Assembly: GCA_041483195.1 (NCBI GenBank)
Contig: JBGPFC010000014.1
Coordinates: forward strand, 1 to 64,000
Direction: 5' to 3'
Source: Candidatus Eiseniibacteriota bacterium
GTDB taxonomy: Bacteria; Eisenbacteria; RBG-16-71-46
Length of the DNA stretch: 64,000 bases
Positions 1 through 64,000 of this stretch are shown here, one piece after another (position 1 is the stretch's first letter; the number at the start of each line of letters is the position of its first letter). Both the position numbers and the translations under genes were made by a program. The notes under the pieces were generated by a model. That model did no database searches. It was not told where the DNA came from and saw only the letters and a program-made list of their open reading frames with translations.

Positions 1-621
1 CAGGTTGGCGTTGCCGGCGTTGCTGATGTTGGTCAGCTCGAGCGTGCCGTTGTTGGTGAAGGCGCTCGCTACGGTCAGGGTCGAAGCAACGTTGTTCTCG
101 GACTCGACCCTGAGCGTCGAGCCCGTGCCCGAAGTGTAGGCGCCGGTCCAGGTCCCGCCGCGCTGGACGTGGAGCGTGGAGTCGTTCGTGATCGGAAGGC
201 CGACCGTCGTCGAGAACAGCCGGCTCGTCGCGCCGTCGTGGGTCAAGCTGCCTGCGCCGTTCAGCGTGCTCGACGAGAAATCGAGCGAGCCGTTCGCCGA
301 GACGACGAAGGCCCCGTTCACCGTGATCGTGCGAGACGCAGCCAATAGTGTCTGAGTCCCGCTTGCAGCACCGAGCGCGAGGCTGGCCACGGCGGGGCTC
401 GTGTTGATCGTGACCGTGTAGCTGCCGTCGAGATCGATCACGACGCTATCGATTGCGGTGGGTACTTGCGCGGGAGACCAGTTGGCGGCCGTGTTCCAGT
501 TTCCGCCGCTCGCGTTGTCCCAATGGATGATGCTGGCGAGCGACGCGCCGGGGAGCGCGAGCGCGGCGAGCAGGAGCGACAGGACCGGAACGGCCCGGCG
601 GATGAAGGGCACCCAGGGCAT
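1..621 (-). CDS. Secreted beta-helix/autotransporter-passenger-like protein, N-terminal part (runs off window)
   Basis: Manual translation from ATG 621: MPWVPFIRRAVPVLSLLLAALALPGASLA signal peptide, then WDNASGGNWNTAANWSPAQVP motif and Thr/Gly/Asn-rich beta repeats; open to position 1. Confidence 0.75.
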   Translation of the reverse strand, partial: MPWVPFIRRAVPVLSLLLAALALPGASLASIIHWDNASGGNWNTAANWSPAQVPTAIDSVVIDLDGSYTVTINTSPAVASLALGAASGTQTLLAASRTITVNGAFVVSANGSLDFSSSTLNGAGSLTHDGATSRLFSTTVGLPITNDSTLHVQRGGTWTGAYTSGTGSTLRVESENNVASTLTVASAFTNNGTLELTNISNAGNANL

Positions 622-855
622 GGAGCGGCTTCCGAGCCCACAGCGACCGATGCGAATTGCTCTCCCGTACCGTCTACGAGCCTAATCTTCCTCGCAGCCG
701 CTGACCAAGGACTTTCTCCCTCATCTCCCACCCGCCGGCGCGCGCCCATTGGCACTCCGCGTTCAGGGGGGCGCCCACTGCTGCTCGATCCATCCGAGCA
801 TGGGGGCACGAGGGTACAATTGGGCTCGTGCGAAAGCGGGACGCGCGCGGGCGGA

Positions 856-948
856 GAACTGAATCGGCAGCCCGTCGGCCAGGAACGGCTGCGGCCCGTT
901 CTGGAGATGGTAATGAAGGTGAGGTTCGGTGGTAATGCCCGAGTTGCC
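856..948 (-). pseudogene. M23 metallopeptidase C-terminal remnant
   Basis: GNSGITTEPHLHYHLQNGPQPFLADGLPIQF resembles the M23 GNSGxSxxPHLH motif; no upstream HxxxD portion visible. Confidence 0.5.
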
Positions 949-1075
949 GGTGGCGTGCGCGGGATCCATCTGCCCCGGCACCTGGTCGGGCAGGCCACTG
1001 GGCCGGAGAGGTTCAATCGCTTGCACTTTCGCGGGAATCGACTCGCCGAGGCGTCCGAGCGTTTCCTGGATCAGC

Positions 1076-1579
1076 TCAGCCGTCTCGCTTGCGCATCCAG
1101 ACACCCCACGTGACTCGCCCCGCTTCCTTGTCCGTCACCGGGCGGCCCGTCACCTTGAGGGCCAGCTTGATCTGGCCGTGGTGGTAGCCCTCGTGCCAGA
1201 TCATGTGCTGAAGGAGAAGGATGGGATGGTCGTAGTGGAGGTTCATGTCCTGGCCTGCTTCCACCCGGCCCGCGATCGCGTCACGCACCGCATTGGCGCT
1301 TTCGTTCAGCATTTGTGCGATGCGATCGGGGTCGCGCTCGTCCACCCATTCGTTCTCGGGCAGGTCTCTGGCGAACTCGGGGGCATCCTCGGAGATGAAC
1401 GCAAGTCGTACATAGTGGATGTGCGTGAACAGCTCCGCGACAGACGGGCTGCCCGCCATCGCCCTGGCCGCGAGCCCGCCCTCCGGGAGGGCACGAAGCA
1501 GGTTGAGAAGGATGGTGTTGTTCCGGTCCCAGGAGTCCAGCAGGGCCTCGAGCAGGCTCGGGCCGCGCATCATTGGCAT
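1076..1579 (-). CDS. DinB/YfiT-family four-helix metalloprotein
   Basis: 167 aa, SVAELFTHIHYVR and HMIWHEGYHHGQI His pattern typical of DinB. Confidence 0.8.
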   Translation of the reverse strand: MPMMRGPSLLEALLDSWDRNNTILLNLLRALPEGGLAARAMAGSPSVAELFTHIHYVRLAFISEDAPEFARDLPENEWVDERDPDRIAQMLNESANAVRDAIAGRVEAGQDMNLHYDHPILLLQHMIWHEGYHHGQIKLALKVTGRPVTDKEAGRVTWGVWMRKRDG

Positions 1580-1998
1580 TATGACCTCACGAGATACTCG
1601 CTCACGAGGATCACTCCTCGAACCCGATCTTCATCAGAAACGCCGCCCATCGCGCCATCCCGCAGCAGGTCGTCCGTCCAGCGCGGGCCGCGCGTCAGCC
1701 GGCGCGCCAGCGTTTCACCTTCGAGAAGCTCCATCACCAGGAAGTCGAGTCCCTCCTGCTGCCCGATGTCGTACAGGGTGCAGATGTGAGGGTGATGGAG
1801 CTGCGAGATGGTGCGCGCCTCGCGCTCGAACCGCGCGCGCACCTCGGGGTCCGCCGTGAGGTGACTGCGGAGCACCTTGAGCGCGACCTCGCGACCGAGT
1901 CGCGTGTCGCGCGCGCGATACACCTCGCCCATCCCGCCCGCGCCAAGCGGCGCGACGATCTCGTAGGGGCCGAGGCGAGTGCCGGGGGTCAGCGGCAT
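1579..1998 (-). pseudogene. Truncated Hanks-type Ser/Thr kinase (N-lobe only)
   Basis: LGAGGMGEVY, VALK, FEREA, HPHI, LVMELLEG present; lacks HRD and DFG, ends after ~115 homologous residues. Confidence 0.85.
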
Positions 1999-2037
1999 CG
2001 CGGGAATGTGCCATAGACGGCGGGGGGGTTAGAAGGA
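1976..2037. repeat. Direct repeat copy 1 of kinase 5' end/upstream region (copy 2 at 19006-19066)
   Basis: cgagtgccgggggtcagcggcatcgcgggaatgtgccatagacggcgggggggttagaagga vs cgagtgcctgcggtcagcggcatcgcgtcaatgtgccatagacaccgggcggttagaagga. Confidence 0.85.
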
Positions 2038-2443
2038 CTCGTGTCGCAGGTCGCCATGAGCGAGCCCGCATGCTCCAGCGTCGGGTAGCGGAGCAATCTT
2101 CGCAAGACCGGACCGAGTCCTACGTCGGCAGATCGTGGCATCGACCTGTTCGAACTGGAGGGTCAAGGACCGAGAGCCACCTTGCTTGGCCAAGAATCTG
2201 TTCACAATTCTCGCCGAGGCAATCTCTCGTCCCAACTGGTGGGCCACTTGCGTCCGTCTTCGAACCTGGCTGTTCGAATCCACGGACTTCTACCTGCCGG
2301 ATGTGAAGGTGGAGGCGGCCCATGAGGGCAGTGTGACGGAGAGCCCCTCAGATGCTTACCGGGACGCGCGCTCCGCGCGCGAGGCGTCCCGTGGGTATTG
2401 ACGCTAGCTCACGATTGCCGCAGGCTTCAGACGAGAATCTCGT

Positions 2444-5400
2444 ATGAGCGAAACACAACCACCACGAGGATTTCGGTTCGACGATCCACGCCAAGCGCGG
2501 ATCTTTGAACGACTACGCCGCCTGATAGGTGAAGGCCCGGCACAGTTCTTTCGTGATGCCTGCCACCTAAGGAGTGACCACTCCACGCTTGATGCGCGAT
2601 CGCACCTCGCGGCCCATGCCCTGCGAGAGGTTGAGAGCGCAGTCCGCGAAGTGCTCGAACCATTCGAGGATGGGACCCCAGTTCCAAAGGGCACAGAGAA
2701 CTCAAACAAGAAGTCGATCATGAAGGTGTGCCGCGGCCTACAAGTCCCAGACGATGACCCGCTGGTACCGGAATGGCTGGGGCTCACGGGAAAGGACAAC
2801 CCTGACGCCCTGCACAACCGCGCCCATCGTCACGACCTTCGTCCGCCCCGTCCCGTGGATGGGCCATTTGCGAGATGGTTCGATCGCGTCTTGACGATTT
2901 TCGACGTTGTACTTGAAAGGGCAGAAGCAAGGTACTCGGTCGTCTTCCTTGCTTTGGAGGCCTTGGTCGTGAAGGCCACCCCCGACCCCGGCGATGTCGA
3001 TTCGATCCGGCGGCGGGTGCCAAGCACTCCACTTACCCATGGGTACTTCTTCGAGCGCCTCGAGCACGCGGACTGGCTTGAACCACTAGCCAAGGCCGGC
3101 CTTCTGACGCTCGTTCCGCCCCTCGATAGGAATGAAGAAGAGGGCACTATTGGATTCCCGCCCTGGCCTGCCAAGCCTTACCTCTTGCGCATGGCACAGA
3201 CCGGGGATCGAGCGATCCAAGAGTCAGTGGTTCGTATCCTGAAGACGTTACCGGAGACAGACAATACCCGTGTGCACGCTGACGTGGCTGAGATCGGCAC
3301 GGTGTTGCCAGCCGATCTCGCGAAGCAGCTAGTAGACTTTGTCGATCGCGGTCTTCGAGAGCCATACCATCTCGGGCTACCACACCAGGCGGCGCCGTTC
3401 ATCGTCCATCTGGCAGAGTCGGGGAGTCTCGAGAAGGCCACAAGTCTCACGAAGACCCTCTTTGAGGTACTGCCTGATCCGACGCCGCCGAAGACCATTG
3501 GCGACATGACCTATGCGCCAACCGCACGAGCTCGGATGCAGGACGTGTTCTACAGACACGAGCTGGAGAAGGTAGCGCCCGCACTCACTGCTGCCGACCC
3601 CTGCAAGGCTGCAAGAACGTTTGCTGGCCTGCTGGCTCAAGCCGTACAGCACTCCTTCACGGATGGTGGAGACGGGAGAAACTCCCACTCACACGTATGG
3701 TGGCCGGCGATCGACGGCGGAGGCCAGCGACTTGATGAGCCGCGTGAGCACCTGCTCGATGCCCTGCTTAGTGCAGTCGATGAGTGTGCCGGGCAGGGTC
3801 CCGAGCACGTCCGTGACTTGGTGCGAATGCTGGAAGATCACGGTTGGCTTGTGTTCAAGCGTGTTGCCCAGCACTTGCTCTCGGCGGATGACGCTCCTGC
3901 GGATCTCGCGGACGCGATGGCCACAGATCTCAAGCTGCATGACGAGCCCGAGACAAGGGCGGAACACACCACGCTGCTGAGGAAACGATTGCCACACCTC
4001 GATGAGGCTCAGCGTGACAGGGTGCTTGCCCGCCTCACGGCTGGACCCGATCCGGCTGAGCAACGACAGAGCCTGGAGTCGTGGTTGGGCCGGAGCGTAT
4101 CCGACGAGGAAGTAGAGAAGGACATTAGGCGCCGAAGGTTCATTGAGCTGAGGACTTTGGACGGACTGCTACCGTCCGAGCTCCAGGCCAAGTTCGAAGC
4201 CCTAGCCGCAGAGTTCAGGGCGGAGGAAGCGCCACCTCTTCCCGCCGCCGGCTGGGGTGATCGAAGTCCGAAGAACTCAGACGAACTCCTGGGGCTCTCC
4301 GACCACGATCTCTTGGCCTACCTGAGAGACGTGAAACTCGGCCACGATCCGTTTGGGCCGTCCATGGAGGGCCTCGGCGACTCTCTGGCGGACGCGGCCT
4401 CACGCGAACCTGAGCGACTCTCTCGGATTGCCGCCGAGTTCATCGGCCTGGACCCCTCCCTTGTGTCTGGCCTCCTGCGCGGTCTCGAGGTGGCCGCGAA
4501 GGCAATGAAGACGGTGGCGTGGGAAGAGGTGCTGAGACTGTGTCGTTGGGTGGTGGATCAGCCGCGCGAGATTCCGGGTCGCAAGACGAGGTACGCAGAC
4601 TTGGATCCAGGGTGGGCCTGGACGCGGCGGCAGATCGCATCGCTGCTGCTGCAGGCTCTCCAGGACGAGCCCGGCGCAATCGATATCTCCCTCCGAAATG
4701 AGCTGTGGCCTGTGATCGCCGTGCTTCTGACGGATCCCGACCCCGAGCCTTCGCGCACTCGAGAGGATGATCCGCTTACGACCGCGTTGAATAGCGTGCG
4801 CGGCGAGGCGATCAGGACTGTCATGGCTTACGGCCTTTGGGTCCGTCGCGCCCTTACGGAATTCAAGACCTTCGAGAAGATGTCTGAGGTCAAGGAAGCG
4901 CTTGAAGCTCACTTGGACCCGACCGTCGACTCGTCACCGGCGATTCGCGCGGTGTATGGCGAACTCCTAGCCCTCCTCTACCATCTTGACGAGCCATGGC
5001 TACGCGCAAACCTCAAGAAGATCTTCCCCGATGACCCGGCGCTAGCCAACCTGCGCAGGGCGGCATGGGAGAGTCACGTGCGGTACCGGGACCCGCTGGT
5101 GCCGATGCTCCGAGAGCTGGACCCCGAGTACAGGAGAGCTATCGAGGTGGCACAGCACGAAATTGAGGCCGACAAGAAGCCCGAGTCCGCAGCGCGTCGT
5201 CTCACAGAACACATCATGATCCTGGGGTGGCAGGGCAACGTGCCGCTCGACGACCCCAACGGACTGGTGGCGACCTTTTTCCGACGGGCGCCCCAACCCT
5301 TGCGTGCACATGCGATGGAATTCGTTGGCCGATCTCTCATGAACACCGAAGGGCCAGTTGCGAAGGATGCGCTTGCTCGCGTGATCCGCCTGTGGGACCT

Positions 5401-5800
5401 GCGGCTTGAGTTCGCCCGCACCGCTCCGGTTGAGTCTGTACGAGACGAGCTCGCCGCATTCGGGTGGTGGTTTGCCTCGAAGAAGTTCGAGAAGAGCTGG
5501 GCGCTTGCTCAACTAAGAGAGGCGCTCGGCATCGCTGGGGACGTCGATTGGGAACATCAGGTCATCGAGACGCTAGCGGAATGGGCCGACTCGTCTGCGG
5601 CTGCGTGCGTTGAGTGTCTCGATCTGATCATGCAGCGAGAGCGCGAGCGATGGGGTCTCGACCTGTCCCTGGCGCCGGCTCGGAAGGTGCTGGAATCAGC
5701 CTGGAAATCAGACGATCCAGCAGCGCAGCGACGCGCTCGTGACGTCGTGAACCGCTTAGCCTCCCGTGGCTACCACGGATTCAGGGACCTGCTCGGCTGA
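2444..5800 (+). CDS. Large helical-repeat protein with N-terminal HEPN-like domain; candidate anti-phage defence protein
   Basis: 1118 aa; N-terminal SHLAAHALREVE...LHNRAH; long alpha-solenoid-like remainder with TTALNSVRGEAI; located in the accessory region. Confidence 0.55.
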   Translation: MSETQPPRGFRFDDPRQARIFERLRRLIGEGPAQFFRDACHLRSDHSTLDARSHLAAHALREVESAVREVLEPFEDGTPVPKGTENSNKKSIMKVCRGLQVPDDDPLVPEWLGLTGKDNPDALHNRAHRHDLRPPRPVDGPFARWFDRVLTIFDVVLERAEARYSVVFLALEALVVKATPDPGDVDSIRRRVPSTPLTHGYFFERLEHADWLEPLAKAGLLTLVPPLDRNEEEGTIGFPPWPAKPYLLRMAQTGDRAIQESVVRILKTLPETDNTRVHADVAEIGTVLPADLAKQLVDFVDRGLREPYHLGLPHQAAPFIVHLAESGSLEKATSLTKTLFEVLPDPTPPKTIGDMTYAPTARARMQDVFYRHELEKVAPALTAADPCKAARTFAGLLAQAVQHSFTDGGDGRNSHSHVWWPAIDGGGQRLDEPREHLLDALLSAVDECAGQGPEHVRDLVRMLEDHGWLVFKRVAQHLLSADDAPADLADAMATDLKLHDEPETRAEHTTLLRKRLPHLDEAQRDRVLARLTAGPDPAEQRQSLESWLGRSVSDEEVEKDIRRRRFIELRTLDGLLPSELQAKFEALAAEFRAEEAPPLPAAGWGDRSPKNSDELLGLSDHDLLAYLRDVKLGHDPFGPSMEGLGDSLADAASREPERLSRIAAEFIGLDPSLVSGLLRGLEVAAKAMKTVAWEEVLRLCRWVVDQPREIPGRKTRYADLDPGWAWTRRQIASLLLQALQDEPGAIDISLRNELWPVIAVLLTDPDPEPSRTREDDPLTTALNSVRGEAIRTVMAYGLWVRRALTEFKTFEKMSEVKEALEAHLDPTVDSSPAIRAVYGELLALLYHLDEPWLRANLKKIFPDDPALANLRRAAWESHVRYRDPLVPMLRELDPEYRRAIEVAQHEIEADKKPESAARRLTEHIMILGWQGNVPLDDPNGLVATFFRRAPQPLRAHAMEFVGRSLMNTEGPVAKDALARVIRLWDLRLEFARTAPVESVRDELAAFGWWFASKKFEKSWALAQLREALGIAGDVDWEHQVIETLAEWADSSAAACVECLDLIMQRERERWGLDLSLAPARKVLESAWKSDDPAAQRRARDVVNRLASRGYHGFRDLLG

Positions 5801-5974
5801 TCGGCCGGCCTCCTCTTGGTCTCCTCTTCAACGACCTCTCCCCTCGCAGCCTCTCTCACCACCACTTCATCAGAATCCTTCGCGTAGCGCTGCGTCGTGA
5901 CGATGTTCGCGTGTCCGAGAATTTGCTGCAGCGCCGCGAGACTCCCGCCTCGTCCCAGCCCCTGACACGCCAAG
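5800..5974 (-). pseudogene. Tyrosine integrase C-terminal tail fragment (copy 1)
   Basis: LACQGLGRGGSLAALQQILGHANIVTTQRYAK; homologous to 11009-11563. Confidence 0.85.
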
Positions 5975-6714
5975 GGGCACTCCCTTGTCGCGCACGTGCC
6001 CCACCTAGCAGCGCGCGCATGTCCCCTCGTGTCCCGCCCTGTCCAGCCTCTTTGAGTCTTGTTTACCAGAGCCAAGACGCTCAGCCGGTGAGAATCTGTT
6101 GCTCAATCGCCGCCATGAATTCTGCCTTGCTACGGTAGTGCGCAGTCTCCGCAATCGCATGAAGAATCGCCAACCGCACCTCATTAACGAGCTCTCTGAC
6201 CACCTCCATCTCGCGCTTCGATCGTCCGTGATGAAGGTACAAGCTCCGCATCAAGTAACCCTTGCGGAGGTGGTCAACAATCGCTTTTCGCTCCTTGGGG
6301 TTCTGCCCCGCGAGATAGGCCAATCGCAAGCCCATCAAGGCTTGAATCGGCTCGTTTGGATCCTTCAGGAGGAGCGTCTCGGCCGCGCTGAAAGTGAACA
6401 CCAATCGGTCATCAAGGGATGACGCAGTAATGCTCTTGTCCAACACTCGCAGGGCGCTAACGCACACGCTCTCTAGTTCCGTCCGTTCGCGTTTGCCCAT
6501 CAGCGCGCCGACCCGGAGCAGGCCTGCCCCTTCGTGCAGCTTCAGATCAGCGTCGTTGATGCTCCATACCACCGCTCGTCGCTCCTCCTTTCGATTGATG
6601 TGAGTCGGCGCGTTATCGATCTCTATCAGCGCCTCAGATCCGGCTATGAACACTGGCCTTCCCCGACTTTCCCTGACACCGAGTTAGGCGTGATGATGAA
6701 CTCGGAGGTGGCGC

Positions 6715-7008
6715 ATGGGAAGGCGACGAGTGTTCAGCCGGGAGTTCAAGACCGAGGCGATCCGGCTGGTGCTGGAACGAGGTGTGACGGTGGTCCAGGC
6801 GGCCAAGGATCTCGGGGTCCACGAGAACGTCCTGGGCAAGTGGGTGCGGGACTTCAAGGCAGACCCGGAGCAGTCGTTCCCGGGTCGCGGCAAGCTGAAG
6901 CCTGACGACGCCGAAGTCGCACGGTTGCGGCGCGAGCTGGCGAAGACCAAGGCCGAGCGGGACATTCTAAAAAAAGCGATCGCCTACTTCGTGAAAGACC
7001 CGCAGTGA
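6715..7008 (+). CDS. IS3 transposase OrfA
   Basis: HTH (FSREFKTEAIRL), leucine zipper, ILKKA with A7G slippery run at ~6969-6976 whose -1 frame is open into OrfB. Confidence 0.95.
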   Translation: MGRRRVFSREFKTEAIRLVLERGVTVVQAAKDLGVHENVLGKWVRDFKADPEQSFPGRGKLKPDDAEVARLRRELAKTKAERDILKKAIAYFVKDPQ

Positions 7009-7871
7009 AGTTCGGGTTCATCGCGAAGCACCGAGGGGTCTGGCGAACGAACGAGATGTGCGGGGCGCTCGGTGTCTCGCGAGGCGGGTTCTACGAGTGG
7101 ATGCGGCGGCCCGAGAGTGCACGGGCGCACGCCGACCGCCATCTCGTGGTGCAGATCCGCACCAGCTTCGAGCAGAGCGATCGCACGTACGGTAGTCCGC
7201 GCGTGTGGCGTGACCTGCGCGAGTGGGGGCACGCGTGCGGTCGCCATCGCGTCGCCCGATTGATGCGGATCGAAGGCCTGCAAGGTCGTCGCAGGCGTCG
7301 GCGGTTGCCGTTCGATGCTGGCGTGCGGCCCGAGAACGCGATTGCGCCGAACCTCCTCGATCGCCAGTTCGAGGCGGAGGGTCCGAACCAGCGCTGGGTG
7401 GCGGACTTCACGTACCTGTGGACCGCGGAAGGCTGGCTGTTCGTCGCGGTGGTGCTCGATCTGTTCTCGCGACGCGTCGTCGGCTGGTCGATGAGCGCAC
7501 AGATGAACGCGGAGTTGGTGAGCGAGGCGTTGATGATGGCGGTCTGGCGCCGCGGCCGGCCCAGGGAGCTGTTGCATCACTCCGACCAGGGCAGTCAGTA
7601 CACGAGTGAGGCGTTCCAACGAGTGCTGGCCGAACTCGGCATCACCTGCAGCATGAGCCGCAGTGGCAACGTGTGGGACAACTCGGCGATGGAGAGCTTC
7701 TTCTCGAGCCTCAAGACCGAGCGCGTGAACCGGCGGCAATACCGGACGCGCGAGGAGGCGCGAGCCGACGTGTTCGACTACATCGAGAGGTTCTACAATC
7801 TACGTCGGCGGCATTCGACGCTGCAGTACCTGAGCCCGGTGGCGTTCGAGAACGCAGCGGGATCAGCTTAG
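7005..7871 (+). CDS. IS3 transposase OrfB (DDE)
   Basis: WVADFTY, HHSDQGSQY, DNSAMESFF motifs; GTGA overlap with orfA. Confidence 0.95.
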   Translation: MKFGFIAKHRGVWRTNEMCGALGVSRGGFYEWMRRPESARAHADRHLVVQIRTSFEQSDRTYGSPRVWRDLREWGHACGRHRVARLMRIEGLQGRRRRRRLPFDAGVRPENAIAPNLLDRQFEAEGPNQRWVADFTYLWTAEGWLFVAVVLDLFSRRVVGWSMSAQMNAELVSEALMMAVWRRGRPRELLHHSDQGSQYTSEAFQRVLAELGITCSMSRSGNVWDNSAMESFFSSLKTERVNRRQYRTREEARADVFDYIERFYNLRRRHSTLQYLSPVAFENAAGSA

Positions 7872-8703
7872 GAGCGTGTCAGGAGAACCGGGGCAAGGCC
7901 ACACGCGGCCACGGATGCCGACGTAGCATGGCGCTTCCGGCACATATGCCGCCATAGAGAACGCTCGTAGCGCTACAAGCGCACTCTCCGTTTCCTCGAG
8001 AGCCACTTCAAGTGCCCGCTGTCGATCCGCTTCCACCGTGATCACTGCGAACACATGTCCCTCATATGCGCGCCGCATCTTCGTAAGAAATGTTCCTTGC
8101 CTCTCTAACAGGGCTGGATCTGCTGGCCGAGTTCGTTGGCCGAATGCCTCGAAATGCTCTGCGTCAAACGTCCTGAACACTACGTTCGCCAGGCGCAGAT
8201 CGCGGCCAATGCGCAGATTGTCTATCGGCACGGACACTTCGCAGGGTCGAATCAGGCGCTCGACTTCGCGCAGGAGGAAGGTACTGAATCCCACCTCTGC
8301 CTCGGCATCGCCTAACGTCCGTCCCTTTAGCCAAGCGATCATCGCATTCATGATCGTGGCGCTGCCCACCTGGTCTCGTAGCTCGGCACGACCTGCGAGC
8401 GCATTCACAACCTTGTGATACGCTGGATAGCGCTCTTTCGTGAATCCGAGCCAACCCTGAGACGTGCTGAAGTATATTGCGTTTTCATTCCCCAACATGT
8501 CGCCGATGGCAAAAGATGCGAAACTGCGAATGTCGGCCGAGCGAATGCGCTCGACGCTTTCAGGCATCTCTTCGAGTTCGCGTACCTTGGCCTCGTGCTC
8601 CGCGGCCGGTGCCTTCAACAATCCAATGAGGGTCTCTGATTCTCCGTCGAAGAATCGACGCGCCCCATCAGGTAGGTCCAAGGCCATACGGCACCCTCCT
8701 CCG

Positions 8704-8880
8704 GCTACGGTCCGGCTACGGTCTCCGCGTCCTCTTACGTCTCTTACCGTCCAGCATGGCCCATCGACAGCGAGAGCCCCAACGAGTCACAACCCATTGG
8801 GGCTCATGCTAACTCCATCACGCGACGCCTGCGAATTCGTTTGGTCTCTTGAGTTCTCGTTTTCGGCCCGCGCCGCTTAG
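8704..8880. repeat. att-arm-like region (homologous to 12754-12930)
   Basis: GCTACGG x2 at 11-bp spacing, GTCY x3 at 10-bp spacing (8729/8739/8749), hairpin gagccccaa...ttggggctc, ending at TTAG core. Confidence 0.7.
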
Positions 8881-8975
8881 ATGAGATGAAGCGGCTGACC
8901 CCCAGCGTGACGTGGTACCCGTTTCCGGGGCCACTGCTTCAACGCGTCAGAGCCGCAATCGCCGGGAGGTCAGCC

Positions 8976-10016
8976 ATGGAGCATATTGGCATCGACGTCC
9001 ACAAGAACGAAAGCCAGATCTGCCGCCTCACCGAGGAGGGCGAGATCCTCCAGCAGCGCATCGCCACGCGCCGCGACCGCTTTGCCGCCGTGCTCGGCAT
9101 CCTTCCGAGGGCCCGCGTCCTGATCGAGGCCTCGACCGAGAGCGAGTGGGTCGCCCGCTGCCTCGAAGAGCTGGGCCACGAGGTGATCATCGCGGATCCG
9201 AACTTCGCGCCGATGTACGCCACCCGCAGCCGGCGCGTGAAGACCGACCGTCGTGACGCTCAGGCGTTGATGGATGCCTGCCGGCTCGGAGCCTATCGTC
9301 CCGCCCATCGCACGTCGGAGCCCCAGCGACGGGTGCGTACGCTGCTCGCGGTGCGCGACAACCTCGTGCGCACTCGTGTGCGTCAGGTCCAACTGCTCCG
9401 CGCGCTGTTGCGCCGCGAAGGCCTGCGTCCGCGCAGTGGCCAAGTCTCGAGCTTCACCAAGCGCCTGGAGGAGGTCGAGCCGCCGCCGTGGCTGCGCGAC
9501 CTCATCGCGCCAGTGCCAGTCGTCATGGAGGCGCTCAACCGGGAGATGGTGCGGGTCGAGCAGGCGATCGTGGATATCGTGCGGGAGGATCCGGTGGTTC
9601 AGCGGTTGTGCACGACGCCGGGCATCGGCCCGGTGACGGCGGTGGCGTTCGTCTCGACGCTCGATCAGGTCGAACGGTTCGAGGGCGCCCACAAGGTCCA
9701 GGCCTACATCGGACTCGTGCCGTCCGAGTTCAGCTCGGGCGAGCGCCGCCAGCGCGGAGCGATCACCAAGACGGGCAACACACGCCTGCGATGGCTGCTG
9801 GTCGAGGCCGCCTGGTCCGTCCTGCGATCGCAGCCTCCACGCACCCAGGAGCTGAGGCGCTGGACCCAGGCCATCGCCGTGCGCCGCGGTCAGCGCATCG
9901 CCATCGTCGCGCTCGCGCGCAAGCTCGCGGGGATCCTGTACGCGATGTGGCGGGACGGGACTGCGTTCGGCGACAAGTCGGCGTCCGCGGCACGAGCGCC
10001 GGCGTGCGTCGCGTGA
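8976..10016 (+). CDS. IS110-family DEDD recombinase/transposase
   Basis: GGAGGT RBS then MEHIGIDVHK, IEAS, KTDRRDA, PGIGPVTA, FSSGER motifs. Confidence 0.95.
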   Translation: MEHIGIDVHKNESQICRLTEEGEILQQRIATRRDRFAAVLGILPRARVLIEASTESEWVARCLEELGHEVIIADPNFAPMYATRSRRVKTDRRDAQALMDACRLGAYRPAHRTSEPQRRVRTLLAVRDNLVRTRVRQVQLLRALLRREGLRPRSGQVSSFTKRLEEVEPPPWLRDLIAPVPVVMEALNREMVRVEQAIVDIVREDPVVQRLCTTPGIGPVTAVAFVSTLDQVERFEGAHKVQAYIGLVPSEFSSGERRQRGAITKTGNTRLRWLLVEAAWSVLRSQPPRTQELRRWTQAIAVRRGQRIAIVALARKLAGILYAMWRDGTAFGDKSASAARAPACVA

Positions 10017-10039
10017 AGGCCTGAGACCATCACCCCTTG

Positions 10040-10200
10040 GCGACGTTCACGAACTGGGGCGGATGAGCGCGTAGTTTCCTATGGCTGCCGTTGAGGCCGT
10101 TCATTAGATAGCGCCTCCGCCCCATCGCACGATCCTCTTGCGCCGGCAGCCAGCGCGGTGCCACTAACGAGCGCGGACAGAAGGGTGAGGAACCTCGCCG
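10040..10200 (+). ncRNA. Putative bridge/seek RNA of the IS1111-type element (boundaries approximate)
   Basis: Stem tggggcgga/tccgcccca enclosing internal loop with GTTTCCTA and TTAG (target match); second loop with TCCTCTT and ACAGAAG (donor-junction match). Confidence 0.7.
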
Positions 10201-10302
10201 AGGACAACGTTACGGACGCACGACAGCAGGAGGATGATGAAACCATCCACCCATCCCGAGAGCACAACACATCGCACTTGCCCGGGGGCGCCGCTTCACA
10301 GA

Positions 10303-10341
10303 AGGAAATCGCTGCTCCATCCGTCTGAGCTACCAGGGCAC
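10303..10341 (-). pseudogene. tRNA-Arg(CCT) 5'-half remnant (att-like), anticodon loop split by the IS110 element
   Basis: Minus strand GTGCCCTGGTAGCTCAGACGGATGGAGCAGCGATTTCCT; D-arm GCTC/GAGC; no 3' half. Confidence 0.75.
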
Positions 10342-10433
10342 GAGCGGAGCACTGGGTTTGATTCACTGCGACTTCCGCAGGTCGGCTCCGATGATCGATC
10401 AACCCACGCCGACCCCGGCTGCTACAGAGCGCG

Positions 10434-10991
10434 CTACAGAAACTCTTTTCCAACGTTCTTCCAAAGCTCCCCAAGCAGGTCGGCCACTGTGATCATTCCG
10501 ACCTGATGCTGAGTTCCGAATGCGATCGAAGCTGGAAGCCACACATCGGGGTCTTTCTCGTTCACCCCGACTGCCCGAGCGAAAACTTGCCCGACCCTGA
10601 GTCCCCTCGCCGCGGTATCGTCGCTAGTGCGAAACGCACCGACATATTGCTCTTCCCGCGCCGACAGGTCACCCATGAATGCGGCAAAGGCTGGATCACC
10701 CATCTGCTCCCGATGCGCGTCCCAGAACCCCGCAAGCATCTCTTGTGCGACCGCGCGCATCAGACCATCGATCCCTTGACACGTCGCGATGATGCGCAGC
10801 ATGAGCATTTCCCTGAGCGTGTCGGTCGGATCCATTCCTTCCGCTCCCTCGAACAAATGCGCCGACTTCTCGGGGTCCGCCTGTCGAAGTGCGGACTTGT
10901 ATGCCAGCGCCCCGATGGACTTGGCTGTCAGCTCGCCCCTCTTTCGATCCTGGTTCAGAAGTCTCGGGAGTGCTCTCTCTGGCACGTTCAT
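10434..10991 (-). CDS. Hypothetical cargo protein (185 aa)
   Basis: GGAG RBS then MNVPERALPRLL..., starts 18 nt after the integrase stop. Confidence 0.6.
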   Translation of the reverse strand: MNVPERALPRLLNQDRKRGELTAKSIGALAYKSALRQADPEKSAHLFEGAEGMDPTDTLREMLMLRIIATCQGIDGLMRAVAQEMLAGFWDAHREQMGDPAFAAFMGDLSAREEQYVGAFRTSDDTAARGLRVGQVFARAVGVNEKDPDVWLPASIAFGTQHQVGMITVADLLGELWKNVGKEFL

Positions 10992-11008
10992 TCTGTCTCC
11001 CCGAACAG

Positions 11009-11563
11009 TCACATTCGCTGACTTGTCACCCGCTCCGCCTCCCGCCTCACCGCGTCGTCGCTCAGCCTCGCATAGCGCTGCGTCGTGACGATGCTCGCGT
11101 GCCCAAGGATCTGCTGCAGCGCGGCGAGATTCCCGCCCTGCTCGACCCAGCGGCACGCGAACCTGTGGCGCAGCTGGTGAACGTGGAACCGAGCAATCCC
11201 CGTCTCCCGCCTCACCGCTGTTGCGAAGGATCCCGGCGACTTCACCGAGAAGCCCACGAGTCGCCCGACGCGTCCGCGAATCTCCCGCAGCAACCCCGGT
11301 GCGACCGGCACCCGCCGTACCCGGCCCGATTTCGTTTGACTCACGACGAGCATTTCACCCTCGATGTCCGAGGCCTGCGCCCGCGTCAGCTCACCCCATC
11401 GCAGCCCGGTGCCAAGCGCGAGCCGCACAACGAATCCGTACGGCTCTCGAATTGCTAGCACCTGTGCGACCTCCTCATCCGAAAGCCGATCAGGCGGCTG
11501 CTCTTGGACTCTCGGCATGACTCGGCGCGGGAACGGGGAACGATCCAAGAGCCCCATGTCCAC
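11009..11563 (-). pseudogene. Tyrosine integrase catalytic domain, N-terminally truncated
   Basis: TGLRWGE (R), TKSG (K), HQLRH, LGH, QRY all present; N-terminal binding domains absent because the upstream cargo gene ends at 11609. Confidence 0.85.
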
Positions 11564-11608
11564 TCCGGTACTCGTCTCCGGTCGGTCTCGAATTCGAAGG
11601 GCCCACCA

Positions 11609-12703
11609 TCACCGCAGAACGTCCAAGAATTTCAGCAACACGCCCCGCTGCCTTTGAAGGAGTGGACTTGCGTTGCCTGGTACTTGAATGAGGGCCGCCG
11701 TCAGCGGGTCGAGTGCTGCGGAGAACTCCGCTCCGTACGATGCATCCAATCCGCTCCTGCGAAGATAACCGCGTACTTTCGCCGCCAGTCGCTCTGCGTC
11801 TGCTTCGCTAGGAGGCCCTCCGCCTCTGATCTGGCGCGCCAAAAGGGAATCACATTCCCCAACGAAGCGCCCCAACCGCTCTCTGATAGCCCGTAGGTGC
11901 GCCGGTTCTAAGGAGTCCTGCCGACCGTCTGAGGCAGCGCTAGGCTGACTGCGGGCTCGCAGAAGGGAATCCAGGCGTGTTGCTAGTGAATCTCTCTCAT
12001 GTCGCGTCACCAGCAGCGCGTCCGCAAGGGCCGCGGACTTGTTGCGCTCGGACTTCCAGAGCCCGACGGACGGAAAGGTGAGAACAATCACCGCGAATAG
12101 CAGCGCTACCCACTCGCGGGGCACACGTACGGCTGCCCAACTATTGCCAGCACGCTCCAGCGATTGGTGCGCTGCTACCACGACATCCGCTGCCGCGTCG
12201 AGCTTTCTCCCGCGCTCCTCCCAGACGGCTCGTGACTCCCCAGCTGCTCCCTTTACGCTCTGTCGTCCGCCTCCGATGTCCCACGTCAACTCCCCAGTCA
12301 GAGTGACGAGGTTGCGTGCCGCTTGGACGAGAGCCTTGCGCCGCGATTCGAGGACGCGATTATTGAACTCATGTGCCGCGTCGGTCCAGCGAGAGGCAAA
12401 TTCGTCTAGCGGCGATGTTACTTGCGCATGAAACGTGGACCCAAGATTGTTCGTCCGAAAGAACTCGATAGTGGGTCGGTACGGAAGTTCAGATCGAAAG
12501 GCTTCGAGAAGCACCTTGTCATGCCGCCTCGGATCATCGTCTTCGCGCCTTGCCCGGGATATCACGTCCAAGGCGAGGAATGACCCAGAGGCCCCCAAGT
12601 ACGCCACGAGAGTTTCGATTCTCGGAGATGCAAAGAACCAAACGGCAGCCGCGAGCCATCCGCCCCCCAGCGTCACGGTCCCGACAATTCTTAGAGTTCG
12701 CAC
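11609..12703 (-). CDS. Hypothetical membrane-associated cargo protein (364 aa)
   Basis: Hydrophobic N-terminal segments and an internal TM (WVALLFAVIVLTFPSVGLW); GGAGG upstream of the start. Confidence 0.6.
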   Translation of the reverse strand: MRTLRIVGTVTLGGGWLAAAVWFFASPRIETLVAYLGASGSFLALDVISRARREDDDPRRHDKVLLEAFRSELPYRPTIEFFRTNNLGSTFHAQVTSPLDEFASRWTDAAHEFNNRVLESRRKALVQAARNLVTLTGELTWDIGGGRQSVKGAAGESRAVWEERGRKLDAAADVVVAAHQSLERAGNSWAAVRVPREWVALLFAVIVLTFPSVGLWKSERNKSAALADALLVTRHERDSLATRLDSLLRARSQPSAASDGRQDSLEPAHLRAIRERLGRFVGECDSLLARQIRGGGPPSEADAERLAAKVRGYLRRSGLDASYGAEFSAALDPLTAALIQVPGNASPLLQRQRGVLLKFLDVLR

Positions 12704-12753
12704 TTAGTGGGCCTCCATCCGACGAACTGTGCGATCGACCGCTGCTCCTACCT

Positions 12754-12923
12754 GCTACGGCTTCGCTACGGTCTCAAAGTCCTCTCACGTCCAATGCCGT
12801 CCGAGCGGGACCATAGCGCGAAAGCGCCCCTCCGTCACCAACCCGCAAGGGCGCTTCGCATTCGCTTCCCGCGACATCGTCTAGCTCACTCGACTCAATT
12901 CACCGCAAATTCGCGCAGCCCCC
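12754..12923. repeat. att-arm-like region (homologous to 8704-8880)
   Basis: GCTACGG at 12754 and 12765, GTCC at 12779/12789/12799, hairpin aagcgccc...gggcgctt. Confidence 0.7.
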
Positions 12924-12963
12924 CTAGGAAACCGCTGCTCTATCCGTCTAAGCTACGGGCAAC
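12924..12963 (-). pseudogene. tRNA-Arg(CCT) 5'-half remnant (att-like junction)
   Basis: Minus strand GTTGCCCGTAGCTTAGACGGATAGAGCAGCGGTTTCCTAG; stops at the anticodon loop. Confidence 0.8.
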
Positions 12964-13055
12964 GCGCGGGGCGCTGTGGCGGACTTGCTGCGGATTACAC
13001 AAGGCACCTCTGGCATCTTCAAAGCCGCTCTGCGCGCGCATGGCTTCGGTGTTGG

Positions 13056-13520
13056 TCACGGTTTCGGATGCTTCGCCATGTACTCATCGTACGCACGCTC
13101 GACGTCGGTTCGGGCTACACGGCAGGTATCGTCTGGCACTACCAGCCGGTCGTGGCTGCCGGCCGAAATATCCCACTCCTCCGGGAGCCAGCCGATGTGG
13201 CACACAACCTCGCTTCTGTCCTCCCTGACCAGCTTGAGCGTGTACTCGGCATTCTTGGCCCCAGTGCGAGAGAAAGTGAATAGCTCCTCGGTGCCGGCTG
13301 CAATCCTCCCCACAGGCCTGAGCCGTCGATCACCCTCAAGTCGCCCACCCGTGATTGCAAGTTGACCATTGTTCCGAACCGTCAGTTCATAGCTTGGACC
13401 GACGGCCCATTGGATGATGGGAAACTGGCTCATGTACACGAGCGGAATACCGACGACGGTCAGGATCATGATGAGGAGGCACTTCCTCCACGGCAGCTTT
13501 GAGAGCCACACGGCGATCAC
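13056..13520 (-). CDS. Hypothetical membrane-anchored cargo protein
   Basis: 154 aa, N-terminal TM; GTG start overlaps the TGA of the integrase tail. Confidence 0.6.
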   Translation of the reverse strand: MIAVWLSKLPWRKCLLIMILTVVGIPLVYMSQFPIIQWAVGPSYELTVRNNGQLAITGGRLEGDRRLRPVGRIAAGTEELFTFSRTGAKNAEYTLKLVREDRSEVVCHIGWLPEEWDISAGSHDRLVVPDDTCRVARTDVERAYDEYMAKHPKP

Positions 13521-13661
13521 GGACGGATTCGTAAGGCCTCCTGTCTCACGACCTCATCCGACAGCTTCGCTAACCGCTGCATCGTCTCGATGCTCGCGTG
13601 CCCGAGGATCTGGTGCAAGGCGGCGAGACTGCCACCGCGCTCCAGCCACCGACACGCCAAG
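13517..13661 (-). pseudogene. Tyrosine integrase C-terminal tail fragment (copy 3; catalytic Tyr replaced by Leu)
   Basis: LACRWLERGGSLAALHQILGHASIETMQRLAKLSDEVV. Confidence 0.85.
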
Positions 13662-13907
13662 AGAACCAACCCGTGGAGTTGCCCCGATTCGGTGGACGGT
13701 TGAGGACTGCGGTTCTCGGTCGGCTGCGTTGGACGCTGTTTCGACGTGATCGCCCCCGACCTGGGAGTCATACCGGACCGCGATCGTGGCTGTGCGGGCT
13801 TCCTACGAAGCCGTTTTCAGGAGCCGCGACCGGAATCAGCGACGTGCCTCCTTTCGTAGTCGATCGGTGATGCGTAATCCAGCGCGGCGGGTTCCTTCGC
13901 GGGAGAC

Positions 13908-14270
13908 TCAGGCTCCTGCTGAAGGGCTCTGCCCAATCCACAACCGATTCCCATCTGGATCATCGAGGCGGAACTCGGTCATACCGTAGAAGGTGACGTC
14001 CAAGTCAGGGACGATCAATCCATTGTTCCGCACTTGCTCGTGATACTCGGAGATGTCGTCCGGATACAGGTAGACAACGGAGGAGCGGGGAACTCCAGGG
14101 TGAACGTTAATTGACTGATCGATCATCAGCCGACAGTCACCAAAGCGGAGCATCGCCCAGCGCCACTCATCATTTCTCTGCTCGACGCTGAAGCCGAGCT
14201 TCTGATAGAACGCGACGCTCGCGGGCATGCTGCTCACCGGCAACATGGGAATGAGGCGGTTCATCTTCAT
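13908..14270 (-). CDS. VOC/glyoxalase/bleomycin-resistance family protein
   Basis: SVAFYQKLGF ... TFYGMTEFRLDDPDGNRLWIGQ. Confidence 0.85.
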   Translation of the reverse strand: MKMNRLIPMLPVSSMPASVAFYQKLGFSVEQRNDEWRWAMLRFGDCRLMIDQSINVHPGVPRSSVVYLYPDDISEYHEQVRNNGLIVPDLDVTFYGMTEFRLDDPDGNRLWIGQSPSAGA

Positions 14271-14379
14271 GGGTACCCTCTATGATCGATTGGAGTTGCC
14301 CCGGTGGACGGTTGAGGACTGCGGTTGATCGATGGCCGCGCGCAGCGCTGTTTCGCCCTTGCAGCCCCCGACCTCGGAG

Positions 14380-15291
14380 TCATGCAGAAGCATGATCGTC
14401 GTTCTGCGGGCATCCTGGGAAGCCGTTTTCCTGAGGCTCGCCCCGGAGTCCCGCTTCGTGCCTCTGTTCGAAGTGGATCGGCGACAGATAGTCGATCGAC
14501 GAGTGGCGTCGTCGCGTGTTGTACCAGCCCTCGATGAAGTTGAACACGATCGGCTTGGCCACGGCCTGCGATTGGAATCGATGCTTTGCGAGCAGCTCGC
14601 ACTCGAGGGTGGCGAAGAACGACTCGCACATCGCGTTGTCGAAGCAGTCGCCGACCGAACCCATCGAGGGTCGCACGCCGGCCTCGCGACACCGAGAGCC
14701 GAACGCGATAGACGTGTACTGACAGCCTTGGTCCGAGTGGTGGATCACATCCTTGGGCCGCCGGCGAGCCAACGCCATCTCGAGCGCGTGAAGGATCAGC
14801 TCGGTCCGCAGGTGGTTCTCCATCGCCCAACCGACGATGCGTCGGCTGAACACGTCGAGCACTACCGCGAGAAAGAGAAACCCGGTCCACGTCGGGATGT
14901 AGGTGATGTCGGCGACCCAGAGCTTGTTCGGCGCATCGGCAATGAAGTCGCGCTTCACGAGGTCGGGAGCAGGCTGAGCATCGCGATTGCGGATCGTGGT
15001 CCAGCAGCCCTTGCGACGGCTCACGCCCACCAGGCCGGCCTTGCGCATCAGCCGAGCGACGCGGTTGTGCCCGACGACGAGGCCTTCGGCGTTCAGATCC
15101 TTCAGGATGCGGATCCTGCCGTAGTTCCCGTCCGAGTTCTGGTGGTGGATGCGAATGCGCTCCAGCAGCCGTTCGTTCGCTCGCGTTCGCGCCGAAGGTT
15201 CGCGCTGCTTCCACGCGTAGTATCCGCTGGAGGAGACGCCCAGCAGACGGGACATCGTCGTGATGCGGTGCTCGGCCTGATGGGCGCTCAT
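14380..15291 (-). CDS. IS3 transposase OrfB (DDE)
   Basis: WVADITY, HHSDQGCQY, DNAMCESFF. Confidence 0.95.
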   Translation of the reverse strand: MSAHQAEHRITTMSRLLGVSSSGYYAWKQREPSARTRANERLLERIRIHHQNSDGNYGRIRILKDLNAEGLVVGHNRVARLMRKAGLVGVSRRKGCWTTIRNRDAQPAPDLVKRDFIADAPNKLWVADITYIPTWTGFLFLAVVLDVFSRRIVGWAMENHLRTELILHALEMALARRRPKDVIHHSDQGCQYTSIAFGSRCREAGVRPSMGSVGDCFDNAMCESFFATLECELLAKHRFQSQAVAKPIVFNFIEGWYNTRRRHSSIDYLSPIHFEQRHEAGLRGEPQENGFPGCPQNDDHASA

Positions 15292-15611
15292 GAACCCGAA
15301 TGCTTCTTCGTGGTCGACTGCATCTCCTGCGCGAACCAGGCCGCGGCTTTTTTCAGGATCTCCCGCTCTTCACGCAGCGTGCGGTTCTCGCGGCGCAGCT
15401 GGCGAAGCTCCTCGCGCTCATCGCTGGTGAGGCCGTCGGGGCTCCTGCCGTCGTCGAGATGGGCCTGGCGGACCCAGTTCCGGATCGACTGCGCCGTGGG
15501 CTCGAACTTCCGGGCCAGCTCCTCGGGCGTCTGGCCCGCGCGCACCAACTCGATCAGGCGGCGGCGGAACTCAGGCGGGTACGGCGGTGGTGGTGCGGAC
15601 TTCTTCGGCAT
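15288..15611 (-). CDS. IS3 transposase OrfA
   Basis: YPPEFRRRLIEL HTH, EREILKKAAAWFA; ATGA overlap with orfB. Confidence 0.95.
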   Translation of the reverse strand: MPKKSAPPPPYPPEFRRRLIELVRAGQTPEELARKFEPTAQSIRNWVRQAHLDDGRSPDGLTSDEREELRQLRRENRTLREEREILKKAAAWFAQEMQSTTKKHSGS

Positions 15612-15690
15612 CGTGGGACCCTCCGACCCAAATGGTCAGGTGTCCACGAAACCGGGTCAACTCCACCCGCTCATGACCGCTATGGTCCGC

Positions 15691-16089
15691 TCAGTCGTCG
15701 ATGGTGACTGTCCACGAGTCGCCGTTCTGATCATTGGTCGCCTCGATCTCCCACGTCTTCCCATCAGCCGACTCTTGGGACTCGATGTCGAGGTCGATGT
15801 GTCCGCCGTTTGGAAAACGCAGCGTGATGGTGTCACCTGATTTCTCACAATCCAATGCGTAGGGTCCGTTTCCGCTTGTTGAATTGCTCGCCTCGCACGA
15901 ATACGAGCCGTCTTCGAGCTCAGTCGGAGGACTGACCTCTGTCGTTGACTCCCCGCCGCCCGCCGTCCCCTTCGAATCGCCACCGCAAGCGCCGACCAAC
16001 CCAGACATCACTACGGCCATGACCAGATTCAACGTCCAGCGCAAGCGCCTGCGCCGAGTACCGCCTTGCATCAACCCACCTGTGAGCAT
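15691..16089 (-). CDS. Hypothetical lipoprotein
   Basis: Basic N-terminus, hydrophobic stretch, LVGAC lipobox. Confidence 0.6.
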   Translation of the reverse strand: MLTGGLMQGGTRRRRLRWTLNLVMAVVMSGLVGACGGDSKGTAGGGESTTEVSPPTELEDGSYSCEASNSTSGNGPYALDCEKSGDTITLRFPNGGHIDLDIESQESADGKTWEIEATNDQNGDSWTVTIDD

Positions 16090-16217
16090 GATCTCAACGT
16101 TCGTCGCACACCGTTTGCCTCATGGAACGAAGTCCCGGACCTCCCGCCGTCTGCCTCGGCTCGGCCAAGCGGCGCCCAAGGCAGAGGGTCACCCAGGCAT
16201 CGCCATCTCCTCCGCGG

Positions 16218-17591
16218 TCATCCGCCGAAGTGAAGATTCACCAGCGGAAGCGTGCGCAACGCCCCCCGATTGTTCCTAGCAGTGTTGACGACGCCGATCT
16301 GGAGCCCGCGCAGCTCCCGCGCATCGTTCACCAACCCGATCGTCACGCCGCGCTGCGTGCCGGTGATCTTGTGATAGCCCGCCACCGACAAGCCGGTGAG
16401 GTCGCCGGTCGTCGCCAGAGGGGCCACCGCGATGCCGGTGAGACGGTCCCCCGCTCCCACGATCAACCCGGCGACGCTGATCCCGGTCACACTCTCGTCT
16501 CCGCGCACCCCGAGCCCGCCGACGTTGACGCCCCAGATCTTCGTGGCCCGCACGCCGAGCCCGCCCACGTTGATTCCGGCCATCGAGCCGTTCTCCGCCC
16601 AAGCGAACAGGCCGGTCGCCGTGAGACCGTACATGGAACCACCGTAGACCAGCAGCCCACCCAACTGAATGCCCCTCGCCTCCGCCGCCACCAGCCCCAG
16701 TCCGCCGAACTGGATTCCCACGGCGTCCCCCGTGGTGGCCATGCTGGCACCGATCAATACGCCGCGGCTTCGCTTGACCCCGAGCCACGTGGGGCTCACT
16801 CCCAGACCATCGAGCTCGTCCACCCAGATGTTGGCGAAGTCGGAATAGAGCAGCACGCCGATCCCGTGAATGGCGGAACCCGGATTCTCATTGCCGATCG
16901 CGGTCACGTCGAGCCCGTCCACCCTGCGAAGCTCGCGGTCGCGCCAGTTGAAGCGCAGACCGTGAACGGTCGGCGCGTTTCCGAAGCTGATCCCCACCTC
17001 CCGAATCGCCAGGTGCAGCGCCGCGTGGCTCACCGGTTCGGGCGGCGCGACAGGCTCCGCGGGCTGCGAGGGCACGACGGGCGTGGGATTCTCCCGCTCG
17101 ATTCGCCGCTTCAACTCCCACTCCTCGACTTCGGACTTCGCGAGCTGGAGATGCCACGCGGTGGTCTCGACCGTGTCCGCGAATGCGCTGTCGGCGAACA
17201 CGGTGATGCCGACCGTGTAATCCGCGCCGGCCACGATCGAATCCTGGGTGCAGAGGGTCCGGGTCCTCTCCCTCCGCTCGAAGGAGAGGCGCTGTTCACA
17301 CGGTCGATCCGCGAGCGGCGCGCTCAGCCGCACCACGGCCCACAGGGGATGGTCCGCCCGGTTCGACAGCTCCAGCATGATTCGCGGGTGATCGCCCCAG
17401 TCCCCGGACTCCGAAGCGCTCGAACGCAGAAAGAGGATGTTGGTCTTCAGTTCATAGCCGACGAGCGCGACCGATGGAGGCTTCGAGTCCTCGATGCTGG
17501 AGCGAGTCTCGCGGTCCTTGGCCGCGGCCACCCCGGCAACGTGCATCGCCACGACGAGAGCGATCGCGAAGCGCGAGGCGATGGCGCTCAC
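16218..17591 (-). CDS. Secreted protein with glycine-rich GxQxxG beta-helix surface repeats (LA_2272-like)
   Basis: Signal peptide; GIQFGG/GINVGG/GLQIGVVN repeats; C-terminal LPLVNLHF. Confidence 0.65.
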   Translation of the reverse strand: MSAIASRFAIALVVAMHVAGVAAAKDRETRSSIEDSKPPSVALVGYELKTNILFLRSSASESGDWGDHPRIMLELSNRADHPLWAVVRLSAPLADRPCEQRLSFERRERTRTLCTQDSIVAGADYTVGITVFADSAFADTVETTAWHLQLAKSEVEEWELKRRIERENPTPVVPSQPAEPVAPPEPVSHAALHLAIREVGISFGNAPTVHGLRFNWRDRELRRVDGLDVTAIGNENPGSAIHGIGVLLYSDFANIWVDELDGLGVSPTWLGVKRSRGVLIGASMATTGDAVGIQFGGLGLVAAEARGIQLGGLLVYGGSMYGLTATGLFAWAENGSMAGINVGGLGVRATKIWGVNVGGLGVRGDESVTGISVAGLIVGAGDRLTGIAVAPLATTGDLTGLSVAGYHKITGTQRGVTIGLVNDARELRGLQIGVVNTARNNRGALRTLPLVNLHFGG

Positions 17592-17600
17592 ATCGCCTCG

Positions 17601-18500
17601 TTACTTGCCCGGAAGCAGGGAGCCCGCCGTGAAGCTGAGTCCGACCGTCAGGTGCCAGGCTTGCAGCTCCAGCTCTCTCGGCAGCGTCGCGACAACGGCT
17701 CCGGGAATGAGTCGGCTCGGTTCCACCGAGCTGAACGCCACCGAGCCGAAGCGCACGTACTGATAGCTCCCGGCCACCAGCACGCGGTATCCGGGGACGA
17801 CGGCGTACGAGAGGAAGAGCAGGAACTCGGGCGCGAGCGTGCGTTCGGTCGTCACCCGAAACGCGAGCGTGTCGAGCTTCCCGGCGATCTCGTGGAGCTG
17901 AACGATCGTCCCCCCCGCAGCGCCGTACCACTCGAGCCTCTTCCACTGCGGCGCGAACCGGTAGGGGCCCAGCATCGCGGCCACGAACGCGCCGCTCATG
18001 GGGATCGTGGCCGGGAGCGGCGGCGTATCCAGCCGGTAGAACGACGACTGCTGGTAGCCGATCAGGAACGTCACCTTCCCACCCTGGCCGGGCAACTTCG
18101 ACTCGGAGCTCAGCGTTCGGCTGTCCTTGACCCGGCGGTGCACGGTGCGCGCCGGCGTCTGCGACGGATCGCAAAGTGTCGTGTCCATCGAATCGGTGAA
18201 GGTCCTGCTGAACCACACGCTGGTATCCGGCCGCCCTCCGAATGGGCCGTAGAAGATCCCGAACCCGCCGCGCCAGATCGGCCGCTCGTCCCGAACGCCG
18301 CCGGGCGCTCGCGTGCTGCGGAAGCCGGCTCCACCCCAGACCGCGCCCCCGTTCAATCGATCGAGGGCCGGCTTGAGCGCGAGGAGCTGCGCGTGCGCGG
18401 GGACGGGCGAATGAATCGCGGCGGCCAGGATCGCGAAGATCACGAGGCGCGCGAGCCTCGCGGGGGGTCCTCCACGATCGCAACGCCGCGCGGGGCTCAT
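17601..18500 (-). CDS. Putative outer-membrane beta-barrel protein
   Basis: Signal peptide (AHA-Q), amphipathic strands, ...WHLTVGLSF near the C-terminus. Confidence 0.5.
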   Translation of the reverse strand: MSPARRCDRGGPPARLARLVIFAILAAAIHSPVPAHAQLLALKPALDRLNGGAVWGGAGFRSTRAPGGVRDERPIWRGGFGIFYGPFGGRPDTSVWFSRTFTDSMDTTLCDPSQTPARTVHRRVKDSRTLSSESKLPGQGGKVTFLIGYQQSSFYRLDTPPLPATIPMSGAFVAAMLGPYRFAPQWKRLEWYGAAGGTIVQLHEIAGKLDTLAFRVTTERTLAPEFLLFLSYAVVPGYRVLVAGSYQYVRFGSVAFSSVEPSRLIPGAVVATLPRELELQAWHLTVGLSFTAGSLLPGK

Positions 18501-19028
18501 GGCGCGAGCCTGTGCTTCTTCAAGAGCGCCACGAAGAACGGGTCGGAGCGAAACGGATCGAGCGCGGGGTTCTGGAGAACGGAGAACAACCCGGCGTCGG
18601 GACCCGCGAAGGCTCTTCCCAGCCAGACCATGACACTGTCCCGTTTGCCGATATGTGCATAGAGGATCGCGAAGAAACTGGCAGGCACGTACGACCTCGA
18701 AGCGCGGAGCTTCATTCGCTCGAGCAGCAATCTCCAGTACGCGGACTCGTCGCCCCGGGTGAGAGCGGCGCGAATTCCAGGGTCCTGGTAGATCCAGACG
18801 TTGATCGAGTCACTCTGATCGAACTCCGCGAGGGCGGCAACATACTCCTTCTTGGCCACCAGGCTGCGAGCCAGCTGCAGGTGTGCCACCGGAGACTGCG
18901 GATCGAGCTCGAGTGCCTCCCGGGCGGCGACGGCCGCCTCGTCATACCGGCGTTGCCACTGCAACAGCTGCGAGCGGTTCCAGAGGATGACCGGTGAGAG
19001 CGGATCGAGTGCCTGCGGTCAGCGGCAT
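18497..19028 (-). pseudogene. Ser/Thr kinase-TPR gene with kinase domain deleted
   Basis: ATG 19028 MPLTAGTR (same start as the 1998 kinase) joined out of frame to LDPLSPVILWNRSQLLQWQRRYDEA...DPFRSDPFF TPR tail. Confidence 0.75.
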
Positions 19029-19066
19029 CGCGTCAATGTGCCATAGACACCGGGCGGTTAGAAGGA
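19006..19066. repeat. Direct repeat copy 2 of kinase 5' end/upstream region
   Basis: Aligns with 1976-2037 at an offset of 17030. Confidence 0.85.
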
Positions 19067-19334
19067 GGCGTGATGCTCCGAGGTCTGGTCGCCACTTGGT
19101 CGCGTGGAGGCCCGGAAATCTGCCCGCTAGACGGGGGTCGCGCTTGGCCGAGAATCGGGAAGCAGACCACGAGCTCTCACGACCCTCCGGCCCGCCTCCG
19201 ATGCTTGCATTCTGCCCGCCCGCAGATAGCGCACCGTCGAAGAACAATTCGATGTCGAGACTAACGGGATCAGCCGATGACCGGGAATAACCCCTCGAAC
19301 CCAAACTTTTTCGGTGAATTCCGAGGGGGATATC

Positions 19335-20414
19335 ATGCCGGTTGGAGTGCAGATCCTCGCAGTCGATGACAATCCCCGCAATCTGGCCATCCTCCAGCGG
19401 TGCCTCGGACAAGAGTTCGATCTGACCCAGGCCGTCTCGGGTCAGGAAGCTCTCGAGATCGCGACCCGTCTACGCCCCGATGTCATCCTGCTCGACATCA
19501 TGATGCCAGGGCTCGACGGTTACGAGACTTGCCGTCGGCTCCGAGGCATCCCGGAGGTCGCGGGCACGAAGATCATCATGGTTTCGGCCAAGGCAATGAC
19601 CTCGGAGCGTCTGGAAGGTTACGCCGCGGGCGCGGATGACTACATCGTCAAGCCGTTCGACTCGGACGAGCTCATCTCCAAGGTGCGTGTGTATGCCCGC
19701 CTCAAGTCCGTCGAAGAAGTCGATCGGCTGAAGTCGGACTTGTTGGATCTCCTCAGCCACGAGACCGGCACTCCCCTCACCGGCATCATGGGGGGCCTCG
19801 CTCTGCTGCGCGATGATTCGAGTCTGTCGAAAGAACAGCTCGAGCTCCTGGAAGTGGCGGAAGTGAGCACCCTGCGGCTCCAGGCGCTGGTGAAGCGGGT
19901 CTGCCTGATCGCCCAGCTCAAGGCTCGCACGATGCCGGTGATTCGCGAGCCATTCGACCTTCGCGATCTGGTTGCGAATGCTCTCGAGGCTGTGCACGGC
20001 CAGGCAGAAAAGGCGAGGGTCAAGATGATGCTGGAGCCGGGAGAATCCGTGCCCGCCTCGGGGGATGTCAGCCTCCTGCTCTGGGTCGTGGAAGCGTTGC
20101 TCGAGAATGCGATCCGCCTGAGCCCGCGGGACGGTCTGGTCTCCGTGCACGTGGGGCTCGAGGCATCGGGCCCCTGTCTCTCGGTTTCCGATCAGGGCCC
20201 CGGGATCGAACCGGAGTTGCTGCCGCGCATCTTCCAGGAGTTCGTGGTGGCCGATATCAAACACCACAAGAAAGGCAGCGGCTTGAGCCTCGCGGCCGCA
20301 CGCCTGGTCGCCGAGAATCACGGTGGCACGCTTTCAGTGGAAACTGAGCTGGGACGCGGCTCGGTGTTCCACTTGAAGCTCGCCCCATACCTTGGCGCGG
20401 CTCTCGCCGCCTGA
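19335..20414 (+). CDS. Hybrid response regulator receiver-histidine kinase
   Basis: VDD, LLDIMMP, KPF receiver motifs; H-box SHETGTPL; N, G1 (DQGPGI), G2 (GSGLSL) boxes. Confidence 0.9.
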   Translation: MPVGVQILAVDDNPRNLAILQRCLGQEFDLTQAVSGQEALEIATRLRPDVILLDIMMPGLDGYETCRRLRGIPEVAGTKIIMVSAKAMTSERLEGYAAGADDYIVKPFDSDELISKVRVYARLKSVEEVDRLKSDLLDLLSHETGTPLTGIMGGLALLRDDSSLSKEQLELLEVAEVSTLRLQALVKRVCLIAQLKARTMPVIREPFDLRDLVANALEAVHGQAEKARVKMMLEPGESVPASGDVSLLLWVVEALLENAIRLSPRDGLVSVHVGLEASGPCLSVSDQGPGIEPELLPRIFQEFVVADIKHHKKGSGLSLAAARLVAENHGGTLSVETELGRGSVFHLKLAPYLGAALAA

Positions 20415-20422
20415 GGGCCGCA

Positions 20423-22276
20423 ATGTTGGAAGCCCAACCCCCTCCCCCAAGCGGTGCTGGCGCGAAGCGGCCCCGCTTGATCAGCGTGCAGTTCCGAATC
20501 ACGCTGATGCTCGCCGTCACCGCTGCCGCGTTCATCTGCCTGCTGATGCTGATTCAGGGCGGCTGGGGCCGGCAGGTCGATCTCCTGCTCCACGACCGGG
20601 TGGAGGAGACCGATCGCGTGCTGCGCCGGGTGATCGCGCTGCGTGCCAATGGCGCCCGGCTCCACGCCGACGACTACACGCGCTGGGACGATTTGGTCAA
20701 CTTCGCGCGCGAGCGGAACCCCCACTGGGGGGACGTCTACATCACCCAGAGCATCACCACCTTCAGCCTGGATTTCGCCTGGGTGCTGGACGAGCAATTC
20801 AATGTCATCTTCACGGCCAACCCCGGAAACGACCCGTCGGGCGCCCCGCTGCTGGTGCCCGCGCCGGCACTCGCCGCGGCCTTGCGTGCGGCACCCATCC
20901 GACATTTCTTCGTCCGGACGCCGCGCGGGCTATTGGAGATCTGGACGTCGCCCATTCAACCGTCGGATGATTTCGAGCGGAAGACTCGGATCCACGGCTA
21001 CTACGTGATTGGCCGCCTCTGGACGCCAGCGCGCATCGCCGACCTGGGCCGGGACGGCAATGGCCGGGCGCGCCTGGTTCTCGGCGAGACGCCTCCGCCT
21101 CCATCCACGGTCTCCGCCCATACCGGGATGATCTCAGTCGCGGTGCCGCTCCCGGGGATCGATGGCTCACCGGTGGCGACTGTCTTGTTCGAGACCACCC
21201 TCCCGATGGTCTCCCAGGTCTATGACACGCTACGGATCTCCGCGCTCCTCAACTTCGCGGGGGTGCTCGTCATCATCCTGGCCATTGGCTGGGCCCTGAG
21301 CCACTGGGTCAGCCATCCCATCGCCACCATCACCGAAGCCCTGCACCAGCAGAATCCCACGCTCCTTGCTTCGTCAGCGCAGCGCCAGGACGAGCTCGGC
21401 CGTCTGGCCCGGCTGGTGGAGGAATTCTTCGTGCAGCGCGAAAGACTGATCGAGGCAAGGGAAGCGGCGACCCAGGCAACGGCGGCAAAGTCCCAATTCC
21501 TCGCCAATATCTCCCACGAGCTGCGGACTCCCATGCACGGGATCCTGAGCTACTCACGCTTCGGCCTGAAAGGGGCGATGTCGGCACCGCGTGAGCAGCT
21601 TCTCGACGACTTCAAGAACATCGAGTCCTGCGGCACCAGCCTGCTCAGTCTCCTCGATGATCTCCTTGATCTGGCGAAGTTCGAGGCCGGGCGTATGCGG
21701 CTCGAGTTCGCACCGACCGCGCTCGAGGAAATCGTCGCCGATGCCGTGGATGAGTTTGCGTCCGCCTATCACGAGAAGGGGCTACGCGCCGAAATCTGTG
21801 CCGAGAACACGCTCGAGCCCGCGGTCGTGGACCGCCGCAGGATTCTGCAGGTGATGCGCAACTTGCTCTCGAACGCCGGAAAGTTCAGCGCCGCCGGTGG
21901 AATCGTGCGGGTTCGGATCGCGACCTCGGCGGGGCGTGCGCGGGTCGTGGTCGAGGATTCCGGAACGGGAATCCCGGCGAGTGAGGTCGAACTGATCTTC
22001 GAGAATTTCGAGCAGGCCAGCAACGCCAAGGCTCAGTCCGGAGGCACCGGCCTCGGGCTCGCGATCTGTCGCGAAATACTCGAAGCCCATGGGGGCCGCA
22101 TCTGGGCCGAGAACCGGCCGGAAGGGGGTGCGTCCATCATCTTCGAACTGCCGCTCGAAGGCCCGCCCGTCGCTGACGAACAGGATGTTCTGCAGACGAA
22201 TCGCGGTCACGAGCAGATCTCCCTCATCACTCGTTCCCGTGCCACCCCCGACCCAGAAGGAAGGACTGCCGCTTGA
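20423..22276 (+). CDS. Membrane sensor histidine kinase (CHASE4-like periplasmic domain, HAMP)
   Basis: Two TMs, DYTRWDD, SHELRTP, NLLSNAGKF, GGTGLGL. Confidence 0.9.
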   Translation: MLEAQPPPPSGAGAKRPRLISVQFRITLMLAVTAAAFICLLMLIQGGWGRQVDLLLHDRVEETDRVLRRVIALRANGARLHADDYTRWDDLVNFARERNPHWGDVYITQSITTFSLDFAWVLDEQFNVIFTANPGNDPSGAPLLVPAPALAAALRAAPIRHFFVRTPRGLLEIWTSPIQPSDDFERKTRIHGYYVIGRLWTPARIADLGRDGNGRARLVLGETPPPPSTVSAHTGMISVAVPLPGIDGSPVATVLFETTLPMVSQVYDTLRISALLNFAGVLVIILAIGWALSHWVSHPIATITEALHQQNPTLLASSAQRQDELGRLARLVEEFFVQRERLIEAREAATQATAAKSQFLANISHELRTPMHGILSYSRFGLKGAMSAPREQLLDDFKNIESCGTSLLSLLDDLLDLAKFEAGRMRLEFAPTALEEIVADAVDEFASAYHEKGLRAEICAENTLEPAVVDRRRILQVMRNLLSNAGKFSAAGGIVRVRIATSAGRARVVVEDSGTGIPASEVELIFENFEQASNAKAQSGGTGLGLAICREILEAHGGRIWAENRPEGGASIIFELPLEGPPVADEQDVLQTNRGHEQISLITRSRATPDPEGRTAA

Positions 22277-22998
22277 GACCCACCCATTGTTGGTTTTTCG
22301 CCTCACTCATCGTGTGCGGAGCTGGGGCAGACCCCGGGGTGCCCGGCGCCGCGGAGGATGCCTCGTCCGACTCACTTGCGGAGGCGCCCATCGCGTGGAA
22401 TGCGACCTACGCGTCCTGGTACAGCTTCCAGGGGCTGGACTACAGCCAGCGGCGGCCAGTTCTTCAGCCACAGGTGTCGGGATCGCTGCGGGGATTCACG
22501 CTGACGGCCTGGGGCAACATGGACCAGACCCGCCGGGAACTCAACGAGATCGATATTAGCCTGCAGCAGGATTGGGGCCTGAGGGCGGTGTCGGTTGGCC
22601 TCGGCTACGCCCGGCTTCAGTATCCCCATCGTGACTGGGAACCGACTCAGGAAGTACTCGCGGAGCTGACCGCTGAGGCACCGCTCCATCCGTCGCTGAG
22701 CGTCCATTGGGACGTGGCGGCGGGATCGGGGCGCTACTGGGCGCTGGGAGTGAACCATGCGATTCCCTGGCAGCAGGGTTCGGTGGCGCTCGCTACCCAC
22801 CTGTATTTCCAGGAACACTACTACGAGTTGACGGGGATCCCCGCGCTGGAAACCAGTCTGTGCGCCAGCACTGCCTGGGCGGGAATTTCGGTCCAGCCGA
22901 CGCTATCGCGCTTCTGGACCTGGCCCAATGGTGACTTCCGCAACGACCAGGCCATTCGAGGAGGATGGGCGCTCAGTCTTCTATGCTCTTCCCGATGA
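22273..22998 (+). CDS. Putative outer-membrane porin-like protein (TorF/Gcw_chp-like)
   Basis: SWYSFQGLDYS..PVLQP..AWGN..EID pattern; overlaps the HK stop. Confidence 0.55.
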   Translation: MRPTHCWFFASLIVCGAGADPGVPGAAEDASSDSLAEAPIAWNATYASWYSFQGLDYSQRRPVLQPQVSGSLRGFTLTAWGNMDQTRRELNEIDISLQQDWGLRAVSVGLGYARLQYPHRDWEPTQEVLAELTAEAPLHPSLSVHWDVAAGSGRYWALGVNHAIPWQQGSVALATHLYFQEHYYELTGIPALETSLCASTAWAGISVQPTLSRFWTWPNGDFRNDQAIRGGWALSLLCSSR

Positions 22999-23034
22999 TG
23001 GTTCATTCGCGACATTGGCGAATTCCCGCGCCGC

Positions 23035-25602
23035 CTACTTCGCGGGGTCGAGCTTCAGGCGCCACTTCGCCGCCCGGTCCGCCTGACCTAAGCGCTCGTA
23101 GACCTGGACCAGCAGCGCGACCGAGCGCTGCACGCCGTGGTCGTGCACGTCCGCGGGCGCGAGCAGGATGTCGTGGGCTTGCAGCAGCTGGGATTCGGCT
23201 TCGCGAAATTTGCCGAGACCGATGAGCGCCTCGGCGTATGCCAGCGTCGTGATGCCGGTTCCGAAGAACCCGGCGGGCAGCACCTTCTTCGACGTGGCGA
23301 GCGCCTTCGCGAGGATCGCCTCGGCCTCCGTGAACTTCCGGCGCGCGTTGTAGAGCCGCCCGAGATTGGTCATCGACACGAGGATGTCGGGATGTTCATC
23401 GCCGAGCAGCCGGCGGCTGGTCTCGTAGTCTTCGAGATAGAGCGGCTCCGCCGCGTCCGGCCGTCCCATCCTCACGTAGAGCACGGCCAGGTTGTTGACC
23501 GACGTCATGGTCTCGGAATCCTCGTTGCCGAGCACGCGGCGGCGCAGGGCCAGCGCTCTCGTTCCCAGCGACTCGGCCAGTGGGTACTTCTCGTCGTTCG
23601 TGAGTGCCCACGAGTAGTTGCTCATGATCGTCAGCGTGAAGCGATCGTCGTCGCCGCGCAGTCGGCGGTACGCCTCGAGGTCGATCGCGTACAGGCTCTC
23701 CGCGGTGGCGAGTCGGCCCGTGTCCCCATAGAGCATGGCGAGGTCGTTCATGGTTCCCAGCACCTCGGCGTTCTCGAGGCCGAGCGCCTTGCGTTGTCTC
23801 TCGAGCGTGGAAGCCAACAGCGGCTCGGCTTCCTCGGTGCGTCCCTGGTTCATGTAGAGGCCCGCGAGCGAGCGGGCGGTCTTCAGCGTCTCCATGGCAT
23901 CGCGGCCGAGCAGGCTGTCGAACAGGGCGCGCGCTCGGACGAGGGGTGGCTCCGCCTTCTCGTACATCCCGATCTTGAAATAGGTCTCGCCGATGGAGCG
24001 GAGGAGTTGAGCCTGCAGCGGCGGCTGCGCTGCGAACTGCGTCTTCGCCGTCTCGATGGCGCGCTCGAGGATGTTCCGGTCGATCACCTGCAGCGCGGCG
24101 TCCGTCGTATTGATGTCGTTCATGTACGAGCGGAAGGAGGCCAGTGCGCTCTCGACCTCGCGGGGCGATGCGCCCTGCTCCTGGCGAGTCTTCCGCAGCC
24201 GCGAGTCCAGGTCGTCCTCCAGGCCGCGCCCCATCTTCTGAGCGTCGATCTCGCCCAGCATGTTCGCCTGGAACTCGGCGACCGCCTGCGTGTCCTTCTG
24301 CGCCTTTTCGGCAGCGCGCCGCTGGCTCGCCTCGCGGAGGCCGAACGTCGTCGACACCACGATGCCGGCGATCAGCGCGAGCAGGGTCGCCGCCACACCC
24401 GCCACCAGCGTGCGGTTGCGGCGCGCGAACTTGCGCAGCTGGTACATCGAACTGGGTGCGCGGGCCAGGATCGGCCGTGAATCCAGATAGCGCTCGACGT
24501 CTTCGGCGAGCGCGGCTGCGCTGCCGTAGCGGCGGTCGGCCTCCTTCTCGAGCGCCTTGCCGACGATCGTCTGCAGGTCGGCATCCGGGCCGCGCGCCCC
24601 GCGCCAGGATTGGCGCAGCGTCGTGGGCGGCTGCTCGCAGATGATGCGCACCGACTCCATGATCGAAGTCTTCTGCGTGTCGTAGGGCCGCGATCCCGTC
24701 AGCATCTCGTAGAGGATGACGCCGAGCGAGTACACGTCGCTGCGCAGGTCGATCTCGTCGGGATTGCCGCGCGCCTGCTCCGGGCTCATGTAGGGGAGCG
24801 TGCCCTTGATGACGCCGATCTCGGATACGGCGGTCGCCGCCTCGACGTCGGCGCCCGTAATGCGGGCCAGCCCGAAATCGAGGATCTTGATCTCGGGCAA
24901 CGCGCCGGCGGCGCCGCCCTCCGCGTCAGATACCACGATGTTGGAGGGCTTGAGGTCGCGGTGGATCACGCCCCGCTGATGGGCGTAGTTGACCGCGGCC
25001 GCGACCGTCTGAAATATCCGCAGGCGGAAGCGGAGCTCGCCCTCGTCGAGCCGGCCCGCGCGGCCATGCAGGTACTCGTCGAGGTTCCGGCCGCGCACCA
25101 GCTCCATTGCGAAGAAGTGCTCGCCGGCGTCGGTGCGGCCCGCCTCGTAGATGTTGGCGATGTTGGGGTGCTTGAGGCGCGCGAGCGTGTCGACCTCGCG
25201 CTGGAACATCCTGACGTGCTGCTCGTCGACGAACGTCCCGCCGCGGATGACCTTGAGCGCCACGTGTCGTCGCGGGTGCTCCTGCTCCGCTTCGAACACG
25301 ATCCCCATGCCGCCCTCGCCCAGCTTGCCGACGATCCGGTAGCGCCCGAACGTCTGGGGAACCTGCCGCGTCGCGGACCGATCGGGGCCGCCGGCGTCGG
25401 GCGCCGGCACGTCGGGGTTGCGAGCCACGTCCTTCGAATCGATCGTGGGAGCGTCTTCGTGATTCGGGTCGTGGCCGCGGCGCGCAGGCGGCGGCGGATT
25501 CGAGTCGGGATGCTCCACGATGCCTCGCACGATGGATGGGGTCGCCCGGTGACGCCGGGAACGTTGGCTCCGTACTCGGAGCATGCCGAAGCGGGATCGC
25601 AC
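23035..25602 (-). CDS. Ser/Thr protein kinase with TM and TPR repeats (true start probably slightly downstream)
   Basis: LGEGGMG, VALK, HRDLKPSN, DFGLA, YMSPEQ; C-terminal LGxEHPD-type TPRs. Confidence 0.92.
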   Translation of the reverse strand: MRSRFGMLRVRSQRSRRHRATPSIVRGIVEHPDSNPPPPARRGHDPNHEDAPTIDSKDVARNPDVPAPDAGGPDRSATRQVPQTFGRYRIVGKLGEGGMGIVFEAEQEHPRRHVALKVIRGGTFVDEQHVRMFQREVDTLARLKHPNIANIYEAGRTDAGEHFFAMELVRGRNLDEYLHGRAGRLDEGELRFRLRIFQTVAAAVNYAHQRGVIHRDLKPSNIVVSDAEGGAAGALPEIKILDFGLARITGADVEAATAVSEIGVIKGTLPYMSPEQARGNPDEIDLRSDVYSLGVILYEMLTGSRPYDTQKTSIMESVRIICEQPPTTLRQSWRGARGPDADLQTIVGKALEKEADRRYGSAAALAEDVERYLDSRPILARAPSSMYQLRKFARRNRTLVAGVAATLLALIAGIVVSTTFGLREASQRRAAEKAQKDTQAVAEFQANMLGEIDAQKMGRGLEDDLDSRLRKTRQEQGASPREVESALASFRSYMNDINTTDAALQVIDRNILERAIETAKTQFAAQPPLQAQLLRSIGETYFKIGMYEKAEPPLVRARALFDSLLGRDAMETLKTARSLAGLYMNQGRTEEAEPLLASTLERQRKALGLENAEVLGTMNDLAMLYGDTGRLATAESLYAIDLEAYRRLRGDDDRFTLTIMSNYSWALTNDEKYPLAESLGTRALALRRRVLGNEDSETMTSVNNLAVLYVRMGRPDAAEPLYLEDYETSRRLLGDEHPDILVSMTNLGRLYNARRKFTEAEAILAKALATSKKVLPAGFFGTGITTLAYAEALIGLGKFREAESQLLQAHDILLAPADVHDHGVQRSVALLVQVYERLGQADRAAKWRLKLDPAK

Positions 25603-25617
25603 CAGCCCGACAGACCG

Positions 25618-26724
25618 CTAGACGATCGCCGCCCCGCTGCCGGCGTCGAACCAATAGAGCCGGTCGAATGGAACATGGAGGCTCACCCGTTCGCCGACCG
25701 AAGGGCCGGCTCCCGCCATGCGTGAGGTCAGGGCTCCGGCGGCCGTGTTCCAGTAGATCAGGACCTCGTTGCCGAGCGGCTCGCGAACGTCGACCGCGGC
25801 TTCGAGCCGAACCCCCGCGCCGTTCGCGGCCGGCGCCAGATCCTCGGGCCGCATGCCGAGCGTCACGGCGCGGCCGCGGTGACCCGCGAGCCCGGCCGGA
25901 GCGGCCTCCGGCACGAACGGCTCGCCGCCCTCGATCGTGACGCGGCCATCCGTTCCGACGCTGGCCGCGACGAAATTCATCGACGGGCTGCCGATGAAGC
26001 CGGCGACGAAGCGGTTGGCGGGCCGGTGGTAGAGGGTCTGCGGATCGGCCATCTGCTGGAGCACGCCGCCCTCGAGCACCGCGATCTGCTCTCCCAGCGT
26101 CATGGCCTCGACCTGGTCGTGCGTAACGTAGATCATGGTCGCCCCGAGCCGCCGGTGCAGGCGGTGAATCTCGCCGCGCATCTGAACCCTCAGCCTGGCG
26201 TCGAGGTTGGAGAGCGGCTCGTCGAACAGGAACACCTGCGGGCGGCGCACCATCGCGCGGCCGAGCGCGACCCGCTGGCGCTCGCCCCCCGACAGCTCGC
26301 GCGGGCGCCGCTCGAGCTTCTCCTCGAGCCCGAGCATCGCGGCGGTGTCGCGCACCGTGGACTCCACCTCGGCGCGCGGGCGCTTCTTCATCGTGAGCGC
26401 GAACGCCATGTTCTCGAAAACGGTCATGTGCGGATAGAGGGCGTAGTTCTGGAACACCATCGCGACGTCGCGCTCCTTGGGCGGCAGGTCGTTGACCACG
26501 CGATCGCCGATCCGGATCTCGCCCTCCGAGATGTCCTCGAGCCCGGCGATCATGCGCAGCACGCTCGATTTTCCGCAGCCGGAGGGGCCGACCAGCACCA
26601 GCAGCCGGCCGGGGTCGATCGTGAGGCTGACACGATCCACCGCGCGCTGGCCGTTGGCGTAGAGCTTGGATACCGAGACGAGTTCGACACCGCGGATCGC
26701 CTGTCGCTCCGGGGGCCGCTCCAT
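25618..26724 (-). CDS. Sugar ABC transporter ATP-binding subunit (MalK/UgpC/MsmK-like)
   Basis: GPSGCGKS, VFQNYALYPH, LSGGERQR, DEPLSNLD, TOBE-like tail. Confidence 0.95.
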   Translation of the reverse strand: MERPPERQAIRGVELVSVSKLYANGQRAVDRVSLTIDPGRLLVLVGPSGCGKSSVLRMIAGLEDISEGEIRIGDRVVNDLPPKERDVAMVFQNYALYPHMTVFENMAFALTMKKRPRAEVESTVRDTAAMLGLEEKLERRPRELSGGERQRVALGRAMVRRPQVFLFDEPLSNLDARLRVQMRGEIHRLHRRLGATMIYVTHDQVEAMTLGEQIAVLEGGVLQQMADPQTLYHRPANRFVAGFIGSPSMNFVAASVGTDGRVTIEGGEPFVPEAAPAGLAGHRGRAVTLGMRPEDLAPAANGAGVRLEAAVDVREPLGNEVLIYWNTAAGALTSRMAGAGPSVGERVSLHVPFDRLYWFDAGSGAAIV

Positions 26725-26725
26725 C

Positions 26726-28318
26726 TCAGCGCACCACCGCGACCCTTCGAGCGACCACTCGCCCGTTCCACTCGAGGCGCGCGAAGTAGATCCCGGGCGA
26801 GAGCGCCCGCGCGGGCGCCGCCACGGTGTGATCGCCGGCGGTGTTCGGCCCATCGAGCACCTCGCTCACCTCGCGCCCCGCCAGGTCGACGAGCGTGAGG
26901 CGCACGTGTCCCGCCGCCGGCAGGCGGAAGCGGAGCGTGAAGCCGGCCTGCGACGGATTCGGAGAGGGCGGCGCGAGCTCGAGGGCCGAAGCGGCGCGGA
27001 ACGGCTCGCCCACCGCGGTCGTCGTGAGGAAGCCGGCGCGCGCGAGTCCGGTCTGGATCCAGCTGTTCCTCATGAAGCGCTGCCACACCCGGCCGGTGCG
27101 GTAGTTCTCGATCATGATCAGGATCGGGCCCTGGTCGATCCCGAGCACGTCGGTGTCGTACCAGTTCAGGGTCGGGTTGAACGCGTCCTTGAAGCCGTAG
27201 GGCCCCCACAGCAGCGGGTAGTTGTCGTAGAGGTTGTGCAGCGTCGGGATCACGATCTCGGGCGCGAACGCGATCGATGAAGCGGCCGCGGTGGGCGTGA
27301 TCGTGCCGTCGTCGTTCTGGGCGGGCGGCGCGCCGCGCGCCGAATAACCCGTGGGCACGTCGCTCGCCGTGAGGCCCCACAGCACATTGCTGTAGCCGGT
27401 CCAGCCCCCGGGGTTGTCGATGCAGTAGGCCTGCTGCGCGAGGGTCGCGCGCCGCGAGTTGGCGAAGTAATCGAAATTGCGGGCGCTGGTGTAGGCGTCC
27501 GCCTTGTAGCGGAAGTCCACCCAGCAGTGCGAGTACTGGTGCCCGAACAGCGGCGGAAAGACGATGAAGGTCTGACCGTAGTAGGTCGCGTAGTCGTAGG
27601 TGCCGGTCCAGTACGCCCAGTTATTGGTGGGCACCGGGAACGTCGGCGAGCCGAGCGCGAGCAGGTAGAGGATCATCGCCTCGTTGTAGCCCTGCCAGCG
27701 ACCGAAGCTATTGAAGCCTCCGCCCGGCGCGGGCTTCCACCCCATGTAGATCCCGGTTCCGAAGTTCCGCATGATGTCCCAGTTGCAGCGCCGCACGATC
27801 GAGTCGGCATAGGCGCGCACCAGCGAGTCCTGGGGATCGGCGGTGTCGAAGTACTCGCGCACGTCGATGATGCCCGCCATCAGCAGCGCGGTATCGATGG
27901 TGGAGAGTTCGCTGTCCCAGGTGCGGGTCGCGGTGGTCATGTCGAGCCAGTGATAGAAGAGGCCGAGGTAGCCGATCTTGCCGCTCGCCGCGCTCCCCTG
28001 CGGGCCGTTGCGGAAGGTGGCGAGCGTGGTGAGCACCCGGTTGCGGCCATCGGTGCGCGTGACCCAGCCGTGGTCGATGCCGATCGCGATCGCGCTCAGG
28101 CCGAAGCCGGTGCACGCGATGCTCGAGACCGAGCCCGGCGTGCTCCGGTCCTTCACCAGGCCGTTGGCGGGATTGGCCTCGATCCAGAAGTAGTTGAAGG
28201 CGCTGTGCTGGAGGGTGTCGAGCAACGCCGGGGTGGTCAGCGCGCGCGCGGGCGCCGCCGACAACGCAACGGCGAGTGCGAGGAGGGTGGCCGGGCGGAG
28301 CAGGCGGTACGGGCTCAA
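26726..28318 (-). CDS. Secreted GH144-like (glycoamylase-domain) glycoside hydrolase with T9SS-type CTD
   Basis: TTG start overlapping upstream TGA; ELSTIDTALL, GYNEAM, PLFGHQYSH, WGLTAS, YGFKDAFN, IDQGP; CTD PSPNP...PGIYFARL. Confidence 0.85.
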   Translation of the reverse strand: MSPYRLLRPATLLALAVALSAAPARALTTPALLDTLQHSAFNYFWIEANPANGLVKDRSTPGSVSSIACTGFGLSAIAIGIDHGWVTRTDGRNRVLTTLATFRNGPQGSAASGKIGYLGLFYHWLDMTTATRTWDSELSTIDTALLMAGIIDVREYFDTADPQDSLVRAYADSIVRRCNWDIMRNFGTGIYMGWKPAPGGGFNSFGRWQGYNEAMILYLLALGSPTFPVPTNNWAYWTGTYDYATYYGQTFIVFPPLFGHQYSHCWVDFRYKADAYTSARNFDYFANSRRATLAQQAYCIDNPGGWTGYSNVLWGLTASDVPTGYSARGAPPAQNDDGTITPTAAASSIAFAPEIVIPTLHNLYDNYPLLWGPYGFKDAFNPTLNWYDTDVLGIDQGPILIMIENYRTGRVWQRFMRNSWIQTGLARAGFLTTTAVGEPFRAASALELAPPSPNPSQAGFTLRFRLPAAGHVRLTLVDLAGREVSEVLDGPNTAGDHTVAAPARALSPGIYFARLEWNGRVVARRVAVVR

Positions 28319-29358
28319 TTCGAGACTCCCACGGTGATGCGATGTGTGCCGTCGAGGTGCTGGTGCGCCGCCCAAGCATAGTCCGCCCGGAGCCGCGTGT
28401 CGCCTACCCGGGCGCGGAAGCCGGCGCCGGCCGTGAGCCCGAGCTCCGAGTCGTGCATGAAGAGATTCTGGTAGCCGGTCCGGAGCGCGAACGTTTCCCG
28501 GTAGCTCCACTCGCCGCCGAAGCTCACGCTCTCGGTGTTGTCGCTCGGATGAAGGCCGTCCAGCGCGAATCGAAGCTGCTGATCGCCGGCGAAACGCACC
28601 GGCAGCCCGAGGCCGACGCGAAACAACACCGGCACCGGAAAATTCCCCGTGGCCTGGTCGGCCGGCAGCGTGCTGTTGTCGCCGAAGACATCGGGATTGG
28701 CGTCGAAGCTGATGGCCAGGTCCCGGCCGGCGAACTGGGCGCCGGTGCCGAAGTAGTTGAGGCTCGAGCCGATCTCGAGCCCGCCCTCCGAGAGCCGGTA
28801 GAGCGTGCCTCCGCTCATCGCGACCGTCCGCGCCGACGAGTTGAAGATCGTCTCCTGCACGTAGTGCAGCTGAACGCCGAGCGAGAACAGCGTCGTCATC
28901 CGGCGCCCGTACCCGAGCCCGAACGAGACGTCGGAGACCCGGTAGCGCTCGCCGGTGCCCAGCGGCGCGTTCACGGTGCGCACCATGATGTCGCCCGAAT
29001 TGAGCGAGGTGAGGCTGGCGACGACGTTGCCCTTCCCTCCGCCCAGCGGGATCGCGACCGCCGCGTAGTCGTAGAGGATGCCCGCGAACCAGTCCGCGTG
29101 CGTGAACTGCGCCGAGTACGCGTCGAGGTAGCCGATCGCGGCCGCGTTGTAGTAGGCCGCCATCACCTCGTCCCGCGCCGTCGCCCCCGCGTTTCCCATC
29201 GCCGCGAAGCGCGCGCTGGGCTCGATCAGCAGGAACTGCCCCATCGAGGTGCCGACCTTGCTCTGCGCCAGCGCGGCGCGCGGAGCGGCGGCGGCCACGG
29301 TCGCGAACGCGGCGAGCGCGATCGCGAATCGCAGGCTCCGGCTCGTGCCCGGCCTCAC
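28315..29358 (-). CDS. PorV/PorQ-family outer-membrane barrel
   Basis: FLLIEPSARFAAMGNA...YYNAAAI motif; C-terminal THRITVG. Confidence 0.85.
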   Translation of the reverse strand: MRPGTSRSLRFAIALAAFATVAAAAPRAALAQSKVGTSMGQFLLIEPSARFAAMGNAGATARDEVMAAYYNAAAIGYLDAYSAQFTHADWFAGILYDYAAVAIPLGGGKGNVVASLTSLNSGDIMVRTVNAPLGTGERYRVSDVSFGLGYGRRMTTLFSLGVQLHYVQETIFNSSARTVAMSGGTLYRLSEGGLEIGSSLNYFGTGAQFAGRDLAISFDANPDVFGDNSTLPADQATGNFPVPVLFRVGLGLPVRFAGDQQLRFALDGLHPSDNTESVSFGGEWSYRETFALRTGYQNLFMHDSELGLTAGAGFRARVGDTRLRADYAWAAHQHLDGTHRITVGVSN

Positions 29359-32300
29359 TTGATCACCGCGAACTTGCCGACGTAGTCCTTCACCCCGTCG
29401 GCTTCGACATGGAAGATGTAGAGACCCGGAGCCAGGTCGAGGTTGTCCCGGGTGCGCAGGTTCCACGCCACGTAGCCGGCGGTGGAGCCATCCTGCCGGA
29501 GGGTCTGCACCAGATCGCCCCGCACCGTGTAAATGCGGATGACGGCGCGCGGCGGCAGCGCGCGGAACTCGATGCGGCGCTCACCGCGGCCCGAGACCGC
29601 GAAGTGCTCCGGCTCGAAGCTGGCCGAGCCGAGGTACGGATTCGGCACGACGTACGGCTTCTCCCCAGCCGCCTGCGTCGTCGCGAGCGAGCGATCGATC
29701 CGCTCGGCTCCGGTCGTGAACACCAGCGTGTCCAGGACCGAATAGGGGGCCACGACCTTCACCTCGTACGTATCGCCGGCGCCCGGCTTGACCAGCGCGC
29801 CCGCTCCCACGATTCCGGCGTAGGTCAGTCGCCAGGTCGGCTGGGGGGTGCCCGGCGCGAAGGGGGCGTAGGTCAGCACGTCGAGAATCTCGTTCGGCGC
29901 GCTCAGCGTGCTGTCGTTGTTGATGTCGCGCAGGCGCACGTCGAGCTGCTGATCGCCCTGAGCCGTCTCGGCGAACGCGCGGAACTTGACCCCTCGGCCC
30001 TGGAAGCCATTGGGCGCAACGAGCGCCGTGTCGCGGATCACGTTGTCGAAAACGATCCGGATGCTGTCCGGGAATCCCGGGCGGCGCAGATTGGGCGAGG
30101 CGGTGCGAAGGCCCGTCACACGGGCCTTGAGATTCGTGAGGCTCCCCGCTGCGAAGCCGCTGCGGAGCGTGTCGGGCTTGGGGATCGAATCGGTCCAGAC
30201 CACGGGCAGCAGACCGTCGGCCACCGGGCCGACGCCCTCCCCGACCAGATCGGCTCCGGTGCGGAACAGGGTCTTGTGAGTCGTGCTGTCGCGCAGGACG
30301 TAGCGATCGGCGCGGATGCTATCGGGCGCCGGCGCCGCGAACGAGATGGCGTAGAGATGCTGGTTCGGAACCAGCGCGGAATTGACCGCGCGAATCTCGA
30401 CCCGTCCCGAACCCGGACCGCGCGCCTGCTTCAGGTCGTGGACCCGGGCGGGCTCGTACCCCAGCACGCGCGCGTTGGGCCTGGCGCTCACGATGTTCTT
30501 GGGCAGGATCGTCCCCCCGCGCGGCGTGCGCGAGACCGCGACCGCGCTCTCGGAGGGATAGAACTTGAACCGCGGGGAGTCCACCCCGCGGTCGTACGAG
30601 CAGACGGCGTAGTAGTAGAGCTGACCGTCGGTCACCGTGGTGTCGGTCCAGGTGTGCGTGAGCCCGTTGTCGGTGCCGAGCCAGAAGGACACGCCGTCCT
30701 GACTCTGGACCGAGTAACCCCGGATGCTGTCGGGCAGGTCGAACTGCGCGATCGCCTTTCCCACGCCGACCGGCGTGCTGCCGCGCCCGGTCACGATCAC
30801 TCGCGGGTCGAGAAACTCGGGGTCGGTGGAGCGATAGATTCGATAGCCCTCGAACTCGTTCTCGTGGGTGACCGGATCGCGGTCGCGCTCCGCGACGTCG
30901 TCCCACGACAGCCGCACGAATCCGTCGCCGGCATCGGCGGTCACCGTCGGAGTCGGCGGCGGCACCGCGAACTGGTAGTTGGCGTCGTAGATCTGCTGCA
31001 CCGTCTTGACCGTGCTCCGCAGCTCGGTGAGGTCGGCCCCGTAGGCGAGCGCGAGACTGAAGCGCTCGTTCTGCCCGGCCCGAAGCGTGAACGGGCCCGA
31101 GGCGAAGAGAAACGCGATGTTGTAGTTGGAAGCCAGCGCCGAGTCGAAGCGCGCCGCCGGGTTGGGATCGGTGAACTTCTGGAACAGCCGCTCTGGCCAG
31201 CGCGCGTCGTCCATGTAGAACAGGACCCCGTCCACGGTCTGATCGGGATTGGCGGGGTCGGCCTTGATCCGGTTCATCTTGAATCCGGTCAGTCCGATCT
31301 GGTCGGACTCGTCGAGGTCGGTCTGGTCGAAGTTGGGCTCGCCCGCGGTCGGGATGCCGTCCCCCTCGCCGGTGTCGAAGGTGCCGTTCACGCCGTCGGC
31401 GCCGACGTCGTCGAACTCCTGATCCCAGTCCATGTCCTCGTCGCCGGGCCACCAGCGGCCGTTCTTGTATGCGGGGCGGCCGCTGATGGGCCCGTACTTC
31501 TGGGTGAACTTGACGGTGTCATAGGCGGCCGCGACCGCCGCGTAGATCGCGTCCTTGCCGGGGATCAGGGTGCCGGGGCCGCTGTCGCGCCGCTCGTCCA
31601 CGATGCCGTCATCATCGTTGTCGATGCCGTCGAACGGCTTGCCCGGCGTCTCGAGGTAGGCGTAGCCGAGGTAGCCGGTCGGCGCGCACGTGCTCGTCCG
31701 GTCGATCCCGTGACCCCGGTTGTCCCAGGTGTAGACGAGATTGAGCCCCGCGGATCGGTCGAAGAAGGCGTTGTCGTCGTCGGACTCTGCGATCCGATCG
31801 CACGAGACGGCAGAGCCTCCGACCCCGGAGTCCATGTAGAGGCCGAAGATGATGTTGTCGTTGTAGTCGGTGGTGCTCTCGTTGGTGATGTCGTAGTGCC
31901 AGAAGATCACGTTGCCGGCCTGCGGGTTGGCCCACTGGAATCCGCGCACCTCGACGCGCAGGCCGAGCCCGAGCCGCGTGTTGTCGCGCGAGTCGGGGTA
32001 GTACTGCCAGGCGTCGTAGAAGTTGTCGTCCATCACCGTGTAGCTCTCCTGGTCGGCCGCCGCGCGCTTGCCGAAGTACCCGTTCCAGGAGCCAGCCCAG
32101 CCATAGTCGTCGGGATCGGTGAGCTTGTTGGGCCAGCGGTCGGGCCAGGTGCGCGGATCGGTGCTGATCGCCGGCGAGCGGCCGCGATTCGTGTCGGGAT
32201 CGGCCATGAAGTAGCCCGGCCTCGGCTCGAACCGCATCTGGCGGTTGAATCGCGGGCTGATGCCCTGCCGCTCGCGGAAGCCGGTCTCCATGATGTAGGT

Positions 32301-32663
32301 CTCGTCGCCGTTGGTCTGATTGACCTTCGCGAGCACGAAGGGCGTGATGCCATCGCTGTAGTTCATCCCGGTTCCCTTCGGCACCTCCACCGAGTGGAAA
32401 ACGCTGAGGTCCACCTTGAGCGGGTCGGGGGGATAGTCGCCGACCATGCCGAAGTTGTAGAAGAGCGTGCGGATGTTGGACGCGTCGTGGACGCCCGAGC
32501 GCTCGGCGTCCACCCGGCCGCGCAGCTCGGGGGGCACGAGCGGCTGCAGCGCGGCGGGCGCTGCGGGCGCGGCCGGAGCCGACGACGCCTCGCGGGGCGC
32601 CGCGAACGCCGAAGCCGCGCACGCGACCACCAGCATCACCCGCATTCCGCGCACACCGATCAT
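29355..32663 (-). CDS. Large secreted protein with Asp-rich Ca-binding motifs, FN3-like domain and T9SS-type CTD
   Basis: DGIDNDDDGIVDE, SGPFTL, LSWD..FEGYRIYRS, YYYAV, VVPNPY...PGLYIFHV; GGAGG RBS. Confidence 0.8.
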   Translation of the reverse strand: MIGVRGMRVMLVVACAASAFAAPREASSAPAAPAAPAALQPLVPPELRGRVDAERSGVHDASNIRTLFYNFGMVGDYPPDPLKVDLSVFHSVEVPKGTGMNYSDGITPFVLAKVNQTNGDETYIMETGFRERQGISPRFNRQMRFEPRPGYFMADPDTNRGRSPAISTDPRTWPDRWPNKLTDPDDYGWAGSWNGYFGKRAAADQESYTVMDDNFYDAWQYYPDSRDNTRLGLGLRVEVRGFQWANPQAGNVIFWHYDITNESTTDYNDNIIFGLYMDSGVGGSAVSCDRIAESDDDNAFFDRSAGLNLVYTWDNRGHGIDRTSTCAPTGYLGYAYLETPGKPFDGIDNDDDGIVDERRDSGPGTLIPGKDAIYAAVAAAYDTVKFTQKYGPISGRPAYKNGRWWPGDEDMDWDQEFDDVGADGVNGTFDTGEGDGIPTAGEPNFDQTDLDESDQIGLTGFKMNRIKADPANPDQTVDGVLFYMDDARWPERLFQKFTDPNPAARFDSALASNYNIAFLFASGPFTLRAGQNERFSLALAYGADLTELRSTVKTVQQIYDANYQFAVPPPTPTVTADAGDGFVRLSWDDVAERDRDPVTHENEFEGYRIYRSTDPEFLDPRVIVTGRGSTPVGVGKAIAQFDLPDSIRGYSVQSQDGVSFWLGTDNGLTHTWTDTTVTDGQLYYYAVCSYDRGVDSPRFKFYPSESAVAVSRTPRGGTILPKNIVSARPNARVLGYEPARVHDLKQARGPGSGRVEIRAVNSALVPNQHLYAISFAAPAPDSIRADRYVLRDSTTHKTLFRTGADLVGEGVGPVADGLLPVVWTDSIPKPDTLRSGFAAGSLTNLKARVTGLRTASPNLRRPGFPDSIRIVFDNVIRDTALVAPNGFQGRGVKFRAFAETAQGDQQLDVRLRDINNDSTLSAPNEILDVLTYAPFAPGTPQPTWRLTYAGIVGAGALVKPGAGDTYEVKVVAPYSVLDTLVFTTGAERIDRSLATTQAAGEKPYVVPNPYLGSASFEPEHFAVSGRGERRIEFRALPPRAVIRIYTVRGDLVQTLRQDGSTAGYVAWNLRTRDNLDLAPGLYIFHVEADGVKDYVGKFAVIK

Positions 32664-35317
32664 CACGATCCTCCTCCGCTCAAGAATCCCCCGATCGCGA
32701 CTCCGACCTCGAAGCGGCGCGGGGCCTGGAAGCGCGACGGGTCGGCGAGCGTGCTCTGGGTGCTCGAACTCGTGCGCGTGTAGTCGGGGCTCCCGGTGTC
32801 GTTGAACACGAATCCGTTGAAGAAGCGCGTGTCGAAGAGGTTGAACACGCGGCCGAACAGGCGCAGGTCGTGTCCCTGCGACAGCGTGCGCTCTCCGCGC
32901 AGGTCCACCAGCAGTGCGTTGGGCTTGCGTCCCGAGTTGGATTCGAGAATCCCGGTGAACGCCGTGGAGATCTCGGGCGTGTAGGGCTGGCCGCTGACCG
33001 CGCGCACCACCGTGCTCGCCATCCAGCGCTGAGGTTCGACCACCGTGAAGGTCAGATTGAGCGTGTGCCGTTGATCCCAGTTGAGCGGCACCAGCCGCGG
33101 CCGCGCGTCCTGGCCGGCCTCGGCGCGCGTGGCGGTCTCGCGCGGATCGCTGGCGTTCCCCTCGGCGATCTCCCATGTGTAGTCCAGGCTGGTGGTGAGC
33201 GGACCGAGCGCGCGGCGGTCGATGGCGAGCGTCAATCCGATCACGTTTCCGAAGTCCACGTTGGTGAGCCGCGCGTATTCGCCGGCGGCGTAGGTGGAGA
33301 TGAACTCGACGCCGAGCAGGTCTCGGACGTCCTTGTAGAACACCGTGAAGTCGAGTCCCAGGTCCTCGGTGATCGCCTGCTTGTAGCCGAACTCGTATTG
33401 CACGGTGAACTCCGGCGAGATGTCGGGATTGCCGAACACCCCGAAGCGCTGCTCCCCCGCCTGGAGATTTGCGAGCACCGTATAGTCGGCGTTCTTGAAG
33501 ATATCGCCGATCGACGGCAGCTGATAGAAATGACCGTACGAGAAGAACACCGCGGCGCGCGAGCCGACCGGATACGAGACGCCGATGCGCGGCGCGAGCG
33601 ACACCTTCCGATGAGGACGCCCGTACGCCGAGCGGGGCGCGCCCGCGATCGCGTTCGCGGGGTTCGCGAGATTGGTGGGGATCCTGGAGCGCGAGTCGAA
33701 GTACTCCATGCGCAGCCCGCCGCGCACGGTCAGGTCGCGCCACTCGATCTGATCCTGGCCGAAGGCCCCGGCCAGCACCGGGCGGTACTCCTGCACGTTG
33801 AGGAAGTCGGGCGGCTCGTCGATGTGGCGGGTCAGGCCCTGCACGCCGTTGACGGTGCCCTCGACGATGGTGCCCGGCGATCCGAATCGCACGTCGGGCA
33901 GCTGCAGCTCGGCGCCCAGCTTCACCAGATGGTAGCGTTGCACCTGGCTCGACCACGAGCCCTTGCCCACGATCGCGTTCGTGGTCTGTACGAAGCGGCC
34001 GAGGTCAACGCCCTGCACGATCGCGCCCAGTCCGAAGGACGGGTCGGTCTTCGGGGCGCCCGCCCTGTCGTAACGCGGGTCGTACAGCTTGTCGTAGACC
34101 ATGTCGCGATAGTCGACCAGGTTCTGGCGCAGCGAGAAGTTGTAGAAGCTCTTCGTCGAGAGCCGATGGGTCCAGTCGAACCCGTGCACCAGATTCCACG
34201 TGCGCTGGGTCGGCATGCCGTCCGGGTTGAAGCGCCACGCGAAGGCGGCGCGGCGGCTGTCGATGAAATTGAAGAGCGCCTCGTAGCTCAGGGTGACGCT
34301 CTGCCAGGTCCGGTTCGTGACCTTCGCGACCCCGGACCACTCGTGGGAGTAGCCGAGCGAATGGGAGGCGTAGTCGCCGCTGCCCACGAACACCTTGTTC
34401 GCGAAATCACCCCGATCGGTGGGCCGAAATTGCCGCACGGAGCGCAGGTAGCCATCGGACTCGTACCGCCGCCCGCTGAGCAGGAACGTGGTGCCCGGGA
34501 GTCCCGTGGGACCGCTGAGGCTCCCCTGCAGCTGGTACACGGGGAGCGGCAGGAAGTAATTGGGGACCAGCCGGGCGCCGTGATTCGCGAACACGAAGCC
34601 GCCGTTGTAGCCCTCCGCGTCCCACGCCAGTCGATCGCCGCCGGACTTGATCACCGCGTTCACCACGCCGCTCAGCGCCTGTCCATACTCGGCGTCGAAG
34701 GTCCCGCTGATGACCTGCACCTCCTGTAAGATCGAACGGTCGAGCTTGATGCCGGCCGAGTTGTCGTAGAGGTTGTTCACCGGAACTCCGCTCACCTGGT
34801 ACTGCACTTCGCCGGTGCGCCCGCCGCGAATGTGACCGTCCACCACGCCGGCCTGGAGATTCACCATCTCCTGCATGTCCTGGACCGGCAGCTTGGCGAT
34901 GTCCTCGGCGCGCAGAACGAATCGGGTGCTGGTGAGATCCGACTCCACCAGCGGGCGCGTGGCGACCACCTCGACGCCCTTGAGGTTGAGCGCCTCCTCC
35001 TCGAGCGTGACGTCGACCTTCGTGGTCCGGTCGGCCGACACCGCGACCCCGGTGACGGTCAGCGTGCGGCGCCCGATCATGCTGGCGCGGACGTCGTAGG
35101 TGCCGGGGAGCACGCCGAGAATGCTGAAGTAGCCGGCATCGTCGCTCAGGCTACCGAGGCGGGCGGCCGGCACCGAGACGTTCGCGCCGGCCAGCGGCTG
35201 GCCCTCCCGGTCGACGACCCGCCCGGCGACCTTACCCGTCGTCCCGGCATCCGCAATCCGAGCGGCGGCCGCCAGCGTGAAGCACGTGGCGGCCACCCAG
35301 AGTGGAATTCGTTTCAT
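32663..35317 (-). CDS. TonB-dependent receptor with carboxypeptidase-regulatory-like N-domain
   Basis: GTTGKVAGRVVD, HIRGGR, SGTFDAEYGQALSGVVN, GNPDISPE, PRRFEVG. Confidence 0.92.
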   Translation of the reverse strand: MKRIPLWVAATCFTLAAAARIADAGTTGKVAGRVVDREGQPLAGANVSVPAARLGSLSDDAGYFSILGVLPGTYDVRASMIGRRTLTVTGVAVSADRTTKVDVTLEEEALNLKGVEVVATRPLVESDLTSTRFVLRAEDIAKLPVQDMQEMVNLQAGVVDGHIRGGRTGEVQYQVSGVPVNNLYDNSAGIKLDRSILQEVQVISGTFDAEYGQALSGVVNAVIKSGGDRLAWDAEGYNGGFVFANHGARLVPNYFLPLPVYQLQGSLSGPTGLPGTTFLLSGRRYESDGYLRSVRQFRPTDRGDFANKVFVGSGDYASHSLGYSHEWSGVAKVTNRTWQSVTLSYEALFNFIDSRRAAFAWRFNPDGMPTQRTWNLVHGFDWTHRLSTKSFYNFSLRQNLVDYRDMVYDKLYDPRYDRAGAPKTDPSFGLGAIVQGVDLGRFVQTTNAIVGKGSWSSQVQRYHLVKLGAELQLPDVRFGSPGTIVEGTVNGVQGLTRHIDEPPDFLNVQEYRPVLAGAFGQDQIEWRDLTVRGGLRMEYFDSRSRIPTNLANPANAIAGAPRSAYGRPHRKVSLAPRIGVSYPVGSRAAVFFSYGHFYQLPSIGDIFKNADYTVLANLQAGEQRFGVFGNPDISPEFTVQYEFGYKQAITEDLGLDFTVFYKDVRDLLGVEFISTYAAGEYARLTNVDFGNVIGLTLAIDRRALGPLTTSLDYTWEIAEGNASDPRETATRAEAGQDARPRLVPLNWDQRHTLNLTFTVVEPQRWMASTVVRAVSGQPYTPEISTAFTGILESNSGRKPNALLVDLRGERTLSQGHDLRLFGRVFNLFDTRFFNGFVFNDTGSPDYTRTSSSTQSTLADPSRFQAPRRFEVGVAIGGFLSGGGS

Positions 35318-35331
35318 GGACTCTCGTGAAC

Positions 35332-35368
35332 CGCGAGTCGGCGGGGTTTGGTGCCCCGCCGGCTCGCG
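35332..35368. other. Strong intercistronic stem-loop
   Basis: cgcgagtcggcgggg-tttggtg-ccccgccggctcgcg; no U-tract. Confidence 0.5.
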
Positions 35369-35377
35369 CATTGAAAC

Positions 35378-37291
35378 CTAGTGCAGGCGAACCATCCGCC
35401 CGGTCGCGGTCGCGAGCGTCGCGTTCGAAACCGGATCGTAGGTCCTGAGACGATAGAGGTAAACACCGGCGGCCCAGTCGCGGCCGAGGACCGGAATCTG
35501 CTGTTCGCCAGCGGCCAGGCGCTCCCTCGTGAGACTCGCGACCCGCCGACCGGCGACGTCGAACACTTCGAACTTCACGTTCGCCGCCTGCGGGAGCGAG
35601 AAGCGGACGTAGGTTCCGACCCGGAACGGATTCGGCGCCGCGCCTCTCAGGGTCAGGCGCGAGACGTTCGCGCGCGGTTCCTCCGCCACGTCCGTGACCG
35701 ACCAGGTGGGTTTCATGTAGCACCACGCCGGGCCGCTGGTGTTGTCGTACTCACGGAACCACCAGGCCCGGTTGCCGTACGTGTCCTCGGCCACCTCGAA
35801 CTGGTCCCCGTCGAACTCGGTGATCCCGAGGAACAACCGGCCGTCGCCGCGTCCCGGCGGATACCCGAGCTTGGTGAGGTTCACCGCCAGCTCGGCCTGA
35901 TAGCCGTTGTCGATGTTGACCGCGGGATTCTCGATCACCGTGCCCGGCTTCAGATAGATCTGGGCTCGCGCGCCCCCCAGCGTGTCGCGCAGGGTGGCGA
36001 GGTAGTCGAGGGGCTTGAGCGAGCCGGTCGGGCCGACCTGGAACGACAGACGCCGTCCCTGCAGCACGTGGTCCTGGCCCTCCCTCAACGAGTACTCGTT
36101 GAGCGAAACGCGGAAGCCGTCGTAGAGATCCTCGATGTTGCTGTACTGCACGTACTGGTCGCGCACGTCGAAGCCGAGGTACAGCGTGTCCTCGCGGAAG
36201 AAATAGTAGATCGTGCAGTCGGCGCGATCGGTGATGAATGCGAGGTTTCCGGCGATCGGGGGCTGGTACCAGCCGGCGAACTCCTTGCCAACGCTCGGAT
36301 AGGTCAGGCGCAGCGGCTCGTCCCCATAGCGGATGTCGAAGTGCGGGGCGAGCGACCAGACGGCGTCGTTCAGCTGGCCATCGATGACCGGCGCCGGCAA
36401 GTCGGCGCCGTTCGGAATCACCAGCTCGGGAGCCACGGTCGGAAGCGCGCCGGAATTGATCGTGACGGAGGGACGCGCGTAGATGCGCACCGAGTTGTAG
36501 CCGGGCGCGTTTCCCCACGGCCCCTGCCACCAGGTGCGATTCGCGCTCAGGAAGAACGTCGGCGGCCAGAACCAGTCGCAATCGTAGATCGAGATATTGA
36601 ACGGCACGACGTCGCCGCCGATGCCGGTGATGTCGTAGCCCACGCCATCGAGATTGAACATCATCTCGACCGTGTAGTGGCTGTCCGATGAATCGGGATT
36701 TCCGCCGGTCACGTCGTCGGCGTTGCTGACGCCCGTGACCTTGGTCACCGCGTTCCACATGTCGATCTGCTGGGGGGTGCGCGCAACCGTGTCCTGAGCG
36801 CCGAACTTGCCGCGGAACCCCGGCATCACGCCCGGTGCGCGCGGCGACGCCGCTTCCGGATGCCACCACGAGTAGAGGTACTCGGCGGGCGAGGCCGGGT
36901 GGGAGCCGGTGGTGCGATCCTTGATCTGCATGAGCAGGCCGTCGAATCGATTGAACAGCTCGGAACCGCCGATCGACCCGTCGGCGACTTGAATCGCCAT
37001 ATAGAGCCGGTTGCCGTTCGTCAGGAATCTCAGGGTCGCGCGCAGCGGGTCGACGGGCAGGATGCCGCCCTCGGCCTTCCAGCCGCTGCCGGGGATGCCG
37101 GTGTCCTGCTGCCAGACGATCTTGATCGACTCGGCGAGCGCCCACGCCGGCTCGTTGAGGATGCCGTCGAGCGTGATCGGCGCTCCGGCGGTGGAGCGCG
37201 CCCACCACACGTCCTTCCGCGGCGGCTGGGCTTGGACCACGCTCGCGCTCGCGAGCGCGATCAGGACGATCGCAAGAATTCGTGATCTCAT
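35378..37291 (-). CDS. Secreted protein with tandem CBM9/DOMON-like sugar-binding domains and T9SS-type CTD
   Basis: Two ITLDGILNEPAW / VIDGQLNDAVW ... LY-x-x-x-V-x-D modules; AAPNPF...AAGVYLYRL. Confidence 0.7.
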   Translation of the reverse strand: MRSRILAIVLIALASASVVQAQPPRKDVWWARSTAGAPITLDGILNEPAWALAESIKIVWQQDTGIPGSGWKAEGGILPVDPLRATLRFLTNGNRLYMAIQVADGSIGGSELFNRFDGLLMQIKDRTTGSHPASPAEYLYSWWHPEAASPRAPGVMPGFRGKFGAQDTVARTPQQIDMWNAVTKVTGVSNADDVTGGNPDSSDSHYTVEMMFNLDGVGYDITGIGGDVVPFNISIYDCDWFWPPTFFLSANRTWWQGPWGNAPGYNSVRIYARPSVTINSGALPTVAPELVIPNGADLPAPVIDGQLNDAVWSLAPHFDIRYGDEPLRLTYPSVGKEFAGWYQPPIAGNLAFITDRADCTIYYFFREDTLYLGFDVRDQYVQYSNIEDLYDGFRVSLNEYSLREGQDHVLQGRRLSFQVGPTGSLKPLDYLATLRDTLGGARAQIYLKPGTVIENPAVNIDNGYQAELAVNLTKLGYPPGRGDGRLFLGITEFDGDQFEVAEDTYGNRAWWFREYDNTSGPAWCYMKPTWSVTDVAEEPRANVSRLTLRGAAPNPFRVGTYVRFSLPQAANVKFEVFDVAGRRVASLTRERLAAGEQQIPVLGRDWAAGVYLYRLRTYDPVSNATLATATGRMVRLH

Positions 37292-37379
37292 GGGAGCTGC
37301 CTCCTGCGGTCATAGGGCGAGGTGCGAAGCCTCAGAAGCAAGATGGACCAGGAAACCGGCGGCATCGGTCGCGCGGACG

Positions 37380-38423
37380 TCATGCGCCGAACACCGGGTG
37401 TGGGGTCATGGGTCTGCCGGCCGAGAGCGGGGCGCCGCTCGATTCCCGAATCACCAGGGAGGTCGGCAGGAGCTCGTGGCAGGAGGGCGCGGATGCTGGG
37501 CCATGCATCGCCGCGACCAGCAGCTGCACGGCGCGCTCCCCGAGACGGTAGGGCTCGACCCGGACGGTGGTGAGTCGCGGGGCGAGGTAGCTGGAAGTCG
37601 CGATGTCGTCGAAGCCCGTGACCACCACGTCTTCCGGCACGCGCAGTCCGGCCTCGCGGAGCGCGTGCATGGCGCCCACCGCCATGGAATCGTTGGCGGC
37701 GAACAGGGCGGCGGGGCGCGGCCCGCGCGCGAGCAACGCGCGAGCGGCCTCGTAGCCGGAGGCCTCCGTGAAGTTCCCGCGCACCTCGAGCTCCGGCGAC
37801 GGCTCGATCCCGAGCTCGCGGAGCCCGGCGTGGTAGCCCTGGAGGCGCTGACTCGCATCGCGGTTGGTTTCGGGTCCGGCGATGAATGCGATCTCACGGT
37901 GTCCGAGCGCGGCGAGATGACGCACCATCTCGAGCGCGCCGGTGAGATTGTCGGCGGCGACGCTCGCGCACCGGTCGGTCTCGAACCCGGGATTCACGAG
38001 CACGGTGGGAAACTGAGTGACGGCTTCCTCGAAGACGATCGGCGATTCGATATCGGGGGCCATCGCGATCAGTCCGTCGATGCGGCCGCGCATGGTCTGC
38101 AGCGCCGCGAACAACTCCCCGGGATCGGAGTGCGAGCTCGAGACGACGAGATGGAAGCCCTCGCGGCGGGCCGCGAGATCGATGCCGCGAATGATCTCGG
38201 AGAAGAACTCGCCGTAGAGGTCGGGGAGCAGGACTCCGAGCGCATGGGTGCGCTTGGTGATCAGGCTGCGTGCCGCGCCGTTGGGCCAGTAGCCCATGCG
38301 CTCGGCCACTTCCCGCACCCGCTTCGAGGTGTCCTCGCTCACGCGGGCGCTGCCGTTGAAGAGTCGCGAAATCGTGGCGATCGAGACTCCGGCTTCTCGG
38401 GCCACATCGCGGATGGTTGGCAT
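37380..38423 (-). CDS. LacI-family transcriptional regulator
   Basis: MPTIRDVAREAGVSIATISR, YWPNGAARSL, VTGFDD. Confidence 0.95.
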   Translation of the reverse strand: MPTIRDVAREAGVSIATISRLFNGSARVSEDTSKRVREVAERMGYWPNGAARSLITKRTHALGVLLPDLYGEFFSEIIRGIDLAARREGFHLVVSSSHSDPGELFAALQTMRGRIDGLIAMAPDIESPIVFEEAVTQFPTVLVNPGFETDRCASVAADNLTGALEMVRHLAALGHREIAFIAGPETNRDASQRLQGYHAGLRELGIEPSPELEVRGNFTEASGYEAARALLARGPRPAALFAANDSMAVGAMHALREAGLRVPEDVVVTGFDDIATSSYLAPRLTTVRVEPYRLGERAVQLLVAAMHGPASAPSCHELLPTSLVIRESSGAPLSAGRPMTPHPVFGA

Positions 38424-38481
38424 GCTGGTTCCCGTGTGAGTCGCGTTTGGGCTGGAGGGAGACCCTGCTCGGGCCGGACCC

Positions 38482-38517
38482 ATGAAAACGATTACATGCG
38501 GAGCCTGCGCATGTCAA
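38482..38517 (-). promoter_or_regulatory. Leftward promoter with LacI-type operator
   Basis: Minus strand TTGACA-N14-ATGTAATCGTTTTCAT. Confidence 0.7.
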
Positions 38518-38559
38518 CGATTTGTCGGGCACCGGCGGAACCCAATCGAACGAAAGGGA

Positions 38560-38595
38560 TTGACTGGGGAGGCCCTCGGATGTAATCGGTTACAC
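38560..38595 (+). promoter_or_regulatory. Rightward promoter with LacI-type operator
   Basis: TTGACT-N14-ATGTAATCGGTTACAC. Confidence 0.7.
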
Positions 38596-38677
38596 CGATC
38601 TTCGGTCTGCACGCCGTCTCCTGGCCCCTGAAGATCGCGCGGACCGGCTTACACACTGCCTACCAGGCGGAGATCCC

Positions 38678-40129
38678 ATGCCCCTCCGGATGAGGCGACT
38701 CGCGATCGCATCCGCCCTGTTCGCCATCATCGCCTCGACCCTGCTCGCCTCCTGCCGGCAGCGCCCCGCCGAGATCGCGCCGGCCCCCTCGCGGCCCGAG
38801 GAAGTGGATGGGTTCCTCGACACGCTCCAGCACCGGACGTTCCTCTATTTCTGGGAGCTCTCAGACACCACGCATGGCCTCACCCCCGACCGCGCGCCGA
38901 CCCGCTCGTTCGTGAGCACCGGCGCCATGGGGTTCGCGCTCACCGCCTACCCGATCGGCGCCGAGCACGGCTGGGTGTCGCGCGCGGCGGCGCGGGCGCG
39001 CGTGCTCGCCACGTTGCGCTTTCTGTGGACGGCTCCGCAGGACTCGACCGCGACCGCCACCGGGTATCGGGGTTTCTTCTACCACTTCCTCGATCCGGTC
39101 TCCGGCCGCCGCTTCGAGCGCGTCGAGCTTTCCACCATGGACACCGCGCTGCTGCTGGGCGGCGTGCTGTTCTGTCAATCCTACTTCGATCGCGCGGGCC
39201 CCGAAGAGTTCGCGGTGCGGGCGCTCGCCGACTCGATCGTGCGGCGAGTCGACTGGCGCTGGGCCCAGCCGCGGCCGCCGGTGATCGCGCTGGGCTGGAG
39301 CCCCGAAGAGGGCCACCTGCCATACGACTGGCGCGGCTACAACGAGAGCATGCTGCTCCACCTGCTGGCGCTCGGATCTGAGACCCACGCGGTCGGCCCC
39401 GAGACCTGGCACGCGTGGACCGCTGGCTACCGTTGGGGCTCGTTCGAGGGCCAGGAGCATCTGGGTTTCGCGCCGCTGTTCGGACACCAGTACTCCCACG
39501 TGTGGATCGACTTTCGAGGCATCCGCGATTCCGTGATGCGCGAGCGCGGCAGCGACTACTTCGAGAATTCGCGGCGCGCCACGCTGAGCCAGCGCGCGTA
39601 CGCGATCCACAATCCGGGCGGCTGGGCCGGCTACGGCGCCGACGCCTGGGGGCTCTCGGCATGCGACGGCCCGAAGGACACGACGCTGACGATCGGAGGC
39701 CGCCGGATTTCGCTCCACACCTACACGGCCCGCGGGGCGTCGTTCACCCGCATCGAGGACGACGGCACGATCGCGCCCACCGCGGCGGGCGGATCGGTCG
39801 CGTTCGCGCCCGAGATCGCGGTGCCGGTGCTGATGGCGATGCGCGCGCGCTGGGGCGACGACCTGTTCGGGCGATACGGATTCGTCGATGCGTTCAATCC
39901 AACGCTCAAGCAGCCCATGCCGATTCAGGCCGGCCGCATCGTTCCGGGCGTTGGCTGGTTCGACACCGACTACCTCGGCATCGACCAGGGCCCGATCCTC
40001 GCCATGGTCGAGAATCTCCGCACCGGGCTGGTGTGGGATCGCATGAAACGCAACCCGTACCTGGTGCGTGGCCTGCGGCGCGCGGGCTTCACCGGCGGCT
40101 GGCTCGAGCGCGCGCCGGCGACCCCGTGA
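38678..40129 (+). CDS. GH144-like (glycoamylase-domain) lipoprotein, putative endo-beta-1,2-glucanase
   Basis: LLASC lipobox; ELSTMDTALL, GYNES, PLFGHQYSH, WGLSAC, YGFVDAFN, IDQGP. Confidence 0.85.
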   Translation: MPLRMRRLAIASALFAIIASTLLASCRQRPAEIAPAPSRPEEVDGFLDTLQHRTFLYFWELSDTTHGLTPDRAPTRSFVSTGAMGFALTAYPIGAEHGWVSRAAARARVLATLRFLWTAPQDSTATATGYRGFFYHFLDPVSGRRFERVELSTMDTALLLGGVLFCQSYFDRAGPEEFAVRALADSIVRRVDWRWAQPRPPVIALGWSPEEGHLPYDWRGYNESMLLHLLALGSETHAVGPETWHAWTAGYRWGSFEGQEHLGFAPLFGHQYSHVWIDFRGIRDSVMRERGSDYFENSRRATLSQRAYAIHNPGGWAGYGADAWGLSACDGPKDTTLTIGGRRISLHTYTARGASFTRIEDDGTIAPTAAGGSVAFAPEIAVPVLMAMRARWGDDLFGRYGFVDAFNPTLKQPMPIQAGRIVPGVGWFDTDYLGIDQGPILAMVENLRTGLVWDRMKRNPYLVRGLRRAGFTGGWLERAPATP

Positions 40130-41424
40130 GATCGCGCGCGGTCGCGCCGGCCGCCGCGCTGCTGCTCGCCGGGTGCAGCTTCCTCGTCGCGGCGGGCTGC
40201 GCGCCGCGGGAGCGCGGCGTCACGCTGCGCTTCTGGGCGATGGGCCGCGAAGGCGAGGTGGTCGAGGAGCTGATCCACGACTTCGAGCGCGAGCAGCCCG
40301 GGATTCGCGTGGATGTGCAGCAGATTCCGTGGTCGGCGGCGCACGAGAAGTTGCTCACCGCGCACGTCGGCGGCTCGTCCCCCGATCTCGCGCAGCTCGG
40401 CAACACCTGGATCCCCGAGTTCGCTGCGCTCAACGCGCTTCATCCACTCGACGCGTACCTCGATCGCCCGAATACGCTCAAGCCCACCGACTTCTTCGCA
40501 GGGGCCTGGGACGGAAACGTCGTGGACGGCCGCACGCTCGGCATCCCATGGTACGTGGACACGCGCGTGCTCTTCTATCGAACCGACCTGCTGGCGAAGG
40601 CGGGCTGGGACTCCATGCCCACCACCTGGCCGGAGTGGCGGCGCGCCATGGAGGGCATCAAGCGCGTGGTCGGCCCCGATCGTTACGCGATCTTCCTGCC
40701 GCTCAACGAGTGGGATCCGGCCATGATCCTCGGGCTCCAGTCCGGCTCGTCCATCCTGCGCGAGGGCGACACGCGCGGGGCGTTCTCGGGGCCGGAGTTC
40801 CGGCGGGCGTTCGATTTCTACGTCGGGCTGTTTCGCGATCGACTGGCGCCGCCGCTTTCGAACAACGAGATCGCCAACATGTACCAGGAGTTCGAGCGCG
40901 GCTACTTCGCGATGACGATCACCGGTCCGTGGAATCTCGGTGAGTTCCGGCGACGGCTCTCCCCCGATGCGCAGTCGCGCTGGTGCACGGCGCCGCTCCC
41001 CGGACCCGATGGCCCCGGCCTCTCGATGGCCGGCGGCTCCTCGCTCGTGATGTTCAAGCGCACGCGCCACCCGGAGGAGGTGTGGCGGCTGATCACGTTC
41101 CTGTCGCGCCCCGAGCAGCAGGTGCGGTTCTATCGGCTGACGGGCGATCTGCCCCCGCGAGCCGAAGCCTGGCGCGATCCGGCGCTCGTCGAGGACCCGT
41201 GCACGCGCGCCTTCGGCGAACAGCTGACCCGCATGGCGCCGTGGCCCAAGGTGCCGGAGTGGGAGCCGATCGCGATGCGGCTCCAGGATTGGATGGAGCG
41301 CGCGGTGCGGGGCCACGTGAGCCCGGAGGACGCCCTGGTCGGAATGGACCGCGAGGTGGACCTCATGCTCGAGAAGCGGCGCTGGATGGTGGAGCGGCGC
41401 CGGCACGATAAAGGCGCGCCTTGA
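40126..41424 (+). CDS. Sugar ABC transporter substrate-binding lipoprotein
   Basis: GTGA overlap; VAAGC; VQQIPW, PDLAQLG, IPWYVDTRVLFYR. Confidence 0.9.
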   Translation: MRSRAVAPAAALLLAGCSFLVAAGCAPRERGVTLRFWAMGREGEVVEELIHDFEREQPGIRVDVQQIPWSAAHEKLLTAHVGGSSPDLAQLGNTWIPEFAALNALHPLDAYLDRPNTLKPTDFFAGAWDGNVVDGRTLGIPWYVDTRVLFYRTDLLAKAGWDSMPTTWPEWRRAMEGIKRVVGPDRYAIFLPLNEWDPAMILGLQSGSSILREGDTRGAFSGPEFRRAFDFYVGLFRDRLAPPLSNNEIANMYQEFERGYFAMTITGPWNLGEFRRRLSPDAQSRWCTAPLPGPDGPGLSMAGGSSLVMFKRTRHPEEVWRLITFLSRPEQQVRFYRLTGDLPPRAEAWRDPALVEDPCTRAFGEQLTRMAPWPKVPEWEPIAMRLQDWMERAVRGHVSPEDALVGMDREVDLMLEKRRWMVERRRHDKGAP

Positions 41425-42314
41425 AGCGCGAAGCTCTGCAGCGACAGGGCGGTGCGGCCTGGGGATTCCTCACCCCGGCGATCGCGCTGATCGCGGTGTT
41501 CTTCGTGGTTCCGGTCGTGACCGGGCTGGTGCTGAGCTTCACCGACTTCGACATCTACGCCCTCGGCGATCCATCGGCCTCGCGCTGGATCGGCGCCCGC
41601 AACTACGCGCGGATGCTGACCGACCCCGAGTTCTGGAACGCGCTCCGCAACACGTTCGTGTACGTGCTGGTCGGGACACCGTTGTCGGTGGCGGTCTCGC
41701 TCGCGGCCGCGCTGCTCGTCAACGCGCGACTCGCGCGCTGGAAGCCGATCTACCGGGTGGTGTTCTACATGCCGGTCGTCACCACGCTGGTGGCGGTCGC
41801 GATCGTGTGGCGATACCTCTACCACCCGCGCTACGGGCTCATCGACTCGGCGCTCGCCGCCGTCGGGGTGCGCGGCCCCGACTGGCTGGGCGATCCGCAC
41901 TACGCCCTGTTCGCCATCATCCTGCTCGCGGTGTGGAAGAACTTCGGCTACAACATGCTCATCTTCGTGGCCGGGCTCCAGAGCATTCCGCTCGAACAGT
42001 ACGAGGCCGCGCGCCTCGACGGCGCGAGCGGATGGCGTCAGTTCCGGCACATCACCCTGCCCTCGCTGGGGCCCACCTTCCTGTTCGTCGGCATCAACAC
42101 CATGGTGGCGAGCTTCCAGCTGTTCCCGGAGCCGTACGTCATGACCCAGGGCGGGCCGCTGCGCAGCACCGTCAGCATCGTGCTGCTCATGTACGAGCAG
42201 GGCTTCCGGTGGTGGCGGCTCGGCCTCGCCTCCTCCATCGCCTTCCTGCTGTTCGGCCTGATGCTGATCGGGGCGCTGATCCAGCTGCGACTCCAGAAGG
42301 GGCGTGAAGCGTGA
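41421..42314 (+). CDS. Sugar ABC permease (MalF-like)
   Basis: AGLQSIP..YEAARLDGA EAA motif. Confidence 0.93.
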   Translation: MKREALQRQGGAAWGFLTPAIALIAVFFVVPVVTGLVLSFTDFDIYALGDPSASRWIGARNYARMLTDPEFWNALRNTFVYVLVGTPLSVAVSLAAALLVNARLARWKPIYRVVFYMPVVTTLVAVAIVWRYLYHPRYGLIDSALAAVGVRGPDWLGDPHYALFAIILLAVWKNFGYNMLIFVAGLQSIPLEQYEAARLDGASGWRQFRHITLPSLGPTFLFVGINTMVASFQLFPEPYVMTQGGPLRSTVSIVLLMYEQGFRWWRLGLASSIAFLLFGLMLIGALIQLRLQKGREA

Positions 42315-43132
42315 AGCGGACGTTCCCGGCGCTCGCCGTCAACGTGACGCTCGCGGCCGCGGCGCTCCTGACCCTGGCGCCGCTGCTGTGGATGGTGTCC
42401 GCTTCGCTCATGCCCGCCGGCGAGGCGAATCGGTTCCCGCCCCTGCTGGTGCCGACCCGCCCGACGCTGGCGCACTACGTCGAGCTCTTCACCCGCCTCG
42501 ATCTGGGCCGCAATTTCGCGAACAGCCTGCTGATCACCGTGGTGACCACCTTCATATCGGTGCTCCTGAACGCGATGGCGGGATACGCGTTCGCCAAGCT
42601 CCGATTCCGCGGCCGCGATGCGCTCTTCCAGTCCCTGCTCGGCGCGCTCGTGATTCCCACCCAGGTCGGCATGCTGCCGCTGTTCCTGTTGCTCCAGCGT
42701 CTCGGACTCGTCAACACCATGGCGGGCGTCATGGTCCCCTACCTGTGCAGCGTGTTCGGGATCTTCATGGTGCGGCAGTACGCGCTCTCGATCCCCGACG
42801 AGCTGCTCGACGCCGCGCGGATCGACGGAGCTTCGGAGCGCCGCATCTTCTGGTCCGTGGTGCTGCCGATGCTCCAGCCGATTCTCGCGGTGCAGGCGGC
42901 TTTCAATTTCCTCAGCACCTGGAACGACTTCCTGTGGCCGCTGATCATTCTCTCCGACGAGAAACACTTCACCCTCCCGGTCGCGCTCGCGAGCCTGGTC
43001 GGCGAGCACGTCCAGGACACCGAGCTGATGATGGCCGGCGCGGTCCTCACGGTGCTGCCGGTGATCGCGCTGTTCCTGGCGCTCCAGCGCTTCTACGTCG
43101 AGGGGATCACGATGGGGAGCACCAAGGGGTGA
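42311..43132 (+). CDS. Sugar ABC permease (MalG-like)
   Basis: IPDELLDAARIDGA, WNDFLWPL. Confidence 0.93.
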   Translation: MKRTFPALAVNVTLAAAALLTLAPLLWMVSASLMPAGEANRFPPLLVPTRPTLAHYVELFTRLDLGRNFANSLLITVVTTFISVLLNAMAGYAFAKLRFRGRDALFQSLLGALVIPTQVGMLPLFLLLQRLGLVNTMAGVMVPYLCSVFGIFMVRQYALSIPDELLDAARIDGASERRIFWSVVLPMLQPILAVQAAFNFLSTWNDFLWPLIILSDEKHFTLPVALASLVGEHVQDTELMMAGAVLTVLPVIALFLALQRFYVEGITMGSTKG

Positions 43133-46100
43133 TCGCGCGGGGCGCGATCGCGGCGGCGATCCCCTGGCTGGCCGTGGGCGCCGCGGCCATGGGGCCGGCG
43201 CTCCCGGCCGGCACAGGGCCCCGCGTGCTCGATCCTTTCGAGGATTCCGCGGCCTGGACCTCTCTGCCTGCCAGCGGCGTGATCATGAAGCTCTCGACAG
43301 AGCCGGGCGAGACCGGTCGCGCCCTGCGCGTCGACTTCGACTTCCAGAAGGGCGGCGGCTACGCGGTGCTCCATCGCGCGCTCGACCTCGCGCTGCCCGC
43401 CAACTATCGCTTCACGGTGCGGGTGCGTGGGGCGACCGCTCCGCAGAATTTCGAGTTGAAGCTGATCGACGCCGGCGGCGAGAACGTGTGGTGGAAGAAT
43501 CGCCGCGACTTCGTATTTCCCCGCGATTGGGAGACGGTCGCGACCCGGAAGCGGCAGATCGAGTTCGCATGGGGCCCGGAGGGCGGCGGCGAGCTGCGCC
43601 GCGTCGCCGCGATCGAGTTCGCGATCACCGCCGGCAGCGGCGGCAAGGGAACGGTCTGGCTCGACGAGCTGACGTTCGAGGAGCTGCCGCCGCCGAGCGC
43701 GACGCCGCCGGCGATCGTGGCGAGCGCATCCTCGGAGCTTCGAGGGGGCGCCGCCGGCCGCGCGGTCGATGGAGACTCGGCGACGGCGTGGCGCGCCGCG
43801 CCGGGAACGGGCGGCGCGTGGCTCGCGCTCGATCTCGGCATCGTGCGCGAGTTCGGCGGCCTCGTGCTCGACTGGGGCCCCGCGGGACGACTCTCCGACT
43901 ACGACGTGCGCATCGCCAGCGAGCCGGATCGATTCACCACGGTGCGGCGTGTCCGGGCCGGGAGCGGCGAGCGCGACTGGCTCTGGCTGCCCGACTGCGA
44001 GGCGCGCTGGATCCGCATCGAGGCCGCTGGCCCCGCGCCTCCGAGGCTCGAGCTGCGCGAGGTCGCGCTCCAGCCGATCGAATTCGGCAGCTCCATGAAT
44101 CGCTTCTACGAGGCGATCGCGAAGGCGAGTCGTCGCGGACTCTATCCGCGCGGTATCCGCGGTGAGATGCAGCTCTGGACCGTGCTGGGCACGAACGGTG
44201 GGCGCGCGAAGTGCCTGCTCTCGGAAGACGGGGCGATCGATCTCGGCGCCGGGCGGCCCTCGGTGGAGCCCTTCCTCTGGTCCGGCGATCGGTTGTGGAC
44301 ATGGGCCGACGTGAAGAGCCAACAGGATCTGATGGACGATCGGTTGCCACTGCCGCGCGTCACGTGGCGCGGGGCCGAGGTGGAGCTCGAGGTGCAGGTG
44401 GCGATGGCGCCCTCGCACGGCCGAGGCGAGCAACTGTGGGCGCGCTATCGTGTGCTCAATCGTTCCGACCAGCGCCGCGCGGGCAAGCTCTTCCTCGCGA
44501 TCCGCCCGTTTCAGGTCAATCCCCCGGCGCAGTTCCTCAACACACCGGGGGGCGTCTGCGATCTGCGCGAGTTCTACCGCGACATGGGCATCGTCGCGAT
44601 CGACACCGTCGCGAGCCTCGTTTGGTGGTCATACCCCACGCTCGACTCGTTCGGCGCCGCAGCGTTCGACGATGGCGACATCACGCGATTCCTCGCGGAG
44701 GGCCAAGTGCCGCGCCGCCAGGCGGTGCGGGATTCGTTCGGCCACGCCTCGGCGGCACTCGCCTATCCCTACGATCTCGCTCCGGGGGACTCGCTCGTGG
44801 TCCAAGTCACCTGCCCCATCTTCGGGCGTCTCTCGGGCCCACGCTTCGACTTCGGCAGACCCTGGCCGGAAGAGCACACCGCCGACAGCATGGCCGTGCA
44901 ATGGCGGCGCGACCTGGGCCCCGCGAGCGTGTCGCTGCCGCCTTCGGCGCGCGAGGTGGAACGCACGCTCGCCGCGCAGATCGGGTGGATCGAGGTGAAC
45001 CGCGACGGCGCCGCCCTCCAACCCGGCTCGCGCGCATACTCGCGCTCGTGGATCCGCGACGGCGCCCTCACGTCGTCGGCGCTCCTGCGGTGGGGACGCC
45101 ACGATGAGGTGAAGGCGTTTCTCGATTGGTTCGCGCCTTATCAATACGCCGACGGCAAGGTGCCATGCTGCGTGGACCGCCGCGGCTCCGATCCGGTGCC
45201 GGAACACGACAGCCACGGCGAGTTCATCTACCTCGCCGCCGAGTATTTCCGCCACACCTCGGACCGCGCGACGATCGAGAGACTCTGGCCGCGCATCGAG
45301 CGCGCTGCGGCCTACCTCGACAGCCTGCGATCGCAGCGGCGGGGCGCCGAGTGGCGCACGCCCGCGCGGCGCGAATTCTTCGGCATCCTGCCGCCCTCGA
45401 TCAGCCACGAGGGCTACTCCGCGAAGCCCATGCACTCGTACTGGGACGACTTCTGGGCGCTGCGCGGCTACGAGGACGCGGTGTTCCTCGCGCGGACGCT
45501 GGGCGACACCGCCGGCGCGCGCCGGCTCGAAGCATCACGCGTCGCCTTCCGCCGCGATCTCGCGGCATCGATCGCGGCAGCTTGCGCGAGGCACCGGATC
45601 CCGTACGTGCCGGGCTGCGCCGACCTCGGGGATTTCGACGCCACCTCCACCACCATCGCGCTGTCGCCGGTTCAGTGCGGCGGCCTCGCGCCGCCCGGCG
45701 CGATCGAGGCCACCTTCGAGCGCTACTGGGATTTCTTCACGAAGCGGCGTGACGGGATCGAGAGCTGGGAAGCCTTCACTCCCTACGAGATCCGCAACAT
45801 CGGCGCCTTCGTGCGGCTCGGCTGGCGCGAGCGCGCGCACCAGCTGCTGGCGTGGTTTCTCGATCACCGCTCTCCGCCCGGGTGGGCGCAGTGGGCCGAG
45901 GTGGTGTGGAACGCGCCGCCCGCCGCGCGCTTCATCGGAGACCTCCCCCACACCTGGGTGGGCTCCGACTTCGTGCGCTCGGTGCTCGACATGCTCGCCT
46001 ACGAGCGCGAACGGGACGACGCGCTGGTGGTGGGAGCCGGCGTTTCCGAGGCGTGGGTGCGTGAAGCGCCGGGCGTTTCGGTACGAGACCTCGACACCTG

Positions 46101-46317
46101 GTACGGACCGCTCTCCTATCGCATGACCGGGGAGGGCGCGGGGATTCGGGTGGAGATCGACTCCGGCCCGCGCGTCCCGCGCGGCGGCATCGTGGTCGCT
46201 CCACCGGGCGTGACGCCGCGCTGGCGCGCCAGCTTGAATGGCCATCCGGCGGTCGTGACCGCGCGGGGCGAAGTGATGGTGCGCGCGCTGCCCGCGAGCG
46301 TGATGCTGACGCCCTGA
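43129..46317 (+). CDS. Secreted multidomain protein: galactose-binding-like CBM, discoidin (F5/8C) and (alpha/alpha)6 glycoside-hydrolase-like domain
   Basis: AVDGDSATAW, LDLG; YSRSWIRDGA, EHDSHGE, HSYWDDFW, DLPHTW. Confidence 0.75.
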   Translation: MIARGAIAAAIPWLAVGAAAMGPALPAGTGPRVLDPFEDSAAWTSLPASGVIMKLSTEPGETGRALRVDFDFQKGGGYAVLHRALDLALPANYRFTVRVRGATAPQNFELKLIDAGGENVWWKNRRDFVFPRDWETVATRKRQIEFAWGPEGGGELRRVAAIEFAITAGSGGKGTVWLDELTFEELPPPSATPPAIVASASSELRGGAAGRAVDGDSATAWRAAPGTGGAWLALDLGIVREFGGLVLDWGPAGRLSDYDVRIASEPDRFTTVRRVRAGSGERDWLWLPDCEARWIRIEAAGPAPPRLELREVALQPIEFGSSMNRFYEAIAKASRRGLYPRGIRGEMQLWTVLGTNGGRAKCLLSEDGAIDLGAGRPSVEPFLWSGDRLWTWADVKSQQDLMDDRLPLPRVTWRGAEVELEVQVAMAPSHGRGEQLWARYRVLNRSDQRRAGKLFLAIRPFQVNPPAQFLNTPGGVCDLREFYRDMGIVAIDTVASLVWWSYPTLDSFGAAAFDDGDITRFLAEGQVPRRQAVRDSFGHASAALAYPYDLAPGDSLVVQVTCPIFGRLSGPRFDFGRPWPEEHTADSMAVQWRRDLGPASVSLPPSAREVERTLAAQIGWIEVNRDGAALQPGSRAYSRSWIRDGALTSSALLRWGRHDEVKAFLDWFAPYQYADGKVPCCVDRRGSDPVPEHDSHGEFIYLAAEYFRHTSDRATIERLWPRIERAAAYLDSLRSQRRGAEWRTPARREFFGILPPSISHEGYSAKPMHSYWDDFWALRGYEDAVFLARTLGDTAGARRLEASRVAFRRDLAASIAAACARHRIPYVPGCADLGDFDATSTTIALSPVQCGGLAPPGAIEATFERYWDFFTKRRDGIESWEAFTPYEIRNIGAFVRLGWRERAHQLLAWFLDHRSPPGWAQWAEVVWNAPPAARFIGDLPHTWVGSDFVRSVLDMLAYERERDDALVVGAGVSEAWVREAPGVSVRDLDTWYGPLSYRMTGEGAGIRVEIDSGPRVPRGGIVVAPPGVTPRWRASLNGHPAVVTARGEVMVRALPASVMLTP

Positions 46318-46328
46318 AGCGGCGGCGA

Positions 46329-47705
46329 TCAGCGGGCCGGCGCGACCTCGAGCTTCCCGATCGATGCGCCGTTGGTGCGGATCGCCTCGCGATACCAGCC
46401 GGCGCTCGCCTTGGGCGTGCGCTCCAGCGTATCGAAGTTCACGTGCACCAGCCCGAAGCGCTTGGAAAAACCGGCCGACCATTCGAGGTTGTCCATCAGC
46501 GACCACACGAAAAACCCGCGAAGGTCCACGCCCCGTCCGATCGCCCGCCTGGCGGCGAGCAGGTGGTCGCGCAGATAGCTCACCCGCAGCGGATCGTCGA
46601 CCCTGCCCCCCTCCGCACGCGGCGGATCCGCGAAAGCCGCGCCGTTCTCCATGACGTAGAGCGGCACGTCGCCATAGCGCTCCTTCACCCAGACGAGGCA
46701 GCGCTCGAAGCTCGGCGCGTGCACCTCCCAGCCGGCCTCGGTGACGAGGGCGCCCGGCACCGGCACCGGCTTCGCGCGATCGGGCCAGGCATGAGGATCG
46801 TCGGCCACCACTTTTCGCTGGTAGTAGTTGACCCCGACCCAGTCGAGCGGCTCGCACGCCGAGGCGATGCCGTCCTCGGCCTCGGCCGGCCACGCCTCGC
46901 CGTAAAGCTCCGCGAGACCCGCGGGCCAGCGGCCGAGCAGCGCCGGCTCGAGGTACTGGCGGTTGAAGTACACGTCGGCGCGCTCGACCGCGGCCGCGTC
47001 GGCTGGACTCGGGCTCGCCGGGTCCTTGGGCTCGAGATTGACGACCAGTCCGACCCGGCCCTTCACGCCGCTCGCGCGGAGCGCGCGCACCGCGGCCCCG
47101 TGCCCGAGCATCAGGTGGCGCGCGACCCGCGGGGCCTCGAACAGGTTCCGGTGCCCGGGTGCGTTGCAGCCGGTGACGTAGCCGTCGTGGCAGATGACCC
47201 ACGGCTCGTTCAGCGTCGCCCACATCGCGACCCGATCCCCGAGCCGCTCCGCAACGACCCGCGCGTAGTCCGCGAACCAGTCGACGATCTCGGGGTTCAG
47301 CCACGCGCCGACATCGTCGAGCGCCGCCGGCAGGTCCCAGTGGTAGAGCGTGAGATTGGGAGCGATCCCCGCCTCGAGCAGCGCGTCCACCAGCCGCTCG
47401 TAGAAATCGAGCCCCCTGGCGTTCACCCGGCCGCGCCCCTCCGGCATCACGCGCGACCACGACACCGAGAAGCGGTAGCTCTGGAGGCCGAGCGACTTCA
47501 TCAGCCCGACGTCATCGCGCCAGCGCCGGTAGTGATCGCACGCCACGTCGGCGCGGGCCCCGCTCGACGTGCGGCCGGGCGTGTGGGAGAAGCGGTGCCA
47601 GTTGCTCGGCCCCGCGCCGTCGGCCAGCGGCGAGCCTTCGATCTGGTACGCGGAGGTCGCGGCGCCCCACAGAAAGCCGGCGGGAAACGTGGTGGGTTCG
47701 ATCAA
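46329..47705 (-). CDS. GH1 beta-glucosidase (start uncertain, 47705 or 47777)
   Basis: FLWGAATSAYQIEG, TLYHWDLP, TLNEP acid/base, YVMENG nucleophile, WSLMDNLEW. Confidence 0.95.
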   Translation of the reverse strand: MIEPTTFPAGFLWGAATSAYQIEGSPLADGAGPSNWHRFSHTPGRTSSGARADVACDHYRRWRDDVGLMKSLGLQSYRFSVSWSRVMPEGRGRVNARGLDFYERLVDALLEAGIAPNLTLYHWDLPAALDDVGAWLNPEIVDWFADYARVVAERLGDRVAMWATLNEPWVICHDGYVTGCNAPGHRNLFEAPRVARHLMLGHGAAVRALRASGVKGRVGLVVNLEPKDPASPSPADAAAVERADVYFNRQYLEPALLGRWPAGLAELYGEAWPAEAEDGIASACEPLDWVGVNYYQRKVVADDPHAWPDRAKPVPVPGALVTEAGWEVHAPSFERCLVWVKERYGDVPLYVMENGAAFADPPRAEGGRVDDPLRVSYLRDHLLAARRAIGRGVDLRGFFVWSLMDNLEWSAGFSKRFGLVHVNFDTLERTPKASAGWYREAIRTNGASIGKLEVAPAR

Positions 47706-47792
47706 GGGGTCGTGCCTCCTGGCGATTCCGCTTGCGCGCGTCCCTCGCGCGCCGTCGCACGATGCCGCACCCGGCATCGGTCGCTCAAGCGA

Positions 47793-47824
47793 AGCGGGCG
47801 CCCGGCGAACGCCGGGTGCCCGCT
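47793..47824 (-). terminator. GC-rich hairpin downstream of the 47892 gene
   Basis: agcgggcgcccggcg-aa-cgccgggtgcccgct; weak U-tract. Confidence 0.45.
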
Positions 47825-47891
47825 GACTTTCATACTGCGATGACGACGATTCTAATGGTACAGAATCTCGATGCTTTCCGTACCTCCGTCG

Positions 47892-48746
47892 TTACGCCGC
47901 CAGACTCCGCCGGCGATTGACGAGGACCGCCGATCCCATCCCCAGCAGCACGACGACGCAAACGACCAGGCCCCACGTTCCCAGGCCCGGACCGTCGGCG
48001 AGATTGCTGTACTCGATGTTCGTCCACGTGGCGTTGTAGCCAGAGCCACCGCTGCCGTTGTTCACCTGCACCACACCGCCGGCGTGCGCCGGGTTGAGCG
48101 CGCCCCAGAGTCCGTGCGGCGGATTCTCGGACGGATTGCCCTGATCGAATGGCAACAGCGGGCTCGAGTAGCTGTTCGAGCCGTAGGTCAGCCGGTACTG
48201 GATCTTCGCGGGATCCGCCCCGGTGAGCGCGTGAGCCTGGTATTCGATCTCCAACGTGATCGGCGTGCCGGCGACGTAGACCACGCCGTTGCTCGCCGTG
48301 AAGCTGTAGAACGGAAGCCGGCCGCCGAAGCAGGCGACTTCGCCATCGGGAATACGCGCCTGGAATCGGCCGTCCGTCGCGCTCCACCACGGCGCGAGTT
48401 GGATCCCACCCTCGACCGTGCCGGTGCCCGTGAGCGTGACGGTCGCTTTGAACTTGTAGTTGCCGGCGTTACCGAGGTTGAGCGACGTCGCGCCGCCATC
48501 CCCGCTGAAGGTCCATGCGTGGAGGTTGGCAAACCCAACGCAAAGCCCATTCCACGAATCGGTGATGGACAGCGAGGCCGGGTAGTTGTTCACGGTGGTG
48601 ACAGTCGAGAGCGGGCAGTCGTTGTAGATCCGCTCGACGACCCTGATTGAGTTCGGCGGAGGAGCCGCCGACACCGAGGTCGCAATGCTCACGACCAGTG
48701 CGAGTGCCGCAAGAAACGCCAGGCTGGAGTGACCGATCCGCCTCAT
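47892..48746 (-). CDS. Secreted protein with C-terminal IPTL-CTERM-like sorting signal
   Basis: Signal peptide; C-terminus GPGLGTWGLVVCVVVLLGMGSAVLVNRRRSLAA. Confidence 0.7.
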   Translation of the reverse strand: MRRIGHSSLAFLAALALVVSIATSVSAAPPPNSIRVVERIYNDCPLSTVTTVNNYPASLSITDSWNGLCVGFANLHAWTFSGDGGATSLNLGNAGNYKFKATVTLTGTGTVEGGIQLAPWWSATDGRFQARIPDGEVACFGGRLPFYSFTASNGVVYVAGTPITLEIEYQAHALTGADPAKIQYRLTYGSNSYSSPLLPFDQGNPSENPPHGLWGALNPAHAGGVVQVNNGSGGSGYNATWTNIEYSNLADGPGLGTWGLVVCVVVLLGMGSAVLVNRRRSLAA

Positions 48747-48839
48747 GATGTGTGCCTCCGGGGTAGTGGTGTCTCGCTTCGTCGCGGATCCGACGAACAC
48801 AAGGTGCTTTGCGCTGCGGTCGCGCAAGGCGACCGGCCT

Positions 48840-48875
48840 GTGAAAACCTTTTCATAAGCCAATCATGCGCGTCAA
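48840..48875 (-). promoter_or_regulatory. Promoter with LacI-type operator
   Basis: Minus strand TTGACG-N14-ATGAAAAGGTTTTCAC, same geometry as the 38.5-kb sites. Confidence 0.55.
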
Positions 48876-49223
48876 AGGAATTGTCGATTTCCAGACACAC
48901 GCCGTTCAGTTTCATGCTGTTTCACTCCCGGGATCGCGTCGTGGGGCTCGATCTGCCTCCCAACCATGGACCATTCCATCCGCGAAAAACGAGCCTCGCG
49001 TGGCCCTCGGTGATTTCGAACGCGCCTCGCTCGAGGAGGCTGCGCGCGCTGCCCCCTTCGCGCACCGCAGTCCGGTTCCGAGGTGGCACCCTTAAGACGA
49101 GCGTCCGGGCGTCACCCGGACCCCCGCGCCCGATGCCCGGTGCGCCGCGCTCGTCGATCAATTCTCGACGCGCGCCGCGACGCGCGGCAGGTTGAGAGCC
49201 TCCCCGTCTTCGGAGGCGCCACG

Positions 49224-50156
49224 ATGACTCGCGGTCTGGCCCTGATGTTCGCGCTCGCCGTCCTGGCCGCGCGGCTCGCGTCCGCCCAGCAGCTTCCCGA
49301 TTCGTCGTACGACACTCACGTCGCGCGCCCGGCGTTCGCGGCGAATGGCCCGCGGGTGCTGTTCGACGAGGCCCACCACAACTTCCACACCTCCACCGGG
49401 CGGTACCTGCCGTTCGCCCGGCTGATGAGCGCGGACGGGTTCCGGCTCGAGCCCAACGCCGCTCCGTTCTCGGCCGCGACGCTGCGCGGGGCGGACATCC
49501 TCGTGATCGCGAACGCGCTCGGACACGAGGCCATGCGCGACACCGCGGCCTCGCATCCGGCGTTCGCCGATTTGGAGTGCATGGCGGTCCGTGACTGGGT
49601 GCGCGGCGGGGGCGCGTTGCTGCTGATCGCCGACCACGCGCCCATGGGTGACGCGGCTCGCGGGCTGGCGTCGCGCTTCGGCGTCGACATGCGCGCGGCG
49701 TACACCATCGATCCCGAGCACGGCGCAGACGGCAACGCGTCGCTCATCATGTACGCGGAGGGCTACGGGCTCGCGGTCACGCACCCGATCATTCGAGGCC
49801 GCGACAGCACCGAGCGCGTCACGCGGGTCCTCGCGTTCACCGGGCAGTCGCTCTCGGGGCCGCCCGGCGCGGTGTCGCTGTTGACGCTGGGCGCGAAGGC
49901 CGAGGACCTGCTCGTGCGCCTCGGCGAGGGCATCCAGTCCGTGAGCGGGGACCGCCGCCGCCCGGCCGGAGGGCGATCGCAGGGGCTCGCGTTCACATTC
50001 GGCAGGGGCCGGGTGGTGGTGCTCGGCGAGGCCGCGATGATGAGCGCGCAGCTCGCCGGCCCCAGGCGGATCCCGATGGGGATGAACGCGCCGGGCAGCG
50101 ACGACCGGACATTCGCGCTCAACGTGATGCGCTGGCTCGGCGGCGCGCTGCGCTGA
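49224..50156 (+). CDS. Secreted DUF4350/class I GATase-like domain protein
   Basis: VLFDEAHHN, WVRGGGALLLIADH, GRGRVVVLGE. Confidence 0.7.
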   Translation: MTRGLALMFALAVLAARLASAQQLPDSSYDTHVARPAFAANGPRVLFDEAHHNFHTSTGRYLPFARLMSADGFRLEPNAAPFSAATLRGADILVIANALGHEAMRDTAASHPAFADLECMAVRDWVRGGGALLLIADHAPMGDAARGLASRFGVDMRAAYTIDPEHGADGNASLIMYAEGYGLAVTHPIIRGRDSTERVTRVLAFTGQSLSGPPGAVSLLTLGAKAEDLLVRLGEGIQSVSGDRRRPAGGRSQGLAFTFGRGRVVVLGEAAMMSAQLAGPRRIPMGMNAPGSDDRTFALNVMRWLGGALR

Positions 50157-50317
50157 GGCACGAGCCGCGGCTGTCATTGATGGCGAGAGGCCGACCAAAC
50201 GGCGCGATCGAATTTTGCAGAGTTTCGTTGGGAACAGCGGGCCGGCGATCCTATACTTGTCGCCTGCGGAGGGGTCGATTCCCCGGGCTCATTTCCGCGC
50301 TGGCCTCGAGCGTCGCC

Positions 50318-53230
50318 GTGCCAACTCGATCGGATCACGTTCTTCTCGCCCGCCGCCGCTTCCTGCGTGCGGCCCACGCCGCCGCACCGGCGCTGATCCT
50401 CGCCCTGCTCGCCCCCGTTTCCGCTCACTCCGCCCCCGCGCCGACTCGGCGTGCGGCTCACATTTCGGCGGCCGGCCAGGCGCTGATGCTCGAGATATGG
50501 GACGCGGGGGGACTCCGCTCGAACGTATTCGCACAGGAACTCGCGGCGCGGCGCCAGAGCATGGGCGCGGCGTTCGAGCCCGCGCCGACCGATCAGCTCG
50601 TAGAGGCGCCCGCGCCGGGCATCGAGGCCGGGCCGCCTTTCCTCGCGAACGACGTCAACGTGAACAATCTCGCGCCCGCGGTCTGCGACTGCGCGGGCCG
50701 CGGCCTCTCCCAGGCCGAGACCACGATCGCCGCGTGGGGCCCTTACGTGCTCGTGAGCTACAACGACAATTCATACTTGTGCAAGGCTCCCGCCATATGG
50801 CCATCGCAGGGGCACGGCTACTCGATGGACTACGGCGCGACGTTTCACGATGGCGGACTGCTCTTCGGTCCCGGTACCGACGAGCTCTTTCAAGGGGATC
50901 CCACCGTCGCGGTCAACAAGAAGACCGGCGCCTTTTATATTTCCGGGCTCCTCAGGAAGAATCCGACGTACCCTGGCGTCGTGGCGCTCAAGGGGCATTT
51001 CGACGCGGACTCGTTCGCGATCGACGTGCGCCGCGACGTCGGCCTCTCCCAGGGCAGCGACTCTTTCGACAAGCCGTGGATGGCCGTCGACTCGCTGTCG
51101 GGAAACGTCTACGTCACGTGGACCAACTTCCGGGCCGACGGCAGCGTCAGGCTCGAGTTGCAGCGCTGCGACGCGGACCTCAACCCGCTGGGCCCGGTGC
51201 AGGTCATCGACGCGCTCAACGACCCGGTCTATTCGCTTCAAGGAACGAATCCCACCGTGGGGCCATCGGGCGAGCTGTACATCCCATGGGGACTCTACGA
51301 CGTGCCGTTCAGCGGCACGCTGGCGGCCCATCAGGTGGTGCGCTCCGACGACTTCGGCGTCACTTTCGGCCCGATCCACACCGTCAGCTCGCTCGAGTGG
51401 GACACGTTCAGCGGCGGTCCGGGGTCTCGACGCGGGTTCGGCGGGATGGACCCCGGGATGGCGGTCGACATGAGCCACGGTCCCCACCGCGGGCGAGCCT
51501 ACATGGTGTGGGACGAGTGCGTGCACTATCAGAACGCGGTGTTCGGGACCGGCACCGCCGCCGTCGGGCGCAACAGCAATTTCTCGACGGCGGTCCCGTT
51601 CGTTCCCGGCAAGAAGATCCGCGGCACCTTTGCGAACGGAGCCACGCACGTCTTCGCCTTCACCGGCCACGCCGGGCAGACGTTCGTCCTGCGCAGGGAT
51701 TCGCTCGAGGTGTCGAACTTCGCGCTGCGGATCATGTGCTCCAGCAACACCGACGCGACGACGCTCGCGAACTACCACACGCTGGTCTTCGCGCCGGGCA
51801 TCTCGGAGGGCGGGGCGGTGTGCGGCCTCCCCTACGACGGCACCTACTACGTCTGGCTCGGCCCGATCAGCGGCCAGGTGCCGCCCGGCGCCTACGCACT
51901 CTCGACCGCGTTCTACACGCCGGGACCGGGCGAGCTGGCGCGCGACCAGCGCGACGAGGCGTTCTCGTATTCGGACGACGGCGCCAGCTGGAGCGCGCCG
52001 ATCCGTCTCAACGACAGCGCGCCGGGATTCGACGGCTGCTTCCCCGCGGTGACGGTGGACGGGCTCGGGCGCGTGCACGCGTTCTGGCTCGACTGGCGAT
52101 CCGATCCCGGCTGCGGGGACATCTCCGACACCTACATGACGTCATCGGGAGACGGCGGATTGACGTGGGGCGCCAACCGGCGCTTGAGCGACGTCTCGTC
52201 GTACTGGAGCTACCTCGGTGCTTGCTCGAACGCGAACCAGGGCGATTACGAGCAGATCGCCGCCGACGGCGATCGCATCTACGCGGCCTTCCCCGATTCG
52301 CGCAACGGGAACCCCGACGTGTACGTGGACGCGGCCGTGAACCGCATGACCTCGAGCTGTCCGGCCGGCGGCCCGATCCAGCCGGGCGCGGACAACCCGG
52401 TCACGTTCCATCTCACCAATGGTGGCAACTTCGATACGCCCCTCGCCTGGAGAATCGTGGACGACGCGGGCTGGCTCACGGGAGCGACCCCCGGCGTGTC
52501 GGGCACGCAGGGCCTTGCCGCGAACGGCGGAACTCTGACCGTGGCGGCCACGCTCCATCCGCCGCTCGGTTGCGTCGGGGACTCATCGCGGGTCCGGTTC
52601 ATCACGTCCGACCCGTTCATCCCGGGACGGTTCGATACCTGTGTCACCGTGGTACGTTGCGAGGTCGTGGTCCCGGCCCTGATTTCGCTGGTGGGTGCCG
52701 ACGCCGCTCCGAATCGCGTGACGCTGACCTGGTATCGCGGGGAGGGTGGCCCGTTCGACGGCACGATTCAGCGCCGGCGCACGGACGATGACTGGGCGGA
52801 CATCGGCCAGGCGTCGTCGGACGGCACCGGCCGGGTTCGCTTCGTGGACGATGGCGTCGCGCCGGGGAACCGGTACGGCTATCGCCTGAGCTGGCTCGAA
52901 GCGGGCGCGGCGATGTCGAGCCCGGTGTCGTGGATCGACGTGCCGGTCGCGTTCTCGCTCTCGTTCTCGGCGCCGAGTCCCAACCCGAGCGCGGGACCGA
53001 CGCGCCTGCGTTACGTGTTGCCGCGCCGCGGCCCGGTGCGGCTCGACCTGTTCGCAACGAGCGGCGCCCGGGTGCGCATGCTCGAATCGGGGGCGCGCGA
53101 GGCCGGCGCGCACGACGTGACGTGGGACGGGGCGGATGACCGCGGACGGCGGGTGCCCCCCGGCGCCTACCTCGCCCAGCTGGTCACCGAGGGCGGCACG
53201 ATGCGGAGGATGCTGATCGTCGTCCGCTGA
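50318..53230 (+). CDS. Secreted BNR/sialidase-like beta-propeller protein with FlgD-Ig/T9SS-type CTD
   Basis: Asp-boxes SMDYGATF, SDDFGVTF, SDDGASW, SGDGGLTW; DKPWMAVD; CTD PSPNP...WDGADDRG..PPGAY; start approximate. Confidence 0.75.
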   Translation: MPTRSDHVLLARRRFLRAAHAAAPALILALLAPVSAHSAPAPTRRAAHISAAGQALMLEIWDAGGLRSNVFAQELAARRQSMGAAFEPAPTDQLVEAPAPGIEAGPPFLANDVNVNNLAPAVCDCAGRGLSQAETTIAAWGPYVLVSYNDNSYLCKAPAIWPSQGHGYSMDYGATFHDGGLLFGPGTDELFQGDPTVAVNKKTGAFYISGLLRKNPTYPGVVALKGHFDADSFAIDVRRDVGLSQGSDSFDKPWMAVDSLSGNVYVTWTNFRADGSVRLELQRCDADLNPLGPVQVIDALNDPVYSLQGTNPTVGPSGELYIPWGLYDVPFSGTLAAHQVVRSDDFGVTFGPIHTVSSLEWDTFSGGPGSRRGFGGMDPGMAVDMSHGPHRGRAYMVWDECVHYQNAVFGTGTAAVGRNSNFSTAVPFVPGKKIRGTFANGATHVFAFTGHAGQTFVLRRDSLEVSNFALRIMCSSNTDATTLANYHTLVFAPGISEGGAVCGLPYDGTYYVWLGPISGQVPPGAYALSTAFYTPGPGELARDQRDEAFSYSDDGASWSAPIRLNDSAPGFDGCFPAVTVDGLGRVHAFWLDWRSDPGCGDISDTYMTSSGDGGLTWGANRRLSDVSSYWSYLGACSNANQGDYEQIAADGDRIYAAFPDSRNGNPDVYVDAAVNRMTSSCPAGGPIQPGADNPVTFHLTNGGNFDTPLAWRIVDDAGWLTGATPGVSGTQGLAANGGTLTVAATLHPPLGCVGDSSRVRFITSDPFIPGRFDTCVTVVRCEVVVPALISLVGADAAPNRVTLTWYRGEGGPFDGTIQRRRTDDDWADIGQASSDGTGRVRFVDDGVAPGNRYGYRLSWLEAGAAMSSPVSWIDVPVAFSLSFSAPSPNPSAGPTRLRYVLPRRGPVRLDLFATSGARVRMLESGAREAGAHDVTWDGADDRGRRVPPGAYLAQLVTEGGTMRRMLIVVR

Positions 53231-53236
53231 GGCTCC

Positions 53237-53267
53237 TCCCCTCGACGCGCTGGCGGCGTCGAGGGGA
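53237..53267. terminator. Hairpin between convergent genes
   Basis: tcccctcgacgc / gcgtcgagggga perfect 12-bp stem. Confidence 0.55.
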
Positions 53268-53304
53268 AGGGCGGGCGCGACCGGTCGCGCGATCAGCGTT
53301 CGCC

Positions 53305-55713
53305 TCACACGTAGGCCAGCGCTTCGCGAACCGTCATGCGCGATGCGCTCAGCGCCGGCACCGCGGTCGCGACGGCGGATGAAAGCAGCGCAACCGCCAG
53401 CCACGTGAGCGCCGCGGGGAGCGACATCACGAGCGGCAGCGGCGCGCGGAAGGCCAGCCCGCCGACCAGCGCACCGACTCCGGTCGAGAGCGGGACCGCG
53501 AGCGCGATCGCGATCAGGCCGCTCGTCGCGCCCACGAACAGCCCTTCCCCGAGGATGACGCGCAGCACCATCGAGCGCGTCGCCCCCACGGCCTGCATGA
53601 CACCGAGCTCGCGCATCCGCTCGAGCACGCTGGTGCTCATGGCCGCGCCGAGTCCCAGCACGCCCACCACGCTCATGAGTCCCGCCAGCATCATGATCAC
53701 GCCGAGCAGGATGGCCATGTGCTCGCCCACCGCGGTCACCAGCTCCTCGACCGGCAGGAAGAACTCGATGCCCAACCCAGCGCCTTCGACCGCCTGCTCC
53801 GTCCGCCGGATGATCGCGGCGCGGCCGGCCGCGTCGTTGGCGAGCGTGGCCACGCGCAGGAGTCGCGTCGCGCCGGGGGTGCGCGTCACGCCCTGGAATG
53901 TGGCAGCGGAGACGTACGCGGTCGCTGGCGAGCCGATGTCACGGACCAGTCCGACCACGCGCCAGGTGTGAGCCGCCCCGTCGACCGAGATCGTCACCGA
54001 GCGGCCGACCGCGGCCCTGGGTGCCGCCGCGGCGGCCATGTGATTGAGGACCACGACCCCGTCGTCACCGGGCTCGAGCCAGCGCCCGGCGAGCAGCGGG
54101 AAGTTCACGAGCCGGGTGTCGGGCGGCGTTCCCACCACGCGAAAGGCGTTGTGTCCCTTGTCGGGATAGGTGTGGATCACCTCAACGCCGGGGTCGGCTC
54201 CCCACGACGCATCGGCCAGGCCCCACGCTTCGGCCGTGCCGACACCGGGCACCGCGCGCACCACGCCGACCGCCTTCTCGATCGGCTCCGGCCGCTGGAA
54301 ACGGATCTCGAGATCGTATTTCCGGCCGGTGTTCACCTCGCCGAGCCGCACCGACCAGGCCTTCGCGGTGTTCATGCCGGTCAGGAACATCGCGCCGCCC
54401 GATGAGAGCAGGCCGAGCGTCATGAGCAGGCGCGCCCGGCGACGGAACGCATTGCGAATTCCGAGGCGCACGAGCATGTCGAGGCCCTGCAGCCCGCCGA
54501 GCCACGCATCGACGCGGCGGGTGCCGAATGACTCCTGGTCGGCCCCCGAGTCGTGGATGGCTTCGCGCACGGTCATGCGGCTCGCACGCAGTACCGGAAT
54601 CGCGGCCGCGCCGAACGGGACGAGCAGCCCGGCCGCGCACTGCACGGCGAGCACCCACCACGGTATGAAGGTGCTCGCGATTCCGATGTTGAGGTCGGCG
54701 GCCGTCGTGCTCGCGAGCGCTCGCGCGACGAACCGCGACGAGGGCACCGCGATCGAGAGCGCGGCGATCCCAAGCACCAGCATCATCGCCATGTAGAGCC
54801 CGGCGATCTGGCCTTCGCGCGCGCCGATCGTCTTCATGACTCCGATCTCACGCACCTGGCGCACCATCATCGCCGACACCATGCTCCCGACGAGCACTCC
54901 GCTCAGCAGCAGGGCCGCGAGGGAGAATCCGTTGAGCATGAGCATGATGGCCTCCATCTGGCCCTGATGCGGGTGCCGGGCGGGCGGAGGAATCTGGATC
55001 TGGCTCACGACGTGTCCCTGTCCGCGCAACAGCTCGGCCACCCGCCGCGCCGTGCCTTCGATGGCCGCCGCATTCATCGGCGCTCGAGCCTCCACGATCT
55101 TCACTTCGTCGAGCGTTCCCCTCCCGTCGATGAGCGCGAGGGTCGCCGGGGTGATGTAGGCCCACACCGTCCGCTCCATCTGCGCCGGCGCGAGCCCGGA
55201 GTCCCAGACCGTGCCCGCGAGCTTCACGGAAGTGGGCCGGCCGTGCGGTGTCTTGACCATCACGCGCTCGCCGAGCCGCGCCCCGGTCAGGGCCAGCGCC
55301 ATGTGGTCGACGAGCATCGTCCCCGTGGGCGGCGGCCACTCGCCTTCGAGGCGGGTGAACGACGAGAGCCGCATCGCGCTGAAATCGGGCACCACGAACA
55401 ACAGGAGCGGCCGCCAGTCGTCGCCCACGCGCACGCGCGCGAGGACGGTCGCGCGCGCCTCGGCCGCCGCGACGCCGGGCTGAGCGCGCACCTCGTCGAT
55501 GAGCGGAGCGTCCACCGAATCCGTCTCGAGCGTCGCCGAAGCCGGATTCGTGGCCCGGTAGGCCCGCGTCAGCTCACGCGAGAGCACCGAGTACGCACCG
55601 AGCGTCGTGCCCAGCGCGAACAGGCTCGCCGCCACGGCGACGATCAGAAGAATCATGCGACCGCGGCTGGACCACAGGTCACGCCGCACCTTCTGCCAGC
55701 GAGCGCTAAGCAT
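53305..55713 (-). CDS. FtsX/MacB-like ABC permease (duplicated)
   Basis: [13 protein letters not shown] and [14 protein letters not shown] motifs. Confidence 0.9.
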
Positions 55714-56446
55714 GGGCCACCTCCCTGCCGTCGTACTGCGCCCGAGATTCGTCGGCCACGATCAGGCCGTCGTCGATGCGGATGATGCGCTTCACCCAGC
55801 GTGCGACGTTGGGATCGTGGGTCACCACCACCACGGTCTTCCCGTCCGCCGCCAGCGCGCGGAACAGCTCCCACACCGCCTGACCGGTCCGGGAATCGAG
55901 ATTGCCCGTCGGCTCGTCCGCCACGAGCAGCGGCGGGTCGTTGGCCAGCGCCCGGGCGATGGCCGCGCGCTGCTGTTGCCCGCCGGAGAGCGCGAGCGGC
56001 AGCTTGTCGGCCTGGTCGGCGATGCCGACACGCTCCAGCAGCGCGAGCGCACGCGGCCTGCGCTCGGCGACCGGATACGTTTCGCAGAAATCCATCGGCA
56101 ACGCGACGTTCTCTGCCACCGTGAGCGTCGGCAGCAGCTGGAAGAACTGGAAGACTACGCCCACGTTGCGTCCCCGCCAGCCGGCGAGCCGGCTCTCGCC
56201 GAGTGCGTGGACCGCGGTGCCGGCGATGAACACCTCGCCGCGCGTCGGCCGGTCGATCCCGGCGATGATGTTCATCAGGGTCGACTTCCCGCTCCCGGAC
56301 CGCCCGACCACGGCGGCCAGCTCGCCCCCGCGCACCTGGAGGTCGACGCCGCCGAGGGCCCGCAGCGCGCCCGATGGAGCGTCGTAGTCCTTGATGATGG
56401 CGTGCAGGTCGATGACGGGTTGTTCGATCTGGATCCTCGGGATGAT
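55706..56446 (-). CDS. ABC transporter ATP-binding protein (LolD/MacB-like); start codon unclear
   Basis: [30 protein letters not shown]. Confidence 0.9.
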
Positions 56447-56602
56447 GGGCCTCCTTTCGAAACGTCGTGTTTTCTTCTGGACTCTTTGTCCGCTGTTGAA
56501 TATGGTGTTCAGTAACTGACGACACAATCGACAACGTGGCGCGGTTCGTCCGAAAGCGGACAAATGGGCGCCAACCGTCCAGGCAAAGTGAGGGGAGCGA
56601 AG

Positions 56603-57193
56603 ATGGCGGAGCGGAAGGAAGACCGACGGATCCAGCGGACGCGTCTCATGCTGAGATCGGCGATGACGTCCTTGATCCGGGAGAAGGGGTTCGAGGCGCT
56701 CACCGTGCAGGACATCATCGACCGCGCCAACGTGGGGCGCTCGACCTTCTACACGCACTTCAAGAGCAAGGAGGATCTGTTGACCGGCAGCGTCGAGATG
56801 ATGCGATCGACGCTCAGGAAATTTCAGCGCCAGGCGCGCGGTGGATCCGCGAGCGCCCGGGAGCGCATGTTCGCCTTCGCACACGAGCTGTTCGCGCATG
56901 CGGAACAGCACCGGGACGTCTTCGCCGCGATGGCGGGCAAGCGGAGCGGCACCGTCTTTCAGCAGCACCTGCACCGGATGCTGGCGGAGCTCGTGCGCGA
57001 AGACGTGGACTCCACGGCCTCGCGCAGGAAACGCGATGCCGTGCACGTGCAGGCGGCGGTGCAGTTCGTGGCGGGCGGCCTGCTCGGGCTGCTGGTGTCA
57101 TGGCAGGACGATCTCCCTCAAGTGTCCGTCGTCGATCTCGACGCCCTCTTCCGGCGGATGGCCATCCCCGCCGTCGAGGCCGTTCTGAGCTGA
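56603..57193 (+). CDS. TetR/AcrR-family regulator
   Basis: DRRIQRTR...[20 protein letters not shown]; divergent from the ABC operon. Confidence 0.93.
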
Positions 57194-57251
57194 GGCCGGC
57201 GCGCTCGGACGGCGCTGGGAGCGAGGCCTCGTCGTGTGATTCAATGCCGGG

Positions 57252-58304
57252 GTGAGCGGCCCATCCACGCGTTTCGCTCTCTCCCGCCCGGTGCTGGCTT
57301 CGCTGGCGGCGGCGCTCCTGTTCGGAGCATCGACTCCGCTGGCGAAGGCGCTGCTCTCATCGATCGCTCCGCTCACCCTCGCAGGGCTGCTCTATCTCGG
57401 CGCCGCGATCGGCGCGCTGCCGTTCGCGTTTCGGGGCGGCTCCGGCGAACTCCGGCGTGATCCCCGGCAGCGGCGCCTGCTCGGATTCGCGGTGATCTTC
57501 GGCGGCGGCATCGCCCCGGTCCTGCTGCTGCTGGGCCTTCGTGCTGCGCCCGCCGCGTCGGTCTCGCTGTGGCTCAACACGGAGGTCATCGCGACGGCGC
57601 TGCTGGCGTGGACGTTCTTTCACGAGCATCTCGACCGCCGCACGGTGCTGGCCGGGGGCCTCGTGCTCGCGGGCGGCATCATCCTCGCGGCGCCCGAGGG
57701 CGCGGCGGGTTGGAAGGCGGGAGCGCTGGTCGCCGGCGCATGCGTGTGCTGGGGGATGGACAACAACCTCACGGCGCTCGTGAGCGGGTTCACTCCAGCT
57801 CAGACGACGGTGGCGAAGGGCCTGATCGCGGGGACGGTCAATCTCGCGCTCGGGCTCTCGCTCGGGCAGCACTTCCCAGGCGCCGCGCGAGCCGGCGCGG
57901 CCCTCGGAGTCGGAGCGGTCAGCTACGGCCTCTCGATCATGCTCTACATCTTCGGCGCCCAGCAGCTGGGCGCCACCCGCTCCCAGCTGCTGTTCGCCAC
58001 CTCGCCCTTCCTGGGCGTGATCCTGGCGTGGACGCTGTTCCACGAGCGCGTCCAGCCGGCGCAGCTCGCGTCGGCTCCCTGCATCGCCGCGGGGATCTAC
58101 TTCATGCTGACCGCGCGCCACGGGCACGGGCACGCCCACGAGGCGATGACGCACACGCACAGCCACCGGCACGACGACGGACACCACACGCACGTCCACC
58201 CGGGGCTACCGGCGTGGGTGCGGCATACGCATCCGCACGAACACGAACCGATGGTCCACGACCATCCGCACGTGCCGGATCTGCACCATCGGCATTCGCA
58301 CTGA
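57252..58304 (+). CDS. EamA/DMT transporter with His-rich C-terminal tail
   Basis: About ten TM segments, CWGMDNNLT, tail HGHGHAH...HPHVPDLHHRHSH. Confidence 0.88.
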   Translation: MSGPSTRFALSRPVLASLAAALLFGASTPLAKALLSSIAPLTLAGLLYLGAAIGALPFAFRGGSGELRRDPRQRRLLGFAVIFGGGIAPVLLLLGLRAAPAASVSLWLNTEVIATALLAWTFFHEHLDRRTVLAGGLVLAGGIILAAPEGAAGWKAGALVAGACVCWGMDNNLTALVSGFTPAQTTVAKGLIAGTVNLALGLSLGQHFPGAARAGAALGVGAVSYGLSIMLYIFGAQQLGATRSQLLFATSPFLGVILAWTLFHERVQPAQLASAPCIAAGIYFMLTARHGHGHAHEAMTHTHSHRHDDGHHTHVHPGLPAWVRHTHPHEHEPMVHDHPHVPDLHHRHSH

Positions 58305-58334
58305 GACCGGCCGGCGGTATCTCGAATCCGCGAC

Positions 58335-59261
58335 TCAAGCCGAGTCGAGAAACACCGAGGCTCGATGCGTCCGGGGCAGGAACGCATAGACGCGATGCGC
58401 GTCGCCGTCGAACGCGATGGTGTGCGCCCCGGGCTCGGTTGGCACGCTCTCGAGCCTGCTCCATGCGGCCACGTCGATGACGTCGATGGTGCCGGGATCA
58501 CCGACCGCGATGTACAGATGCGAGAGCGCGTGATCCAGGAATACGACGTCCGGCGGCCCGCTCAGCTCGAGGCTTCCGAGCATCCGGCCGGACCGGGCGT
58601 CCAGCGCGAGGACCCGCCCCTCGTCGCAGGCGCAATAGAGCCGCGACCTCGGGCCATCGAGGTCCAGCCCATGCGGTCCGCGGGCCGCGATCGGGAGATG
58701 GCCGCCGATGAACTCCGGAAGTTCCGGATCGACCACGACGATCGCGGGAGGTTCCGCGATGTTCACGAAGAACACATGCCGCTCGGGATCGTGGACGCAC
58801 CACCGCGTCCGACCCGGCATCGGGACCGCCGCGAGCGGCGCCCTGCGAGCAACATCCACCAGCGTGACGCCTGGCGCAGCCGCTGCGTTCGGGTCGCCGA
58901 CGTTGGCGCAGATCAAGATGCCTCGATCCGGATCGTAGGCCAATCCGTTCGGCCTGACGCCAACGGGGACCTTCACCACAGGATCCGCGGGGTCGGACGA
59001 GAAGATCCCAACGGTGTTCTCGCCGCGATTCGATGTGAATACCTGATTCGCCGGCTCGTCGACGAGCACCCCGGCGACCCCCTTCAGGCCGGTGACGGAG
59101 CGAAGGTACGTTCCGGACCGGGTGTCGATCACGTCCACCGCGTCGTTGGCCGCGTGGGCCACGTAGAGCAGGGCTCGGCCTCGATCAGTCGCGGCATGAT
59201 CGAAGCCACCCTGCCCGGAGTGGTCCGGCAGATCGATGAAGCCGAGGTGTTTCAAGCCCAT
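58335..59261 (-). CDS. YncE-like beta-propeller protein
   Basis: GGFDH, VGVRPNGLAYD, GPHGLDLD, GAHTIAFD repeats. Confidence 0.8.
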   Translation of the reverse strand: MGLKHLGFIDLPDHSGQGGFDHAATDRGRALLYVAHAANDAVDVIDTRSGTYLRSVTGLKGVAGVLVDEPANQVFTSNRGENTVGIFSSDPADPVVKVPVGVRPNGLAYDPDRGILICANVGDPNAAAAPGVTLVDVARRAPLAAVPMPGRTRWCVHDPERHVFFVNIAEPPAIVVVDPELPEFIGGHLPIAARGPHGLDLDGPRSRLYCACDEGRVLALDARSGRMLGSLELSGPPDVVFLDHALSHLYIAVGDPGTIDVIDVAAWSRLESVPTEPGAHTIAFDGDAHRVYAFLPRTHRASVFLDSA

Positions 59262-59280
59262 GGGGCCGGCAAGTCGATTC

Positions 59281-59742
59281 TCAGCGAGCGGCGCCTTCGA
59301 GCTTGCCCAGCTCCACCATCTGCTTGCTGTATGCGTAGAGCGCGTCGTAGACGATCCACTCGGCGGCGTTGATCTCGTGATCGTTCTTGTAGCCGAGGCC
59401 GCGGAAACCCTCGGCGACCGCCTTGAGCCCCGCGGACTCCGGCTGATTCCACAGCGAGTTGTCCGTGTCGGCGCCGTTCACGATTCGGGCGAGCAGCATG
59501 AGCGCCGGATCGGACGTCAGGCCGTACTTCTTCACGATCGCTTCGAAGGTGCACTCCTTCCCCTGATGCCCGAGCTCGTTCCCCTTCATGTCGTAGGGCG
59601 TCGCACCCTCGCGTTCCGCGACGGCCGTGACCTGATCGGCGGGCACGAAGAGGAATTCCGCCTTCGGGTCCACGAACTTTCGAATCAGCCACGGGCAGGC
59701 GACCCGGTCCACGTGCACGTTTTCCTTCGTCACCCACTTCAT
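59281..59742 (-). CDS. Chromate-resistance ChrB C-terminal-domain protein (ChrF-like)
   Basis: MKWVT..VDRVACPWLIRKFVDPKAEFLFV, HQGKECTFE, YDALY. Confidence 0.88.
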   Translation of the reverse strand: MKWVTKENVHVDRVACPWLIRKFVDPKAEFLFVPADQVTAVAEREGATPYDMKGNELGHQGKECTFEAIVKKYGLTSDPALMLLARIVNGADTDNSLWNQPESAGLKAVAEGFRGLGYKNDHEINAAEWIVYDALYAYSKQMVELGKLEGAAR

Positions 59743-60665
59743 CGCATTTCCCTCCCCGTTGTGCTGCGCCCGGCTGCCGTGAGATCGAGGGCATCACGCA
59801 ACCCCCTCGCGAGAGATTCCGTGGAGCCCACACCCCAGTAGTGGAGAAAGATGATGCGCGGCGTCTCCCCCGCCATGTGCTGGTGGAGGGCGACGATGTT
59901 GATGCCGGCACCACGCAGGGTCTTGAGCACCGGCTGAACCTCCGACTCGAGCATCGCGAAGTCACCGTCCACCACCGCTTGATCGTCGGACCCGGCGAAG
60001 GCCGCCCAGGTGTTGACTCCCATCGTCTTGCCCATGACCGCGCCGTGCATCCGCGTGGTACGGCCCACGACCACCTTGTACACGCCGTCCTTGAGCTCGC
60101 CCCGCTCGTGAAGGATCGTTTCGATCTTCGCGGGATCGAGCGAGGTCTTCGCCGGATCGAGGTCCGCGGTGGGCGTCACGCCCTTGCCGCCGCTCGTCTC
60201 CTTGAGCTTCGCGAACACCTTGCCGACGGCCGTGGCCAGCGCGGCCTCATCGCCCATGCCTCCGATGTGCATGAACATGACCTTCGGGGTGTCCCAGAAG
60301 AAGTGGTTATGGAGCGCCGTGACCTCGAGCCCATTGTCGAGGGCCGCGCTCATCACCGGATTCACCTGATCCTCGAGCAGCACCATGTCGCCCATCACCA
60401 CCGTGTGCTGACCGACCTGCTTGAACGCCGCCCACGACGTCAGGCCCATGGGAGGCGTCATGCGCACGCCGGCCACGGTGACGTTCAGGTCGCCGCGCGG
60501 GACGGAGACCTTGAAGACCAATTCCTTCGCATCGAGCGTGCCCTTCGCGCCCGTGAGCTGCTCGATGCGGGCGGTGTCGAGAGACGCAGCGGCCGCGGGC
60601 GGCACCCACCCGATGCAGACGCTCGCGCACAGCGCGAGCGCAAGGCCGATCCGATCCAGCTTCAT
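59739..60665 (-). CDS. DUF1259 (LppY/LpqO-like) secreted protein
   Basis: Two repeats: VTALHNH..MFMH and IVALHQH..FLHYWG. Confidence 0.85.
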   Translation of the reverse strand: MKLDRIGLALALCASVCIGWVPPAAAASLDTARIEQLTGAKGTLDAKELVFKVSVPRGDLNVTVAGVRMTPPMGLTSWAAFKQVGQHTVVMGDMVLLEDQVNPVMSAALDNGLEVTALHNHFFWDTPKVMFMHIGGMGDEAALATAVGKVFAKLKETSGGKGVTPTADLDPAKTSLDPAKIETILHERGELKDGVYKVVVGRTTRMHGAVMGKTMGVNTWAAFAGSDDQAVVDGDFAMLESEVQPVLKTLRGAGINIVALHQHMAGETPRIIFLHYWGVGSTESLARGLRDALDLTAAGRSTTGREMR

Positions 60666-60702
60666 CGCTTCCTCCTTGGGTTCGAGACCCCGCGGCCACG
60701 CA

Positions 60703-61710
60703 TCAGTGGATCCGCCTCCGGAACGACTCGTAGAGGCTGTCGAGCAGCGCGGCCCCCTGTGCGAGACGCGCCTCGTCGCTCTTCTCCGCGATCGCGAGCC
60801 CTACGATCATGCGGCCGACGCCCGCGGTCTCGGCGCGGGCGTACCTCCCGTCTTCGAGATCGAGATCGTGGACGATCTCGGCGATCGGCTTGAGCGCCGA
60901 GTCGCGGAGCCGGAAACGCTCGACGAGCACCTCGAACGTGCAGCGGCCGCCCTCGTGCGTGAACTCGGCGCCCGCCATGTCGAACCGAATCTCGCTCGCA
61001 CCGGGCCTGTAGCCCCGCCCGGGCACGAACTTGAACCTCGCCTTGTCATCGAGGAACCGGCGGACGAGCCACGCGCTGGCGATTCGATCCACCATCACCC
61101 CGGCTCGCGTCACCCAGATGGCGCCGCGCGGCGGCTCGGATGGACCGGCGCCCGCGACGGCGCCCCGCTCGACGCCCTGCAATCGATCCTCGAGCAGCGA
61201 GAGGAGTCCCGCGGCGGAATCGCGGCCGCGGGCGCCAAACGGATCCTTCGACACGATCTCGTCAAAACGGAGCCGCAGGCGCTCGAGCGTTCGCGCCGCC
61301 GGACGTCGGCGCGCCTCGTCCGGCGGGCGTCCGCCTCGAAACTCCGACGCCAGGGCTCTGGCGTGCCTCGCGACCGCGGAATACTCGAGGTCGCGTGCTT
61401 TGCGGAAGATATCCTCGACCGCTCCGTCGGCGAGACCCTCCACGAACTGCGCCTCGCAGACGGCGGCCTCCCCGCCCTGATGGAGGATCGTCCGCGCCAA
61501 TTCGACCAGCGCGGCGCGCGTGGTCGCCGTCGCGTGTACAACGTAGACGGAGCTCTTGATCGCCACCGCCCCGGCCCGGCGGAGCTGGCGCCCGATCTTG
61601 ACGCGCAGGTAGTCGGGCTTCGCGGGAATCTGATGAATCAGGAGCAGCCACTTCGCCTTGCTCGCAGGCGGCACGATCCCTCCACGGTCCAGAGGCCGAG
61701 CGGGAGACAT
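60703..61710 (-). CDS. chrB: Chromate-resistance regulator ChrB
   Basis: WLLLIHQIPAKPDYLRVKI N-domain; WVTR..VDRIASAWLVRRFLD, FTHEGGRCTFE C-domain. Confidence 0.88.
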   Translation of the reverse strand: MSPARPLDRGGIVPPASKAKWLLLIHQIPAKPDYLRVKIGRQLRRAGAVAIKSSVYVVHATATTRAALVELARTILHQGGEAAVCEAQFVEGLADGAVEDIFRKARDLEYSAVARHARALASEFRGGRPPDEARRRPAARTLERLRLRFDEIVSKDPFGARGRDSAAGLLSLLEDRLQGVERGAVAGAGPSEPPRGAIWVTRAGVMVDRIASAWLVRRFLDDKARFKFVPGRGYRPGASEIRFDMAGAEFTHEGGRCTFEVLVERFRLRDSALKPIAEIVHDLDLEDGRYARAETAGVGRMIVGLAIAEKSDEARLAQGAALLDSLYESFRRRIH

Positions 61711-61868
61711 AGGCGCGCTGAGTCATCGAATCAAGTCGTGTGATTCACCTGCGCTACTCGAGATCGGGGCCGCCACCGGTGCCGCGAGTGAACGCTTGCC
61801 CGCCGCCGTGGCTCCATGCTACACGGGAGCGTTCGACGGACCGAACCTTCACCCCGGTGGACCCGCGC

Positions 61869-63155
61869 ATGTCCGAAGCTCCGAGCCGTCTCCGCGATCC
61901 ATGGAAGTGGGTCCCCACGCTGTATCTCGCCGAGGGGCTGCCCTACGTCGTCGTGATGACGGTGTCGGTCATCATGTACAAGGGCTTCGGGATCTCGAAC
62001 ACCGACATCGCGCTCTACACGAGCTGGCTCTACCTGCCGTGGGTGGTGAAGCCGCTCTGGTCGCCGGTGGTGGACATTCTCGGCACCCGCCGCCGCTGGA
62101 TCTGGGCGATGCAGCTCGTCATCGGCGGCGGGCTCGCGGGGGTGGCGCTGTCGGTTCCAGCGCCGCATTTCTTCCGCTGGACGCTCGCGTTCTTCTGGCT
62201 GCTCGCATTCAACTCCGCCACCCACGACATCGCCGCCGACGGCTTCTACCTGCTCGCGACCACCGAGGAGCAGCAGTCGTTCTTCGTCGGCGTACGCACC
62301 ATGTTCTACCGCATCGCCACCATCGCCGGGCAGGGTCTGCTCGTGATGCTCGCGGGCATCCTGCAGACCCGCACCGGGAATCCACGCCTCGCGTGGTCGG
62401 TCGCGATGAGCGTGCTCGCGGTCTCATTCATCGGGTTCGGGCTGTGGCATCGGTTCGTGCTGCCCCGCCCGCCGACCGATCGCCCCGGTGAAGCTCGCGA
62501 GATTCCACACTTCATCCGCGAGTTCCTGCTGACCTTCGGCTCGTTCTTCCGCAAGCCGCGCATCGCGGCCCTGTTGCTGTTCCTGCTGCTCTATCGCCTC
62601 GGCGAGGCGCAGCTCGTGAAGATGACATCGCCGTTCCTGCTCGATCCGCGCGCGCAGGGCGGCCTGGGGCTGACGACCACCGAGGTCGGGTTCATCTACG
62701 GCACGATCGGCATCATCGCGCTCACGCTCGGGGGAATCCTCGGCGGCATCGTGGTGGCGCGCCAGGGGCTCAAGGCGTGGCTCTGGATCATGCTGCTCGC
62801 GATCCATCTGCCGGACGCCGCGTTCATCTACCTCGCGTACGCCCAGCCGGCGAGCCTGCCGCTCGTCCAGCTCTGCGTGGCGGTCGAGCAGTTCGGGTAC
62901 GGCTTCGGTTTCACAGCGTACCTCATGTACATGATCCACATCGCCCGCGGCCCGCACCAGACCGCGCACTACGCGATCTGCACCGGCTTCATGGCGCTCG
63001 GCATGATGCTGCCCGGAATGTGGAGCGGCTGGCTGCAGGACCACATCGGCTACCCGCACTTCTTCACGTGGGTGATCCTCGCGACCGTGCCGAGCTTCGT
63101 CGTGGCGATGTGGATTCCGCTCGAGCCGGGATTCGGGAGGAAGGCGGAGGGCTGA
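61869..63155 (+). CDS. AmpG-like MFS transporter
   Basis: WVPTLYLAEGLPY, KPLWSPVVD, SATHDIAADGFY. Confidence 0.85.
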   Translation: MSEAPSRLRDPWKWVPTLYLAEGLPYVVVMTVSVIMYKGFGISNTDIALYTSWLYLPWVVKPLWSPVVDILGTRRRWIWAMQLVIGGGLAGVALSVPAPHFFRWTLAFFWLLAFNSATHDIAADGFYLLATTEEQQSFFVGVRTMFYRIATIAGQGLLVMLAGILQTRTGNPRLAWSVAMSVLAVSFIGFGLWHRFVLPRPPTDRPGEAREIPHFIREFLLTFGSFFRKPRIAALLLFLLLYRLGEAQLVKMTSPFLLDPRAQGGLGLTTTEVGFIYGTIGIIALTLGGILGGIVVARQGLKAWLWIMLLAIHLPDAAFIYLAYAQPASLPLVQLCVAVEQFGYGFGFTAYLMYMIHIARGPHQTAHYAICTGFMALGMMLPGMWSGWLQDHIGYPHFFTWVILATVPSFVVAMWIPLEPGFGRKAEG

Positions 63156-63508
63156 GCGCTTCGAGCGGAGGCTGGCTCGGGAGAAGCATGCACCGGCGAG
63201 CGGCGACCGTTGGGAGGGCGCAAACCGGTGCGCCACGGGCCAATGGACGCGCGGAGGAAATTCCTGTCTATCATCCGTTCGAGGTGTAACATCGGCCCCG
63301 TCCCGGGCGGGCCAGGATGGACCCCGATCCCCGCGGAGAGGTCGCGAAGGATGCATGGAGCCGTGCCGCCGCCGTGAGTGTCGGCCCCTTCGTCTCCGAG
63401 ATCCCGGGCGACGCTTCTCACGGTTCTCGCTTGGCCGCCCGCCCGCGCGCAGCCCCTTCGCGCTAGGGTCTCCGTCGCCGGCGCCGGCGCGATCGGAGGT
63501 GTACTTCC

Positions 63509-64000
63509 ATGAGGATGTTCACTACTCGCCGTCTCTGCTCACCGCTGTCGATGATGTTCGTCCTCGCGCTGCTCGTCCTGGGCTCGCGAGCGGCGGACGC
63601 GCAGGTCAATCCGCTCTGGGATCACTACAAGGTCTACCTCACGCCGCCATTCCCCGGCTCGCCGATAAACATCCCGGTCGTGCTCACCGACCAGTTCGGG
63701 ATCTACAACCACAACGTGCTCGAACTCGAAATGTTCATGAATCCGACTCAGAAGCAGGTCCTTGGCCCGGCCGGTGGTACCTACCCGATTCACGATGACA
63801 TCACGCACTACTCGTGGTGGAGGATCACCCCGCAGCCGTTCGGGGCGGTCGTGGCCGCCACCAACCAGTTCGGCGATCAGACGCTGCATGTGCACGACGC
63901 GGTCTACCTGCTCACTCCGGCCCTGAAGAACAACCAGAACTTTGGGGGACTGCCGCCCTTCAAGAATCATTACAAGTGCTACTTCTGTGACGGGCAGCCG
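63509..64000 (+). CDS. Secreted repeat protein, partial (runs off window)
   Basis: GGAGGT RBS; signal peptide; repeating DHYKVY..DQFG..NP.K / HY..NQFG..P.LK / NHYKCY units. Confidence 0.7.
   Translation, partial: MRMFTTRRLCSPLSMMFVLALLVLGSRAADAQVNPLWDHYKVYLTPPFPGSPINIPVVLTDQFGIYNHNVLELEMFMNPTQKQVLGPAGGTYPIHDDITHYSWWRITPQPFGAVVAATNQFGDQTLHVHDAVYLLTPALKNNQNFGGLPPFKNHYKCYFCDGQP

Follow-up and report, generated by a model that had tools for sequence, protein, structure and literature searches.

Within the IS1111 family, IS1111-attC elements and IS4321/IS5075 are said to target integron attC sites and Tn21-family inverted repeats. Target choice in IS1111 and IS110 elements was found by experiment to be RNA-guided (PMC11187229, PMC11208160), and the IS1111 group is characterised in PMC11187229 by a transposase of 330–350 aa with the pattern GL-P----S(T)G, subterminal repeats of 7–17 bp and a long downstream non-coding region. 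Here, a stretch of 64,000 nt from a Candidatus Eiseniibacteriota bacterium (contig JBGPFC010000014.1, positions 1 to 64,000), referred to as the window, was analysed to follow up a sequence-only reading, which had proposed an IS1111-type element whose RNA is programmed to a tRNA-Arg site and whose coordinates were all correct on direct reading. The element comprises the following parts:

8881–10304, + strand, intact IS1111-type insertion sequence, 1424 bp with one AG core copy counted
8887–8895, + strand, left subterminal inverted repeat, TGAAGCGGC, 9 bp, with the extension ATGAGA before it
8976–10016, + strand, transposase/recombinase gene (P0001, 346 aa), with GGGAGG 7 nt upstream of the start
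10290–10298, + strand, right subterminal inverted repeat, GCCGCTTCA, with CAGA and the core AG after it

The assembly holds a single copy of the element, and the closest named record to it is a Candidatus Eisenbacteria genome. Non-coding stretches of 95 nt (8881–8975) and 288 nt (10017–10304) lie upstream and downstream of the transposase gene, respectively. P0001 includes the motif GLVPSEFSSG, which fits the IS1111 pattern, and matches the Pfam domains PF01548 (2.8e-17) and PF02371 (8.1e-26). It was aligned over both domains to the IS621 transposase 8wt6 (E = 2.8e-17), the alignment spanning GID, IEA, KTDxxDA and the SG motif. The N-terminal DEDD/RuvC-like domain with the C-terminal PF02371 places it in the IS110 family, and the subterminal repeats, the longer downstream non-coding region and the 346-aa transposase with its motif agree at sequence level with the IS1111 group. 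The element is bordered by a tRNA-Arg half and an island arm, not by an integron attC, which sets it outside the IS1111-attC subgroup. The subterminal repeats form a 9-bp complementary pair with extensions of 6 nt on the left and 4 nt plus the core on the right, and comparison of related loci revealed such a pair in most relatives, where the element ends are conserved and the flanks are not. A -35-like box near the right end reads TTGAC in relatives and TTGCCC in the window copy, and a scan of 8700–10500 found no sigma-70-like promoter or terminator.

The core dinucleotide AG was read from the sequence at the left junction (8879–80) and again at 10303–04; on the tRNA strand, the left copy is the CT of the anticodon CCT. 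Excision of 8881–10304 in silico yields gcTTAGGAAatc, so that removal at the AG core does restore an anticodon-loop site, as had been claimed. The surrounding features are:

8700–8878, - strand, left half of the target, ending TTAG, contributed by the arm of the neighbouring island
10305–10339, - strand, 5' half of a tRNA-Arg(CCT) copy, running as far as the anticodon loop, compared with the intact gene of contig C5
11027–11605, - strand, tyrosine-integrase remnant of the tRNA-half island, PF00589
12925–12960, - strand, uninterrupted sister site, a further tRNA-Arg 5' half with ...TTTCCTA at its end, joined to an island arm

The insertion site is the junction of two tandem islands carrying tyrosine integrases. 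The tRNA half at 10305–10339, with 2 mismatches to the tRNA over a 16-mer, is the arm of the right-hand island and the right half of the target; CCGTAGC is directly repeated in the left arm, at 8704 and 8715. Paired CCGTAGC repeats adjoin three att sites, and four such pairs occur genome-wide. The integrase remnant and the integrase adjoining the intact tRNA of C5 are 69% identical over 178 aa. ARAGORN found no complete tRNA in the window, where only 5' halves are present. In this genome of 70% GC, the 9-mer target TTAGGAAAC is present a single time in 4.17 Mb, within the intact tRNA, against 4.1 occurrences expected by base composition. The target sequence is TTAGGAAATCGC at the window copy's own site and CTAGGAAACC at the sister site. 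In the contigs of four other sediment DNA runs the site was occupied, with no empty site; both junctions were bridged, and neither a joint across the element nor a circle junction was present. One loose end at 8878 in these contigs belongs to a different relative. No RNA run was listed among the sequencing runs holding the site.

A conserved RNA was predicted downstream of the transposase gene, with the following parts:

10035–10203, + strand, predicted bridge/seek RNA core, 169 nt, covariance model R1 score 143.6 bits
10035–48 with 10190–203, + strand, closing stem P0, tested separately
10055–63 (TGGGGCGGA) with 10116–24 (TCCGCCCCA), + strand, stem P1, perfect 9 bp
10067–70 with 10111–14, + strand, GCGC pairing, R1 model, covariation
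10071–10081, + strand, target loop, 5' strand, GTAGTTTCCTA, holding GTTTCCTA at 10074–81
10082–86 with 10095–99, + strand, stem P2, R1 model, covariation
10100–10110, + strand, target loop, 3' strand, TTCATTAGATA, with TTAG at 10104–07
10125–10139, + strand, donor loop, 5' strand, ending TCCTCTT (10133–39)
10140–50 with 10157–74, + strand, P3/P4, R1 model, covariation
10175–10189, + strand, donor loop, 3' strand, GGACAGAAGGGTGAG, with ACAGAAG at 10177–83

Model R1 matched 83 places in 100 sources and a further 71 in 80 metagenome loci, all of them 3' of a transposase gene and on the same strand. Covariation was tested on 77 distinct homologues. In the R1 stems, 93.7% of cells were paired, against 28–52% when the partners were slid, and compensatory changes were present in 19 of 28 pairs, values reached by none of 500 shuffles. 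The stem 10055–63/10116–24, described earlier as enclosing an internal loop, is among those supported. P0 was missed by RNAalifold on the first alignment, in which the 5' ends were misaligned; tested separately, it averaged -16.9 kcal/mol with its own partner and -12.3 with others. The minimum-energy fold of the 169-nt core recovers P0, P1, the GCGC pairing, P2 and P3/P4. Folding energy of one sequence is weak evidence for RNA structure: the whole 3' end gave z = 0.00 (92 of 200 shuffles as good) and the core z = -1.80 (14 of 200). No Rfam family was matched in the window at gathering thresholds. The loop registers are the same as in more than 100 relatives, and by this comparison the loops picked out in the sequence-only reading correspond to the predicted target- and donor-binding strands of a conserved RNA.

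The 5' strand of the target loop pairs with the top strand T-AG-GAAA(C/T)-x-GC, that is, the core and the right flank. Both the 8-mer GTTTCCTA and its uninterrupted counterpart, TAGGAAAC on the plus strand at 12925–32, were present as reported. On the 3' strand, the TTAG that had been matched to the left side of the target extends to TTAGAT, which reproduces the left junction: TT of the left flank, the AG core and the element's first two bases. The guide match to the left flank is limited to TT. The match to the top strand is located 5' of that to the bottom strand, with an overlap between them; this order and overlap are also described for IS1111 elements in section 9 of PMC11187229. Contiguous guide–target matches are short (8 nt and 4–6 nt) and the fit beyond 8 nt is imperfect: the right flank of the element's own site agrees at 5/8 by identity, and at 10/11 over T-AG-GAAAT-C-GC when G-T wobble is admitted and counted by eye.

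The second loop fits the donor loop that had been proposed. ACAGAAG (10177–83) is identical to 10298–10304, the right end with the core, and this strand agrees with the right end at 6 or 7 of 7 positions in 25 of 33 distinct loop/end pairs. TCCTCTT is complementary at 6/7 to A-AG-A.GA of the joined ends. The left-end donor strand is weaker, at 6/10 in the window element with a mismatch that recurs family-wide; across the family its register averages 6.27/10, against 2.5–4.3 at shifted registers. Donor strands co-vary with the ends, for example as CAGA/TAGA/TACA/GAGA.

In 24 of 65 distinct loci guide and flank agreed at 7/8 or better, a level reached by 3 of 3690 mismatched pairs, and the left side averaged 3.9/6, against 1.4/6 in mismatched controls; the pattern exceeds chance and bears out a guide programmed to the tRNA-Arg site. 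Copies with the same guide do not sit in unrelated sequences: the same tRNA-Arg sequence, GAAA[CT]C[GC]CTG, follows in 9/9 right junctions (window, L005, L006, L007, L008, L011, L014, L114 and L116), TTAG ends 8/8 left junctions, and the junctions sit at TTAG/GAAAC of the tRNA-Arg(CCT) anticodon arm. Close relatives with other guides occupy other sequences that fit their own guides, and the nearest ones, L115 and L117, differ in both guide and flank. The right flank of L009 matched its own guide in no register tried, and L006 and L008 have unequal junction cores (AG and GG).

The loop–target matches of this one copy might have arisen by chance, with the protein choosing its site through the subterminal repeats or through a structure formed by the anticodon-arm palindrome. 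The shortness of the contiguous matches and single-sequence folding no better than shuffles lean that way, but the co-variation of guides and flanks over 65 distinct loci against 3690 controls, that of donor strands with ends, and the RNA-guided target choice described experimentally in PMC11187229 and PMC11208160 make this account barely credible. A single old insertion, at one ancestral island or tRNA-Arg locus and then inherited or carried by islands, would leave the recurrence of the site uninformative on targeting, and the element could be inactive now. It would accord with one copy per genome in 16/16 RNA-holding genomes (among 89 genomes of the family), with the occupied site in the four other runs, with short stretches of similarity among the window, L005 and L114 on their left flanks, and with the degenerate -35-like box. 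We nevertheless consider it improbable: the elements are 19–31% apart in DNA, yet the non-functional tRNA halves at L005, L007, L014 and L114 match the working tRNA perfectly or almost so; no similarity links L006, L008, L011 and L116 in their left flanks, and neighbouring genes differ, with a host-type kinase in genome G063 and an integrase in the window; and the guide has stayed complementary, while the nearest relatives switched guide and site together.

More weight, although it still seems rather unlikely, is due to the view that the tRNA gene itself is the target as a conserved host sequence, and that islands merely offer harmless duplicates to an element not adapted to them. The best guide match in the genome is indeed the intact tRNA (TTAGGAAACCGC), and in G063 host-type kinase genes lie ahead of the occupied half, with no integrase homologue within 20 kb around the insertion by tblastn. 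Pfam searches of the neighbours in G004 and G039 gave no integrase, and an empty-site search for the G004 insertion found about 55 nt adjoining the element not conserved in the genus. Against this view, none of the seven same-guide insertions with both flanks visible lies in an intact tRNA, and the sites of L006, L008 and L011 keep only 14–16 nt of tRNA-like sequence each, common to att sites; island att context is supported for one of these three only. One such short site, in G039, has an uninterrupted paralogue beside a CCGTAGC motif. Furthermore, the CCGTAGC repeats of the islands, which are not host sequence, are occupied by a second IS lineage of the same bacterial family.

We therefore favour, as the probable explanation, an IS1111 element with a guide RNA of about 169 nt for the tRNA-Arg(CCT) arm, sitting in an island-borne copy of it. 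The RNA encoded downstream of the transposase gene would be made, bound by the recombinase of 8881–10304 and used to guide it. Its donor loop, a multiloop, would hold the joined ends of the element (ACAGA-AG on the right, AG-A.GA on the left), and transposition would proceed via a circle. Both loops would jointly specify TTAG/GAAAC(C)GC, the anticodon loop and 5' anticodon stem of tRNA-Arg(CCT), with the crossover on the last two anticodon bases. The target in this genome is confined to the tRNA gene and the 5'-half copies left by tandem tyrosine-integrase islands. The insertion at the island junction splits the crossover site of the islands and spares the working tRNA; it may block use of the att site there. 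Insertions in the intact tRNA would presumably be removed by selection.

The sequence-only reading went further and described the recombinase as specialised on the att core of another mobile element. RNA-guided targeting holds up; the specialisation we infer only from the locations of surviving copies, because the guide fits the host tRNA as well as the island copies. The second IS lineage, at the arm repeats of the islands, lends some help to such specialisation. It is possible, and we put it forward tentatively as something we would sooner doubt than assume, that separate bridge-RNA IS lineages have each set their guides on the recombination signals of one type of tRNA-Arg island, one lineage at the crossover core and another at the adjoining CCGTAGC repeats, likely integrase arm sites. 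Guides would then follow the integrase sites of another element and not host sequence, the islands would be both safe harbours and vehicles, and a core-splitting insertion would lock or fuse neighbouring islands.

The locus offers a clean natural case of an RNA-guided recombinase whose target is legible in the sequence and can be checked against independent copies. About 150 natural guide/target pairs with one RNA architecture are usable for pairing rules, including wobble, tolerated mismatch positions and unequal cores. If insertions disable att sites, the elements may shape the decay, fusion or joint travel of tandem islands. Like IS1111-attC and IS4321/IS5075, this IS1111-family element would have as its target a recombination site or terminal repeat belonging to a different mobile element; here, however, the struck element is a tRNA-integrating tyrosine-integrase island, and the sequence is shared with a host gene of essential type.

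In comparison with the seekRNA elements ISEc11, ISPa11, ISKpn4 and ISPst6 as described in Siddiquee et al. 2024 (PMC11187229), the window element shares a DEDD transposase of 330–350 aa, the GL-P----S/TG motif, subterminal repeats, a long downstream non-coding region and guide matches overlapping at the crossover. It differs from the elements described there in its target, the anticodon arm of tRNA-Arg(CCT) or the att copy of that arm in an island, and in its host, an uncultured lineage of 70% GC. The IS621/IS110 bridge RNA described in Durrant et al. 2024 (PMC11208160) likewise has two parts with target and donor strands, each with a 2-nt core; the recombinases are homologous (E = 2.8e-17) and the core on the tRNA strand is CT, as it is in IS621. 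Unlike that of IS621, the window RNA is encoded 3' of the gene, at the right end, with the order of guide strands reversed and the donor strands in a three-way junction, not an internal loop; Durrant et al. (PMC11208160) describe such a junction for donor strands in many IS1111 elements. A literature search found no description of IS110/IS1111 elements in tRNA genes or island att sites; the natural-target supplements of PMC11208160 and PMC11187229 may contain such cases. The bridge/seek RNA mechanism and the targeting of other elements' recombination sites are already published, and current understanding of the mechanism is unchanged. New are the tRNA/att target, which brings those sites in integrase islands into the small set of other elements' recombination sites used by IS1111 elements, and the second lineage at the CCGTAGC repeats of the islands.

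The core dinucleotide AG is present at 8879-80 and again at 10303-04, bounding an IS of 1,424 bp (window 8881-10304) with 95 nt of non-coding DNA upstream of the transposase gene and 288 nt downstream. All coordinates of the sequence-only reading were correct on direct reading of the window. The IS and its surroundings contain the following features:

8887-95 and 10290-98: subterminal inverted repeats of 9 bp, TGAAGCGGC and its complement
8976-10016: transposase ORF, 346 aa, the sole long ORF of the IS
10305-10339, minus strand: 5' half of tRNA-Arg(CCT) in the right flank of the IS, by comparison with the assembly's own intact gene, on contig C5
8704/8715 and 12754/12765: paired CCGTAGC repeats in island arms
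13526-13660 and 5842-5973, minus strand: two C-terminal pieces of the island tyrosine integrase, with 76-77% identity over ~45 aa

The Pfam domains DEDD_Tnp_IS110 and Transposase_20 were found in the transposase, and the solved IS621 transposase aligns with it at E = 2.8e-17. Its GLVPSEFSSG corresponds to GL-P----S/TG, given as the IS1111 transposase motif by Siddiquee et al. (PMC11187229). A 90-codon frame at 10230-10506, without Pfam match, has AGGAGG followed by ATG at 10234 and exits the right end of the IS into the tRNA half; relatives have a stretch resembling AGGAG/ATG at the same place.

Excision of the IS gives TTAGGAA, the reverse complement of the anticodon loop TTCCTAA, as had been claimed, and the proposed sister site proved to be a second, uninterrupted tRNA-Arg 5' half ending at 12925. 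ARAGORN detected zero tRNAs in the window because it holds halves only; an intact tRNA-Arg(CCT) was located on C5. Upstream of that gene are a tyrosine-integrase gene, a small ORF and two CCGTAGC repeats, and the minus strand of the window, upstream of the interrupted half, repeats this order from an integrase remnant (178 aa aligned with the C5 integrase at 69% identity) through the ORF to the tRNA half. Beyond each tRNA half in the window there is a similar arm of ~175 nt and then the paired CCGTAGC repeats. Only four pairs of this kind occur in the whole 4.17-Mb assembly, three of them adjoining tRNA-Arg sites, and CCGTAGC is probably an integrase arm site of these islands. The two additional integrase fragments show that, besides the two islands flanking the IS, further decayed ones belong to the array. 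Gene order, arms, repeats and integrase fragments thus identify the locus as an array of decayed islands in tandem, whose integration site is the tRNA-Arg(CCT) anticodon loop and which supply a tRNA 5' half of their own; the IS lies exactly in the crossover loop at the junction between two of them. The fourth CCGTAGC pair, on another contig (C10:19741-19760, 12-nt spacing), may mark another related island. The island region also contains an 1118-codon ORF (2444-5800, without Pfam match at E <= 0.01) and, inside the neighbouring island, an IS3-family element at 6715-7871 (orfA with HTH_Tnp_1, orfB with rve and HTH_21).

Relatives of the IS were drawn from the same bacterial family, named genomes and metagenomes. 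The closest in a named genome is from a Candidatus Eisenbacteria genome (80% protein identity), the remainder being from many phyla at 53-66%. A covariance model of the guide RNA, R1, was built from an alignment of 19 downstream regions. It matches the window once, at 10053-10200 (143.6 bits), and gave 83 matches in 100 sources and 71 in 80 metagenome loci, all 3' of the transposase gene and on the same strand; 16 of 89 family genomes carry the RNA. The fold expected by the sequence-only reading was borne out across homologues: in 77 distinct sequences, whose alignment was fitted to R1 and is thus biased towards the structure in both counts, 93.7% of cells are paired (28-52% with slid partners), and 19 of 28 pairs have compensatory changes, observed values that none of 500 shuffles attains. 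For the closing stem (10035-48/10190-203), folding energy is -16.9 kcal/mol with its own partner and -12.3 with the partners of other sequences (36 distinct pairs). The minimum-energy fold of 10035-10203 reproduces all stems, with an energy modestly better than shuffles (z = -1.80); for the whole 3' end of the IS z was 0.00. In layout, a closing stem leads to two arms, one with an internal loop that holds the target strands and the other a hairpin.

To compare guides with insertion sites, IS ends were located by a conserved repeat motif. Thirteen of the 83 matches were dropped (without right-end motif or with incomplete guide) and five duplicates were then taken out, leaving 65 loci. The 5' loop strand, taken as its reverse complement, was scored against the 8 bases past the right-junction core in two registers only, and several low scorers fit a third. 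At least 7 of 8 bases match in 24 of 65 loci, compared with 3 of 3690 unrelated-guide pairings (means 5.09 and 2.75). For the 3' loop strand, which also spans the core and first bases of the IS, the comparison was with the 6 bases preceding the left junction in 63 loci; the mean match is 3.89 (controls 1.43). Among 33 distinct pairs, 25 have a donor 3' strand equal to right end and core at 6-7 of 7 positions, and variants co-vary. For the donor 5' strand a single register fits the joined ends (mean 6.27 of 10; 2.5-4.3 when shifted), and base 2 of the left end is recurrently mismatched; the 6/7 match of TCCTCTT to the joined ends, noted earlier in the window, lies in this family-wide register.

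The complement of the window guide reads A-T-AG-GAAAC-TAC. Against its own site, T-AG-GAAAT-C-GC, 10 of 11 positions are paired with G-T wobble counted by eye, and opposite the T that departs from the tRNA the RNA has a G. In a tree of 139 transposases, a single clade (local support 0.69) takes in the IS that carry this guide or one of its near variants, ACAGGAAACTGC, ATAGGAAACTGC and ATGGGAAACCTC; local support is 0.995 once the sister pair L115 and L117, whose guides and flanks are different, is included. The expectation that other copies would lie in like sites was confirmed: the right junction is GAAA[CT]C[GC]CTG in nine of nine loci, namely the window, L005 (G063), L006 (G068), L007 (G047), L008 (G004), L011 (G039), L014 (G051), L114 and L116, with L011 (target loop lost by internal deletion) and L014 (starting inside the RNA) grouped by DNA similarity only. 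Left junctions end in TTAG in all eight visible loci. The right flanks hold full tRNA 5' halves in six of the nine, and only 14-16 tRNA-like bases in L006, L008 and L011; for L011, an uninterrupted paralogue of the flank in the same genome reads AGAGCAGCGGTTTCCTAA, with the motif CCGTAGCC upstream. Both flanks can be seen at seven loci, and at none of these is there a tRNA 3' half on the left side. On the complete chromosome G063 a 5' half (764600), a 5' half with the IS (772205) and the intact tRNA (777712) follow in order.

In L115, from a metagenome contig and the nearest relative whose guide differs, guide and right flank disagree at three positions, all of them G-T, which hints that wobble pairs would be tolerated in target recognition. 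L006 and L008 have AG as left-junction and GG as right-junction core, with CCC (for GGG) in the target-loop 5' strand and AG still in the donor strand; different core bases can therefore be encoded in the four guide strands, and similar behaviour is seen in L035 and the L045 group. A 64-nt RNA remnant with no intact IS around it (L240, G081:C43:3165-3228; guide AG-GAAGCCGC, left guide TTTAG) carries a further variant directed at the same tRNA arm.

Whether these copies descend from one inherited event or from repeated insertion was weighed on their divergence and surroundings. Same-guide copies differ by 19-31% in DNA, several of the non-functional tRNA halves adjoining them are identical to the working tRNA, left flanks are mostly unrelated and neighbouring genes differ, which together favours repeated insertion. 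Gene conversion of the tRNA halves may be an alternative. That flanks are alike past the stretch read by the guide is explained by the available sites, which are only the tRNA-Arg and its island-borne copies: at a genome GC of 70%, the intact tRNA has the sole occurrence of TTAGGAAAC in the assembly (4.1 expected from composition), and TAGGAAA[CT] occurs 12 times, one of them the guide DNA of the IS itself. No sign of present-day activity was seen: there is one IS copy per genome in the window's own assembly and in family genomes with the RNA. An empty site was sought in contigs of four other runs and none was found, the same occupied site being seen. A search for promoter-like sequence at the IS gave no match. 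For IS621 a promoter spanning the joined ends, with its -35 box at the right end, has been described; relatives have TTGAC(A/G/C) ~25 nt from the right terminus, the expected -35 place, where the window copy has TTGCCC (10278-10283).

A second lineage of the same family has the repeat TGAAGCAGC and the left guide GTAGC-CG: L009 (G022:C2), L220 (G022:C9), L013 (G050), L015 (G019), L236 (G060) and L239 (G037), with L009 and L013 forming a separate clade in the transposase tree. Its insertions are at or between CCGTAGC/CGGTAGC direct repeats, which flank tRNA-Arg att sites. In both L009 and L220 the insertion follows GACCGTAGC-CG and has an integrase fragment upstream, and L013 lies between two CGGTAGC repeats; in L236 and L239 a GTAGC motif lies 5-7 nt beyond the junction. 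The L015 guide matches TGAGACCGT of GAGACCGTAGCCGACCGTAGCC, and a near-identical uninterrupted site, GACGCGGAGACCGTAGCC, is present in the window's own island arm (8700-8735). The right flank of L009 does not fit its own guide. Because this lineage, a small sample, sits at island CCGTAGC/CGGTAGC repeats, specialisation of the IS on islands would be more than a guess.

The proposed mechanism is the one already published for bridge/seek RNAs. Both donor strands of the window RNA are placed in a three-way junction, in agreement with the IS1111 RNAs of Durrant et al. (PMC11208160), where donor-binding bases are often in a multiloop. The top-strand match lies 5' of the bottom-strand match and overlaps it, the same order as in the IS1111 elements described in PMC11187229. 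In the full texts searched, neither a tRNA nor an island att site was described as a target, and within that scope the tRNA/island att site is a new class of target for a known kind of element, IS1111 homing to recombination sites of other elements being on record for attC sites and Tn21 repeats.
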